NCBI RefSeq assembly: GCF_032444005.1
Contig: NC_091291.1
Span: forward strand, 135,098,001 to 135,162,000
Source: Ranitomeya imitator
Taxonomy: Eukaryota
Direction of reading: 5' to 3'
DNA: 64,000 bases
The notes below the pieces were generated by a model, which was given only the letters and a program-made list of their open reading frames with translations, had not been told where the DNA came from and searched no databases. The first letter of the stretch is position 1, and every line of letters begins with the position of its first letter. A program made the position numbers and the translations under genes. Below are positions 1 through 64,000 of this stretch, piece by piece.

Positions 1-639
1 TTTATTATAAACATGGAATAATAATAAAAAAATGCAAAATTAAAAAGTATGTATTAAGAATAAAAAATGTTCTTTTACTAAAGGGTTAAGGAGAATCCTC
101 TGGGCGTGGACGATTCTTTTGTCCTGACTCATTCTGACGGAAAGTGAAAGCGAAGGGTTTTCCTCCAGCTCCAAGAAGCAGGCGACCACGTAAGTTTAGT
201 TTGGATTGTGGACTATGACTTTTTTTTAGTTAAATGAGGGGTGGGAGTGTGTGATTGTATATGAACTACAACCCCCAGCATTGCACGCCTTACTATACAG
301 AGTTATGCCCTGAGATGTATTGTCATTGGACGTCAGGATCCCAGATACTGAACATCAGACCATTCGTAGTGCAGAATTCCCGCCAGTAAGGGATCAGCTG
401 TTCTGACGCCCGGGGCGGGGGGATGAGAATACGCCCCTAGACCTGTGAACTCCTGGAGTTTATTTTACCATGTGATGTTCTGAAAAAGAAGAAGAAAATT
501 CCAAATAAAGTGAAATAATGAAAAAATAAACGCAATTCCGACATTGTTTTAAGGTTTTATTCTTAGAGCCTTCATTGTATGATTCCCCAGGCTGTACGAT
601 TACAGCAATACTTGTGTTGTTTTTTGTTTTGCTTTTTAA

Positions 640-1230
640 CCCCCTCACAACATTAGATGTATATTTATGTCATAGGTTGGGTCCTTGCCTGTAATGCTGG
701 CTCGCACACACCTTTACCCGCACATGATGACTGATTTTATCAGCCATCATGTGCCTTTAACAGTGGCAGGTAGAGTGAAGCTCCACCCATTGCTGTTAAG
801 CAGTTAAATCCCTCTGTCAATCACTGAAAGCGGGATTTAACAAGCGCTGAGCGGAAGCACATCACAAATCGCTCCCATAGGCGCCTCTGTAAAGTGGCCG
901 ATGAATTAACATGACAGGGTCTGCTGAGGACACCCGTCCTTAACATGACAATCCTCCTGTGAACGCCGGCTCGCAGCCGTCATTCATAGGGGATCATGAT
1001 TTCTGCTACGTATAGTGCAAGTGATTAGATGATTGCAGCTTCAAGTCTCCTAAAATGATTAATAAATTCAGTGAAAAGAAAAAATAAAAGTTTTAAAAAA
1101 ATATGACAAATTTTTAAAGAAAAACGCAAAAGTTCAAATCACCCCCCCACTTTTGCCCCATTAAAAAAATCACAATAATAAAAAATACACATATTTAGTG
1201 TCGCGGAGTTCGTAAAAGCCCATATTATTA
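640..1230 (+). mobile_element. 5' fragment of a piggyBac-type non-autonomous element
   Basis: TTAA at 636-639 followed by CCCC start. Internal motifs resemble the complete element at 11589-12860. No matching right end found. Confidence 0.4.
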
Positions 1231-1243
1231 CTGCCATATGTAT

Positions 1244-1887
1244 TGTAAGAAAAACAGATAGTACAGGGTTAAGTCCTAGCTTTGCAGAGTTTGATTATAT
1301 GCACCTGCCTAGCTTTTTACTACAACCGGGACCTGTGGTCAATAGATGTGTCAGTCTGCTGAAGAGAGAAGGGTCGAGTATGCAGCTGGTGAGTGACCAG
1401 CCAAAATGTGAGCTGTAGCTGAGAGATGTGTCAAGGTCTCTCTCTGAATAGAGACTGCATTGGGCAGCTAGAAAAGCTAAGCAGTCTGTGTGATGGAGCT
1501 GCAGAGTAACATGTGGGAGCTGCAGCCTGTTCAGTGTGAGCGGAGTTGAACACTTCTATTTAGCGCAGGTGCTCCGGCCAGAGGGCATGCTGAGACTGGT
1601 AGAATTGGACCTCTTCTGTCTAGGAAGTTTTCTCCTGGAGAAGGACTGTAATCTGTTCTGGTGAGCCCTCAGTGACATATGTGCTACTGAATGATCTGTT
1701 TATTTGCTCTGATACCTTTGTGCCCAGAAGAGGCTGTTTTTGGTTTTGAATCCCTTGGAGTTTTATGAAAGCAAAAAAAAACTGCACGTCTGGGCCAAAC
1801 CACATTACCTGTGTGATTGCCACCAAATGTCCACCTGACAGCGTGAATCGCTTCACTATATATACCGTAATTTTCTGCCACATTACA
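1244..1887. mobile_element. Possible solo LTR just upstream of the Myb/SANT gene
   Basis: Begins TGTAAG, ends ATTACA (short inverted TG..CA termini), 644 bp. No target-site duplication detected. Confidence 0.35.
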
Positions 1888-1967
1888 TAACCCATTTGTT
1901 GCATCCCACAGGAAAAGAGTCACCAGTCTGTACCACAGCCATCAACAAAGCAGAACAGGGGGCAAGC

Positions 1968-2394
1968 ATGGCTCTCCCCGGGATCAGTGGAACAATCACA
2001 ATACAAACACCCAAGAAAAAAAGAGAAAGGTTTAGTGATGCCGAGAACCAGAAACTTCTAGACACAATCATAACGCATGTTGAGAAACTCTTTGGACCTA
2101 AACCAGTCAACGCATCTGGCAGAGCGGCCATCTGGGATGAGGTGGTGAAGGGGGTTAATAAAGTAGGTGGCATGAGGCGCACAGTCCAAGAATGCAAGAA
2201 GCGATGGCATGACTATAGGAGGAAAATCAAGCAAGTTATTGATAATTTGAAGGAGCAGTCTTGGATGGGTGGCCCGACGGTGCCTCTTTCCGATGTCTTA
2301 ACCAAACGGCAGCTAAGGGTCGCTCAGTTTTTTAAATTGGATGCCAGTGACGCCAAAAGAAATAAAACGCATCAAGAATCTTCATCGGATATCG
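1968..2394 (+). CDS. Myb/SANT-like DNA-binding protein (Harbinger Myb-like/MSANTD type), coding exon 1 of 2
   Basis: ATG in AGCATGG context after acceptor cccacag (1911). Encodes RERFSDAENQKLL..AIWDEVVKGVN..RTVQECKKRWHDYRRK, the Myb/SANT-like tryptophan pattern. Phase-1 donor G|GTAAAT at 2394/2395. Confidence 0.8.
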
Positions 2395-2452
2395 GTAAAT
2401 ATATCATAACATCCTCACTCATGGCCAAGGACAAACTATTGAAGTTATAATG

Positions 2453-3589
2453 GCAGTATAATGGCCACCACACAGTGCTCCATACATTATAATGGCCACC
2501 ACACAGTGCTCCATACAGAATAATGGCACAACATAGTGCTCCATGCAGTATAATGTCCCCACATAATGCTCCATACAGTATAATGGCCACCACACAGTGC
2601 TCCATACATTATAATGGCCACCACACAGTGCTCCATACAGAATAATGGCACAACATAATGCTCCATACATTATAATGGCCCCACATAATGCTCCATACAT
2701 TATAATGGCCACCACACAGTGCTCCATACAGAATAATGGCACAACATAGTGCTCCATGCAGTATAATGTCCCCACATAATGCTCCATGCAGTATAATGGC
2801 CACCACACAGTGCTCCATACATTATAATGGCCACCACACAGTGCTCCATACAGAATAATGGCACAACATAATGCTCCATACATTATAATGGCCCCACATA
2901 ATGCTCCATACATTATAATGGCCACCACACAGTGCTCCATACAGAATAATGGCACAACATAGTGCTCCATGCAGTATAATGTCCCCACATAATGCTCCAT
3001 GCAGTATAATGGCCACCACACAGTGCTCCATACATTATAATGGCCCCACATAATGCTCCATACATTATAATGGCCACCACACAGTGCTCCATACAGAATA
3101 ATGGCACAACATAGTGCTCCATGCAGTATAATGTCCCCACATAATGCTCCATGCAGTATAATGGCGCCACATAATGCTCCATACATTATAATGGCCACCA
3201 CACAGTGCTCCATACAGAATAATAGCACAACATAGTGCTCCATGCAGTATAATGTCCCCACATAATGCTCCATGCAGTATAATGGCCACCACACAGTGCT
3301 CCATACAGAATAATGGCACAACATAGTGCTCCATGCAGTATAATGGCCCCACATAATGCTCCATACAGTATAATGGCCCCACATAATGCTCCATACATTA
3401 TAATGGCCACCACACAGTGCTCCATACAGAATAATGGCACAACATAGTGCTCCATGCAGTATAATGGCGCCACATAATGCTCCATACATTATAATGGCCA
3501 CCACACAGTGCTCCATACAGAATAATATCACAACATAGTGCTCCATGCAGTATAATGTCCCCACATAATGCTCCATGCAGTATAATGGC
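2453..3589. repeat. ~30-bp minisatellite (ataatggcc(a)ccacacagtgctccatac family), continuing at 4493-4700 and 5170-5300
   Basis: Directly visible tandem units. Source of the repetitive MEHYV/MEHCV pseudo-ORFs. A hAT-like end (gggccagagtttgagatatgtg) near 5610-5633 suggests the array is the inside of a decayed hAT element. Confidence 0.92.
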
Positions 3590-4492
3590 CAGTGGCGTAA
3601 CTACAAAGTTAGGGGCCCCGGTGCGAACTTCCAAATGGGGCCCCCCCCCTGCAGCCCTGCCATACAACTCAATGTAACCCCCATAGAATAATGGCCACAC
3701 ATGATGCTCAATACTGTATAACGGCCACCACACATGATGCTCCATACTGTATAATGGCCACACATGATGCTGCATACTGTATAACGGCCACACATGATGC
3801 TCAATACTGTATAATGACCCTCCTCCTGTATGCATGGCTCATCTCCCTCCTATCCCATATACATAGCTCATATTACCCCTCCTGTATGCATGGCTCATAT
3901 TCCCCCCTGCATGGCTCATATTCCCCCCTGCATGGCTCATATTCCCCCCTGCATGGCTCATATCCCCCCCTGCATGGCTCATATTCCCCCCTGCATGGCT
4001 CATATTCCCCCCTGTATGCAGGCTTAGCTCTCCGCTCCTGCTCGGCGCGCCGGCTTATGTCCTCCTTCATCCCCCCCCCCCCCGCCCTGTTCCCCCCGTC
4101 CCTCATACTCACCTGTCTTCCCACTGCACGGCCGTGCCGACATCCCTCGCGCTCTGTCCAGACTCCAGACGGCGGCGCCGGCGCAGCACCTTCTTCCTGC
4201 TTGAGCGGTCATGTGACACCGTTCATTAAGATCATGAATATGCGCATATTCATGATCTTAATGAGCGGTGTCACGTGACCGCTCAAGCAGGAACGAGCTG
4301 CAGTGCAGACGCCGAGACCATCGCTGGAGCAGGGTGAGTATTCAAGGCAGTGGCGGCGGCGGCGGGGAAGGGGGGGGGGGGAGGCCCTGGAGCGGGGGGA
4401 GGCACTGCCAGTCCGAGCCTGCCTGCCGGGCCCCTGACCTGCCGGGCCCGGTCGCACTGGCGACCGCTGCGACCGCGGTAGTTACGCCACTG
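3590..4492. mobile_element. Non-autonomous hAT element (903 bp) inserted in the minisatellite
   Basis: Perfect 15-bp TIRs CAGTGGCGTAACTAC / GTAGTTACGCCACTG. Perfect 8-bp TSD ATAATGGC (3582-3589, 4493-4500). Confidence 0.93.
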
Positions 4493-4803
4493 ATAATGGC
4501 CACCACACAGTGCTCCATACAGAATAATGGCACAACATAGTGCTCCATGCAGTATAATGGCCCCACATAATGCTCCATACAGTATATGCTCCATACAGTA
4601 TGTGCTCCACATAATGCTCCATACAGTATAATGGCAACCACACAGTGCTCCATACAGTATAATGACCCCACATATTGCTTCATAGAGTATAATTTGCCCA
4701 ACATACTACTCTATACAGTAAAATCAGAACCAGAAATGCATTGGCTACTTGCACATTGAACAAGTCTGTAGGAACCTGTTCACACACCACCAAGAAACTT
4801 GAA

Positions 4804-5154
4804 GACACAAAAGAGCACAGTGAGGTAAAAAATACTGTTGTAAAAAAAAAAAAATCACAGTAATAAGCAAGTGCTAGTCAAAAGACTAAAAAAAAAAAAA
4901 CGGTATTTAGTTGATACTTTTTTTTGCAAAAAAAATGTATACTAAGCTGCTCCACCAATCGTCAAGGTATACCCTTATAGACCATATTTGCTCTATATGG
5001 GTATACCTTGACGATTGGAGGAGCAGCTTAGTATACATTTTTCTGCAAAAAAACTTATCTAAATACCCTGTATTTTTTCAATCTTTTGACTAGCACTTGC
5101 TGTGATTTTTTTTTACAACGGAGTATTTTTGACCTCACTGTGCTCGTTTGTGTC
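4804..5154. repeat. Foldback (inverted-repeat) insertion with arms of ~155-170 bp
   Basis: Arm 4804-4974 is the near reverse complement of 4999-5154. The same sequence recurs uninverted from about 44797. Confidence 0.85.
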
Positions 5155-6251
5155 TATACAGTAAAATGTTCTACACACAGTGCTCCATACAGTATAATGG
5201 CCCCACATAATGCTCCATACAGTATAATGGCCCCACATATTGCTCCATACAGTATAATGGCCTCACATAGTGCTCGAAAAAGTATAATGGGCCCCACATG
5301 AAAAAAATAAATAAAAAAAATACTCATCTCAGCTCTTTCCCCCACTACTTCCGTCTCTTCATGATGTCTTCCGGGTGTCTTCCAATCCTCTGCACATCTT
5401 GGTACAGCGACGTCATCGTGCCCGCCCTGCTTAAGAAGTCATATGCAGAGGAGGAATGATGAGAGAGGGAGCGTCAGCTGATGCTCACTCCTCCATTATG
5501 GCTTTCAACTGTATTGTTCAAAGTGCGATGACCGGTGGGCCAAATATACTTAGGGCACCTACCGGGCCTCGTGGGCCAAATATACTTACTATGTGGGCCA
5601 GATTTGGTGCGTGGGCCAGAGTTTGAGATATGTGGATTAAATAATCTCTTAGGCTTATAAATAAGGATTTTTGGCCATATTGGTAATCCGTGACTCCCGG
5701 ACTAGAACCCTCTTCCTACCTGGCAGCATCGACCTCTTCTGATTTGTACGTCATAATTGCAGCCAGCATGATGTGGCACCAGGTGAACAAATCAGAGGAC
5801 ACACCAGGAACGCCGGTAGGTAGTAGGAGGTTCACCAAGATCAGTCCGTGGCAGTCGAACCTATCGACATGGCCGCTGGACTATGGCCCTGCAAATCTTT
5901 CTGCTCAACTAATAAATTTAATTTCTCTCCCCCCAAAAAGGTTGTACCCCTACTGATCACTTCCATCTTGACTCTTGACGTCCTAAACCTTAGCCAATTA
6001 TTTGTCCAACTGAAGACTGGGCAGTGGGGGGAGGCTCCTGCTGCAGTTATACATGGGTCAGTGAAAAAGACGAAGCGAGACAAGGCTGAGATCCTGAGAC
6101 CCAACAAGATTATTTTTTATATATTATCAATTCTAAAATGAGACACAATACAATTGAAAAGGAGATTAATGGACGAAGGGCAGGGATTTGTTTACTGTTT
6201 TTTAAAGCAATACACTATGCTAATCCATTACTTTGCATTTGTTTCCTTTAG

Positions 6252-6952
6252 GAGAATGTGTTTCATCTAATGACTCTGCGCTTTCCTCCACCTTTATCAT
6301 CGAGTCTGATGACGAAATAATGCCCAGCCAGAACAAACCCCTTCTGCCAATGACTTCCTTGCCAAGTACTAGTCATCAGGATAAGTTCATTTCTCAGTCT
6401 CACGAGGAGCCTCAGGCTGCGAAAGAAACAAGAGATCCTCCGAGCAATACCAAGGCAGCAGATAAGCCCATACCGCCATATACTGCCCCCGAGTCCCAAC
6501 TACTATTGGAGACCCAGATGGATCAGTTAGCGGCTCAGCAAAAGGATATGATGGAGGCGTTAAAAAGCATTCAGAAGACTGCAACCAAGAGTCTGAACGT
6601 CCAGAACAAAATGTACAACCTTGTAAAGGTCAGCTTTCTAGAGCTGCAGAAAACCCTTCTATCCGGTCAGAAGACGTCACGTGATCGCAGCGGGATCTTG
6701 GAACTCAGTCTGAACAGTCTCCACGCTAAACTAGACGAGATGAACAGCGCCCTCAGAGTCCAACAGCTTCAAGAAATGATGTCCAGTGATGAGTCAGAGC
6801 TGAGCGGCACCCAAGAGATCAGATCTACTCCTACCGCTGCGTACGCACCAGCAGCAAAGTCTACACCTACCAATACTCAAGCAAGGAAGAGGCCATCGGA
6901 CCAGTCCGCTTCACCGATGGATTCAATGAAAAAGAAAAAAATATCAAAATGA
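6252..6952 (+). CDS. Myb/SANT-like protein, coding exon 2 of 2 (S/T/P-rich linker, coiled coil, C-terminal KKKKISK)
   Basis: Acceptor tttcctttag at 6251, phase 1, in frame with exon 1 (427+701=1128 nt, 375 aa). Long open frame with heptad-like segments ending in TGA. Confidence 0.72.
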
Positions 6953-6959
6953 AAGTCAT

Positions 6960-7292
6960 TAAAAAAAAGGAGGGGATTAAGGATGGAATCACTGGAATAT
7001 ATTCATAAAAAAGGAGGGGATTAATGGTGGAAGTGCTGGAATATAATCATAAAAAAGGAGGGGATTAAGGATGGAAGTGCTGGGATATAATCATAAAAAA
7101 GGAGGGGATTAATGGTGGAAGTGCTGGAATATAATCATAAAAAAGGAGGGGATTAAGGATGGAAGTGCTGGGATATAATCATAAAAAAGGAGGGGATTAA
7201 GGGTGGAAGTGCTGGGATATAATCATAAAAAAGGAGGGGATTAAGGGTGGAAGTGCTGGGATATAATCATAAAAAAGGAGGGGATTAAGGAT
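6960..7292. repeat. 44-bp tandem repeat, ~8 copies, just after the Myb/SANT stop codon
   Basis: Unit cataaaaaaggaggggattaa(g/t)g(a/g)tggaagtgctgg(g/a)atataat recurs every 44 bp. Confidence 0.92.
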
Positions 7293-7342
7293 GAAAGTGA
7301 TGGAATATACATTTTTGTGCTTTTTCTGTATTTAGTGTATCT

Positions 7343-8141
7343 TTAAGGGGTTCTACAGGCAAAATAAAATTGTATCTGGCTCCTTGGTATGATAAAAAAA
7401 TAACAATATTCACCTCGGCACTCTCCTGGACGGAGCTTAGGTCGCTCAATGGTCTAGGTTCATGATTTGAGACATCACTGTTCAAGCAGCAGGACCGCTG
7501 CAGCTTGTGATTAGTCGCCAAAGTCAGGTGACTTCCGCAGTGCATCAAGATATCACCTGACCACTGCAGCCAATCATAGGCTGCAGCAGTCCTGCTGCTG
7601 CTTAAATGGGGACATCTCCCTACTGCGGTAAACACACTGTTTATCCAGTGTCAGGAGACAAGTATTGCATTGTTTGTTAGGTTTTAATATACCAAACTGT
7701 AGAGAAAACTTTCATTTTGCCCAAACAACCATTTTAAGGGGGTTGTCCACCTTTGGGGATATTTACAGAAAATGCATCTTTTTGAGGCCAATAATCATTT
7801 TTATAATTGGTTTATAACAAAAATGTTGCACCACTTACCTCTTATAACCTCAGTTTTTCATTACCTATCGCTCGCTGGTAAAGGAGTTAACTGAGGAGCC
7901 ATCAGTGAGCTTGTTCTGATGGGCCAACTAGAGTGTGCAGCTCTTTTATGGCTTTTTCTGAACTCCTCTCCGCTCTTTTATGACCACAGACATCAAAAAT
8001 TTGACAGGTGCAAAAAAGAAGGAATGTAAAAGCAAAAGTTGCAAATTACTTAACGAAACCCAAAGGCAAACTTTTTTAAATGTACTTTTGTTAAAAAGAA
8101 AAAAAAAAAAAAATGTCTCGATTGATGGACAACCCTTTTAA
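7343..8141. mobile_element. Two adjacent Kolobok/T2-type MITE remnants
   Basis: TTAA-GGGGTT starts at about 7343 and 7734. The second ends ggacaaccct-TTAA (8138-8141). Confidence 0.55.
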
Positions 8142-8628
8142 GTATCAGAGGTTATTTCTGGGTGGGTTAACATTGTATCTCCCAGCTTTACTTTTGTGGT
8201 GGAGGCAAACCTTGGACCCAAATACATTTTGGGACAGAAATCCACCGTACGTCGCTCCTACATAGATTAAGACAAATGCATTATTGGTCTGCACCAAAAG
8301 GAATAGATGCTTTCCGCCTACCAGCAGGGGGCCCCGTATAATTCAATGGCGTTATTCACACACATGGTGCAGAAACGGATCCGTATGTATGTATGCAAGA
8401 GTTGCAAGTCGGGTTAAAGAATAAAATCAGAACTTATCACCTTCCTCAGGTCCAGATTCAGTGTTGAGATATTAACGCTGCAGACAATCACTGAGCTTGG
8501 TGACTCCAGGTAGGGCATTTACAGATATAAAAGTTCCCATCATAGGGCCATTTCAGCTTTCCTCTGTATCGAGCAGTGAGTGAGACCAGCGACATCGTGT
8601 CTACAGCTACCTGCACGATCTGCAGATA

Positions 8629-10207
8629 CAGGTCCTTCTCAAAAAATTAGCATATAGTGTTAAATTTCATTATTTACCATAATGTAATGATTACAATTAA
8701 GCTTTCATATATTATAGATTCATTATCCACCAACTGAAATTTGTCAGGTCTTTTATTGTTTTAATACTGATGATTTTGGCATACAACTCCTGATAACCCA
8801 AAAAACCTGTCTCAATAAATTAGCATATTTCACCCATCCAATCAAATAAAAGTGTTTTTTAATAACAAACAAAAAAACCAACAAATAATAATGTTCAGTT
8901 ATGCACTCAATACTTGGTCGGGAATCCTTTGGCAGAAATGACTGCTTCAATGCGGCGTGGCATGGAGGCAATCAGCCTGTGACACTGCTGAGATGTTATG
9001 GAGGCCCAGGATGCTTCAATAGCGGCCTTAAGCTCATCCAGAGTGTTGGGTCTTGCGTCTCTCAACTTTCTCTTCACAATATCCCACAGATTCTCTATGG
9101 GGTTCAGGTCAGGAGAGTTGGCAGGCCAATTGAGCACAGTAATACCATGGTCAGTAAACCATTTACCAGTGGTTTTGGCACTGTGAGCAGGTGCCAGGTC
9201 GTGCTGAAAAATGAAATCTTCATCTCCATAAAGCATTTCAGCCGATGGAAGCATGAAGTGCTCCAAAATCTCCTGATAGCTAGCTGCATTGACCCTGCCC
9301 TTGATGAAACACAGTGGACCAACACCAGCAGCTGACATGGCACCCCACACCATCACTGACTGTGGGTACTTGACACTGGACTTCAGGCATTTTGGCATTT
9401 CCTTCTCCCCAGTCTTCCTCCAGACTCTGGCACCTTGATTTCCGAATGACATGCAAAATTTGCTTTCATCAGAAAAAAGTACTTGGGACCACTTAGCAAC
9501 AGTCCAGTGCTGCTTCTCTGTAGCTCAAAAGTGGCTTTACCTGGGGAATGCGGCACCTGTAGCCCATTTCCTGCACACGCCTGTGCACGGTGGCTCTGGA
9601 TGTTTCCACACCAGACTCAGTCCACTGCTTCCTCAGGTTCCCCAAGGTCTGGAATCGGTCCTTCTCCACAATCTTCCTCAGGGTCCGGTCTCCTCTTCCG
9701 TTGTACAGCGTTTTCTGCCACATTGTTTCCTTCCAACAGACTTACCATTGAGGTGCCTTGATACAGCACTCTGGGAACAGCCTATTTGTTGAGAAATTTC
9801 TTTCTGGGTCTTACCCTCTTGCTTGAGGGTGTCAATGATGGCCTTCTTGACATCTGTCAGGTCGCTAGTCTTACCCATGATGGGGGTTTTGAGTAATGAA
9901 CCAGGCAGGGAGTTTATAAAAGCCTGAGGTATCTTTTGCATGTGTTTAGAGTTAATTAGTTGATTCAGAAGATTAGGGTAATAGGTCGTTTAGAGAACCT
10001 TTTCTTGATATGCTAATTTATTGAGACAGGTTTTTTGGGTTATCAGGAGTTGTATGCCAAAATCATCAGTATTAAAACAATAAAAGACCTGACAAATTTC
10101 AGTTGGTGGATAATGAATCTATAATATATGAAAGTTTAATTGTAATCATTACATTATGGTAAATAATGAAATTTAACACTATATGCTAATTTTTTGAGAA
10201 GGACCTG
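8629..10207 (-). mobile_element. Near full-length Tc1-family DNA transposon (1579 bp)
   Basis: ~200-bp TIRs starting CAGGTCCTTCTCAAAAAATTAGCATA. TA TSD at 8627-8628 and 10208-10209. Confidence 0.96.
8907..9878 (-). pseudogene. Tc1 DD34E transposase, disrupted in the N-terminal half
   Basis: MGKTSDLT.. paired-like HTH, then FSDES, FQHDLAPAH and SPDLNPIENLW with 34 residues between the second D and the E. Frame broken near 9700 and near 9530. Catalytic domain still open. Confidence 0.93.
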
Positions 10208-10727
10208 TATTATGTGATGTGAACTGAGCTGGAATAAAGCTTTAAAGTCCCCCCCCCCCCTTCCCATTTCAATTTGTTTAAAAAAATAAAAAAAAAAACA
10301 CTTTACACTTTCCTCACCCTCCCCAGGTCCAATTCTGAGTCGCCACTCTACAGCCAATAACTGAGATCAGTGGCTCGGCCTGAGATGATGGGACGAGCCG
10401 CTGATCTCAATGACTGTCTGCAGCGCTGTTAATGTGTCGTCAGCACTGCAGAGAATAATACAGGCTGGAAGCAACGTCGGAGACTCATCGCTGGACCTGG
10501 GGAGGGTGAGAAGACCATAAATCACCTTACAACTTCTCTTGAAAGCAACCTCAGGAAGTCCTAATAAAGTAATCACATGAGCACCCAGGACATCATGATT
10601 TTATCGCAGGTATCTGCAGATTTATACAAAATATGAGAACAAAATTAAACGCAGGCGAACGGAGCAATCATCAGCACTGGAGCAGGAGGGAGTACAGTCA
10701 CGGGCAGGAGTCCGCGTCCATCGGTCA

Positions 10728-10892
10728 CTAAGTTCCTTTCTGTACGATCTGAGCGAAGCGATTGGTAATGGACAGGGTGGTGTCGATGAAGCGCTCCACG
10801 CAGCTCACCAGGCAGCCCTCCGTTCTGGAGTCCAGCTTTGTGCTCGGACGCTCCATACACTTGTCCCAGCACACGTCCATGAATTTGTGGAC
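10728..10892 (-). CDS. TIMM8B: Mitochondrial import inner membrane translocase subunit Tim8 B, exon 2
   Basis: VHKFMDVCWDKC..CLVSCVERFIDT twin CX3C motif. Acceptor tccctccag, stop TAG. Confidence 0.96.
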   Translation of the reverse strand, partial: VHKFMDVCWDKCMERPSTKLDSRTEGCLVSCVERFIDTTLSITNRFAQIVQKGT

Positions 10893-11120
10893 CTGGAGGG
10901 ACAAAAACAAAACAACACAGAAGTGATCAGACGTTCCTCATTTACAAGACGTCCATGAAGAAGAGGAGCACAAATTACGGTAATGTCACTGGGTATCAGT
11001 CATTTTCTATTGGGGTGGGACTGCTCCCCTGCGATCACTTTCCCCGTAACACCTTCTACATATATCTAACACTGCAAGTACTCTTATAGGGGGTTGTCCA
11101 ATATATTATATACATACACA

Positions 11121-14018
11121 CAGTACAGACCAAAAGTTTGGACACACCTTCTCATCTAAAGATTTTTCTGTATTTTCATGACTATGAAAATTGTTCATTC
11201 ACACTGAAGGCATCAAACTATGAATTAACACATGTGGAATTATATACTTAACAAAAAAGTGTGAAACAACTGAAATTATGTCTTATATTCTAGGTTCTTC
11301 ACAGTAGCCACCTTTTGCTTTGATGACTGCTTTGCACACTCTTGGCATTCTCTTGATGAGCTTCAAGAGGTCGTCACCGGGAATGGTTTTCACTTCACAG
11401 GTGTGCCCTGTCAGGTTTAATAAGTGGGATTTCTTGCCTTATAAATGAGTTTGGGACCATCAGTTGTGTTGTGCAGAAGTCTGGTGGATACACAGCTGAT
11501 AGTCCTACTGAATAGACTGTTAGAATTTGTATTATGGCAAGAAAAAAGGAGCTAAGTAAAGAAAAACGAGTGGCCATCATTACTTTAACCCCTTCATGAC
11601 CTTGGGATTTTTCATTTTTCCGTGTTCGTTTTTCACTCCCCTCCTTCCCAGAGCCATAACATTTTTAATTTTTCCGTCAATTTGGCCATGTGAGGGCTTA
11701 TTTTTTGCGGGACGAGTTGTACTTTTGAACGACATCATTGGTTTTAGCATGTCGTGTACTAGAAAACGGGAAAAAAATTCCAAGTGCGGTGAAATTGCAA
11801 AAAAAAGTGTAATCCCACACTTGTTTTTTGTTTGGCTTTTTTGCTAGGTTCACTAAATGCTAAAACTGACCTGACATTATGATTCTCCAGGTCAGTACGA
11901 GTTCATAGACACCTAACATGACTAGGTTATTTTTTATCTAAGTGGTGAAAAAAAATTCCAAACTTTGAAAAAAAATAAATAAATTGCGCCATTTTCCGAT
12001 ACTCGTAGCGTCTCGTTTTCGTGATCTGGGGTCGTTTGAGGGCTTATTTTTTGCGTGCCGAGATGACGTTTTTAATGATAGCATTTCGGTGCAGATACGT
12101 TCTTTTGATCGCCCGTTATTGCATTTTAATGCAATGTCGCGGCGACCTAAAAAACGTAATTCTGGCGTTTCTAATTTTTTTCTCGCTACGCCGTTTAGCG
12201 ATCAGGTTAATGCTTTTTTTTAGTTGATAGATCGGGCGATTCTGAGCGCGGCGATACCAAATATGTGTAGATTTGATTTTTTTTTTATTGATTTATTTTG
12301 ATTGGGGCGAAAGGGGGGTGATTTAAACTTTTATATTTTTTTCACATTTTTTTTAGCTTTTTTTTTTTTTACTTTTGCCATGCTTCAATAGCCTCCGTGG
12401 GAGGCTAGAAGCAGGCACAACTCGATCGCCTCTGCTACATAGCAGCGATCTGCTGTTCACTGCTATGTAGCAGAAATGGAGGTGTGCTGTGAGCGCCGAC
12501 CACAGTGTGGCGCTCACAGCGACGGGCGATCAGTAACCATAGAGGTCTCAAGGACCTCTATGGTTACAATGGAGACGCATCGCCGACCCCCGATCATGTG
12601 ACGGGGGTCGGCGATGACGTCATTTCCGGCCGCCCGGCCGGATGCGGTAGTTAAATGCCGCTGTCTGCGATTGACAGCGGCATTTAACTAGTTAATAGGT
12701 GCGGGCAGATCGCGATTCTGCCCGCACCTATTGCGGGCACATGTCAGCTGTTCAAAACAGCTGACATGTCCCGGCTTTGGTGCGGGCTCACCGCGGAGCC
12801 CTGCATCAAAGCAGGGGATCTGACCTCGGACGTACTATCCCGTCCGAGGTCAGAAAGGGGTTAAGAAATGAAGGTCAGTCTGAAAAATTGGGAAAACTTT
12901 GAAAGTGTCCCCAAGTGCAGTGGCAAAAACCATCAAGCGCTACAAAGAAACTGGCTCACATGAGAACTGCTCCAGGTAAGGAAGACCAAGAGTCACCTCT
13001 GCTTCTGAGGATAAGTTTATCCGAGTCACCAGCCTCAGAAATCGCAGGTTAACAGCAGCTCAGATTAGAGACCAGGTCAATGCCACACAGAGTTCTAGCA
13101 GCAGACACATCTCTACAACAACTGTTAAGAGGAGACTTAGTGCAGCAGGCCTTCATGGTAAAATAGCTGCTAGGAAACCACTGATAAGGACAGGCAACAA
13201 GCAGAAGAGACTTGTTTGTGCTAAAGAACACAAGGAATGGACATTAGACCAGTGGAAATCTGTGCTTTGGTCTGACGAGTCCAAATTTGAGATCTTTGGT
13301 TCCAACCACCGTGTCTTTGTGTGACGCAGAAAAGGTGAATGGATGGACTGTACATGCCTGGTTCCCACCGTGAAGCATGGAGGAGGAGGTGTGATGGTGC
13401 GGGGGGGGCTTTGCTGGTGACACTGTTGGGGATTTATTCAAAATTGAAGGCATACTGAACCAGCATGGCTACCACAGCATCTTGCAGCGGCGTGCTATTC
13501 CATCCGGTTTGCGTTTAGTTGGATCATCATTTATTTTTCAACAGAACAATGACCCCAAACACACCTCCAGGCTGTGTAAGGACTATTTGACCAAGAAGGA
13601 GAGTGATGAGGTGCTACGCCAGATGACCTGGCCTCCACAGTCACCAGACCTGAACCCAACCGAGATGCTTTGGGGTGAGCTGGACCGCAGAGTGAAGGCA
13701 AAAGGGCCAATAAGTGCTAAGCTTCTCTGGGAACTCCTTCAAGATTGTTGGAAGACCATTCCCGGTGACTACCTCTTGAAGCTCATCAAGAGAATGCCAA
13801 GAGTGTGCAAAGCAGTCATCAAAGCAAAAGGTGGCTACTTTGAAGAACCTAGAATATAAGACATAATTTCAGTTGTTTCACACTTTTTTGTTAAGTATAT
13901 AATTCCACATGTGTTAAGTCATAGTTTTGATGCCTTCAGTGTGAAATTACAATTTTCATAGTCATGAAAATACAGAAAATCTTTAAATGAGGTGTGTCCA
14001 AACTTTTGGTCTGTAATG
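11121..14018 (+). mobile_element. Tc1-family element of a second family, in the TIMM8B intron, transposase inactivated
   Basis: TIRs CAGTACAGACCAAAAGTTTGGACACACC at both ends, TA at 14019-14020. Transposase MARKKELSKEKR.. (11534) to ..GGYFEEPRI* (13859) has an insertion, a frameshift, stops and QQNND for QQDND. Confidence 0.94.
11589..12860. mobile_element. piggyBac-type non-autonomous element (1272 bp) nested in the Tc1 transposase
   Basis: TTAA TSD (11585-11588, 12861-12864). CCCCTTCATGACCT / AGGTCAGAAAGGGG termini. Removing it restores ..IITLRNEGQS. Confidence 0.9.
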
Positions 14019-14971
14019 TATGTATGTATGTATGTATGTATGTATGTTTTTTTTATTAAAGGGACACTGTCACCTGAATTTGGAGTGAACAATCTTCAGC
14101 CATGGAGGCGGGGTTTTCGGGTGTTTGATTCACCCTTTCCTTACCCGCTGGCTGCAATATTGGATTGAAGTTCATTCTCTGCCTTGTTTTAGGAGCGGCC
14201 GCTGAACTCCCCAGCAGGCCTCCAATCCTATGGACAGCTCTCTGATCCTGCCATGAGACAGCTTAGCCTCCGCAGCACCGGAATATCGGGAGTTAACAGT
14301 GATATTCTGGACAAATTCAGAGAGGTGTCAACAAGAAAGGAGCTGGTAAGTTCTTCGTGCGCTCAGCCACTACTGCTAGACCAGAGGCAGCTGGTTCCCT
14401 AGGCAACAAGCGGTAAACAAAAGAAGTGAAAATGTAATCAAAAGAATGGGATCAGATCTGAATTCATAGTAAATCTAGAATAATGGGAATAACCCGACCC
14501 CGGGGCCAATCAACAGTAATGACATGATCTTAGATGGCGAGCGGTCAGTGATCACCGCCGGCCACGTGCCCAGGAGAGGTGGATACCAGGGGCGCACAGA
14601 TCGTTGGTGCAGCCGCACAGGGGTCACTACCACCTCCAAAGCGGGAGGAGTTGTGCATTATGATGAGCTATTGGACCCCAATATTGCACCGCGGCCCCTC
14701 CTGTCTGTGCCCGCCAGTGGTCACACATATAAAACCCCTTAAAGGGACACGTCCATCGCTATAACACTTGTGTTGACCCTCTGACAGCGATTTGCGACCG
14801 TTTACACCAGTTTTACCATTTCGTGTACGCAGCTCCGCAGCGCTCCTAAGTGTCGCCATGGATACCGACATCCAGCATTTAATAAGCATTCCCCCCGGAT
14901 GATGGCAGCACTGGGGGGCTGCTGTCCATAGCGCTGGACGCCTCCATGCCTGTACACGTGCTGTCACCCAC

Positions 14972-15088
14972 CTGAGATGTGAACTGCGCCTTCTGCTGCT
15001 CCACAGCCAGCATCCTCTGCAGCTCCGCCGACTCCGCGGGACTAGCGCCCACCCCGGACAAGTCAAGGTCCGAATCAAAGCCCTCCAT
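14972..15088 (-). CDS. TIMM8B: Tim8 B, exon 1
   Basis: MEGFDSDLDL..AELQRMLAVEQQKAQFTSQ, donor CAG|GTGGGT, phase 0, in frame with exon 2 (93 aa total). Head-to-head with SDHD as for human TIMM8B. Confidence 0.95.
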
Positions 15089-15404
15089 GCCGAGCGACGA
15101 CCTTCAGCCTCCCCGCTGTTCTCTAGGACCGACCGTCAACTGCTCACGGTGTCGTCCAAGCTCCTCTCTGATTCGCAACCCAAAACGAGGCGCGAAACGC
15201 TGCGGCGAATTACTATTGGCTGAGCTCGTAGCGTCTCCCTTTTCCTGATTGGTTACGTGTTTTTTTTTTTTTTATCCCTGCTTCCTAAAGCTTGAGTGAC
15301 CGGTGCGCTAATAAAGTTTATCGAGACAATTTGAAACAATAAAGTTTTGTTGACATTGTTTCACTTCCTGGTCGCGGTGTCACCTTGGTTGGGTGTCAGG
15401 CAAG
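15089..15404. promoter_or_regulatory. Bidirectional TIMM8B/SDHD promoter in CpG-rich DNA
   Basis: 316 bp between divergent ATGs. CCAAT box (ctgattggtt ~15245), ETS/GABPA-type CACTTCCTG (15362), YY1-type AAGATGGCGGC overlapping the SDHD ATG. Confidence 0.8.
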
Positions 15405-15450
15405 ATGGCGGCTCTGGTGAGAGTGGGCGCTGTGTGCAGGGCAGGCAGAG
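15405..15450 (+). CDS. SDHD: Succinate dehydrogenase cytochrome b small subunit, exon 1
   Basis: MAALVRVGAVCRAGR transit-peptide start, donor AG|GTGAGT, phase 1. Confidence 0.9.
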
Positions 15451-15894
15451 GTGAGTCCCGGGGCCGAAAAAAAACGAGTCTTTACTAAACTTACGGGGCG
15501 TATTTTTTTTTTTTCAATGTTTGCATGCTATCTTTATTGTTCCTGACAAAAGTATCAGAAGTTGCAGTGTTTTAGTCACAGGAGGGGTGTAGCTGAGTGG
15601 GTGCAGGGTGGCTGGGGTTTTCTGGGTGGGCTTGTGATGTGCTGCTGCCCCCTGTGTCATGTGACTGACGTCGTGGTGTATGATGGCGGCCGGCGTGAAC
15701 TTTCCACGACGTCGTATGTGACATTGCGGTCGTCGCGGAGCCCGTTGGCCGATATGACGCGTTGTTGCATTGGCCATGTGACCACAGGAATTTAAAGGGA
15801 TGTTCTCCTAGTAAGTGACAGCGGACACTTCATTCTCTGGATTCCTTAAAGGGGTTAAAAAAATACCCGTTACTTCCACGATGAGCTTATCTTA

Positions 15895-16178
15895 GGCTAC
15901 GTTCACATTTGCGTTGTTGGGCGCAGCCTCACGCGCCCCTATCTTTAACATGGGGGGGGGCGCATGGACATGCGCCGGTATGCGCTGTATTGCGTTTTAC
16001 GACGCATGCGTCAATTTGACGCACCAGACAGGGTGCGGACGACGCTCCTTGTAGCATCTTCCCTGCGCCAAAATTCGTGAACATTACTAGTTTATGTCGA
16101 CGCATGCGTAAAAAAACACGCAGCGTTGTGGGATGCGTTGACGACGCTGCGCCCAACAACGCAAATGTGAACGTAGCC
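15895..16178. mobile_element. PIF/Harbinger-type MITE
   Basis: TIR GGCTACGTTCACATTTGCGTTG at both ends. TTA TSD. Confidence 0.9.
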
Positions 16179-16591
16179 TTACTCTTAAGCTTTCCCCTTG
16201 TCACTTTTAAAATAGAAAAATTGAAAACCCCCTTTAACGAGGACCCGTCGCCGGTTGCAAAGTATTGTCTTTCCCCCCCCTTCCTCCAGTTCTTCAGTAC
16301 ATTATATGGTAAAATGAAAAGTGCCATTCAAAGCTAAAACTCGTCAAAAAAACAAGTGCCCTCACAGCGATGTCCACGGGGTACACAAAAAATATGGCTC
16401 TTGGAAGAAGGGAAGGAAAAAAAAAAAAAGAATAATTCCCCAGTAATGAAGTGGTGCAGTCATGTTTTTCCTAATAATCTGCCACGACATCGGGATACCC
16501 CTGTAATAGGGGAGTATATGATGCCTCGTTTGTCTTGGACATATCGAGGCTGTGACTGTGAAACTCGGCTTTATGCACAGAGGACGCAGCG

Positions 16592-16761
16592 NNNNNNNNN
16601 NNNNNNNNNNNNNNNNNNNNNNNNNNNNNNNNNNNNNNNNNNNNNNNNNNNNNNNNNNNNNNNNNNNNNNNNNNNNNNNNNNNNNNNNNNNNNNNNNNNN
16701 NNNNNNNNNNNNNNNNNNNNNNNNNNNNNNNNNNNNNNNNNNNNNNNNNNNNNNNNNNNNN
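16592..16761. other. Assembly gap (170 N) in SDHD intron 1
   Basis: Run of N. Confidence 0.99.
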
Positions 16762-17494
16762 GCCCCGTTCTCTATAGAAACCCCCAGAAAAGAATGCAGC
16801 ATTGGTGAAGGATGTAGCACGAGGGGCGTCGTGTGACCCTGATGGATCCCGACCGTCCAATTATCTGTGCTGACGAGAAACCTTTTTTTTGCATTCCTTA
16901 ACGCATGAAGGCATTTTCAGCATACGGGGAATCTTGGGAGGACGGGATTCGCTTTCACCATAACTATAAACTTGTCATAAAGAGATACCGTATTTTTATT
17001 TTTTTCATGTGCCAAATGCAACAAATGATGTAAAAAAAAAAAAAAGTTATCAAACTTTTTTTTTTTAATACGTTGTTCAATCACCTGATTTAATGGGTTA
17101 TTCCTCAAAAAATAATCTATGAAACCGGGATAACATGGTGATCGTTGGGGGTCTGAGCCCTGGGGCCACCAGTGATCCCGAGATCGGAGGTTTAGAACCT
17201 GAATGGAGCAGAGGTTCACCATGATCGGCCTCCTCTGCATTCATTGTCTGTGGGACAGTATCCTAGATAATGTCACAGATATGGGATAACTTTTTCTTTT
17301 TTTTTTTTTTTGAGGGAGGGAAATAACCCTTTAACAATAACTCCGTAGATGACTGCCTAAATTTCCTGCATAGTGGGTGGTCACAGCTCTAAACCAGCGC
17401 AGCCGCCTCTTCACTCTCCAGTACATTGATGAGGATGGGATGATTGAACCTTGTGTGTCTTGTTACGTCACATGTAATTATTCTGCATTTTCAG

Positions 17495-17584
17495 TTTTCC
17501 CCTTTAGTAAATCCTTGTTGATTCGACCGGCCGCCATATTGCCACAAGACAGAAGTTCTTTACCAGCGTCCCCAGGCCGTCCTG
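17495..17584 (+). CDS. SDHD: SDHD exon 2
   Basis: Acceptor gcattttcag, (V)FPFSKSLLIRPAAILPQDRSSLPASPGRP, donor G|GTATGT. 90 nt, keeps phase 1. Confidence 0.82.
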
Positions 17585-18492
17585 GTATGTTACACAACAT
17601 GTCTGTAACTGTGTATGGTATATATAAATTCTGTGTGTTGTATACAGCCATGAGGCCTGCGCCACAGTTAGGTTTTTTTTATGCAGATCTCGACTTCACT
17701 GAATGTGGGGTTTGGGAAAAAAAAAATGAAAGAGATGTTGGAATTTTTTTATTTTTTTTGAGCTCCCATTATCCTTGTGTTATAGGAAGCTGAGATCTGT
17801 GTTGCTATTTGCAAATTTTCTGAGCTCAAATTATTGGTCTTCAATTAAAGACTTAAGGGTGGAACAAAGTCCAGTATTATTCCAACATCTATTGATTAGA
17901 ACTAAGGGGTTTTCGCACGAACAAAGATAAGTTTTGCTCACGTTGTATCATAGACGTTGTTTTCTGTATGGAAAGAAGAGTCAGGGCAGGAGCGCGGCCG
18001 TAATCGCCTATAACGGGCGGTGGGATTGGGAGTTCTACCTGCTTCGATGATTAATTGTTAATAATGGCGGACCCTCGAGGTCAGACTGCTGCACTCGGCA
18101 TTGGTGGTCCCTAGATCCCCCTCCATACATTTACTTAAATCACTTTTGGTTAAAGAGTTTGCAGAGTAACAGGAAAACATGGCTACTTTGTTCCAAAAAC
18201 CTCATCGCACCTGTTTGTGTCTGATACTACAGATCAGTTCCATTGAAGTGAATGGAGTTGAGATGTAATACTGCACACAACCTATATACAATGGTGGCGT
18301 AGTCTTTAATTAAAAAAAAAAAAAAAATCATCTTTGCTTTTCTAATGTTATAATTCCACTTTTTGGATTTTCCCTCTTTTTTTTTATTTTGGAAGCTATT
18401 AGTGGGACACATCGGGTTGGGTCGTACTGTGTTCTTCTCAAGTGAAATTTTATTACTAGGTCTTTGAATTTTGAATTTTTTTTTTTCCGCAG

Positions 18493-18634
18493 CCTCCACC
18501 AAAGCCTCCCTGCACTGGACCGGTGAGAGAGCGGTGAGCGTTGTTCTCCTAGGCCTTATACCTGCGGCGTATATGTATCCTGGAGCCGCTATGGACTATT
18601 CTCTGGCCGCAGCTCTTGCCCTTCATGGACATTG
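18493..18634 (+). CDS. SDHD: SDHD exon 3
   Basis: [31 protein letters not shown] with canonical AG/GTAAGA sites. Confidence 0.96.
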
Positions 18635-19692
18635 GTAAGAAATGGTCAAATAAATCCGTATAACACAGATGGCATCGTGTCTGGTCACTGCCATGTGCAG
18701 GGACTGGAGTTTTGTTTCCCAATTGGTCTCTGTTTTCTCTGGCTGCAGCAGTCATGTGCTATACATCCATATGACCACTGCAGGCTTTGCCCTGGCCGCC
18801 CTGCCCCACGGTCTCGGCCACATTCATTAAAGGATACAGGCGCTTTCAGGGGCAATTTGTTTTCCTCTTTCCTACCTGTATTTTGAGCTAAGAATCATTG
18901 TTTCCGTTTATTTTGCATAAAAGTTATGTTGCACCATTTGGCTTTTGCAGGCTCTTAGTTTCCCTGCACATCGCAGGCTGCACGATGAGTTAACTGAGTC
19001 TTATCACTGAGCGTAATTTGATGAAAAAAAAGTTTTCAACCTTTCTCTTGTCTTTTTTTTGAGCGCCTCTCAGCTGAATTCTGACTACATGAAGTATGTG
19101 CGTGTTTCTGACGCAGTCTGTGGTCCTAAATCAGCTGAGAGGAGCTCAGAAAGGACAAATAAATACATATTCTCAGACGAAGCTCACCTACAGATTGCCA
19201 GTTACCTCGTTCTGCAGAGAGCAATATGAAGGAAGCAAAGAGCCTGTAAAAGACAAACGGTGCCACATTTGTAATGAAGCCCAATTGCAAAAATAATTTT
19301 TAGCCTAAAATACACGCATTTAAGTTAAAGGTATGTGGAGATTTAAAAAAAAAAATGATTTATCATTACAGTTTTGTTTTTGTACGGATCACCATAAGCT
19401 TTAATGGTGAAGTCTGATCCAAAAATAGCAGATGAGTATGGGGCCTGCTCCAAATCTCGTGAATCAGTGAACATCTATGGGTCCATGTACTGCCTGAGAA
19501 GAAATGAGGTGTGCAGCGGAGGTGTGAATGTCGCCGTAGGCTGAGTGTATACTAAAACCTCTCGGCTTATGGGCATTAGATGACGTAGGATTGTAGAGTA
19601 ATGCAACACGATGGCTATATGGACACGAGTGGGATCTCGTATGTTGTGGGTGACGTTACTTTTGGCCTAATATCTACATATTTCTTTCTCAG

Positions 19693-19858
19693 GGGTCTCG
19701 GGCAGGTGCTGACGGACTACGTTCACGGAGAGGCGAAGGTAAAGCTGGCTAACGCCGGACTGCTGGCTCTTTCGTCATTAACATTTGCCGGTCTTTGCTA
19801 TTTCAACTACCACGATGTGGGCATCTGCAAAGCGGTGGCCATGCTGTGGAGTCTATGA
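19693..19858 (+). CDS. SDHD: SDHD exon 4 (147 aa total)
   Basis: [33 protein letters not shown], acceptor tttctttctcag. Confidence 0.97.
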
Positions 19859-21764
19859 ATGTAACGCCGCACGCAGGAGGACAGAAGGGGCGGCTGGAAG
19901 GAGGAGGAGGACTGGGATATTTGACCGTCTCTGGTGCAGGACGCTCCGTCCAGTTTGGTTTGTACCAATGCGATTTCTGCAGAAATGGAGATTCATAAAA
20001 GCACTTAATGCAGCCATTTGCTATGTATTAGTATGTTCAGTACATGAACTGCGCTGTGTAAGATCCGGAGAGACGCCCCCAGCCACGGGGATTGCGGATC
20101 ATTCATTCTCGCTTCTTACATTTTGGGCGTTCTTGTTCCAGCTCCAAGATCTCTCTGCAAAAAGTTAAATTCCCATTTGACCAGACCGATGAACGTCATT
20201 CCAGCGTCTGGTTCCAAGTCTAATCATTATCTCATAATTTTATTTTATGTTTGGGGGGATTTAAAGAGCCCATTAAAAGTCAACGACGGTCACTGAAAGT
20301 GGCGATAACGGTCCTCAAAATAAATGATAAAATCTCAGTGGCGTACAGTAAACTCCTTCTTTCATGTTTTGACCTCACAACATCACAGATTAAGGTCCAT
20401 GTCAGGACTCCCCCAGAGCAAAACACTTCTGTATCTGTGCAGCAAATGCTCCGGTCTCACCGCCCTGTGCGCCGGCCGATACACTGGCAGTGGGAGCGCG
20501 ACGTCTGACCGCTGTCCTATGGGAGGTCCTCAGATGGAAAGTTGTACCTGCAGTAGTAACGCTGAGGCTGTGCCCCAGGATCGCGCAGGTGATATACTAA
20601 TCTCTGTTCGTGTAGATACGTCCTGCAGAAAGATGAGGATCAAGTAAAGAAATGTCAGGAATCCGGCTGCGCTTTATAGTAAGACCGACCAAGACCACTC
20701 TGTTGATCCATCTGGTCCAGCGACTCCTCTTCTCTGCAGCCATATAGGTGGGAAGGCATGTGGCCCACCCAGATCTAGAAGTCTGTAAGAGAAACATCAG
20801 TGAGGGATGAAGAAGCAAAGCGTAGGGCTGGGTGATATGGGGAAAATATTGTGTCCTTCACATCATGTTTGTACTGATGTACCCTAACTGGGCAGTGAAC
20901 GAAGTGTATTATCTGTATTCCTGTCATATATGCAACTGGTAATGCCTGCAGTGAATCGAATATTCGGGAGCATGTCTCCCCCACATGCGTCCCCTCATTC
21001 TGAGGCTTCTCTATGGGGCGATACCTTGATCTCCACCATTTTTATCGCTGGGGTTAATCTCAGAGGAGGTCTGGACTTTGCAGTTTTGGGGTCAGCAGAG
21101 CATTGGTGACTTTTCTGCCCTCTGCTCCTCAGCACTCGGCCCCCTACTCTGTAACACTTCGGGGTCTCCAGTTCATGGCTGAGTTGCGGCGGCTCCTTCC
21201 ACGTCTCCATAATAATCACTCACAGGTGATGGGAGGAAGAAATGTCATGGACGAACATGTTACCCCGGCGACTCCTATTACAGGACCGCGCTGGTATCGG
21301 AGAGCTCTGCACCACCAGCCGGTCTGGTACATGTTAGGAAAGATAGGTGGGGGTCTGGAGATTATACACCGGGGGCTGAAAGAGAAGCCTTAATTTAATG
21401 ATTAAAACTTGTTCTATACTTTTCTCCATTTAGTGTATGATGGTGTTGGTGAAGGCCCCACAGTATTTACAAATCCCTCATCTTGGGGCTAAATAGTAAG
21501 AGATTTGCCTGCAATCTAATTCACCTAATTAGGTTGCAACCATTTTTTTTTTTTTTTTAATTATTTGTACTTTACCTACAGAGAAGAACTCTTCTTCCCA
21601 TGTAACCTCAGACCTCACTACTAGGTTCTTTGTTATTTTTTTAAATGTTTTGCAAGAAGATAAAAAAAATGGAATGGCATCAGTTGTTGCGTCGGACCAG
21701 TCCTAGAGCCGATATAATTCCAGATCGATGCACAACTCTCAGATGTGAGCAGCTCCATCATTAA

Positions 21765-22153
21765 AGGGAATCTGTCACCTAATTTTTCGTACATAAGCTG
21801 TGGCCACCGCCATCAGGGGCTTATGTACCACATTCTGTAATGCTGTAGATAAGCCCCCGATGTATCCTGAAAGATAAGAAAAACAAGTTAGATTATACTC
21901 ACCCAGGGGCGGTCCGATGCGGTCCGGGTCCGGTGCAAGGAAGAGGACATCATCGCATGAAGATGGGAGGCGCCGGACTCGGACCACGACCCCCATCGGA
22001 CCGGACATCCCTGGGTGAGTATAATCGAACTCGTTTTTCTTATCTTTTAGGATGCAACCGGGGGCTTATATACAGCATTACAGAATGCGGTAGATAAGAC
22101 CCTGATGGCGGTGGCCGCAGCTTATATACGAAAAAGTAGGTGACGGGTTCCCT
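21765..22153. mobile_element. Kolobok/T2-type palindromic MITE
   Basis: TTAA TSD, AGGGAATCTGTCAC / GTGACGGGTTCCCT termini, long internal inverted arms. Confidence 0.88.
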
Positions 22154-22198
22154 TTAAACAACTAGCTGGACACAGTTTGCCGTGAAAACTGTGTCTTC

Positions 22199-22550
22199 GG
22201 GTATGTGCACACGTTCAGGTTTTTTAACGCTATAAAAACTCATTAAAAACGCATACATTATGCATCCTATCATTTAGAATGCATTCTGCAATTTTTGTGC
22301 ACATGATGCGTTTTTTTCCGCAAAAAAAAACGCATCGCGGTAAAAAAAAGCAGCATGTTCATTAATTTTGCTTTTTTTTTCGCGTTTTTCCCGCTATTCT
22401 ATGCATTTGGGAAAAACCGCAAACAAAAGCATCAAAAACGCGCAAAAAGCGCATCAAAACCGCAAAAAAAACGCATGCGGATTTCTGGCAGAAATGTCCG
22501 GTTTTTGTCAGGAAAATTTCTGCCAGAAATCCTGACGTGTGCACATAGCC
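22199..22550. mobile_element. PIF/Harbinger-type MITE (GGG/CTATGTGCAC family)
   Basis: TIRs GGGTATGTGCACACGT / ACGTGTGCACATAGCC. 3-bp TTC duplicated on both sides. Confidence 0.85.
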
Positions 22551-22838
22551 TTCCAGTCACTTTTCATTCACAAAGACTCGTCCGTCTTCATCTATTAGTC
22601 CGATGTTCAGTATCCACAGCGTCTGTACGGACGCGAAATCAATATGTTCTCAGTTTTATGAAAGGTTGAGAAAAGAATATCCGCGGACCACGTGTGATTT
22701 TTACCGTCCTGAATTCTTCTATTTCCCTCACTCTGCAGTAGGTTTGGAGAACCTCGCATCCTTTCATACCATCTTGACATTTGCAGCAAAAGTAGTCTGG
22801 AATTTAAGAAGTTTTTTTGCTGGTGGCTACAGATTTTT

Positions 22839-23002
22839 NNNNNNNNNNNNNNNNNNNNNNNNNNNNNNNNNNNNNNNNNNNNNNNNNNNNNNNNNNNNNN
22901 NNNNNNNNNNNNNNNNNNNNNNNNNNNNNNNNNNNNNNNNNNNNNNNNNNNNNNNNNNNNNNNNNNNNNNNNNNNNNNNNNNNNNNNNNNNNNNNNNNNN
23001 NN
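22839..23002. other. Assembly gap (164 N)
   Basis: Run of N. Confidence 0.99.
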
Positions 23003-23896
23003 ATTTTCTCTCTTTATATATGCGCAGATAATATGAACTTTTGGACCCTAGAAAATCAATTTTTATGTCCAATAAATTGATTTGGCCGCTGTATAGATGA
23101 TTTTTTTTTTTTTTCTGGAAAGTTGCACATTTGTTACGTATAATAATGGAATCGATAGAACTTGAGAGTAAATGCAGAGAATATTTATCGTGGGCACCGT
23201 ACCATACGGTACCAGCTAAGTAAATGAGATATTTTAAAACATTTTCCCGCGACAAATCGATGCGCAGCTCGGATTTTGATGGCAAGTCTATTCTTTCGAG
23301 GTGACAGGTTCGTCAAAGGAAAGAACATGAAGTTATAAAACAGGTAGTTTTCTATTGATGACCTATCCTTAGAATAGGTCATCAGTATCAGATCAGTGGG
23401 GGGTCCGACACTTGACTCCCCCACCGATCGGCCAGATGTTAGCAGTTATGGAGCCTTTTGAGTGCTGCAGATCTGGCCCTTGATCGTCATTATAAAAATA
23501 GTGGAACAACCTTTTATCATATACGGTTTTTTGTTTTGTTTTTTTATATTATTCAGACTGTTTTCATCCAAATTTCATGCTAATTCAACCTTGTGCAAAC
23601 AATCATTCCTGATTTGCAGGAAAATTGACACGTTGCTGCCGGCCGTGGTGACTTAAAAAAAAATCACAAATCATTTGGCCAACGCATCATTACCGATAGC
23701 AAGTCATGGACCTTTAAGAAATGTGTAGTCGCAAACCTCTGAAACCAAGGTCCTAAAAGGTGAGGATATTGCAATTCCTTCACTACAGCCTCCAAGAATC
23801 TATTTCCAGGGTAAAATTGCTAACGAAGGAATTTCATAAAAAATACTTGAGCAGAAGACGAAAAAAAATTTCTGCCTGAATACTTGTGAATTTTTA

Positions 23897-24249
23897 GGCT
23901 ATGTGCACACGATGCGGATTTGCTGCGGATCCGCAGCTAATTTTTCCGCGCAGAAACGCTGCAGATCCGCACTGTGATGTACGTACAGTACAATGTTATT
24001 CAATGGGAAAAAAAAAAAGCTATGTGGAAAAATCAGTGCGGAATTTCTGCGGATTTAAAAAGTGCATTTCACTACTTTTGTGCGGATCTGCAGCGTTTCT
24101 GCACCCCTCCATGATAAAAATCCGCAGTGGCAAAAACCGCACAAAATCCGCATAAAAACCGCTTCAAATCCGCGGCTGCGGATTCTGCCAGGAGATGCGG
24201 ATTTTGTGCAGAAAATTCTGCACCTCTTTTCCTACGCGTGCACATAGCC
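23897..24249. mobile_element. PIF/Harbinger-type MITE (GGCTATGTGCAC family)
   Basis: TIRs GGCTATGTGCAC / GTGCACATAGCC. TTA TSD. Confidence 0.88.
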
Positions 24250-25071
24250 TTACCTATTTCCTTGTATCTGATAATCCAGACCAGGCGATAATCCTGCAGC
24301 CACCAGACGTCGGATTAAAGGCGTCATGCTGCTTTTGCAATCATTGCTGTTTCGGGCTTCCGCGACTTCCCGGAATTTCCATTGGCGTCATTACGCTTTT
24401 CATGATGAGCTTTTGATTTTTTTTTTTTTTTTTTCCGCATGAGAACAAGATTAAGTTTTGGGAAATTGAAGTCGTGTTTTCTCGTGTAAAAAAAAAAGTT
24501 AGAATGGAAATTTTAGAAAAAATGTAAAAACCACAGAATTAAAAAGGAAGTCTGAGCGAAGTGTTGGCAGCAATGGTTACACAACGTCGGACATTGGGGA
24601 ACGGGTCTCTGGAGTAAAAAATATCCACTGTGCAAAATTCTGTATCTTCATGTAACATACGCCCAGAAGATAGTGTTTTGTTGTTTGGTTTTTTTGTCAT
24701 ATTTTGGATTTCCATTGATATCTCCCAGGTAACGGGTGGTATAACTTCCATCAAAATGGATGGAGAGACCTGTGCACGTGCTGAGCCACCCGCCTGGATG
24801 TCATGGTGGTCTGATGGTCAGGGGTTGGGGTCCTGGAGAAGGTGGTCTGCTTTCTCTGTGGAACAACCCTATACGTTTTGGATGCCCCAATTTGAATTTA
24901 CTGAAGTCCCGTTGAACTCTATGGTGGTGATTGTCAGTGGCTAGAATTTTATAACTCTTAAAGGGGTTGTCCAGGACTTGCATATTAATGTCCTATCTTT
25001 TGGATAGATCATCAGTAACCGACTCCTGACAACCCTCATGGTCATCTCTTAGAAGTTTCCGTATGTCAAAC

Positions 25072-25130
25072 TGTGAAGTGCTGTGAAATATGTTAGCGCT
25101 ATATAAAAATAAAGATTATTATTATTATTA
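25072..25130 (+). mobile_element. 3' tail of a CR1/L2-type LINE
   Basis: tgtgaagtgctgtgaaatatgttagcgctatataaaaataaa followed by (ATT)n, resembling amphibian LINE 3' ends as recalled. Confidence 0.6.
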
Positions 25131-25957
25131 CATATCGAGAACAACAATGCTTCGCTCCCGTTCACTTTAGTGTGAGCTGCAGCCAATCACTTCGATGTCT
25201 GCGTGATTGTAAGTCAGTGTTTAGGCCAGTGATTGGCTACAACAGTCACATGGATGTTACTCATGATCCCTACAGCAAGGTAAGTGGAAGTCCAGACAGA
25301 GTTGCCGAAAAGCCCAGTGGGAAGGGGCCACGTTGCTGTTTTTTTTAATATTGTTTTTGTAGAATCTGTTTTTCGACCACCATGTCCAAACCAAGCACAG
25401 CCATTCGGGGCACCCTTGTCATAGCCAAAAAGTTCAGTGTCCTTTTTCACCTCCGCTGTCAATGAAGGATAGAGGAGGGGGACATAGATGAAAAACAAGG
25501 AGGTGAAAATGATTGGCCATGCTTGGGTATCCCAAAATGCCTGTGCTTGGTTTTGGACAGTCGTTTTTTGCCGATAAACTCCTTTTATAAAGACAGGTGA
25601 AAACCACCAGAGCTGGAGTATTGCAGCTCTGCTCCATTGTAGTGAATGGTCTGAGTTACAATATTGCAGCTCTAGTGGTTTTCACCCGTCTCCATAAAAG
25701 GTCCATAGAAGGAGTCAACAAAAAATGACTGTGAACAGATTGGGTGCAAAAATAATAAAAAAATTATATATATATATATTTTTTTTTATTTTTTTTTATT
25801 ATCATTTTTATTATTATTTTTTTTCAAGAACTCGGCAACGTGTTCTATTCACTGACTGCTTGTTTGTTTTTTTTTGTGTGTGACCTAATTTAACACCTTT
25901 TACATTTTTTTTCGAACATCTACAAAAGCTCTTTGTCAGCATTTGCATTTTTTTTTA

Positions 25958-25994
<37 letters not shown>

Positions 25995-27299
25995 ACGTGA
26001 AATCTGCCAACCAAAAAAAAAAAGGGAACAAGATGTTTGGATGTGTGTTGTGCAACTTCAACCATGTATTTTCTGGGTCTTTTGGTCGTATTGCAAACTT
26101 AGCTTTTTTTTGAGTTAAAAGTTACATGATCCTTTTTAAAATGTCACATGTTGGTCTTCAACTGCGCCAAAAAAACTGCAAAAAAAAAAAAGAGTAAAAC
26201 GCTTCTGCACATACATTTGAAGAAAAATTAAGTGTCGAAAAGCTTTAAAAGAAAGTGCAAAACGTAATGGATTGGGCAGGAAAAAAAAATCAGCAAAAAA
26301 AGAGAGAAAATGACAAAAGAAAAAAAGTTCAAATTAATTGACGAATCATCCCCATAAGTTGTAGTGTGTCCTCTGTATCGTGCAATGTTGGACCTCATGC
26401 TCTGATCTTGGGGATATGCAACTTCAATGGGGAAGAACTTGCCTTTCATTTGTTTGGACTTTTCAAACTAAATCATAAAAATGTTGCTAATCTTTTAAGT
26501 CCCACAGTCCACGTTCAATTTGAGCAATTTTTTTTAAATATATATACAGTAATCCTTGTGTGTTCTGGCATCATTTATTTAACGATAAAACCGTGTTCCC
26601 GTCATGAATGGCTGAGCCTCTTTTCTTGTATCCTGTTATATATTTTGGCTTTGCAGCAGCTGTCTGACACTAATTGCTGAAGTTAAATTTTTTAGATATC
26701 TCCTAATAAGAAGTCCTTCTCCATTTTCTCCTGTGTTTTTATATTTCTTTCTTTTTACCAAAAGTTTGACTAAGGAAATAATACATGAAGGAAATGTTAG
26801 AGACCTTGATAAAGTTTTATAAAACAAGACGATGAAAAACAAACAAAACTAACAAATTTATAGTATTCCCAAACTGAGGAAGATTTCTTCAAAGGGTATT
26901 CACACCTTTAAACATTAAAGGGGTCATCTGTCTTTTCACCCCCACAAAAAAAAAAAAGAAACTTCAGAGCATTTTTATTTTGTGCCGGGGCTGCAGAGGT
27001 GGCTCATGATAGTAGTTTTAGCTTCAGACCGTTCTTCCTCCTTCCTATGTCTTCTCTCCTTGGACTAGTCCTCCTCCAGGTCTAAACACCATCTTGCCAA
27101 TTCCAAAAGGAACCCCAAGAACTGTGAGCTCTCATGTGGTGCCAATGAACCTTAGGAGGCAGTCATGACCCATAGATGTACCATCAGCAATGTCAGAAGG
27201 TGGCAAAGCTGTAGCAGTCTAGGGACCATCGGGGAACTATGCCGATTCTGGGCTGAAAATTAATAAATTAGAAAAGTTGTGTGCCCTGATATGCAAATT

Positions 27300-27470
27300 G
27301 TCTCTTCAGATAGGACGAGGACTTGAACTCTAGCGCCACTTACTGGAAGTAACAATCTTAAGTCAATATCGACCCTTTAACGATCCTTAGGATAAAAGCC
27401 AAACCATAATCTCAACTTGTAGGCACGTGTTTTGGGATATTACCCCCTCCTCAGTGCAAAGCATGAGCTC
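27300..27470 (-). mobile_element. Penelope-like repeat fragment with a degenerate hammerhead motif
   Basis: Homologous to the arms of the 60855-61600 foldback. Minus strand reads CTGAGGA-GGGGGTAATATCCC-AAAA-CACGTGCC. Confidence 0.5.
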
Positions 27471-28096
27471 TAATTTCACCTCTGACTGGGGTAATGTTTT
27501 TTTTTCTTGTGGAAGGGTAAGGAGACCTAAAGGCCGTGCAATGCTCCCCAGAGGACTAGAAGTCTCCTTACTCTGTTACATCAGGCTTGTTACTCTCTAA
27601 AAAGAGAAACAATGCTACGATACACAGATTGGATGGTGAAAAGTATAAAACCAGACATTTCCTTTAATGACGTATCCACAAGATAAGCCATAACGGTGTT
27701 ACGCATCCCACCGCTTGGTCCTGCAGAATAGTATTACACTAACCCCACCAAGAGTGGTCTTCCCGATTCCCCCCACCCCTTCTACTTTCTTAGCAGGACC
27801 CATAGAAGTGAATAGTAAGCTACACATATGTGGTGGCTAGCGGTCAGGAACCGATGGATAGGCCGTAAACGTCAAAGGTGGGAATACCCCGTTAAGACTA
27901 AGGTTTGGTATTTGCAGGGTCATACGTGCCATATCCACTCACGAGATGCCATCCCGTTGAGTAATATGGTGCAGGTGACTGAAAACCACACACACGGCGA
28001 TGTCATCTGTAAATGTGTCACCAAGTCTTTACGATTCGGCGTCGGCCAGAACGCCATCAACTCCTTTCCCTCTTCGTTTGGCTTCTCCATTCATAT

Positions 28097-28312
28097 CTAT
28101 GACCAGTTTAGATTAAACTTTTCTTTTTCGCTGAAACTTTTACTTTCCTGGAGAACCAACTTCTGTGTCCCACCTTCGTTACTGACTGCTAAATAATAGC
28201 CCGATTTTAGAGCTGATTGGAACTTGAAGCCGCCGTCGTCTTCGCAGAATTCTTTTTGGAAAAAGATGACGTCACTGCGGTTTCCGCCAATATCGTTGGG
28301 TAAGTCTCCTTT
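28097..28312 (-). CDS. IL18: Interleukin-18-like paralogue A, last exon
   Basis: KGDLPNDIGGNRSDVIFFQK..FKFQSALKSGYYLAV..KLVL matches the human IL-18 last exon (PPDNIKDTKSDIIFFQR..FESSSYEGYFLA..KLIL). Phase-0 acceptor ctcttacag. Confidence 0.92.
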   Translation of the reverse strand, partial: KGDLPNDIGGNRSDVIFFQKEFCEDDGGFKFQSALKSGYYLAVSNEGGTQKLVLQESKSFSEKEKFNLNWS

Positions 28313-30278
28313 CTGTAAGAGTGAAAGCGTCCACATATTACTTTAAAGTGCTAGAGAACATGCCCAGTCCTGAGTCTGCCCTTCATTGACCCTTCTGCTT
28401 CTTCAGGCATTGTATCAATCAACACATTAAAACAAATGGACACATTTTTAACAACTGAATTAAATGTATTTTTGTTATTTGGGTATTATTAAATATGTTG
28501 GACCATTTGGCTTCTACAACCTGTGTGTATATGTGTATACGTACATGGACTGCAGGGTAAGTTACCAGTCAGTCAGCAAATAATGCAGTAAATGATAAAA
28601 CTGACCTGCTATTATGATTCTCTAGGTCATTACGAGTTCGTAGATGGCATACATGTATAGATTCTTTTTTATTTAAGGGGTGAAACAAAAAACTCAAAAG
28701 TTTGTCAACCCCCTCCCCCCTCAAAAAAAAAAAGCGCCATTTTGAGACCTGTAGCTTCTCCATTTTTTTGTCATCCGGGGCCGGCTGGGAGCTTATCTTT
28801 TGCACAATGAGCTGAAGTTTGTATTGATACCATTTTGGTGTGGATACGATGTTTTGATCTCCCGTTATTGCATTTTATTACAATATTGCGGTGACCAAAA
28901 AAAGTAATTCCGGCGTTTTGATTTGCGCAGTTTACCGATTGGATTGATCCATTTTTTATCTTGATAGATCAGGTGATTCTAAAAGTGGTGATGCCAAATG
29001 TGTATTTTTTTTAAGTTTTTTTTTTTGTTTGTTTTTATTTTGAATGGGGCAAAAGCTGCGATCTTCTGATCGCTTGTGTTACACATAGCAGGGCTTCAGC
29101 TGCTTTGTGTAGCAGAAATGCTCATCTGCTATGAAGGCCGGCCACAAGACAGCGCTCCTAGCAGTTCAGCAATGACAACCACAGCGCCCCACGATCATGT
29201 GACGTGGGCGCCGATGGGCGAAGCTAATGGCATACATCCGGTCTGCACGAGTTAAATGCCACTGTCAGAGATTGACAAGTCTATCTCGTAGTGGAGGCGA
29301 CCGGCGGGGCAACAAGTCAGCGAGACCACTCGGCGCAAGGATGTTTCTCGTCAGTGAGGTTGATTACACTCTCACTTCTCATGAACCAAGGTATGCACAG
29401 TCCAGATTTCGGTACAGTCAACCGTCTCTTAGCAGTTACAGCCATTTTTCCGAGTGACTCGCTCTGTACAATCACAGGATGTTCAATTTTTTTTGCATTC
29501 TCAAATTATATATGCAATAGGACAGAAAGAGTGAACTCACGTGCTCTTTTGGGGCATCACAGTGTGACGAAGGCTGGCTTGGCTATTAAAATAAGCAGTC
29601 ACTCCAGCTCTATTTTCTGCATGGTGCCACCTCCTCCTGCTTTAGTGACGTCTCCTTGGCCTGAAGTCATACAACATAGAGGCTGTCAGTCAAGCAGGAG
29701 GCAGCGGAGGGCGGTGAATACAGCTGAAGTGACAGGCTTCAGATCTACCATAGCACTTCAGCCTCATTTGCATACCAGGTCAAATGATGATTTTCTCAGT
29801 AATGGTGGAAAGGACTGACCATGTAAAGGTATTTCTGGACTTGTCTTTGAAAAAAGCTACATGGGCAAATAAATCGTTTGGGGACTGAAATCTTGCTGAC
29901 AGATTCCCTTTTACTTAGGTTTTTTTTTAACCAAATCAACTGAATATGTCAAGGTCACTTTATTGCATACTTCTTGGATTGGGGCAGCTCTGTTGGCATA
30001 GTAAAGCGAGTCTGAGTTGAATGATGATATTTAACCCTGACCTTTTTTCCTTAATAATATCTTGCTGGCCCTGATTTTTGATCACTACATGTCCGGCATT
30101 GGAAGCTTTCTCCACGCTGCTAGTACGGGTGGCACTGTGCTTGTACTGATTATTGAAGGGGCACTTTGGTCGCCATTATTGGAGTGTAGCCAGTAAACTG
30201 TGCATCACATCCCAAACCTCCTCAAACGCAAGTAGACGTGATCTGGCCGACCTTCAGTCTCCTCTGACGTTGTCTTAC

Positions 30279-30412
30279 CTTGAAGTAAAGCTGCATGTCT
30301 TCCGTGCAGCACATGTAATATTTCTTATCTTTATGCTTTACTCCGAAGGCAACTGAAAGTCCGTCACTCCTGCAAGTTGAGTTATATATCTGAAGCTCAA
30401 ATCTCTGCCAGT
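30279..30412 (-). CDS. IL18: IL18-A penultimate exon (134 nt)
   Basis: WQRFELQIYNSTCRSDGLSVAFGVK..MQLYFK. Phase 1 to 0 and 134 nt, as recalled for human IL18 exon 5. Canonical splice sites. Confidence 0.9.
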
Positions 30413-30730
30413 CTAAAAACAAAAATATGAAACACACACAACTTTGTCTTATTTTAATTTTAACGGCTAAAGTTGCTGACCGTTGTGAATTTTTGAAAAC
30501 CGTACCTGCAAATTTGGGCATTTCCTGAGCCAAAAAAAATGAATTTATGTACATCCCAAATGTTGGCGTTTTGGGGGTGCTCTGAGGGCAGGACTTAAAT
30601 GTCCTTCCAACACTGATGTTGGTAAGTAACAATATAGTTCCATTTATCAGCTGTATATTTGGGGTTCAAATTCTGTCCTGGTGCTCTACACATACATGTG
30701 CTTTCAGTTGTCGAGATATGAGTAATAGTA

Positions 30731-33555
30731 TTTCTACAATAATCCTCCACGACAGCACCACAGGAGGATATCACCCCACCCTAATAGGGACAAGAAACAC
30801 AAGGAGGTCAAATAGCCCCTTCCTCATCCTCTCTGCAGTGTTTTTCCTGTCCCTATTGGGATGTAGAGGTCAGTAGACACTGTTTAGAAAATACCTGGAA
30901 TAACCAGGCAGCAGAGATCAGTTCGACTGCCTTTGCCTTTCCTATTCAATGCTGCTTTGGTCTCCTCAGACTCGGGACTCCTCATCCAGTCTGCACCCTC
31001 GTGTAAAGACGGGTGAGTGTTAGGCTGGAGGTCTCTCTGAGTGCATGTGTAATGCACGCCCAAGTCTCATCGGAAGTAACGTCAGACGCCGGGCGCTCCC
31101 TCATGACGTCGCTTCCGGTTGCATTCATCATCTCTGGCCGGTTACAGAGGATTTGGCGGAGGATCAAGATGAAGTCCATCAAATCGACGGTCTCCTTGAT
31201 AGGTTAGAACTTCGTCATGGCAACCATTCATTTACAGGACAGTTATTATGTCCTGATCCAACCTACAGGAGATTTACAGTTACCCAAGGAAAACAAGTAC
31301 AAGATGAGGATATCCAGAAGCAGATCTTTTTGTAGGTCACCAGAACTCAAAAGTAGATCAGTACTTCCCCCTGAACCCAACCAATGCCTGCCTAGGCGAG
31401 GACTTATTTACCCACCAGTAGAAATTCAAACTTGCATATGTTTCCACAGATTCAGGTCCTAGCAAGAACCCTACAGAGGATAAGAGCCGAGAATGTCAAG
31501 GTAATCCTAATAAGCATCTCTCTAGCTGAAGAGAAGCTGATTTGGCATCTTGAACAACTTGAGGATTGAAAATCCTCTGATTCTCCCACCAATCAGAAAC
31601 CACCTTAACCAGGGCCCAATCTACCACCCAGCCTGTGTCTGGCTGCTTGGCTTCTGAGTTCACAATTTTAAAAACTAATGGCCTCTCAGATTGTCATTCA
31701 GACCCTCCAAAAGAGTATAAAGCGAGTGAAGCAGTGACTCAGTAAAGTTCAAAGGAAGATGTCTTTAATGTCCAAAACTTCCAAATAAAAAGGCAAAACG
31801 GTATCCTCCAGGACGTCAAGACAGTCCGCATCTGAGACCGGTTGCCGTGGGCAACTGCACCACCGTTTCATGCTGAGTGGCGCCAGACGTTAGCTTCCCT
31901 TGTTTCTGTTTTACCTCACACAAGCTGGATGTTGCAGACCCACCTGATCTGCAGCTTGCAAACCAACACTGGTACATCCAACCAAAGGGTTGGGATCTGT
32001 GGCCATGGACCACTTGTAAGACCCGGCTGTAGAGATTGAACTGCCCCACTACCATCCTGTAGTTCACTCCAAAAATATAAGCCCATGTCGGGTTTCCTTA
32101 AATCTGCCGTGGCCAAATAGCTTGACCAAGTCCGCACTTACTTTTATCCTGCACTGCAATCACAGCTATGTCTCTGACTGCAATGCACTCCACCGGCCTC
32201 AGTACGCTTCTATGCGCATCCTGGGGGGCTACATACTGACCCTCGCACACAACACCCCTCACTGTCACACACTAGTGACAAATGTCATATATAAAATATG
32301 GAAGACCTTTGAGACTTGGCGTGCAGCTAATCCTCCAGACCCTAGACTTCCTGCAAGAAGATCTGGAAAAGGGCCTCAAACCAAGCACCGTCAAGGTTCA
32401 GGTTGCAGCCCTAAGCTCCTATTTTGACCAGAGCATAGCAGATCACTGCTGGGTAAAAAGGTTCATGATTTCAGCTTCCTGTTTTACGTCCCAGATTGAC
32501 CAAGCTAATCCCATCCTGGGACCTAAATATTGTCCTTGAGGGTCTGACACTACCGCCATTTGAACACTTAACCTCGATAGAACTGGACAAACTATCCTGG
32601 AAAACCCTTCCTGGCAGCGATCACTACAACAGGCAGGAGAGTGGGTGAACTTCAGGCCCTTTTTAATCTATGACCCATATTTGAGAATCCTGAATGACAG
32701 ACTTGTTCTCTGACTTGACCCATCCTTCTTGCCCAAGGTGGTCTCAGAGTTCCAGAGGTCACAGGAAATTTTTCACTCCTTCTGCCAAAATACAGCAAAT
32801 GATAGAGGAAGAGTTCCATTCCTTAGATGTAAGAATAGTGACCCTTCGTTACCTCCAACAAATGTAACCTTGGAGGAGAGATCAGAATCTTTTTATCCAA
32901 CTCTGCGGCCAAAATAAAGAAAAGAACACCTCAAAAAGCACTTTTACAAACTGGATTAAGAAAGCAATTTGTGAGACATATCAACACCAAAACCTCTTGC
33001 CCCCAGAAAAACGTGCAGGTCGCTCCACTAGGACCGTGTCTCTTCTGGGCTTAGAAGACCAGCGCTTCCATTGAGCAGTTCTGCAGAGCTGCTATCTGGC
33101 CCTTGGTTTATACCTTCTCCAAACAATATAGGCTAGACTTAATGTGTTTGAAAGACTTATCCTGGAGAACGTTTGTCCTAAAAGCTATTGCCCCTCCCTA
33201 ACATTTGTCGTTGATATTCCTACTTTCCTCCTGTGGTGCTGTCGTGAAGGGTTATTGGAGAAAATAGAATTAAACTTACCGGTAACTTGGTTTCGAATAA
33301 CCTTCCCATAAAAGGACGGGTAATTCTCTCCCCTTTCTCGTTATTTCTTGTATTACTTTGAATCCGGTGATAATATATTTTGAAGCATTCATACTCTTGT
33401 GATCCTTTAGAAAAACACTGGAAAGAGGATGAGGGAGTGCCTATTTGACCTCCTTGTGTTTCCTGTCCCAATTTGGGTGAGCTGACATCCTCCTGTGATG
33501 CTGTTGTGGAGGATTCTTAGAAACCAAATTACTGTTAAGTCTAATTCTATTTTCT
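30731..33555 (+). mobile_element. Internally deleted DIRS1-type tyrosine-recombinase retrotransposon in an IL18-A intron
   Basis: Inverted terminal repeats (~30731-30845 vs ~33412-33525) plus an internal complementary segment (~33225-33300). RT-like fragment (MATIHLQDSYY) and YR fragments (LEKGLKPSTVKVQVAALS; RRVGELQAL; LDPSFLPKVVSEF) with stops and frameshifts. Confidence 0.88.
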
Positions 33556-34326
33556 GGCCAGTATAAAACCTGTATCGTGCATTATTTTACCTGTTCAGGC
33601 TTTACCTCTTATTTTAAGTTGCCTCTGAGTTACATAGAGACTAGCTGCTATAAGTCTATCATATACAACTCACGCAGCACAGACATTAGAGATTGTTGCT
33701 CTCCTGTCTTTATGCAGCAAATGTTCAGGATCAGCAGCGGTGTGAGTATCCTACAACGGTGCTGAGCAATGTAGCTGTGAATCCAGCTTTGGGTTGAGAT
33801 AAAACACTTAATAACCACCAACAACTATGCAAATATGTAGAACACATTAAAAATCAATAGAATAGAAAAATAAAACTACACATAGATGTTAAAAAATAAA
33901 ATAAAGTTACTTAGGCTAGAACGAAGTAATGGCTCATATAAAGCATATCTCAATAGGTGTGACACGTAAGCATTAATCCAAGCGACAATTGTCCCATAAA
34001 AGCCGCACAACAGAGGGTAACACATACAACACAGGCAGGACAAGTAGAGTTGGCAAGTATTCCTAGAATGCCCAGCGAGACCGGGAGCCATACTAACTGA
34101 ACCAGAGTCTCTGGGCTTTCTAGTAATTCGTCAGTGACTGTTTAAGAAAGATTTTCATCATCTCTTAGGACAAGGATCCTTGAACTCCTGAATAAAAATG
34201 AAATGTAAAGACTCATCCTCTCCTGGTTGCAGGCTTCAAAAAGTTGTCCGGTATGCTTTACGTATGGAACAAGTCTAACTGATCGATAAACATTAAGAAT
34301 GCATTGGACACAATGGCTGCTCTCAC

Positions 34327-34467
34327 TACCTGATCCTGGGTTAGCAAAGACCGCAGTACCACCATCGGGGTCATCCGGGTGAGCTTCCAAGCATTGTTTG
34401 AAAATATTCTCAATAGTTGCTGTTATGCACCTTTTTGACTTCCTCCATGCATCTGTCTGTAAATTGT
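34327..34467 (-). CDS. IL18: IL18-A exon carrying the predicted cleavage site LQTD|AW
   Basis: (D)NLQTDAWRKSKRCITATIENIFKQCL..AVFANPGSG. Acceptor gacattacag, phase 1-1. Donor GTGAGA (an in-frame alternative would end the exon at 34330). Confidence 0.88.
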
Positions 34468-34741
34468 CTGTAATGTCAATAATGCATTGAACATTAGAGA
34501 AAGGTAAAAATATAGACACTTGATACTGAAATTTAAATTGCTCCTGTACTTTCTGATGATCTTATTTCATACAAAAAGTGATAAACAGACAATCTACAAA
34601 AAGTTTTTGAAGTTATTTTGTTTTACTCCTGAAAATTTACCCATAAGTGCCGGCCTATATGTGTTTCCTTTCCTTTTAAATTGCTACCTACTACCTGTAT
34701 TCAAATGTAATTAATCTCTAACAAAGACACTGAGACGGATG

Positions 34742-35725
34742 ACAGGAAGTGGTGGCGGGTCTTGTCTCTCTACAGGAAGTGGGGGGAGGGTCTTTGCCTC
34801 TCTATAGGAAGTGGGGGTGGGTCTTGTCTCTCTACAGGAAGTGGGGGGAGGGTCTTTGCCTCTCTATAAGAAGTGGTGGCGGGTCTTGTCTCTCTACAGG
34901 AAGTGGGGGGAGGGTCTTTGCCTCTCTATAGGAAGTGGGGGTGGGTCTTGTCTCTACAGGAAGTGGGGGGAGGGTCTTTGCCTCTCTATAGGAAGTGGGG
35001 GCGGGTCTTGTCTCTCTACAGGAAGTGGGGGGAGGGTCTTTGCTTCTCTATAGGAAGTAGGGGTGGGTCTTGTCTCTCTACAGGAAGTGGGGGAGGGTCT
35101 TTGCCTCTATAGGAAGTGGGGGGCGGGTCTTGTCTCTCTACAGGAAGTGGGGGGAGGGTCTTTGCCTCTCTACAAGAAGTGGGGGTGGGTCTCTGCCTCT
35201 ACAGGAAGTGGTTGGTCTTTGCCTCTCTACAGGAAGTGGGGGAGGATCTTTGCTTCTCTACAGGAAGTGGTTGGTCTTTGCCTCTCTACAGGAAGTGGGG
35301 GAGGATCTTTGTTGCTCTTCAATAAACGGTTCATCTTTCTCTCTCCACTTGAAGTTGTGGGGTTTTTGTCTCTACAGGAATTGGGGGGTCTTTGCCTCTC
35401 TACAATAAGTGGTTGGTCTTTGTGTCTCTACAGGAAGTGGGGGGTCTTTGCTTCTCTATAGGAAGTGGGAGGTCTTTGTCTCTACAGGAAGTGGGGGAGG
35501 CTCTTTGTTGCTCTACAATAAGTTGTGGGTCTTTGTGTCTCTACGGGAAGTGGGGGGGTCTTTGCTTCTCTACAGGAAGTGGTTGGTCTTTGCCTCTCTA
35601 CAGGGTGTGGGCTCAGGTCTTTGTCTTTCCATGAAGTGGGCTGGGTATTTGTCTCTATAGGAAGTGGGGCATCTTTGTATCTACAGCAAGTGGTGTGTTG
35701 TTTTTTTTCTCAACAGGAAGTGGGG
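34742..35725. repeat. G-rich 30-32-bp minisatellite (partly ~62-bp dimer) in an IL18-A intron
   Basis: Units cta(c/t)aggaagtgggg..gggtctt(tgcc/g)tct repeated about 30 times. Confidence 0.92.
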
Positions 35726-36437
35726 GCAGGTTTTTAGCTCTGTACAGGAAATGGGGCAGGAGATGGAACTCTACCAAAGTGTCATTGCATCACTTTGTAA
35801 TCTACACATTTTATTCAGATTTTTTTTATACAATAGTATAAACAACCATTTTTATATTTAGAGGTGATGTCTGATTAATGTGACTTTATTTGAATTGACG
35901 CCAGGTCGGCAATGAATTGATGTGCTACTTCTTAATCACCCAGCAATTAATTTGTCACCAGGGGAAGCTACGACATACTTGCCAATTTTTAGGGAGGCAT
36001 CATTGGAAGGAAGCAACCGTGGCATGCTAACTGGCTGTCAGATCTTTTTCCCTATAGCTGCAACTCCTTTTTTTTTTTTTTCCAACCCATACCTTCCCCA
36101 TGCATCTTCCACACCCCTATATATTTATTCTGATGTCCTGAAAGCAACGTTTGTAAAGTGCTCCCAGAATATTTCCTTATTCTTTCGGTAGCCCTCCCCT
36201 TTTTCTTCCAGGAAGGTCAAGAGTTGGAAATCTATTTCCTCTCCTTACTTGCATCTTAATAAATGAATAATTGCTTTGGTCTAGCAGAGCTAGAGCTGTC
36301 TATGTTGGCTTTTAAAGGTAGGTCCTAAATCAGATCCCTTTTTAATAAAAGTGATGGTGATTTCATCTTGGAGATGGATGTGTAGACTGGTTCGGGATTT
36401 CTGGTAGTTATGAAGAGTGTGAGGAAAAACACCTCAC

Positions 36438-36449
36438 CATCTTCTATGA
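36438..36449 (-). CDS. IL18: IL18-A 12-nt microexon
   Basis: cag|TCATAGAAGATG|gtgagg. Phase 1-1, yields V-I-E-D-D before NLQTD, equivalent to the 12-nt AEDD exon of human IL18. Weak polypyrimidine tract. Confidence 0.62.
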
Positions 36450-36489
36450 CTGGTATGTTCTGGAGCACAGATAAACGTCTTTCGACACA

Positions 36490-36825
36490 AAGCAGATTTG
36501 AAGGAGAATCCAGCTTCACAGAGTTAAAACTTCATTATTAGTGAATCTTATCAGCAAAGTGGTGAAGTTAAAATAATATGTCCATATTCCATGTCTGTGT
36601 CAGCCCGACTATCCATGTTTTTCTGGTGTTTCCACCCTTAGTCATGAAGACACAAATTCATTAATGGTGGAAACGTCAAACGTGTCGTCAAACTAGTTTC
36701 TGACCACCCAGACATGGACTATGCACATGTTGTTATCTTAACATGGTTTTTAATCTCGCCACTTTGCTGATAAGGTTCACTAATAAAGAAGATTTAACTC
36801 CATGAAGTTGGATCCTCTTTCAAAG
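36490..36825. repeat. Degenerate foldback, probably Penelope-like
   Basis: ccactttgctgataag(a/g)ttcactaat.. occurs inverted at ~36500-36570 and ~36755-36820, with further inverted arms around 36640. Confidence 0.6.
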
Positions 36826-38048
36826 TTACTAGTAGTAGCACCTTTGGTCTACACATAACAGGAAGTCTAATGGATGATCTAGACCCATCGGGAGTGGTTA
36901 TCATTTATTTCTCATGGTCCCTTCCGCACAGGTCTGTACAGTTATTGGTTGTTTGCCCAGACTGTAACAGGATTTATAGCTACCAGTCTCCTTATCTGTG
37001 AATTTAAGGTCACATTTACAATGCATTTATTAATGCTGACCCTAGAAAGTATCAATAAACATGAACCAATGTTTACCCGACTGGTCATAAATCTGTTTCC
37101 GGCTTGGTAGAGATAAGAGTTTTACTGCAACGGAAGTCAATAAAGATAAAATAATTGCTGGAATATTCAAGCACCTGGTTATTTCTATATATTCTATTTC
37201 ACCACACCCCGATATAATGTGTTACTATCATTTTTTCTTTATTGTTCCTTTTGAAATAAGCACAGTAATATGAGGCCGGTACCAAGCAACAACCGGTGTG
37301 ACAGAAAGTGACAGCTGTGTGACGTTCTAGTGAGAGATGAATGAATCAAATTCATCATGAATTTCCTGAAAAATGCTGATTTGCCAGAATGCAACATTTT
37401 CGAGATTTTTTTTCTATGTGCATGAATCTACCAATTTTGTTGTAGTTTGTAAGGGGTTGAAAAACAAAATAGTCATTTGTCATAGGAGCGACACTTGCCT
37501 ATATTCTTCAAGCTTCAGATCGGTCTTCCAGTGCTGATGAGTCCTGTGGGGCAATGTAGGTTATTGTCATGCCCCATCTGACCGCATTGGGGCATCTTGA
37601 GACAAAGTCAACGATAGAAGGCCGTTCTGAAGCTAGCAGAATTCAAGGTCAAGGACAGGTGAGTATAATATTATGTTTAACCCCTTTCTGGTCCCCTAAT
37701 AAGACCTGAATTGATATTTCTCTAGTGCAATTTGCAGACTGATGTTCTATGTTCTATGTTCTGACCCGGCTGTGTTCCTGTTCATTCCTCTTGATGCCCT
37801 CTCTCTGCATAACACTTGTTTTTGATTGACCCCCTGTACTTCGACCCGGTTTCCCCCCCTGACCCACATATTTGGTTCCTGATTTTGTCTTTGTCTCCAC
37901 TTCTGTAGCACAGATCTGACTTGTTGGGTTCAATCCCTCATCTTGATCTATTGGCAAGCAGCTACTCTGTTGAGTCAACCCAAGGGCCCCTGAATTGAAG
38001 GCCATATTCCTGTGTACAGGTTAAACAGTGAAAACAAGGGAGCCTTAA

Positions 38049-39820
38049 GGTACCGTTACACTTAACTATTTACCAACGATCACGACCAGCGATACGCCCT
38101 GGCCGTGATCGTTGGTAAGCCGTTGTGTGGTCGCTGGAGAGCTGTCACACAGACAGCTCTCCAGCGACCAACGATGCCGAAGTCCCCGGGTAACCAGGGT
38201 AAACATCGGGTTACTAAGCGCAGGGCCGCGCTTAGTAAGGGCTATCCCACACGTCCAGATAATTCCGGTACCGGAAAAAATCGGTACCGGAATTATCCGT
38301 GTCCGTGTGCCCCTTCGTTTCTGTGGCACATCAGTGTGGCACACATGTGCCGCCAATGTGCCCACTGGGTGCCACACGGAGCGTGCAGGAGACAGCGCTA
38401 AAGTTTAGCGCTATCCCCTGCATCGTGCTGAAGCCGCCATTCATATCTTCTGTGCAGCAGCGTTTGCTGCAGAGAAGATATGAATCCATTTTTTTTTGTG
38501 GTTTTTCGTGTATAAAATAAAGGTCCATGTCCCCACCCCCTGTGCGCCCCCCCCCCCCCCCCGCTTTTCTGAAAATACTCACCCAGCTCCCTCGTTGGCT
38601 GTCGCTGCTTCCTCTCGTGGCCGCACCTTCTACTGTATGCGGTCACGTGGGGCCGCTCAATTACAGTAATGAATATGCGGCTCCACCCCTATGGGAGGTG
38701 GAGCCGCATATTCATGACTGTTATCGGCGGCCCCACGTGACCGCATACAGTAGAAGGTGCTGCCAAGAGAGGAAGCAGCGACAGCGAGGGAGCCGGGTGA
38801 GTATTTTCACAACAGCGGGGAGGGGGCGCACAGGGGGTGGGGACATGGACCTTTATTTTATACACGAAAAACCACAAAAAAATGGATTCATATCTTCTCT
38901 GCAGCAAACGCTGCTGCACAGAAGATATGAATCGCGGCTTCAGCACCATGTGGGGGGGACAGCGCTTACTGGAGCGCTGTCTCCTGCACGGCACATGGAT
39001 TGGACACGTACAACGTCCGTGTGCGGTACGTGTTTTACACGGACCCATTGACTTTAATGGGTCCGTGTAATACGTGTGCTCCCACGAACACTGACATGTC
39101 TCCGTGTTTGGCACACAGAGACATGGTCCGCAAAAAATCAATGACATCTGCACAGATGCATTGATTTTAATGCGTCTACGTGTGTCAGTGGCTCCGGTAC
39201 GTGAGGAAACTGTCACCTCACATACCGGAGCCACTGACGTGTGAAACCGGCCTAACGTGATGTTTACCCTGGTTACCATTGTAAATGTAAAAAAAAAACC
39301 AAACACTACGTACTCACATTCCGGTTTCTGTCACGTCCCCCGCCTTCAGCTTCCCGCACTGACTGTGTCAGCGCCAGCCGTAAAGCAGAGCACAGCGGTG
39401 ACGTCACCGCACTGCTTTACGGCTGGCGCTTACAGTCAGTATGGGAAGCTGAAGGCGGGGGATGTGTCAGAAACCGGAATGTGAGTACGTAGTGTTTTTT
39501 TTTTTTTTTTTTAACTCTTACAATGGTAACCAGGGTAAATATCGGGTTACTAAGCGTGGCCCTGCGCTTAGTAACCCGATATTTACCCTGGTTACCAGTG
39601 AACACATCGCTGGATCGGCGTCACATACGCCGATCCAGCGATGACAGCGGGTGATCAGCGACCAAAAAAAAGGTCCTGATCATTCCCCAGCGACCAACGA
39701 TCTCCCAGCAGGGGCCTGATCGTTGGTCGCTGTCACACAGAACGATTTCGTTAACGATATCGTTGCTACGTCACAAAAAGCAACGATATCGTTAAAGAAA
39801 TCGTTATGTGTGAAGGTACC
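38049..39820. mobile_element. PIF/Harbinger-type non-autonomous element (GGTACC..CACAC TIR) hosting a nested element
   Basis: Termini GGTACCGTTACAC / GTGTGAAGGTACC. TAA on the left flank, internal inverted arms. Confidence 0.82.
38239..39252. mobile_element. Nested PIF/Harbinger-type element with a ~600-bp internal foldback
   Basis: TAA TSD (38236-38238, 39253-39255). Imperfect TIRs sharing CACACGTC. 38390-38990 is self-complementary around ~38690. Confidence 0.78.
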
Positions 39821-40120
39821 TTTAGATCCTGCTAGATCCAAATATGTGAACTGAGCTAGCCACTGACCATGTCTGATCATTGCAGCCATCATTTGCAACA
39901 ACATCTGTGCAGCAATTTAACAATTAATCAACACTAGCACTTTCTTCCCTATTTTCTGATCTTCCCATGTGAAAAATTTTGTTGCAACCATTCTAATTCA
40001 TATACTGTACTTCTCAATAAACAACAAAAGGAATATCTCGCTGATTGAAAAAAAAAAAAAAAACGGCTGCCGCATTTAGGAAGTAAAAAAGGAGAATTTC
40101 TGGAAACTCACGTTACTTAA

Positions 40121-40542
40121 AGGGAACCTGTCACCTGAATTTGGCAGGACTGGTTTTGGGTCATAGGGGCTGAGTTTTCGGGTGTTTGATTCACCCTTTC
40201 CTTACCTGCTGGCTGCATGCTGGCCGCAATATTGGATTGAAGTTCATTCTCTGTCCTCTGTAGTACATGCCTGCACAAGGCAAGATTTCCTTGTGCACTT
40301 CAGGCAAAGGAGCTGTCAGTCAAGTATGAGGAGGCGGAGCTAGGCGTGGAATAGAGCTGGAGCGACGGAGGCTTCAGATCTACCATAGCTCTCCAGCCTG
40401 ACTTACATATCGATTGAAGCACCGATTTCTCAGTAATAGAAGAACGGACGGGTCATGTAAAGGTATCGCTGGACTTGTCATCGAAAGAGCTACATGCACA
40501 CACCGTATAAACAATTTGGGGTTTGCGGTCTTGCTGATCCCT
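40121..40542. mobile_element. Kolobok/T2-type MITE, possibly chimeric
   Basis: TTAA on both sides, AGGGAACCTGTCA start and GATCCCT end. Left half matches the fragment at ~14060, right half resembles ~29700-29912. Confidence 0.6.
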
Positions 40543-40602
40543 TTAAAGGGGTTAACCTTGTATGTTGTTGCGGTAGTAAAGTTTTGATTAACTTATACTC
40601 AC

Positions 40603-40653
40603 CCCTGAAATGTAAGATCCCATCCAGTATGGAAAATATTTCAAAGTCAATTT
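40603..40653 (-). CDS. IL18: IL18-A propeptide exon (51 nt)
   Basis: Strong acceptor (poly-T)cttctgcag and donor GGG|GTGAGT. (E)IDFEIFSILDGILHFR aligns with human CINFVAMKFIDNTLYFI. Phase 1-1. Confidence 0.85.
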
Positions 40654-41500
40654 CTGCAGAAGAAAAAAAAAAAAAAATTAAATACAACCGATAATGGTGA
40701 TTAAATCCCTTTTAAATTAAACGTGTCGGGAGATCAGCTGTGATCTACGCGGAAAATTGTAAGTAAAGGAGCTGCGCAGCTTAGAGAGACGGAAAACATT
40801 CAGCACACCGCTAGTCCTCCACTCAAACCAGCGTCCATGTCTTCTCAATGGGGAGAGGGGACTAAGCCGCTGCCAGACGCTTCTGCTAGAGACTGATCAA
40901 CTGTTGTAAAAAAAAAAAAAATGGATCAGATGTTTGAAACCTTTAAACTTCTTTGGAAACCTGAATTTGTTAAATTAAGTTCAAAGAGATGGAACTGCCG
41001 CAGAACGAGTCGTCTCTTTCATTGCTGGGCACGTATTCATTGTAGCGTTTCCTTAGTGCTTTTTCAGGAGGGCTACGGAGCACGCACACCTGAAAAAGAC
41101 ATAGTCTGCACAATCTCTCATTCCGTTCTACTCCTTTAAAAATGAAGAGGACTCCCATTCGGCTGACCAACATTTCAGATATGGGGGGAATCAGAGCTAT
41201 TATATTTAATGAGTTTTTTTTAATGTATTTTTATACGGAGGTGCATATAATTATTATGATGTGCAGTTTAACATAGTTTTCCTTTTTATCAAATCTACCA
41301 GAAGGTGGAATCGATCACCTGATGCCACATGACATAAATAGATTGATCGGCCGTCATCACAGCAGCAAATTAATACAACATTAAATAGAATTATCCTTAA
41401 TGGCATTCAATGGTTCGGACAGTAAGTAAGAGCCCGGGAACTTTACCTTTTTTTTTTTTTTTTTTTTTTGTCGAACAAGGATTTTTTTAATCACTTATAG

Positions 41501-42810
41501 CAGGGGTGGGCAATTAATTTTCCCAAGGGGCCTCATGAGAGACAGTGACTGGTGTGGGGTGGAGGCTGAACCGATCGTCTAAAGCTAATTCTGCTCAAAA
41601 TTAATATTCGTACATAAGTAAAATGCAGTTACGGTAATTGTTTTACATTACCATTGTTTCACTTAATATTGAGGAGAATTAAGTATGATGACCTCCCACT
41701 ATATGTATGAGCCAGCACACATCCCCTCTATATACCATAAGAGCCCACACGGAGCATCCCTACCTATATACATTACAAGCCCCCACATAACCCTTCTATA
41801 TGAACCCCCGCTTAGACACCTAGATACAGTATGAGCCCCAATATACAGTATGAGATCCCACATAGTCTCTATACAATGAGACCTCATATAGCCCCTTGTA
41901 TACAGTACTGGGTGAGCTCTCCCACAGCCTCCCTATATGCTGTGTGAGCCCTAACATAGCCTTTCTATATACAGTGAGCCCTTACATAACCCCAATACAC
42001 AGCTTGAACCCACACATGGCCTGTATACAGTATAAGCTCTCACATAGCCTCCTCTATATACAGTATGAGCTCCAACATAGCCTCCTATATACAGTGAGAG
42101 CCCTACATTGCTGCGTTTATACAGTGTGAGCCTCCTATATACAGTATGATCCCCACAGTCTCTACATGGTGTGAGCCCCAATATAGACCCCCATATACAG
42201 TGTGAGCCCCACCATAACCACCTCTATATACAGTATGAGCTCCCATATAGCCCCCATATACAGTATGAGCTCCCACATAACCTCCTATATACAGTGGGAG
42301 CCCCAATATAGACCCCCATATACAGTGCGAGCCCCACCATAACCTCTTCTATATACAGTATGAGCTCCCACATAGCCTCCTATATACAGTGTGAACCCCA
42401 GTATTGTCTCCTCTATATACAGTATGAGCTCCCATATAGCCCCTATATACAGTATAACCTCCTATATACAGTGGGAGCCCCAATATAGACCCCCATATAC
42501 AGTGCGAGCCCCACCATAACCTCTTCTATATACAGTATGAGCTCCCATATAGCCCCTATATAGAGTATAAGCTCTCACATAGCCTCCTCTATATACAGTA
42601 TGAGCTCCAACATAGCCTCCTATATACAGTGTGAGCCCCAGTATTGTCTCCTCTATTATCTATATACAGTATAAGCTCTCACATAGCCTCCTGTATATAC
42701 AGTATGAGCTCCAACATAGCCTCCTGTATACAGTGGGAGCCCTACATTGCCCCTATGTACACATTGCGAGCCCCCACATAGCCCTCAAAATACAGTATGA
42801 GCCCCCACAA
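41501..42810 (+). mobile_element. hAT (Charlie-like) element 5' end with an expanded ~30-bp minisatellite (~41700-42810)
   Basis: Starts CAGGGGTGGGCAATTAATTTTCCC, same family as the copy ending at 51141. Array of cacatagcctcctatatacagtatgagctc-like units. Right end not found. Confidence 0.75.
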
Positions 42811-43224
42811 AGCCTTTTTTCTTAAACATACCCCTTTATGGAGGGTGGAGTAATTAGAATATCCCATCTGCTCTTAGAAAATTGGTAGTTTGTGTTGTAA
42901 CAAGATTTGAAGGGTTAAGTTTATCTGGAGATAGCAGCTCCCCTCCAAAAACGTTTTGCATAAGCCATGGCACATTGGGGTTCCGGGCCGCTCTCCCTCT
43001 CATTTTTTTTGCATATTTTCTTCTTGCATGTATTATTAAATGCCCCCCCTGGGATGTAAGCGGTGACCTGATATGGATCGCAGCAGAGGGACTAGGATAC
43101 TTTGCTGTTGTTTTGGCAAGGGAAGAGTGTGACTGGTGGCCATCAACCACTATGTTTTGTTTTCCTTTTTTATCCTAATTTTGTATTTTTTGACTCGCTG
43201 CATATGTCTGTATACATTTTTGCA

Positions 43225-43266
43225 GTTATTGATGAAGGTCCTGAACTTGGACCCGAAACGTCTAAC
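43225..43266 (+). ncRNA. Minimal type I hammerhead ribozyme motif in a Penelope-like terminal repeat
   Basis: GTTA-TTGATGA-A-GGTCC-tgaactt-GGACC-C-GAAA-C-GTC-TAAC. Stem I GTTA/TAAC, stem II GGTCC/GGACC, palindromic ACGT stem III, GUC triplet. AATAAA follows ~15 nt later. Confidence 0.68.
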
Positions 43267-43701
43267 ACATGTTGGGATAAATAAATCCTTTCAATACTTC
43301 ACCGCTAAGTTAAGTGCCGGGTTTTGCTTAATTTTGACACTACAGTTTGGGAACCTACCCGAGCACTTTAAGTTGTTGTGCACACGTTTCTGTATCGCTT
43401 ATTGTGGAGGTTGTCAGGGTTAGAGTTTTATGAGATAAAGTAGAGATTAGATTGAATCCCAATCGCAGAATGCAGCGGGTATCGGAGAACCCAAACATTG
43501 CTTCTACCTGTGCCGCATTAATGGGAAAAGTGCTTGTCACTTGAGGACTCGGGGTGCGGTAGGACAATACGAATATTACAGGGCTGCAGAGCTGAAATCT
43601 GATCTGTGCCTCGCTCATTACAATGTATGACGACTTCCCTTATAGTAAAACACACGATTCTCTACACAGCAGCCTTCCACAAGTCCCAAGGTCACGCTTA
43701 C

Positions 43702-43720
43702 CTGCTGCTGTCATGTCCAT
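43702..43720 (-). CDS. IL18: IL18-A first coding exon (MDMTAA)
   Basis: GCGCCATGG Kozak context, donor CAG|GTAAGC, phase 1, in frame with the 51-nt exon. Completes a 573-nt, 190-aa ORF. Confidence 0.75.
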
Positions 43721-44101
43721 GGCGCTGCTCGTTGTGCGTGACACCAGACGGAGCACAGGTGTATACACATCTAACTGTACAACCACCCACTTGATTTCTC
43801 ACACTGAGGTCATTTCTGGGTTCAACGTCACGTGTTCTCATATGGGGAAGTTCTGTACAGATATCCTGCAGCACCGAGACACGTAGTCCTCAACAATGTA
43901 GAAGGATATTCGTAGCAATCCATATAATTAGTGATTCATACCAACAGAATGGAAGAAGCCACTGAGAAATCCTAGATGGAGCTCCACGGAGGCTTCCAGA
44001 TTAAATGGGGTCAAGTCATCAGGGAGTGTGGGTGGTGGAATCCCTCCATGTGCTATAAATACTCAAGATGGACAGTGAAGGGTGCCAGTGTTAACACATT
44101 A

Positions 44102-44412
44102 GGCTACGTTCAGATTAGCGTTTCCCGACGCTGCGTCGGGAAACGCAGCGGCGACGCACGCGTCATGCGCCCCTATGTTTTACATGGGGGACGCATGCGT
44201 TTTTCTTGTTGCGTTTTCCGACACGTGCGTCGTTTTTGACGCTAGCGTCGGACGCAAGAAAACGCAACAAGTTGCATTTTTCTTGCGTCCGATTTCGTCA
44301 AAAAAACGACGCACGCGTCGCAAAACGCAGCGTTTTTGCGTGCGTTTGCACGCGTTTTTTCGTGCGTTGCGTCACCGACGCAGCGGCGCGCAACGCTAAT
44401 CTGAACGTAGCC
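44102..44412. mobile_element. PIF/Harbinger-type MITE ~380 bp upstream of the IL18-A ATG
   Basis: TIR GGCTACGTTCAGATTAGCG at both ends. TTA TSD. Confidence 0.9.
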
Positions 44413-45344
44413 TTACACACAAACATAGTGCACACTTGTACATATATAAAATACACATAAGACTTGCACATGCACAATGACCCTTTTATAATGCACTTGT
44501 TCACACAACCAGAAGAATATTTATTGTTGTTGTTCATTCATAGTTTTACCAACCATGAAATTGTCTTTTTTATTTTATTATTTTTTTTTACTTAAGCTTT
44601 CCTATATTAGTTCTTATTTTTCTATACGTGGCATTTTCACAAACACAAATGCACCTTTTTACATTTGTATTAACTTTTTTTTATAAGTTTAATGTGGAAA
44701 TACCTTTTTTTTTTTTTTTTCTGTCATGTACTGATCTCCAGATCTGGTCCTTGTATTGTACATGTTGTTATGATGCGCAGTGTTCATACACCGGGAGACA
44801 CAAAAGCGCACAGAGAGGTAAAAAAAATACTCTGTTGTAAAAAAGTCACAGTAAATAAGCAAGTGCTAGTCAAAAGATGAAAAAATACAGGGTATTTAGT
44901 TAAGATGTTTTTTTGCAAAAAAAAGTATGTTAAGCTGCTCCACCAATCGCCAAGGTATACCCATAATAGAGCAGTCCTATCTAATGTATATAATCCCTAT
45001 CTGATGTATTTAAAAACCTGATCATCTGTATAGTACCTGTATAAGCAGGGTTCAGAGAGGAAAAAATATACATGTGGACATGCAGGATGGAACAGCTACA
45101 ATGCAAATGCCCCACAGAGGAGTGGTGGACTCCCCAGTCTTGTAGAAACAAGAGAACAATTATAAAATCAAAAACACATGGGCTACTACCAATTCAGAAC
45201 ATGCCCAAAGTGGTAGCATACATAGGTCTGAAGTGCACCCATAAAGTTATTGGTATATGTGGGTGTAACGTTTGACCCCATTGTACCATGTATTTGAGAA
45301 TTAAAATAAGTTTGAAATAAAAAAAATAATTATCTTCCGATATA

Positions 45345-45605
45345 ATAATGTGACCACTATCCCACCTTTCTGTATAATAAAGAAACCACTATCCCACCTT
45401 CCTGTATAATAAGGTGACCACAGCCTGACCTTTTTGTTTAATAAGATTACAACTACCCCAACTTCCCGTCATGTAAGGTGATCACAACCCCACCTTCTCG
45501 TTTAATAAGGTGACCACAACCCCTCCTTCTTGTATAATAAGGTGACCACTACTCCACCTTCCTGTACAATAACGTGACTACAACACTACCTTCACATATA
45601 ATAAG
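45345..45605. repeat. ~32-bp tandem repeat, ~8 copies
   Basis: tataataaggtgaccactatcccaccttcctg-like units. Confidence 0.8.
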
Positions 45606-46063
45606 TTTCAAGCTTATGAGCGTGGCTTATGGTACGGAAATATTAATGAATATGGCACGTTTGGAGAGTTGGGTTGTGTGATTTGATAAATGCGACTTGC
45701 ATTTGCTCTGACCCGGTGTGGGCTACACATCTGAATTGTGGTGGATATTGCAATCCAAACTTGTCTGACAGGTCCGAGCAGAGGTATGTGCAATGTCAAA
45801 AATTAATTCTCACATGAGGTGTAAGGAGAGGAAAGTCGGACACAAAAAAGTCTCACATCAGCATGACTGTGAAATCTGAGCCTTTTCGGGGTTTTGTACA
45901 AGTGCCGATGACACATAGCCAAAGTTAGGGAAGTGAAGGTAGCAAAATTACAATTTAGACTTAACTCCTTCATGACCTGAAAAAAACAACAACTTGTCAT
46001 TGTTTGTTATGGACAACAAGTGCAATTTGATATCAGAGGCATAAAGTTTTCTTTGGTATTCAC

Positions 46064-46655
46064 TAGAGATGAGCAAATTTATTCAAGTTGTATTGAACGT
46101 GCTGCAAATCTTCAGCAACTCTCTTCAAGCGAACCCAGCAAAAAGGCGGCTGGCAGGATTTTAAATGGACGGGAAGGCATTAATAAAAATGTAAAAAATG
46201 ATTCGCATGTTGTTCTCAGCCTCTTTCTTTCTGTGTAACCACTCTCCAGTTTGGTCTTCACTTCAACTCCGTCTTCTGACATCTTTGTGCCTCTGGTACT
46301 GACTAGGAGTTTTGACGTCTTGACGAACTTATGTGATGAGCCCTTGTCTGCCGTGAAGGCACCGAAGATGCCTGAAAACCAAGCCATACATTATGATGCC
46401 CTGGCACTTCCTTACATAGTGAGCCTTTGTCTGCCCCAAGTACTCTGAAGATGCCAGAAAACCAAGCCATACAACATTATGCCCTTGTATGTCCTTATGT
46501 AGTGAACCTTTTCTCTGCACTTAAGGCATTGAAAATGACAGAAAACCTGGCTATACAATGTTATGAAACCCCAACAGATCCTTATTTAGTGAGCCTTTGT
46601 CTGCCCCAAATACGCTGAAGATGCCACAAAACCAAGCCACCCTCGCTCATCACTA
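46064..46655. mobile_element. Non-autonomous DNA element with an internal ~83-bp tandem repeat
   Basis: Termini TAGAGATGAGC / GCTCATCACTA. gtgagcctttgtctgcc..gaagatgcc..aaaccaagcc repeated 3-4 times between 46335 and 46640. Confidence 0.65.
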
Positions 46656-47943
46656 ATCATTAAGTGTTTTTACTTTGTCTTTATGGCTTGGTTTTGCCTT
46701 TTTTCCTGTTGCACATGCAGATTGTTGAGTTTAGAAATCTCTTTCATAAAGAGATGACGGGTCCTCCTGTTTAGATTTTTCCGATCTGGAGGACTTGTCC
46801 AGTATTAAATGGACAACCATCTGTGTAATGCTTAATTTACCCTGTGTAGGTGCTGCGGCATAATAGATCACATACTGCCAGGCTTCTAGTTAGATATTTA
46901 TTCATTTAAATTTTTTTAATCATTTTAACTAGCACCAAAGCAATAGAAATAGAGAAGATGAGGTCTGCCTGTACTCCAGGAATAGGGAACCAAATAGTTT
47001 TTATACGCAGTTTTGGAACCAGTCACAACGAAACCCAGGGTTTTGGTAAATCACAAAATGTTCTTTGTCATCAAACCAAGTATCTTAATATACATCCTCT
47101 TGGAGGCTAGTGTAAAAACAAAAAATATGTATGGCGAGATCATGAGATGAGAATGAAGACGTCAGCGGGGAGAATAGTGGCTGTAAAGTATGAAGAGCAA
47201 ATGAGTAGATGGAGATGATAGAAATAATCTAGATCAGAGATGGAAGGAAATGTGACTTTGCAGAGGGAAACTGGGATAGAAAATTCTTTCTTGTAACTTA
47301 ATCTTGTTCTCCATGTTGTCTTTTATACGTTTTTTTAATAATGAAATTTAAACACCAAGAAGGAAAACTTGTGAAATTCTGGAAGCCACAGGATGGAGAC
47401 ATGTTAATAAGTGCAGGAATTTCTGCATGTGGAGCTCATACTTGATACTGAATAAATAAAAATGTTGTTTCCATTTTTTTAATCAATTGCAGATCATTAA
47501 GTATTTCTCCATTCTGTGATTTCAATGATTACATTACTTTTTTTCCTTTTTGTTGTTGCAATATCTATGTTGAGGATTGTACAAGTAAGTAGCGGTGGTA
47601 GTTATAGAATTTTTATCATTAGGTTTGTCACAAGCCGCAACCTGGAAGGTTCGGTGTTTGCTTGAGGTGGAAGGTTTTTTTGTTTGTTTTTTTCCTATGA
47701 AGACACAACCACAACATTACTCCCCCATAACTGTCGGGGTCCTCCATCTGAAATACAGGACTCTGATGTGCACCCAGTGGCACCACTTGTTGGGAGGCAA
47801 ACGGAGTCCAAAATAAGACATTTTAGACAACTGTTTTAGCACCTTTCCAGTGATGTTCGTCTTTTGTAATGGGACACAAAAGCAAAGTAGAATGTACACG
47901 AGGACTAATATTTGTAAATTAACAAGATAAGTAATCGGCTCAG

Positions 47944-48440
47944 TATCACGATCCCGCTACTCACTTTGTCCTAGGGACGCATTGAGTGACAGCTTAGCCT
48001 CCCTAAGGATAGCAGGGGCATACGGGGCTCTCTCTATTGTGAATGACATTTCAGCCACCCTATACTATGCAGGGTCGTGCTGGGCTGTCAGTATTGTGAA
48101 TAGGATTTCCCAGCAAGTCAATCACGCTGGGCCTACTGTGTTTTCTACAGGTGTCGCCCTTTCAGGGAGATTGCCTGGCTATTTAGCTGGCTGACAATGG
48201 TTACGTGATTGCCAGTCATAGCTTTAGCTCGGTGCTGTGTGTGCCTTGATTCCTAGTGCTCTGTTATTCTGATCTTTTGCTGTCTGACCTTGCCTTTGAC
48301 CATCCTTTTGCCTAGCCCTTTTATCTTGATCCCGATACCTCCCCAGAATTCTGACCCTGGACTATGACCTCTTTACTCCTTTTGTTTTGCCCCTCGGTTT
48401 ATGATGAATTCTCTTGGTAATTTGACCCTTGACTTCCCTG
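47944..48440. mobile_element. Degenerate LTR-like fragment between the two IL18 genes
   Basis: TATCACG (TGTCACG-like) start and repeated ctgacc/tgacc motifs. Ends not resolved. Confidence 0.35.
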
Positions 48441-48943
48441 CCTCATGGTATGTTTTGTGAGAAATGACGTTTACAGGTGTCACACTCCCCACTTCAAGTG
48501 GAAGTAGCTTAGATTCCCCAAAGATGTAGGAGGTGCTCGGATGGTCAGACTAGCTTCTTGGCACTCGATTAGAGCAGTAGACAAAAAATAGAGGTATTTT
48601 ACAACACATCTTTATCAAAACATCCAGCTTATTCTTCATTAAAACCATTTTTTTTTTTTTTTTACTAAAAAGTAGACACTAAACCAAGGTGTTTCGAACC
48701 CATTGTGGATTCTTAATCGCAGCCAATCATCTTTGTGTCAAATGTCATAAGTGTGATTCTGCTTGAAAACAGATAGGGATCACCTTTGGTCCGATATCAT
48801 GTCGCCCATCTCTTTCACAATAGATGGGAAGAAAAGCTTGTAAGGCGCAGGTCCGTCTTTCATGAGATGGGAGTCATAGGTTTGGAACCACATAAGAAAT
48901 GAAAGGAGCAATTTTATATTTCGATAAGGGTCCCTCTAGTATA

Positions 48944-48949
48944 TTTATT
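48944..48949 (-). terminator. Probable IL18-B polyadenylation signal AATAAA
   Basis: First AATAAA on the minus strand, ~125 nt after the stop codon. Confidence 0.6.
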
Positions 48950-49072
48950 GGCCAAATTCTCTGGTCTCCTGCCAGAAAGAAATTATAATGTGCCTATAAC
49001 CTGCCTTATCACATCAGTCAGTATATTTTTATCTTCTTGTACATCTTACTTGTCGTATCAAAGCTTTTGTTG

Positions 49073-49288
49073 TCAGTGTTTTCCAACAAGAAAAAAGTTT
49101 AATGTTTCATCGATGGAAACTTTAGGTTTAGGTTTAAGCATCAACTTCTTTTCTTTGTTCCATGCGAGAAAAAATCCTTCCTTCAATGATGACTCGAAAC
49201 AGAAACTTTCGCACCCAGTCGAAAATTCTTGCAGGTAGAAGATCAATTCACTGGTCTTCGTTGGAATTTCTGGTGGCAATTTATGTTC
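49073..49288 (-). CDS. IL18: Interleukin-18-like paralogue B, last exon
   Basis: EHKLPPEIPTKTSELIFYLQ..FCFESSLKEGFFLAW..KLMLK. Phase-0 acceptor ttactag. 216 nt, same as IL18-A. Confidence 0.92.
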   Translation of the reverse strand, partial: EHKLPPEIPTKTSELIFYLQEFSTGCESFCFESSLKEGFFLAWNKEKKLMLKPKPKVSIDETLNFFLVGKH

Positions 49289-49563
49289 CTAGTAAGTTAA
49301 GTCCTTGGTTAATAGTTGTAAATATTACTAAAGACACATAATGTATACTATAAATATGTAACCGTAAAAAACATGGATGACATGGGTAAAATAACAAGTT
49401 CTAAAGAAAAATTTAGACTTCTCATTTGAGAAGCATTCAATTTAAGGAAGGCTGACATGACCATTTTTTTTCTCACCCATATTTTGTTCACAATTATGGC
49501 TCCATCGATTCTTCTTAACCTCACCGCAGGTCTTTTGACCCAAGTTAGCAGCTGTGGCCATAA

Positions 49564-50069
49564 GGCTACTTTCACACATCCATTTTTCGCCGCCAGGCGC
49601 AATCCGTCGAATTGAGAAAAAACGCGGATCCAGCAAATTATGCCGCCGGATCCGTTTTTTTTTCCCATAGACTTGTATTAGCGCCGGATTGTGCTGGATG
49701 GCCTTCCGTTTTGTCCTTTTTTCGCCGGATCAGGTAAAAAATCCTGATCCAGCGGCCGGGCAGAATGCACAGATGAACTTTTTTTGTGTCCGGCGAAAAA
49801 ACGGACAGCACCTGATCCAGTGCCGCCCGGCTTTTCTTGTAATGGAAGCCTATGGTGCCGGAATCCATTTTTCCAGTCTGTATATACCCAGAAATGGCAT
49901 TCCGGGTCTCTCTCTCTCTTACCTCCTCCGATTGGTGAAAACACATCGACGAATCCGGCAGAAGAACTGAGCCGTCGCATCAGTTTCTTCACTCGTTTCG
50001 CCGGATCCAGCAATCCGTACCACCGCCGGATAATGCCAGACGGCGAGGGACGGATGTGTGAAAGTGGCC
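49564..50069. mobile_element. PIF/Harbinger-type MITE in the last IL18-B intron
   Basis: TIRs GGCTACTTTCACACATCC / GGATGTGTGAAAGTGGCC. TAA TSD. Confidence 0.9.
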
Positions 50070-50139
50070 TAATGCAGACCAAAACGTATGACCACTGTGT
50101 GGTGGTGTGAACTTTCCCTTATACAAAGGAGTAATCAGA

Positions 50140-51141
50140 AACGTGAGCCAGGGGCTCTCATTCTGGACAAGAGGAGGCTATGGGGCTCTAAAGCTGGACA
50201 AGAGGAGGCTATGAGGGTCTCATTCTGGACAAGAAGAAGCTATGGGGCTCTAAAGCTGGACATGGGAAGGCTATGAGGGTCTCATCCCGGACATGGGACG
50301 GCTATGACGCTGTCATCCTGGACATGGGGAGGCTATGAGGGTCTCATCCTGGACATGGGGAGGCTGTGGGGGTCTCATGCTGGACATGGGGAGGCTGTGG
50401 GGGTCTCATGCTGGACATGGGGAGGCTATGGGAGTCTCATGCTGGACATGGGGAGGCTATGGGGCTCTCATGCTGGACATGTGGAGGCTATGGGGTCTCA
50501 TGCTGGACATGGGGGTCTATGGGGCTCTCATGCTGGACATGTGGAGGCTATGGGGTCTCATGCTGGACATGGGGGTCTATGGGGCTCTCATGCTGGACAT
50601 GGGGAGGCTATGGGGATCTCATGCTGGACATGCGGAGGCTATGGGGATCTCATGCTGGACATGGGGGTCTATGGGGCTCTCATGCTGGACATGGGGAGGC
50701 TATGGGGATCTCATGCTGGACATGCGGAGGCTATGGGGATCTCATGCTGGACATGGGGAGGCTATGAGGGTCTCATGCTGGACATGTGGAGGCTATGGGT
50801 CTCATGCTGGACATGGGGGTCTATGGGGCTCTCATGCTGGACATGGGGAGGCTATGTGGGGCTCTCATGCTGATCATGGGTAGGCTATGTGAGTCTCATG
50901 CTGATCATGGGGGGGCTCTGTGTTTGCACATATGATATATAGAAGGGGTTGTGTGTGGGTTCAAATGGTATATAGGGGATGTCCGCTACTTAATTCTGCT
51001 AAATATTAAATTATACAATTAATATAAAATAACTACAATTAATATGTTAATATTGATCAAAATTAATTTCAGACTATTGGTTTGGCCTCCACAACAGTCA
51101 GTCTCTCGTGGCCCCTAGGGAAAATTAATTGCCCACCCCTG
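50140..51141 (-). mobile_element. hAT (Charlie-like) element end with a 30-bp minisatellite (~50140-50920)
   Basis: Reverse complement of CAGGGGTGGGCAATTAATTTTCC ends at 51141. Array of ggggctctcatgctggacatggggaggcta units. Confidence 0.78.
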
Positions 51142-51342
51142 CCGTATCGTGTTACCCTCACCCTGTGTTGTCTGAATAGTATTAAGCCCACGGGGAAGGA
51201 GAGCGGGCGTTCAGTGGGATGAGCCCTGGTCTATGTGGTGTTTCTAGACAGCCGGGCCAGAGGACAAGAGCACCCGCTGACCCCCGTTTCTCCACAAAGG
51301 GGTTTAAACCCTCAGGTATTATATTATATGTTCGACTCTTAC

Positions 51343-51488
51343 CTCAACATAAACCGCATCACTTTCTACATTTCCAGCCTTCAGGATGTAATTTCTTTTT
51401 CCTATTTTACAGCTGATGGTTACCGGTAATCCGTCTCTACCATGAGCATTGTCTTTGTATTTGTGCAGATAAAATGTCGTTTGCTCCG
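51343..51488 (-). CDS. IL18: IL18-B penultimate exon (146 nt)
   Basis: (A)EQTTFYLHKYKDNAHGRDGLPVTISCK..VYVE aligns with human RTIFIISMYKDSQPRGMAVTISVK. Phase 1 to 0, gtgttacag / GTAAGA sites. Missed by the ORF track. Confidence 0.9.
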
Positions 51489-51905
51489 CTGTAACACAGA
51501 CATATTGCCAAACTCCTCAGTGTGGATACATTAATAATAATTTCCATTTCTTACATTACGGCTCATCTTTAGTTTTGTCAGGTTTCTGATTCTTTACTGT
51601 AAGAATAGGATAGCCTGCAGCTCCATACCTGTCAGATGCATCATGAATCAATGGGACGAATTACAATTCATTTGGATCTGTGAATGCTATTATGGCTCCC
51701 AACTCAACAGGATGGGTGATAACTTGCTGTTCATCAGAAGCCCGACCCACCAAATCCTGAGAACAGGTCTCTAAAGTCGTGGCTTAAATGTAGTAATGGC
51801 CGTGCATGTCCACCATCATTCTATTAATTGTCTGTGGGTCTCGTTTTTACTTTTTGATCGTTTTTAACTATTTACCACTCAAGGTAAATAGAAGCTATTG
51901 CATAC

Positions 51906-52043
51906 CTACAGTATCCTGGACAGGTTCAAAAATGGCATGGGACTTTTCTGGGTGGACGATCAACAGTTCGTCTAGGTCATTTTTAATGATCTGTGGAAAT
52001 CCATTTTGCCTACCAGCACTCATTTTGAAGGCATCAAATTCAT
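51906..52043 (-). CDS. IL18: IL18-B exon carrying the predicted cleavage site (D)EFD|AF
   Basis: EFDAFKMS..QIIKNDLDELLIVHPEKSHAIFEPVQDTV aligns with human SVIRNLNDQVLFI..PLFEDM. Acceptor taattacag, donor G|GTATGC, phase 1-1. Confidence 0.88.
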
Positions 52044-53572
52044 CTGTAATTACAGGATAAAAATGGAAGCTAAAACTCAACTTATGATCTGTTCGCGTTA
52101 CATCAGAAGTACAGATTTATATACTAATAACCAGTTTACAAGATGGTTCTCTTATTGTGGCTATACTTCTCCAGACTTCAATGTCTGCATGTCTCTGTCC
52201 CCACCTACAGCATAATCTATTGATGGGATCTATTGGAACCATAAAAAAATGCAATTCTATATGGTGGTCAACTCTATGGTTCAGATTCAGCGACCTTCAG
52301 CTTCTTCATTGCTCTTGATGAGGGGGTGTGATGGAGTCAGATGCTTCTTATTCATGAAGAGGGACTGGAGTGAAGTTTCTAGTGGAATCCCTCATCTTGA
52401 ATCAGACATGCTGTGGCGTCATGCCCCATCCACGATTTTGTCCTTCCCTAACTGTGCCAGCCGTTTGGCTCCGATTCATCAAGACTTCTGACTTCCTCAC
52501 TGGTCTTTATAAGAGGGTGTCGTGAAGTCATGAAGAAGGACTGGAGTGTGGTTTCTGGTTTAGGGAAATGCTTGTCATGAATCAGACATGCTGACGTCAC
52601 ACCGTCTGGCGAAATGGGTGGAAACGACAATTTTTTTGTGCAACTCCGAGTTGCTCCAAAATTTTGCAGCTTCTCAAAGCTTTTACACAACCTTTTGGGC
52701 ATAAACCTATGATGAATTGGGGCCATAAGCTCCAACATATTAAACCTTTAACCCCAGTGAGCTCACCCAATGGTAATTAAAAAGTTATTGACATGGTCTG
52801 CTCTCCTTCAAGCTTTTATATCTTGACCTTTTATACCTTGACCTATATCTTGATCTTTTCAAAGTTGTCATCTGGGAGAAGTTGAGTTTCATGGAAATAT
52901 TCAGCCCTTTCCATGCTCCTTTTAGAGGCTAAACCCTTACATGAACTTCTCTTTGCCAATACGCCTATTTTTTTACCCCCTTCGTGTGACTCAACAACAT
53001 TCCTACCACACCTGCCTAAAACTTTTGCACATGCATATTTTTGGCTGAGAGGAACTGGTATTTTTCTTCCAGTGTAGACAGACATAGGATCCAATATAGT
53101 TCTTGTACTATGACTGTGGTTCTACATTTTCCAGTCACCGATTCAGGTATACGCCATTTTCCAATTACGCTACAATTATGGGTCATGTTCGAAAAAGTCA
53201 ATCACTTCTCCGTGTGAATTACCAATTGAGATGAAGCAAAGAAAAAAAAAGGGTTTTTCCCTGAATTCTATCACGCTTCCTGTAATTGTAGTTTTTATAG
53301 TTCATGATAAAACCACATCTTTCTCTGCAGTTCTCCAGTGTTCTGAGCTCTTCTACTTGGCTGTAGCTGCCAGAGCGGAAGCTTCAAATTAATGAAATTT
53401 TCTATTAACTAAACACATAAGCCCCTTTAATAATCTTTACCACCATGACCGTCTTTATTACCCCTTCGAGCCCTAGACCAACAATCTAAAGGGTATACAT
53501 AAATCTAGTACAGACATATTAAATTTCAGCATGGGTACATAAGTTCTAGAAGTAAGTCTGAAATCATATTAC

Positions 53573-53605
53573 CAGGTGAATGTAGTTTCATTTGCAGAAC
53601 ATAAT
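53573..53605 (-). CDS. IL18: IL18-B candidate 33-nt propeptide exon
   Basis: Long pyrimidine tract ..tttattcaag, donor CTG|GTAATA, phase 1-1. Encodes (H)YVLQMKLHSP, loosely like human NFVAMKF. Confidence 0.62.
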
Positions 53606-54349
53606 CTTGAATAAATAAAGAAAAGAAGATGTAAAAAACATAAAGAACTCATAATAGTAAAGTTAACACAAGACTGTATGATGAAATTACAGGAATTGGT
53701 GTTGCAATCTTGTTCTTTCAATGTAATGTAGAAAATGCTATCCCAGCAAGCCATGACGTGTCTGTAGCTTTATGGAGTCTTACGGTCCATTACATGGGCA
53801 AATTTCTGCCCATAATGAACATTCATTTAAAGGTTCATTTAAGAGGGCCAATACAAACTGTGTGGGGCAGAATGGTCGATAATATGACCGTTCTGTCCCC
53901 ATACAGCAGGCATGTTATCCTTCTATCCTAATACATTAGACATGTTGTTGTTACGTCCCCATACAGCAGGCATGCTGTGGTTCTGTCCCCATACAGTAGA
54001 TATGATGTCGTTCTGTCCCCATACAGCCGATATGTTGTCATTCTGTCCCCATACAGCAGACATGTTGTCCTTCTGTCCCCATACAGTAGACATGTTGTCA
54101 TTCTGTCCCCATACAGCAGACATGTTGTCGTTCTGTCCCCATACAGTAGACATGTTGTCCTTCTGTCCTAATACAGTAGACATGTTGTCGTTACGTCCCC
54201 ATACAGCAGACATGCTGTGGTTCTGTCCCCATACAGCCGATATGTTGTTATTCTGTCACCATACAGTAGACATGTTGTTGTTCTGTCTCCATAAAGCAGA
54301 CATGTTGTCGTTACGTCCCCATACAGCAGACATGTCCTTCGGTCCTAAT

Positions 54350-54526
54350 CAGGGGCGGACATACCATTGGTGCAACCTGTGCAGCTGCACAGGGGCCCAA
54401 GAGGTAAGGGGGCCCCTTTCTCGCTCCAAAGCAAGTGCAATTTTGCATTTTTAGAAGTTCTCAGGCTGCAAAGGGCCCATATATTGTTCTTGCACAGGGG
54501 TCCTTTTCTGACTGTGTCCATCAGTG
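54350..54526. mobile_element. hAT MITE (177 bp) in the minisatellite
   Basis: 8-bp TSD GTCCTAAT (54342-54349, 54527-54534). Imperfect CAG..GGAC TIRs. Confidence 0.8.
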
Positions 54527-54894
54527 GTCCTAATACAGTAGACATGTTATCATTCTGTTCCCATACAGTAGACCTGTTGTTGTTCTGTTCCCATACAGTA
54601 GACATGTTGTTGTTCTGTCCCCATACAGCAGACATGTTGTCGTGTCCTAATACAGTAGACATGTCTACTGTACGGGGACAGAACGACAACATGCTGTCCT
54701 TCTGTCCCCATACAGTAGACATGTTCTTCTGTCCCCATACAGCAGACATGTTGTCCTTCTGTCCCCATACAGTAGACATGTTGTCCTTCTGTCCCCATAC
54801 AGTAGACATGTTGTCCTTCTGTCCCCATACAGTAGACATGTTGACATGTTGTCCTTCTGTCCCCATACAGCAGACATGTTGTCCTTCTGTCCCC

Positions 54895-55567
54895 TGTTAT
54901 GAATTGGTGGTTTAGGAGCAACATGGGACGAGCTCTGAAGGAGGTGGAACCTGTACTGACCGCAGTCCCTAAGCTCAACACAACACTAGAAGTAGCCGTG
55001 GGATGCTCCTGTCACTCCCTAGGCACCTCGTCACAGCCTGAGAACTAACTACTCCTAAAGATAGAAACAGGAAAACTATCTTGCCTCAGAGAAAATCCCC
55101 AAAGGATAGATAGCCCCCCACAAGTAATGACTGTGAGTGGAGAGGGAAAAGACATACGTAGAATGAAACCAGGATTTAGCACAGGAGGCCAGTCTAGCTA
55201 GATAGATAGGACAGGACGGAATACTGACAAGCTGGACAAAACATAGAATGCACAGAACGAATAAGTTCACAACATGTGGACAGAAAAGAGCAAAGAAAGG
55301 ACTTATCTTTGCTGAACTGGTCAGGATATCAGGGAAATCCAAGAGAGATGTGAATCCAACCAGGAACTATAGACAAGTGGCACTGGCTGAAGGGAAGAGC
55401 CAGGCATAAATAGCCGAGCAGAAAGAAAATCAGTGGAAGCAGCTGCAGACTGCTAAATCCAAGGAGCAGCCATTCCACTTAAAACCACCGGAGGGAGCCC
55501 AAGAGCAGAACTCATAAAAGTGCCACTTACAACCACCGGAGGGAGCCCAAGAGCGGAATTCACAACA
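54895..55567 (-). mobile_element. Solo LTR (673 bp) in the minisatellite
   Basis: TGTTATGAA..TTCACAACA inverted termini, flanked by duplicated GTCCCC. Orientation tentative. Confidence 0.85.
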
Positions 55568-57140
55568 GTCCCCATACAGTAGACATGTTGTCCTTCTGTC
55601 CCCATACAGTAGACATGTTGTCCTTCTGTCCCCATACAGTAGACATGTTGTCGTTCTGTCCCCATACAGCAGACATGTTGTCCTTCTGTCCCCATGCAGC
55701 AGACATGTTGTCCTTCTGTCCCCATACAGTAGACATGTTGTCGTTCTGTCCCCATACAGCAGACATGTTGTCGTTCTGTCCCCATACACCAGGCGTATTG
55801 TCCTTCTGTCCCCACATACAGTAGACATGTTGTCGTTTTGTCCCCATACAGTAGACATGTTGTCGTTCTGTCCCCATACACCAGGCATGTTGTCGTTCTG
55901 TCCCCATACAGCAGACATGTTGTCGTTCTGTCCCCATACAGCAGACATGTTGTCGTTCTGTCCCCATACAGCAGACATGTTGTCCTTCTGTCCCCACATA
56001 CAGTAGACATGTCCTTCAGTCCCCATACAGCAGACATGTTGTCCTTCTGTCCCCACATACAGTAGACATGTCCTTCAGTCCCCATACAGCAGGCATGTTG
56101 TCGTTCTGTCCCCATACACCAGGCATGTTGTCGTTTTGTCCCCATACAGTAGACATGTTGTCGTTCTGTCCCCATACAGCAGGCATGTTGTCGTTCTGTC
56201 CCCATACAGCAGGCATGTTGTCGTTCTGTCCCCATACAGCAGGCATGTTGTCGTTCTGTCCCCATACACCAGGCATGTTGTCGTTTTGTCCCCATACAGT
56301 AGACATGTTGTCGTTCTGTCCCCATACACCAGGCATATTGTCGTTCTGTCCCCATACACCAGGCATGTTGTCATTTCGTCCCCATACAGTAGACATGTTG
56401 TCGTTCTGTCCCCATACAGCAGGCATGTTGTCGTTCTGTCCCCATACACCAGGCATGTTGTCGTTCTGTCCCCATACAGCAGACATGTTGTCGTTCTGTC
56501 CCCATACACCAGGCGTATTGTCGGCAGCACATCCTATGTTTACATGTTGCAATGTGAAGCTGATATGAACCAACTTAGCCATAAAACGAGCATTAGACAT
56601 AGAACGAGCCTTTGGTTCGTTCTTCAGTCTATCACATGACTTGTATATACAGCCCAATAATTGGGAATTAGGATGTACTTGTACATCTCAGACCACAGGG
56701 ACACTTGATGTGAAAACACTGAAAGGGGCTGGCTTGGCTGATGAACTGAGCCTGACAGCCGGCCTGTTTCATCCCATGCTGACATTTCTTGCTTGCTTTG
56801 GATTGAAGGTATAAAATTGGAATATCAGTGGTGATCTAATAAGTAAAGTATATTAGTTATTAGTTTTATTAATTCAAATTGATTTGCAAATACCTTTTAT
56901 GTCCCCTTCAAATGATGAAATTCTGTCCGCCTGCTGCCACCACTAGAGGGAGCTTGGGAGCATGCCGCATACTGTTTCTTTACTGTGTGCATTTACTGGC
57001 TCACGCAGCATCACATTACTATTTGCTCTACGTCCATATATAATAAATATTCTTAAATGGAAAAATGTATAAAAAAATGCATGGAGCTCGCATTGTTTTA
57101 CCAAGCACACACGTTTAGAAATGTAGTGACTTTGACTTAC

Positions 57141-57162
57141 GCTGACTTGGCCTTTCATCCAT
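57141..57162 (-). CDS. IL18: IL18-B candidate first coding segment (MDERPSQ), within exon 57141-57176
   Basis: Acceptor (T)10cag at 57177, donor C|GTAAGT, AAGATGG Kozak context, phase 1. Gives a 555-nt, 184-aa ORF. The frame is open upstream of the ATG, so a longer N-terminus is possible. Confidence 0.6.
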
Positions 57163-57649
57163 CTTCCGCAGAAAAGCTGAAAAAAAAAATTGATTTACTT
57201 TTAGTGAATGGTTAAAATCAGGCCCTTTCCCTCTTTCCATTTCGCACCCAGACTCCTATTGTGTAACACTCACTTTGGTCACATTGCAACATTTTGTTTC
57301 TTATTCGCAGAATCACTGAAAAATTGCAGAAAATACAAATTAATTACTGTACATCAAGCAACAAATACTATAACACCCGGCCATGGGTACACGTGTCTCC
57401 CCATGTACACGGAAATGGAGGCTGTGATGGTGGCAACCTCTGCCCATTGGCTATAAAGGCATCCATTTAAAGGATGAGCTTTATCATCATCATGTATCAA
57501 TTAAAGGGGTTGTCTTATCTTAATTAAGTTTCTGAAAAGTGCTTTAAAAAAAAGCAACTTTGCAATTTACCGCTCAAGAATGGGGGTATTTTTTTTTCAA
57601 TTCCATAGTTCTCTGCCTAGCTTATCCACCACCAATTTATCAGCTAAGC

Positions 57650-57844
57650 CAGGGGTGTCAAACTGCATTCCTCAAGGGCTGCAAACAGGTCATGTTTTCA
57701 GGATTTCCTTGTACTGCACAGGTGATAGTTTAATCACCAACTCATTATTTGTGTAGGTGATTAAATTATCACCTGTGCAGTACAAGGAAATCCTGAAAAC
57801 ATGACCTGTTTGCAGCCCTCGAGGAATGCAGTTTGACACCCCTG
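57650..57844. mobile_element. Palindromic hAT MITE (195 bp)
   Basis: CAGGGGTGTCAAAC termini, near-complete self-complementarity, 8-bp TSD AGCTAAGC. Confidence 0.93.
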
Positions 57845-58100
57845 AGCTAAGCAACGAGCGTGCGCCTTCAAGGCCTTTGCTTTAGTTATGTCATGAAAAG
57901 GTATAATTTAATGGCTGCTTCCACATCTGGCACCTATAGGTTTCCATTCCATGGAGTCCACCAGAACAGGAGCTTTTCCTACAGATCAATTCTCCATTTT
58001 GGGTCACAGTGTCACAAGCAGTAGACCTTCTCCCCATGATGTCCACATGCCCCAAAGATAAAATAAGAATCGTCCTCTGATCACTGTGATTCTGATACAT

Positions 58101-58286
58101 CAGGGGTCCCCAACTCCAGGCCTCGAGGGCCGCCAACAGTGCAGGTTTTCAGGATTTCTTTAGTATTGTATCGGTGGTAATGTGATCATCTGCACAGGTG
58201 ATGATTCCAACCCCCGTACAATACTAAGGAAATCCTGAAAACCTGCACTGTTGGCGGCCCCCGAGGCCTGGAGTTGGGGACCACTG
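58101..58286. mobile_element. Palindromic hAT MITE (186 bp)
   Basis: CAGGGGTCCCCAACTCCAGGCC termini, 8-bp TSD TGATACAT. Confidence 0.92.
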
Positions 58287-58690
58287 TGATACATGGTCAA
58301 TTTCTGCAAACCTACAGCAGATCGGCCATGTCCAGCTCTAGGTAGGGGATGTCTTCAGTGGACAACCTCGTAAAATATGCCATGCTTTACGCTTACGTAA
58401 CAGTAGCTTATCTAAGCAGCTCTTCCAGGTTTCGTCATCTCGGCAGCAGGGATTTCCCAAAAGTACAAGAGGCCATAAAGTTCAGAAAGAAAAGTCACTA
58501 CGTAGTAAAACAATAAAACCTGCAACATGACTGAGCAGATGTGTAGCAATCATTGTCTTCCGCAATTCTACACAACAAGAAAAATGCTGATGTCGGCATT
58601 ACATGTCCATTAGATTCACCCGCCTCCATCATGGATCCATAAAGGAAGACTCCTCCGCCTCCACTGCTATGTCAGCATGATGCACAATTA

Positions 58691-59003
58691 GGCTACGTTC
58701 ACATTTGCGTTGTGCGGTGCTGCGTCGGCGACGCAACGCACAACGCAAACAAGAACGCATGCAAAACGCATCATTTTGTGACGCATGCGTCCTTTTTTGG
58801 CATGATTTTGGCCGCAAAAAAAAATGAAACTTGCTGCATCCTCTGCGCCCTGACGCTTGCGCGAAAAAAAGACGCATGCGTCACAAAACGCAAGACAACG
58901 CATGTCCATGCGCCCCCATGTTAAATATAGGGGCGCATGACGCATGCGTCGCCGCGTCTGTGCCCGACGCAGCCCCCCGCAAAACGCTAATGTGAACGTA
59001 GCC
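58691..59003. mobile_element. PIF/Harbinger-type MITE (GGCTACGTTCACA family)
   Basis: TIRs as at 15895. TTA/TAA flanks. Confidence 0.88.
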
Positions 59004-59598
59004 TAACTCAAAGGTCGTCCATAATAAGTAAGACAATACAATATTGCTATCTAATAAATAATACAGCATAGAATGCTGAAATAATACCATTATACACTAC
59101 CAGTTCAAGCAAACCATGCCTACGTCCGGTGACTGCTGCAGAACGTTCAGATCGTCACTTCTACCGACACTTTCTTGATCACACATATACATAATAACCC
59201 CCATAAACCTGCTCGCTTCCTACAAACCTACACTCGCAGGTATATTAAATTGCACAGTAGATTGCAGAGGTCTCTGGGATTCTATTATTACATTTAGGAT
59301 GCAAAAAAAATAATAATTTGCCACAATTTTTGCAAAAACTGCAGCTAAAAAAACTCAGAAAAACAAGTAAAACAACTGCCCATGGCCACATAGCAATTAT
59401 GTCTTGCTTCCAAAACTGCTCGTCTAAAATTACAAAACGTAAGGGGTTTATCCAGGACTAGAAAATATGTCTGCTTCCCCCCCCCCCCCCATAAACCGCT
59501 CCATCCTTAACTACAGGTTGGGTCTGGTAATGCAGATCAGCCTTACTTCAATGTATGGGACTGAGCTGTAATATTAAGCCTAACCTGTGGGTCAGCAG

Positions 59599-59895
59599 CA
59601 GGTACGGACTGGGGCTGAAATTCACTCCTGGTATTTGAACCGGATGGGACATATTACTAATATTACCCTGGATGGAGGAATGGAAGATTTACTACAAAAC
59701 CAGTATTTCCAGTGATACCCGTGGCCTGCTGGGGTATGTGACGGAGTCAGTAACTTTGTGCTCCATCACAACTCTTAAGAGTATGGATGTCTTGAGATCA
59801 CCGATTCTGTTAGCAAGGTAGCAGACAAGGCAGCCCATGACCTGACAGGCCCTTCTGGCATTTGCCAGAATTGCCAGATGGCCAGTCCGGCCCTG
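59599..59895. mobile_element. hAT MITE (297 bp)
   Basis: CAGGTACGGACTGG / CCAGTCCGGCCCTG termini, 8-bp TSD GTCAGCAG. Confidence 0.88.
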
Positions 59896-60854
59896 GTCAG
59901 CAGGTTTAACAGTGCTATATTATTTTTTGTCATGTGTCCATTTTCCTAAAATCCCTAGTTATCGGCCTCGGATAATCAGCCCCTGGGATGGTCTAATAAT
60001 CAGATACTTATGGTAAATAATGGAGCTTTCTTAGCACTTCGTCTACCATACGAGGGCATTGAACGTCAAGATCGCATACAGGTGGGAGGTGGGTTGACCA
60101 CAGCGTCTAAGGAGTTTAAAAATTTTTTTAATTAAGATATTTTGTGACCTCCTCTAATTGCCTGTTGTCCAATGATGAAAGCAGAGATCCGGGAATCAGG
60201 ATTTTACGGAGCTGGAAGCTTTTAGTGACGAATCTGTAAAAAGCCAACAGGGTGGTCAGTAAGGGGTTAAGTAATCCAGACATTTTATTATTCATGACAT
60301 GACAATTTTGGGTGAAAGAAAGGGAAATGGAAAGTCCTGTTCCTGAGCCATCACATTTTTCTGTACTTTATAAGTTAGGAAACTCCCTACTGGTCATGAA
60401 GAGAAGAGGAATGGAAGGAATGCCCTATGTAAAAGACAAAAGGGAATTCTAAAAAATGTTGTTGTTTTTTATGTTTGCTTTTATTAACAAGCCCACGTAA
60501 TACAATACTGTCTGCAAGTATTAATCCCATCCCCCTCCTCCTGGCCCTGTACATGCCCAGACGCTGTACATGGTCCTCACACATGGTTCCAATCACCACC
60601 AGACTAAAGCTTACAGAGAAGTCCTCTCACTCTCTTATGATCTCTCTCTCTTACTGTTTTTGGTCTCTTTCTTTTTCAGTGTTTCGCTGTGTTTCAATCT
60701 TTTACTCTGGCACCTAAAGTGTAACATTTCTACTTGTGGAGAGTGACAGGCCTTTCGTGCCAGTGTAAGGAGACTTATAGGCCGAGTAATGCTCCTCTGG
60801 GAAATTAAATAATCAAATTGCTTCCTCAGACAGAAAGAGAACTTGAAGTTTTCT

Positions 60855-61600
60855 TGAAACAGAAAGAACAAAACAGAAAGGGAGAGATTAGAAGAGAGAT
60901 CAAATAAGAGAGAGAATGGAAAAGTGCTAAAAAAACAAACAAAAGGGAGATTGAAATAGAGAGACAGGGGCCACAAGAAAGAGCAAAAGAGTGAGACATT
61001 AAAAATGTAAATTGTCTCTTCAAAAGAGAAAGAGGGCTTGAATTCTAGCACCACCTATTGGAAGCAGCAATCCTAAACTTCAATATCGACCGTTTAACGA
61101 GCCTTGCAATATGATACAAAACAAACCAGAATTTCAATGTAGGCACGTTTTAGGTGTTGCCTTTTAAGTCTCCTTACGCTGGCGTTTCAGGAAAGTCACT
61201 CCCCACAATGAGAGGTTACCCCCTTACACTGCAGTCAGGGCTCTCGTATAGCCAATCCTTGCACTGAGGAGGGGGCAACACCCCAAATTACATGTCTGCA
61301 AATAGAGATTCTGGTTTGGCTTTTATCCTAAATCATGTGGCAAGGCTCGCTAAAGGGTCGATATTGACAATATTGACTTTTAGGACTGATACTTCCAATA
61401 AGTGACGCTAGAGTTCAAGTCCTCTTCCTCTTTGAAGAGACAATTTACATATTTAATGTCTCACTCTTTCGCTCTTTCTTGTGACCCGTCTCTCTATTTC
61501 GATCTCCCTTTTAGTTTTTTTGAGCTCTCTAACATTCTCTCACTCATTTGATCTCTCGTCCAATCTCTCTCTCTCTGTTTTGTTCTTTCTCTGTTTCGAT
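60855..61600. repeat. Large foldback with ~300-bp arms, Penelope-like core and purine/pyrimidine-rich flanks
   Basis: 60855-61160 is an imperfect reverse complement of ~61270-61600. CT-rich sequence continues to ~62190. Confidence 0.75.
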
Positions 61601-62554
61601 CACTTTTTCACTCTTCCTCATTTTCGATTTCTTTTTCTATCTCTCCATATCTTTGTTTCAATCTGTCTTTTTAATCTTTCTGTTTTGATTTCTGTTTCAA
61701 TCGCTCATTTACTGTCTATCTCTCTCTATCATTCTCCTTATTTATATCTGTTCTGATCTTTTTTCGATCTTTTTGACCTCTCTCTGTTTCAATCTCCTTC
61801 TCTGAATATCTTGACATCTCACTCTTTCATTCTCTTTTGTGATCTCTCTGTATTTCTACTTCCCTCTTTCTATTTTTTTCGATCTCTCTCTATTTTGGTT
61901 CATCTTCTTTCTTTTTTAATGTGTCTCTGTTTTGACCCCTTTCTTTCTAGCTCTGGTCCAATGCCTTTATTTTCCTCTGTTTTAATCTCTTGTTTTGATA
62001 TTTGTGTTTTAGCTTCTCTCTCTTTCAGCAATTATTTTTCTGTATCCATCTTTTTTTCTGTCTAGATCTTTTTTTTGTTTTGATCTTTCGATCTCTTCCA
62101 ATTTCTATCTCTGACTCAGTTTCAGTATATTTTTCAGTTTTCAATCCCTTTCTCTGTTTCGATCTTCCTCCGTTTTGCAATTCAATCTCCCAGCACTAAG
62201 AAAATCGAGCTTAGAATCCACATGTAAATTAACCTTTAAGTGTGTTGAGAGGGTGGGATAATGAAGGAGGACATGAATGTGCCCCCAATGCACAAACGGA
62301 CTAATTTACCTGGATTGGTATTTAATAAACGAATCGCCTTATCAAGAGAATTTGTGCAATCACCAGTCTACAGAAGATGATTATGAGCATCACGTGTATT
62401 TTTTTGCTACACAGTTTCATACAGTACTGAACCCTATATCAACAACTGTTCTAAGCCAGAATATGGCAAGTACCACTCAACTAAATAAAGTAGCGACATT
62501 CATCATTACTTTAATACGCTAAAGTCAGTGAAACTGGTAAATTGCTAGAATCTT

Positions 62555-62887
62555 GAAGGTACCTTCAAGTGCAGTTCTGATAACCATCAGTTGCTATGAT
62601 GATTCTGATTCTCATTAGGACCAGGAAAGTAAGACCAAGAATTACACCTGCTGCAGAGGATAAGTTCATCAAAGTTACCAGCATCAAAAACAGTAAATTG
62701 ACAACATCAGAAAACAGTCCTCATAAATGGTGAACAGCTCTTTGTTTCCATATGTGTTTTTTCATCATTTTGCCGCCTTCAGCCTAAATCGAGAATGTGC
62801 ACATTCCAATAAGAACAAGCACATTCCAATAAGAGCAAGGAAAACAATGTCAAGTACCGGTGTGTCCTAACTTTTGTTTGGTACTGT
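62555..62887 (+). mobile_element. Decayed remnant of the same Tc1 family as 11121-14018
   Basis: ..gaggataagttcatcaaagttaccagc.. transposase relic and terminal ggtgtgtcctaacttttgtttggtactgt. Confidence 0.65.
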
Positions 62888-62902
62888 GTATGTGTATATA
62901 TA

Positions 62903-63972
62903 TATATTGCCCAGTCACGTAATATATTGCCCAGTCACGTAGTATATTGCCCAGTCACGTAGTATATTGCCCAGCGACGTAGTATATTGCCCAGTGACGT
63001 AGTATATTGCCCAGCGACGTAGTATATTGCCCAGTCATCTAGTATATTGCCCAGCCACGTAGTGTATTGCCCAGCCACGTAGTATATTGCCCAGCCACGT
63101 AGTATATTGCCCAGCCACGTAGTATATTGCCCAGCCACGTAGTATATTGCCCAGCCACGTAGTATATTGCCCAGCGACGTAGTATATTGCCCAGTGATGT
63201 AGTATATTGCCCAGTGACGTAGTATATTGCCCAGTGACGTAGTATATTGCCCAGTGACGTAGTATATGGCTCAGTGATGTAGTATATTGCCCAGCCACGT
63301 AGTATATTGCCCAGCAACGTAGTATATTGCCCAGTCACGTAGTATATTGCCCAGACACGTATGTAACAGGTTAAAAAAGACTTAAAATAAAAAATAAACA
63401 TATAGTCACCTTCTGAGGGGCCCCTTGTAGTCCTGGCACCTGTGTGCGGTGCACGTGGCAGCTTCCGGTCCCAGGGTTGGTATGAGCGCAGGACCTGTGA
63501 TGACGTCGCGGTCACAAGACCGTAACGTCATTGAAGGTCCTTCTCGCATAGCATCCTTGGCACCGGAGCCTGCCTCTTGCACTGCCGAGGACACCGCGCA
63601 CGTCGGAGGCTGAGAATAACATTTTTTTAATTATTTGTAACATTTGATTGTTTTACTATTGATGCTGCATACGCATCATCAATAGTAAAAAGTTGGTCAC
63701 ACCACGGCATAACGCAGTCCATTAACGCAGCCATTAACCCTGTGTGAGGGCTGACTGGGGGGGAATATAGAGCGGGCACTGACTGGGGGGAGGAAGGAGC
63801 GGCCATGTTGCCGCTGGACTGCGCCCGTCGCTGATTGGTCGTGGCAATGGTCGTGGACGTTTTGCCACGACCAATCAGAGACTTGGATTTTCATGACAGA
63901 CAGGCCGCGACCAATGAATATCCGTGACAGACAGACAGACGGAAGTGACCCTTAGACAATTATATAGTAGAT
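62903..63972 (-). mobile_element. Probable Helentron/DINE-1-like non-autonomous element with a 20-bp tandem array (62903-63360, ~23 copies)
   Basis: Minus strand starts ATCTACTATATAATTGTCTAAGGG followed by (GTCT)n, lies between AT runs, and has no TIR or TSD. Array unit gtagtatattgcccag(c/t)cac. Superfamily call is from general architecture only. Confidence 0.55.
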
Positions 63973-64000
63973 ATATATATATATATATATATAATATATA

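What the first reader, a model, noticed from the sequence alone, without database searches (positions are those of the whole stretch)
52030..52043. IL18-B has an executioner-caspase-type maturation site (DEFD|AF); IL18-A has LQTD|AW
Seen: at the position of human LESD|YF, A reads NLQTD|AW (34448-34465) and B reads PDEFD|AF. Known: caspase-1/4/5 prefer a bulky hydrophobic P4 (W/L-E-x-D), while caspase-3/7 prefer D-E-x-D with a small P1'. Inference: the paralogues may be split between inflammasome activation (A) and apoptotic-caspase activation (B). The P4 Asp depends on the upstream exon ending in G.
Basis: partly seen in the sequence, partly recalled or inferred. Interest (0 to 1): 0.75.

Follow-up and report, generated by a model that had tools for sequence, protein, structure and literature searches.

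The report
Frog IL-18 pair, different caspase sites
This poison-frog window carries two tandem interleukin-18 genes whose maturation sites differ: one keeps the mammal-like L-x-x-D site and the other has a transcript-confirmed D-E-F-D site of the type cut by cell-death executioner caspases, a difference conserved across frogs but not yet tested biochemically.

Summary
Gene B (minus strand, 57292-49073) reads P-D-E-F-D|A-F. The P4 Asp is a split codon: G at 53573 ends exon 3 and AT at 52043-52042 starts exon 4. Spliced contigs from two independent studies join exactly 53573|52043. Gene A is 100% identical to NCBI "interleukin-18 [Ranitomeya imitator]" and reads D-N-L-Q-T-D|A-W.

AlphaFold models of A itself and of B's closest annotated orthologue place both P1' residues on Tyr37 of human IL-18, the residue after LESD36.

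The motif split is old. D-x-x-D is kept in 14 of 15 B-lineage frog sequences, including Xenopus tropicalis IL-18 (DEVD|GF) and Ascaphus (DETD|SY). L-x-x-D is kept in 8 of 8 A-lineage sequences, and a newt has LESD like human.

Published human kinetics show executioner caspases cut DEVD and not LESD. However, caspase-8 also cuts DEVD well, and caspase-1 prefers LESD over DEVD only about 3.5-fold. B therefore most likely gained executioner sensitivity rather than lost inflammasome sensitivity.

There is a precedent: tongue-sole pro-IL-18 is activated by caspase-3/7 at DNID. Frogs lack GSDMA, and their GSDME carries caspase-3 sites.

I rate this a new variant of a known kind.

The parts
57274..57292 (-). 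B exon 1, coding part: ATG TTG CAA TGT GAC CAA A|gtgagt (MLQCDQ plus 1 base)
   Evidence: Sequence. Exact peptide match to P0030 and P0001. The assembled CDS translates without a stop.
57141..57176 (-). B exon 2 (..TFLRKMDERPSQ plus C). It ends in C, so direct splicing to exon 4 would give His (CAT) at P4.
   Evidence: This corresponds to the HEFD|AC first copy in the Phyllobates terribilis isoform P0031.
53573..53605 (-). B exon 3 (33 nt: AT TAT GTT CTG CAA ATG AAA CTA CAT TCA CCT G). Its last base, G at 53573, is the first base of the P4 Asp codon.
   Evidence: Sequence. The spliced joint 52043|53573 has a 33-letter far side in runs X5 and X7.
51906..52043 (-). B exon 4, which carries the maturation site and the first beta-strands of the mature cytokine.
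   Evidence: Joints 52043|53573 and 51488|51906.
52027..52043 (-). B maturation site. P4 Asp = G53573 + AT 52043-52042. P3 Glu = 52041-52039. P2 Phe = 52038-52036. P1 Asp = 52035-52033. P1' Ala = 52032-52030. P2' Phe = 52029-52027.
   Evidence: The site aligns structurally with human LESD36|Y37. It is the only DxxD motif in the whole B protein.
51343..51488 (-). B exon 5
49073..49288 (-). B exon 6 with the stop codon.
   Evidence: HMMER hits to IL-18 family proteins.
43703..43720 (-). A exon 1, coding part (MDMTAA).
   Evidence: Exact match to P0040.
40603..40654 (-). A exon 2 (EIDFEIFSILDGILHFR plus G).
   Evidence: Exact match to P0040.
34330..34467 (-). A exon 3, which carries the maturation site.
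34445..34462 (-). A maturation site. P4 Leu = 34462-34460. P3 Gln = 34459-34457. P2 Thr = 34456-34454. P1 Asp = 34453-34451. P1' Ala = 34450-34448. P2' Trp = 34447-34445.
   Evidence: The site aligns structurally with human Y37.
34361..34375 (-). A internal D-D-P-D|G (residues 55-59), in the loop between the strands at residues 49-53 and 61-65. It is the only DxxD motif in A and a candidate executioner-caspase inactivation site.
   Evidence: DxxD|G is present in 6 of 7 hyloid A orthologues.
30279..30412 (-). A exon 4
   Evidence: Exact match to P0040.
28097..28312 (-). A exon 5 with the stop codon.
   Evidence: Exact match to P0040.

Best explanation
The window, from Ranitomeya imitator or a near-identical genome, holds two expressed or annotated IL-18 genes in tandem. 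Both encode a leaderless pro-cytokine whose pro-peptide ends in an Asp exactly where human pro-IL-18 is cut.

A keeps the ancestral tetrapod type of site, L-(Q/E)-x-D. By analogy with human LESD, this type is a substrate for inflammatory caspases (caspase-1 type) and possibly caspase-8/10, and it is not cut by executioner caspases.

B belongs to the lineage that includes the only annotated IL-18 of Xenopus, Spea, Pelodytes and Ascaphus. In that lineage the site is D-x-x-D followed by a small residue. The most likely consequence is that pro-IL-18B can be matured by DEVD-cleaving caspases: the executioners caspase-3/7 and probably caspase-8. Apoptotic caspase activity would then release an active IL-18-type cytokine, plausibly together with GSDME pores.

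Shown here: the gene models, the junction, the site position, the fold, and the deep conservation of both motifs.

Inferred: which caspase cuts, that cutting activates, and that B is not also cut by caspase-1.
For: Junction and P4 Asp:
- Spliced contigs from two studies support it.
- Orthologous annotated proteins read HSPDEFDAF.
- A is identical to NCBI R. imitator IL-18.

Site position and fold:
- The A model and the model of B's orthologue (R. variabilis P0030) both have mean pLDDT 83-84, with pro-peptide confidence low (10-residue block means 38-51 over residues 1-30).
- P1' superposes on human Tyr37 (Z 21-24).
- The best PDB matches are human IL-18.

Conservation:
- B lineage: DEFD, DEID, DAVD, DVVD, DLLD, DKVD, DEVD (Hyla, Mantella, Pelodytes, Spea, Xenopus) and DETD (Ascaphus). 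That is 14 of 15 sequences with Asp at both P4 and P1, and P1' is always Ala, Gly or Ser.
- A lineage: LQTD, LETD, LQAD, LQSD. P4 is Leu in 8 of 8.
- Newt: LESD|HW.

Tree: the B lineage roughly follows frog phylogeny, with A as a separate clade supported at 98-99/95.

Enzymology of the human enzymes: DEVD is cut by caspases-3, -7 and -8. LESD is not cut by caspases-3, -6 or -7 (PMC12371506).

Precedent: tongue-sole pro-IL-18 is activated by caspase-3/7 at 46DNID49 (PMC12953802).

Context: frogs lack GSDMA, and their GSDME has prototypical caspase-3 sites (PMC10948149).

Motif counts: DEFD is the only DxxD motif in B. The only DxxD motif in A lies inside the mature domain.
Against: - No biochemical data exist for any frog IL-18 or frog caspase.
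- For human caspase-1, the DEVD peptide is only about 3.5-fold worse than LESD, and mammalian pro-IL-18 recognition relies on exosites. Caspase-1 may therefore still mature B.
- Peptide specificities do not always predict protein cleavage. For example, caspase-8 cuts Ac-LESD-AMC but not pro-IL-18.
- P2 Phe in the dendrobatid site is atypical compared with Val in most other frogs.
- The newt also lacks GSDMA but keeps LESD, so the link to gasdermin loss is not strict.
- The sequencing runs are only guessed to be RNA. The splice evidence is strong but comes from assembled contigs.
Confidence: 0.55

Rival explanations
1. Both paralogues are matured by the frog inflammasome caspase (caspase-1), or both by caspase-8. 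On this view the P4 difference only tunes the rate, or reflects a frog caspase-1 with broader S4 tolerance, and there is no division between apoptotic and inflammatory pathways.
For: - Human caspase-1 cuts Ac-DEVD-AMC only about 3.5-fold less well than Ac-LESD-AMC, and caspase-8 cuts both.
- Exosites dominate pro-IL-18 recognition in mammals (discussed).
- Tongue-sole caspase-1 is flexible and cuts alternative sites.
- In Xenopus, Spea, Pelodytes and Ascaphus the DxxD form is the only annotated IL-18. No A-type gene lies within 10 kb of X. tropicalis il18. In those frogs the DxxD form presumably has to serve inflammasome signalling too.
Against: - Asp at P4 has been maintained strictly across the frog lineages sampled, from Ascaphus to dendrobatids, while P5, P3 and P2 vary. 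That points to selection by a protease that reads P4 Asp, which is the hallmark of caspase-3/7-type S4 pockets.
- Leu at P4 is maintained equally strictly in A.
Confidence: 0.27
2. The DxxD site in B is not an activating site. Executioner cleavage, or no cleavage at all, serves to silence or dispose of the protein, or B acts as a non-canonical or antagonist ligand whose activity does not depend on pro-peptide removal.
For: - In mammals, caspase-3 cleavage of IL-18 and caspase-3/7 cleavage of IL-33 inactivate them.
- Some hyloid IL-18-like relatives have no pro-peptide at all: the double-domain proteins and Bufo P0023.
- One B-lineage copy has lost both Asp residues (Anomaloglossus YVLN|AF).
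Against: - The cut would fall exactly at the position that produces the mature N-terminus in human IL-18.
- It would leave the whole beta-trefoil intact.
- The same kind of cut activates tongue-sole IL-18.
Confidence: 0.13
3. The P4 Asp is a gene-model artefact. For example, the real transcript might skip exon 3, giving HEFD, or the spliced contigs might come from a processed retrocopy.
For: - Exon 2 ends in C, so an exon 2 to exon 4 splice would give His.
- A Phyllobates isoform shows HEFD|AC.
- The run type is only guessed to be RNA.
Against: - Two contigs from independent studies carry exon 3 joined at 53573|52043 with canonical splice ends. They show 0-2 mismatches per exon over exons 4-6.
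- Gnomon models in D. tinctorius and R. variabilis agree.
Confidence: 0.03

Closest known systems
Human and mouse pro-IL-18 (33LESD36|Y37), matured by caspase-1/4/5
   Same: - Same beta-trefoil fold (Z 21-24, rmsd 1.4-2.4 A).
- Leaderless precursor with an N-terminal pro-peptide of about 30 residues.
- P1 Asp at the structurally identical position.
- A keeps Leu at P4. E. coqui and Pristimantis read LETD, and a newt reads LESD.
   Different: - B has Asp at P4. By peptide kinetics this opens the site to caspase-3/7.
- In human IL-18, caspase-3 cuts elsewhere (at or near DCRD76) and inactivates the protein.
- P1' is Ala rather than Tyr.
Tongue sole (Cynoglossus semilaevis) pro-IL-18, activated by caspase-1 (YFED46), caspase-3/7 (DNID49) and caspase-6 (SFTD55); PMC12953802
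   Same: - A non-mammalian IL-18 with a DxxD motif at the end of the pro-peptide.
- Cleavage by executioner caspases yields an active cytokine.
   Different: - In the fish, one protein carries three overlapping or adjacent sites for different caspases.
- In neobatrachian frogs the two motif types sit on two separate paralogous genes.
- The frog case is untested.
GSDME, the caspase-3-activated pore former, and the only pore-forming gasdermin (besides the non-pore-forming PJVK) reported in frogs and salamanders (PMC10948149)
   Same: - A DxxD-type site read by executioner caspases converts apoptotic signalling into an inflammatory output.
- It is a logical partner for release of a caspase-3-matured IL-18.
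   Different: - It is an unrelated protein family.
- Co-operation with IL-18B is my inference and was not observed.
IL-33 and IL-1 family members cut by caspase-3/7 at DxxD (IL-33 DGVD178)
   Same: IL-1-family cytokines with a DxxD site cut by caspase-3/7.
   Different: - There the cut lies inside the cytokine domain and inactivates it.
- This resembles the candidate DDPD|G site in A rather than the B maturation site.

Membership tests
Interleukin-18 (IL-1 family, Pfam PF00340) | Beta-trefoil fold closest to IL-18 among solved structures | tested here: met
   The A model and the model of B's orthologue (P0030) match human IL-18 at Z 21-24 and rmsd 1.4-2.4 A over 144-150 residues. IL-33 and IL-1beta score Z about 18.
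Interleukin-18 (IL-1 family, Pfam PF00340) | Sequence membership (Pfam IL1 domain; best PDB sequence hits are IL-18) | tested here: met
   PF00340 is precomputed for P0040, P0030 and P0001. phmmer against the PDB gives IL-18 at E about 3e-8 for both the A protein and the B orthologue.
Interleukin-18 (IL-1 family, Pfam PF00340) | Leaderless precursor with an N-terminal pro-peptide ending in Asp at the position of human D36 | tested here: met
   Pro-peptides are 33 aa (B) and 29 aa (A). The P1 Asp column is conserved in 23 of the 25 frog and newt sequences aligned. P1' maps to human Y37.
Interleukin-18 (IL-1 family, Pfam PF00340) | Signals through IL-18R-alpha/beta and induces IFN-gamma | not testable with these tools
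   This needs receptor-binding and bioactivity assays.
Executioner-caspase (caspase-3/7) substrate site, DxxD type | Asp at P4 and Asp at P1 | tested here: met
   B reads D-E-F-D, and the split-codon Asp is confirmed by spliced contigs. The pattern is conserved in 14 of 15 B-lineage sequences.
Executioner-caspase (caspase-3/7) substrate site, DxxD type | Small uncharged P1' residue (Gly, Ala or Ser) | tested here: met
   P1' is Ala in the window. It is Ala, Gly or Ser in all B-lineage sequences. This feature is shared by all caspases, so it does not discriminate.
Executioner-caspase (caspase-3/7) substrate site, DxxD type | Site lies in an accessible, flexible segment | tested here: inconclusive
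   In the AF2 model of B's orthologue (P0030), confidence over pro-peptide residues 1-30 is low (10-residue block means 44-51), and the first strand starts at residue 36, just after the site. Solved human pro-IL-18 has a structured pro-domain, and the model resembles the mature form more than pro-IL-18 (8spb_C TM 0.57).
Executioner-caspase (caspase-3/7) substrate site, DxxD type | Actual cleavage by caspase-3 or caspase-7 | not testable with these tools
   This needs a recombinant protein cleavage assay.
Inflammatory-caspase substrate site of the LESD type (for gene A) | Hydrophobic P4 (Leu) with Asp at P1, at the pro-peptide/mature junction | tested here: met
   A reads L-Q-T-D|A-W. P4 is Leu in 8 of 8 A-lineage sequences and P1 is Asp in 7 of 8.
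Inflammatory-caspase substrate site of the LESD type (for gene A) | Exosite-mediated recruitment by caspase-1/4 and actual cleavage | not testable with these tools
   This needs frog caspase-1 and binding or cleavage assays.

The most novel reading that the evidence does not exclude
In frogs, which have no GSDMA-D and only a caspase-3-cleavable GSDME, the main vertically inherited IL-18 lineage (B, D-E-x-D, including Xenopus IL-18 DEVD|GF) is matured by executioner caspases. 'Apoptotic' caspase-3/7 would then both open the pore and make the cytokine. Neobatrachian frogs keep a second IL-18 (A, L-x-x-D) reserved for inflammasome or caspase-8 signalling. That second gene would be destroyed by the same executioners at its internal DDPD|G loop. 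The result would be a paralogue pair with opposite responses to apoptosis.
Probability: 0.25. Interest if true: 0.85.

Novelty: new variant of a known kind. Interest (0 to 1): 0.6.

Why it matters
How caspase specificity couples cell-death pathways to IL-1-family cytokine maturation is an active question. The tetrapeptide has recently been shown to steer which caspase matures IL-18 and IL-1beta.

Frogs offer a natural experiment. Two paralogues have the same fold and the same cut position, but their P4 residues are mutually exclusive and have been conserved across the frog lineages sampled here. The animals lack the caspase-1 gasdermins.

If B is matured by caspase-3/7, apoptosis in frogs would be intrinsically IL-18-inflammatory. 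That matters for reading amphibian immunity to ranavirus and chytrid infection, and for reading Xenopus as a model.

The test is simple, because X. tropicalis IL-18 already carries a textbook DEVD|G site.

I found no paper in the searchable library that reports the frog motif or the paralogue pair.

Tried and rejected
1. Exon 2 (57176-57141, ending in C) spliced directly to exon 4 would give His at P4 (HEFD). I rejected this for the main transcript because both spliced contigs contain exon 3. A Phyllobates isoform does show HEFD|AC on a duplicated exon.

2. The alternative donor ACT|GTAGGT for exon 4 was rejected on reading phase and on the RNA joint at 51906.

3. The alternative acceptor TTTACAG|ACAGAT in A was rejected because P0040 matches the exon that starts at 34467.

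4. A phmmer search of the 45-aa B exon alone against the PDB found nothing. Full-length orthologues were needed.

5. Dating the duplication:
   - No A-type exons lie within 10 kb either side of X. tropicalis il18.
   - Spea has a second, very divergent IL-18-like gene tail-to-tail. It is a long branch that does not group with A.
   - The Ascaphus protein is not on record for locus retrieval.
   - An AU test of 'all neobatrachian sequences form one clade' gives p = 0.08, so the timing is undecided.

The ancestral state therefore rests on the newt sequence and on the published human and mouse LESD.

7. No double-domain IL-18-like gene lies in this window.

8. The charge-switch idea from the tongue-sole paper is only weakly mirrored. 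Removing the pro-peptide removes net charge of -2.3 (B) or -6.4 (A), and the mature forms are near neutral rather than positive.

9. Earlier scan notes held nothing on caspases or gasdermins beyond one unrelated caspase-8 note.

10. Only one read-laying run was allowed, so the A junctions were not checked with reads. They rest on the identical NCBI protein.

Full report
**What is in the window.**

Both genes lie on the minus strand. A scan of stop-free stretches and exact peptide mapping give the two gene models below.

- Gene A has five coding exons: 43720-43703, 40654-40603, 34467-34330, 30412-30279 and 28312-28097.
- These exons encode, without a single difference, the 185-aa NCBI protein 'interleukin-18 [Ranitomeya imitator]' (P0040). 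The window is therefore from R. imitator or a near-identical genome.
- Gene B has six coding exons: 57292-57274, 57176-57141, 53605-53573, 52043-51906, 51488-51343 and 49288-49073.
- Joined, these translate without a stop into a 195-aa protein.
- That protein is 92% identical to D. tinctorius 'interleukin-18-like' and has an annotated orthologue of the same name in R. variabilis.
- tblastn finds no further IL-18-like gene in the window.

**The observation.**

At 52043 the minus strand reads ttacag|AT GAA TTT GAT GCC TTC. The first codon is split, so P4 depends on the last base of the upstream exon.

- The nearest strong candidate I found at first was exon 2, which ends ...CAG C|gtaagt. Spliced directly to exon 4, it would give His.
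- The orthologous proteins, however, read ...YVLQMKLHSP-DEFD-AF. The window contains the matching 33-nt exon 3, which ends CCT G|gtaata. The split codon is therefore G|AT, which is Asp.
- Read laying on 49000-53700 showed contigs from runs X5 and X7, which belong to two different studies.
- Each contig joins 49287|51342, 51488|51906 and 52043|53573. All three joints have GT..AG ends on the gene strand.
- On the far side of the last joint exactly 33 letters align, which is the length of exon 3.
- One run (X1) also has a contig that reads through the intron upstream of exon 4. I take this as unspliced precursor.
- The run types are only guessed to be RNA. A processed retrocopy cannot be excluded formally, but the Gnomon models of related species agree.

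**Is it the position of human LESD|YF?**

- AlphaFold2 models were built from a 25-sequence frog and newt alignment.
The second is of A itself (P0040).
- Mean pLDDT is 83 and 84. The beta-trefoils are confident, while pro-peptide confidence is low (10-residue block means 38-51 over residues 1-30).
- The best PDB matches are human IL-18.
- VIA-align starts the alignment at model residue 35 (B orthologue) and residue 30 (A), against residue 1 of mature human IL-18, which is Tyr37 in precursor numbering (Z 21-24, rmsd 1.4-2.4 A).
- Both predicted P1' residues therefore sit exactly where caspase-1/4 create the human mature N-terminus.

**Conservation.**

The cut-site table draws on proteins found.

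B lineage:

| Species | Site |
|---|---|
| Ranitomeya, Dendrobates | DEFD\|AF |
| Anomaloglossus | DEID\|AF |
| E. coqui | DAVD\|AF |
| Pristimantis, Hyperolius | DVVD\|AF |
| Engystomops | DLLD\|GF |
| Leptodactylus | DKVD\|GF |
| Hyla, Mantella, Pelodytes, Spea | DEVD\|AF |
| Xenopus tropicalis | DEVD\|GF |
| Ascaphus | DETD\|SY |

- Asp is present at both P4 and P1 in 14 of 15 B-lineage sequences.
- The exception is a second Anomaloglossus copy, YVLN|AF, which has lost both.

A lineage:

| Species | Site |
|---|---|
| Ranitomeya, Anomaloglossus | LQTD\|AW |
| Leptodactylus | LQTD\|SW |
| E. coqui, Pristimantis | LETD\|AW |
| Bufo | LQAD\|AW |
| Pyxicephalus | LQSD\|DY |
| An unnamed frog transcript | LQIE\|AW |

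- Leu is at P4 in 8 of 8 A-lineage sequences.
- A newt (Lissotriton) has LESD|HW, the human tetrapeptide.
- Several species (E. coqui, Pristimantis, Anomaloglossus, Leptodactylus) have both genes. In Pristimantis they carry consecutive locus tags.

**Phylogeny.**

- In ML trees rooted on the newt, A is a well-supported clade (98-99/95).
- It is sister to a clade (91-94/88-91) that holds all the DxxD sequences. Within that clade the order roughly follows frog phylogeny.
- With LxxD in newt and mammals, the simplest reading has two parts. A keeps the ancestral motif, and the B stem changed P4 to Asp before the frog crown group.
- A later duplication within Neobatrachia is not rejected (AU p = 0.08).
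- I found no A-type gene next to Xenopus il18.
- In the alignment, the split-codon Asp that is P4 in B corresponds to the Asp two residues further upstream in A (D-N-L-Q-T-D). The B site looks like a two-residue shortening that moved a pre-existing Asp into P4. This is my inference.

**How it most likely works.**

Established caspase specificity, quantified for the human enzymes in PMC12371506, is as follows.

| Substrate | Relative kcat/KM by caspase |
|---|---|
| Ac-DEVD-AMC | casp-3 482; casp-7 561; casp-8 310; casp-1 1.4; casp-4 1.3; casp-5 not detected |
| Ac-LESD-AMC | casp-8 59; casp-10 10; casp-1 5.0; casp-5 4.7; casp-4 1.4; casp-3, -6, -7 not detected |

- A-type sites should therefore be closed to executioner caspases, and B-type sites should be open to them.
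- Two cautions follow from the same table. Caspase-8 may cut both types. Caspase-1 discriminates only about 3.5-fold between the two peptides.
- In mammals, exosites also contribute strongly.
- The best-supported statement is therefore that B gained executioner sensitivity, not that it lost inflammasome sensitivity.
- A direct precedent exists. Tongue-sole pro-IL-18 is activated by caspase-3/7 at DNID49, next to a caspase-1 site and a caspase-6 site (PMC12953802).
- Frogs and salamanders lack GSDMA, and their GSDME has prototypical caspase-3 sites (PMC10948149). A caspase-3-matured IL-18 would thus have a matching exit pore. This coupling is my inference, and the newt's LESD shows it is not obligatory.
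- DEFD is the only DxxD motif in B.
- The only DxxD motif in A is DDPD|G, in the loop between the strands at residues 49-53 and 61-65. It is conserved as DxxD|G in 6 of 7 hyloid A proteins.
- This suggests, again untested, that executioners could inactivate A as caspase-3 inactivates human IL-18.

**Comparison with the known, and novelty.**

- Both genes pass every testable IL-18 membership feature: fold, Pfam domain, leaderless precursor, and P1 Asp at the human position.
- The DxxD site meets the sequence criteria of a caspase-3/7 site. Cleavage itself cannot be tested here.
- Executioner activation of IL-18 has been published for one teleost.
- The new elements here are the partition of the two motif types onto two paralogous genes, its conservation across Anura, and the presence of a canonical DEVD|G site in Xenopus IL-18.
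- Six literature searches found no report of any of these.
- I therefore rate it a new variant of a known kind, with moderate-to-high interest. The interest is limited by the absence of any biochemical evidence and by the overlap of caspase specificities.

Noticed in passing
window 34361-34375 (-), residues 55-59 of A: A carries D-D-P-D|G in an exposed beta-hairpin loop of the mature domain, and it is the only DxxD motif in A. DxxD|G is conserved in 6 of 7 hyloid A orthologues (DDPD, DDTD, DEPD, DLHD). B has no such motif. It is a candidate executioner-caspase inactivation site, analogous to the caspase-3 cuts in human IL-18.
   Followed up: partly
window ~53900-56700 (B intron 2); also ~34700-35800 and ~41700-42900 (A introns): Long tandem minisatellite arrays read open in all three frames, for example repeated ...GQNDNMSAVW... 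and ...PPLPVERQRP... peptides. I kept them out of the read laying stretch.
   Followed up: no
window ~49580-49790 (B intron 5): A short segment has very high summed contig depth (180-680) in all four runs, with many loose ends. It is probably a high-copy repeat or transposon fragment, not part of the gene.
   Followed up: no
P0002, P0003, P0004, P0006, P0033-P0035 (Rhinoderma, Pristimantis, Dendropsophus and others); P0023 (Bufo): Hyloid frogs also encode 'uncharacterized' proteins made of two tandem IL-18-like trefoils (about 330-345 aa), or a single trefoil, with no pro-peptide and no caspase site. They nest inside the hyloid part of the B-side clade, as sister to the hyloid B genes. In Pristimantis one carries the locus tag directly before the B and A genes. 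None is in this window.
   Followed up: partly
P0031 (Phyllobates terribilis IL-18 isoform X3): The maturation exon is duplicated in this isoform. The first copy is joined directly to exon 2 and reads HEFD|AC. The second copy follows the exon 3 sequence and reads DECD|AF.
   Followed up: no
L002:17170-17923 (-), Spea bombifrons: A second, very divergent IL-18-like gene lies tail-to-tail about 2 kb beyond Spea il18, and a fragment of a last exon lies at about 15776-15895. It is a long branch that does not group with the A clade.
   Followed up: partly
P0005 (Anomaloglossus) and P0043 (unnamed frog transcript from Logan): Two natural site losses were seen. A second B copy reads YVLN|AF, with no Asp at P4 or P1. 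One A-type transcript reads LQIE|AW, with Glu at P1.
   Followed up: no
window 51906-52452, run X1: One contig runs from exon 4 straight into the upstream intron, so intron 3 is not removed. It is probably pre-mRNA or DNA carry-over. The same run has low-depth intronic contigs.
   Followed up: no
P0047 (R. imitator, 122 aa): An annotated A product joins ...GILHFR (the end of exon 2) directly to GLSVAFGV.. (inside exon 4). It lacks the maturation site and the first strands. It is probably a mis-spliced or mis-annotated form.
   Followed up: no
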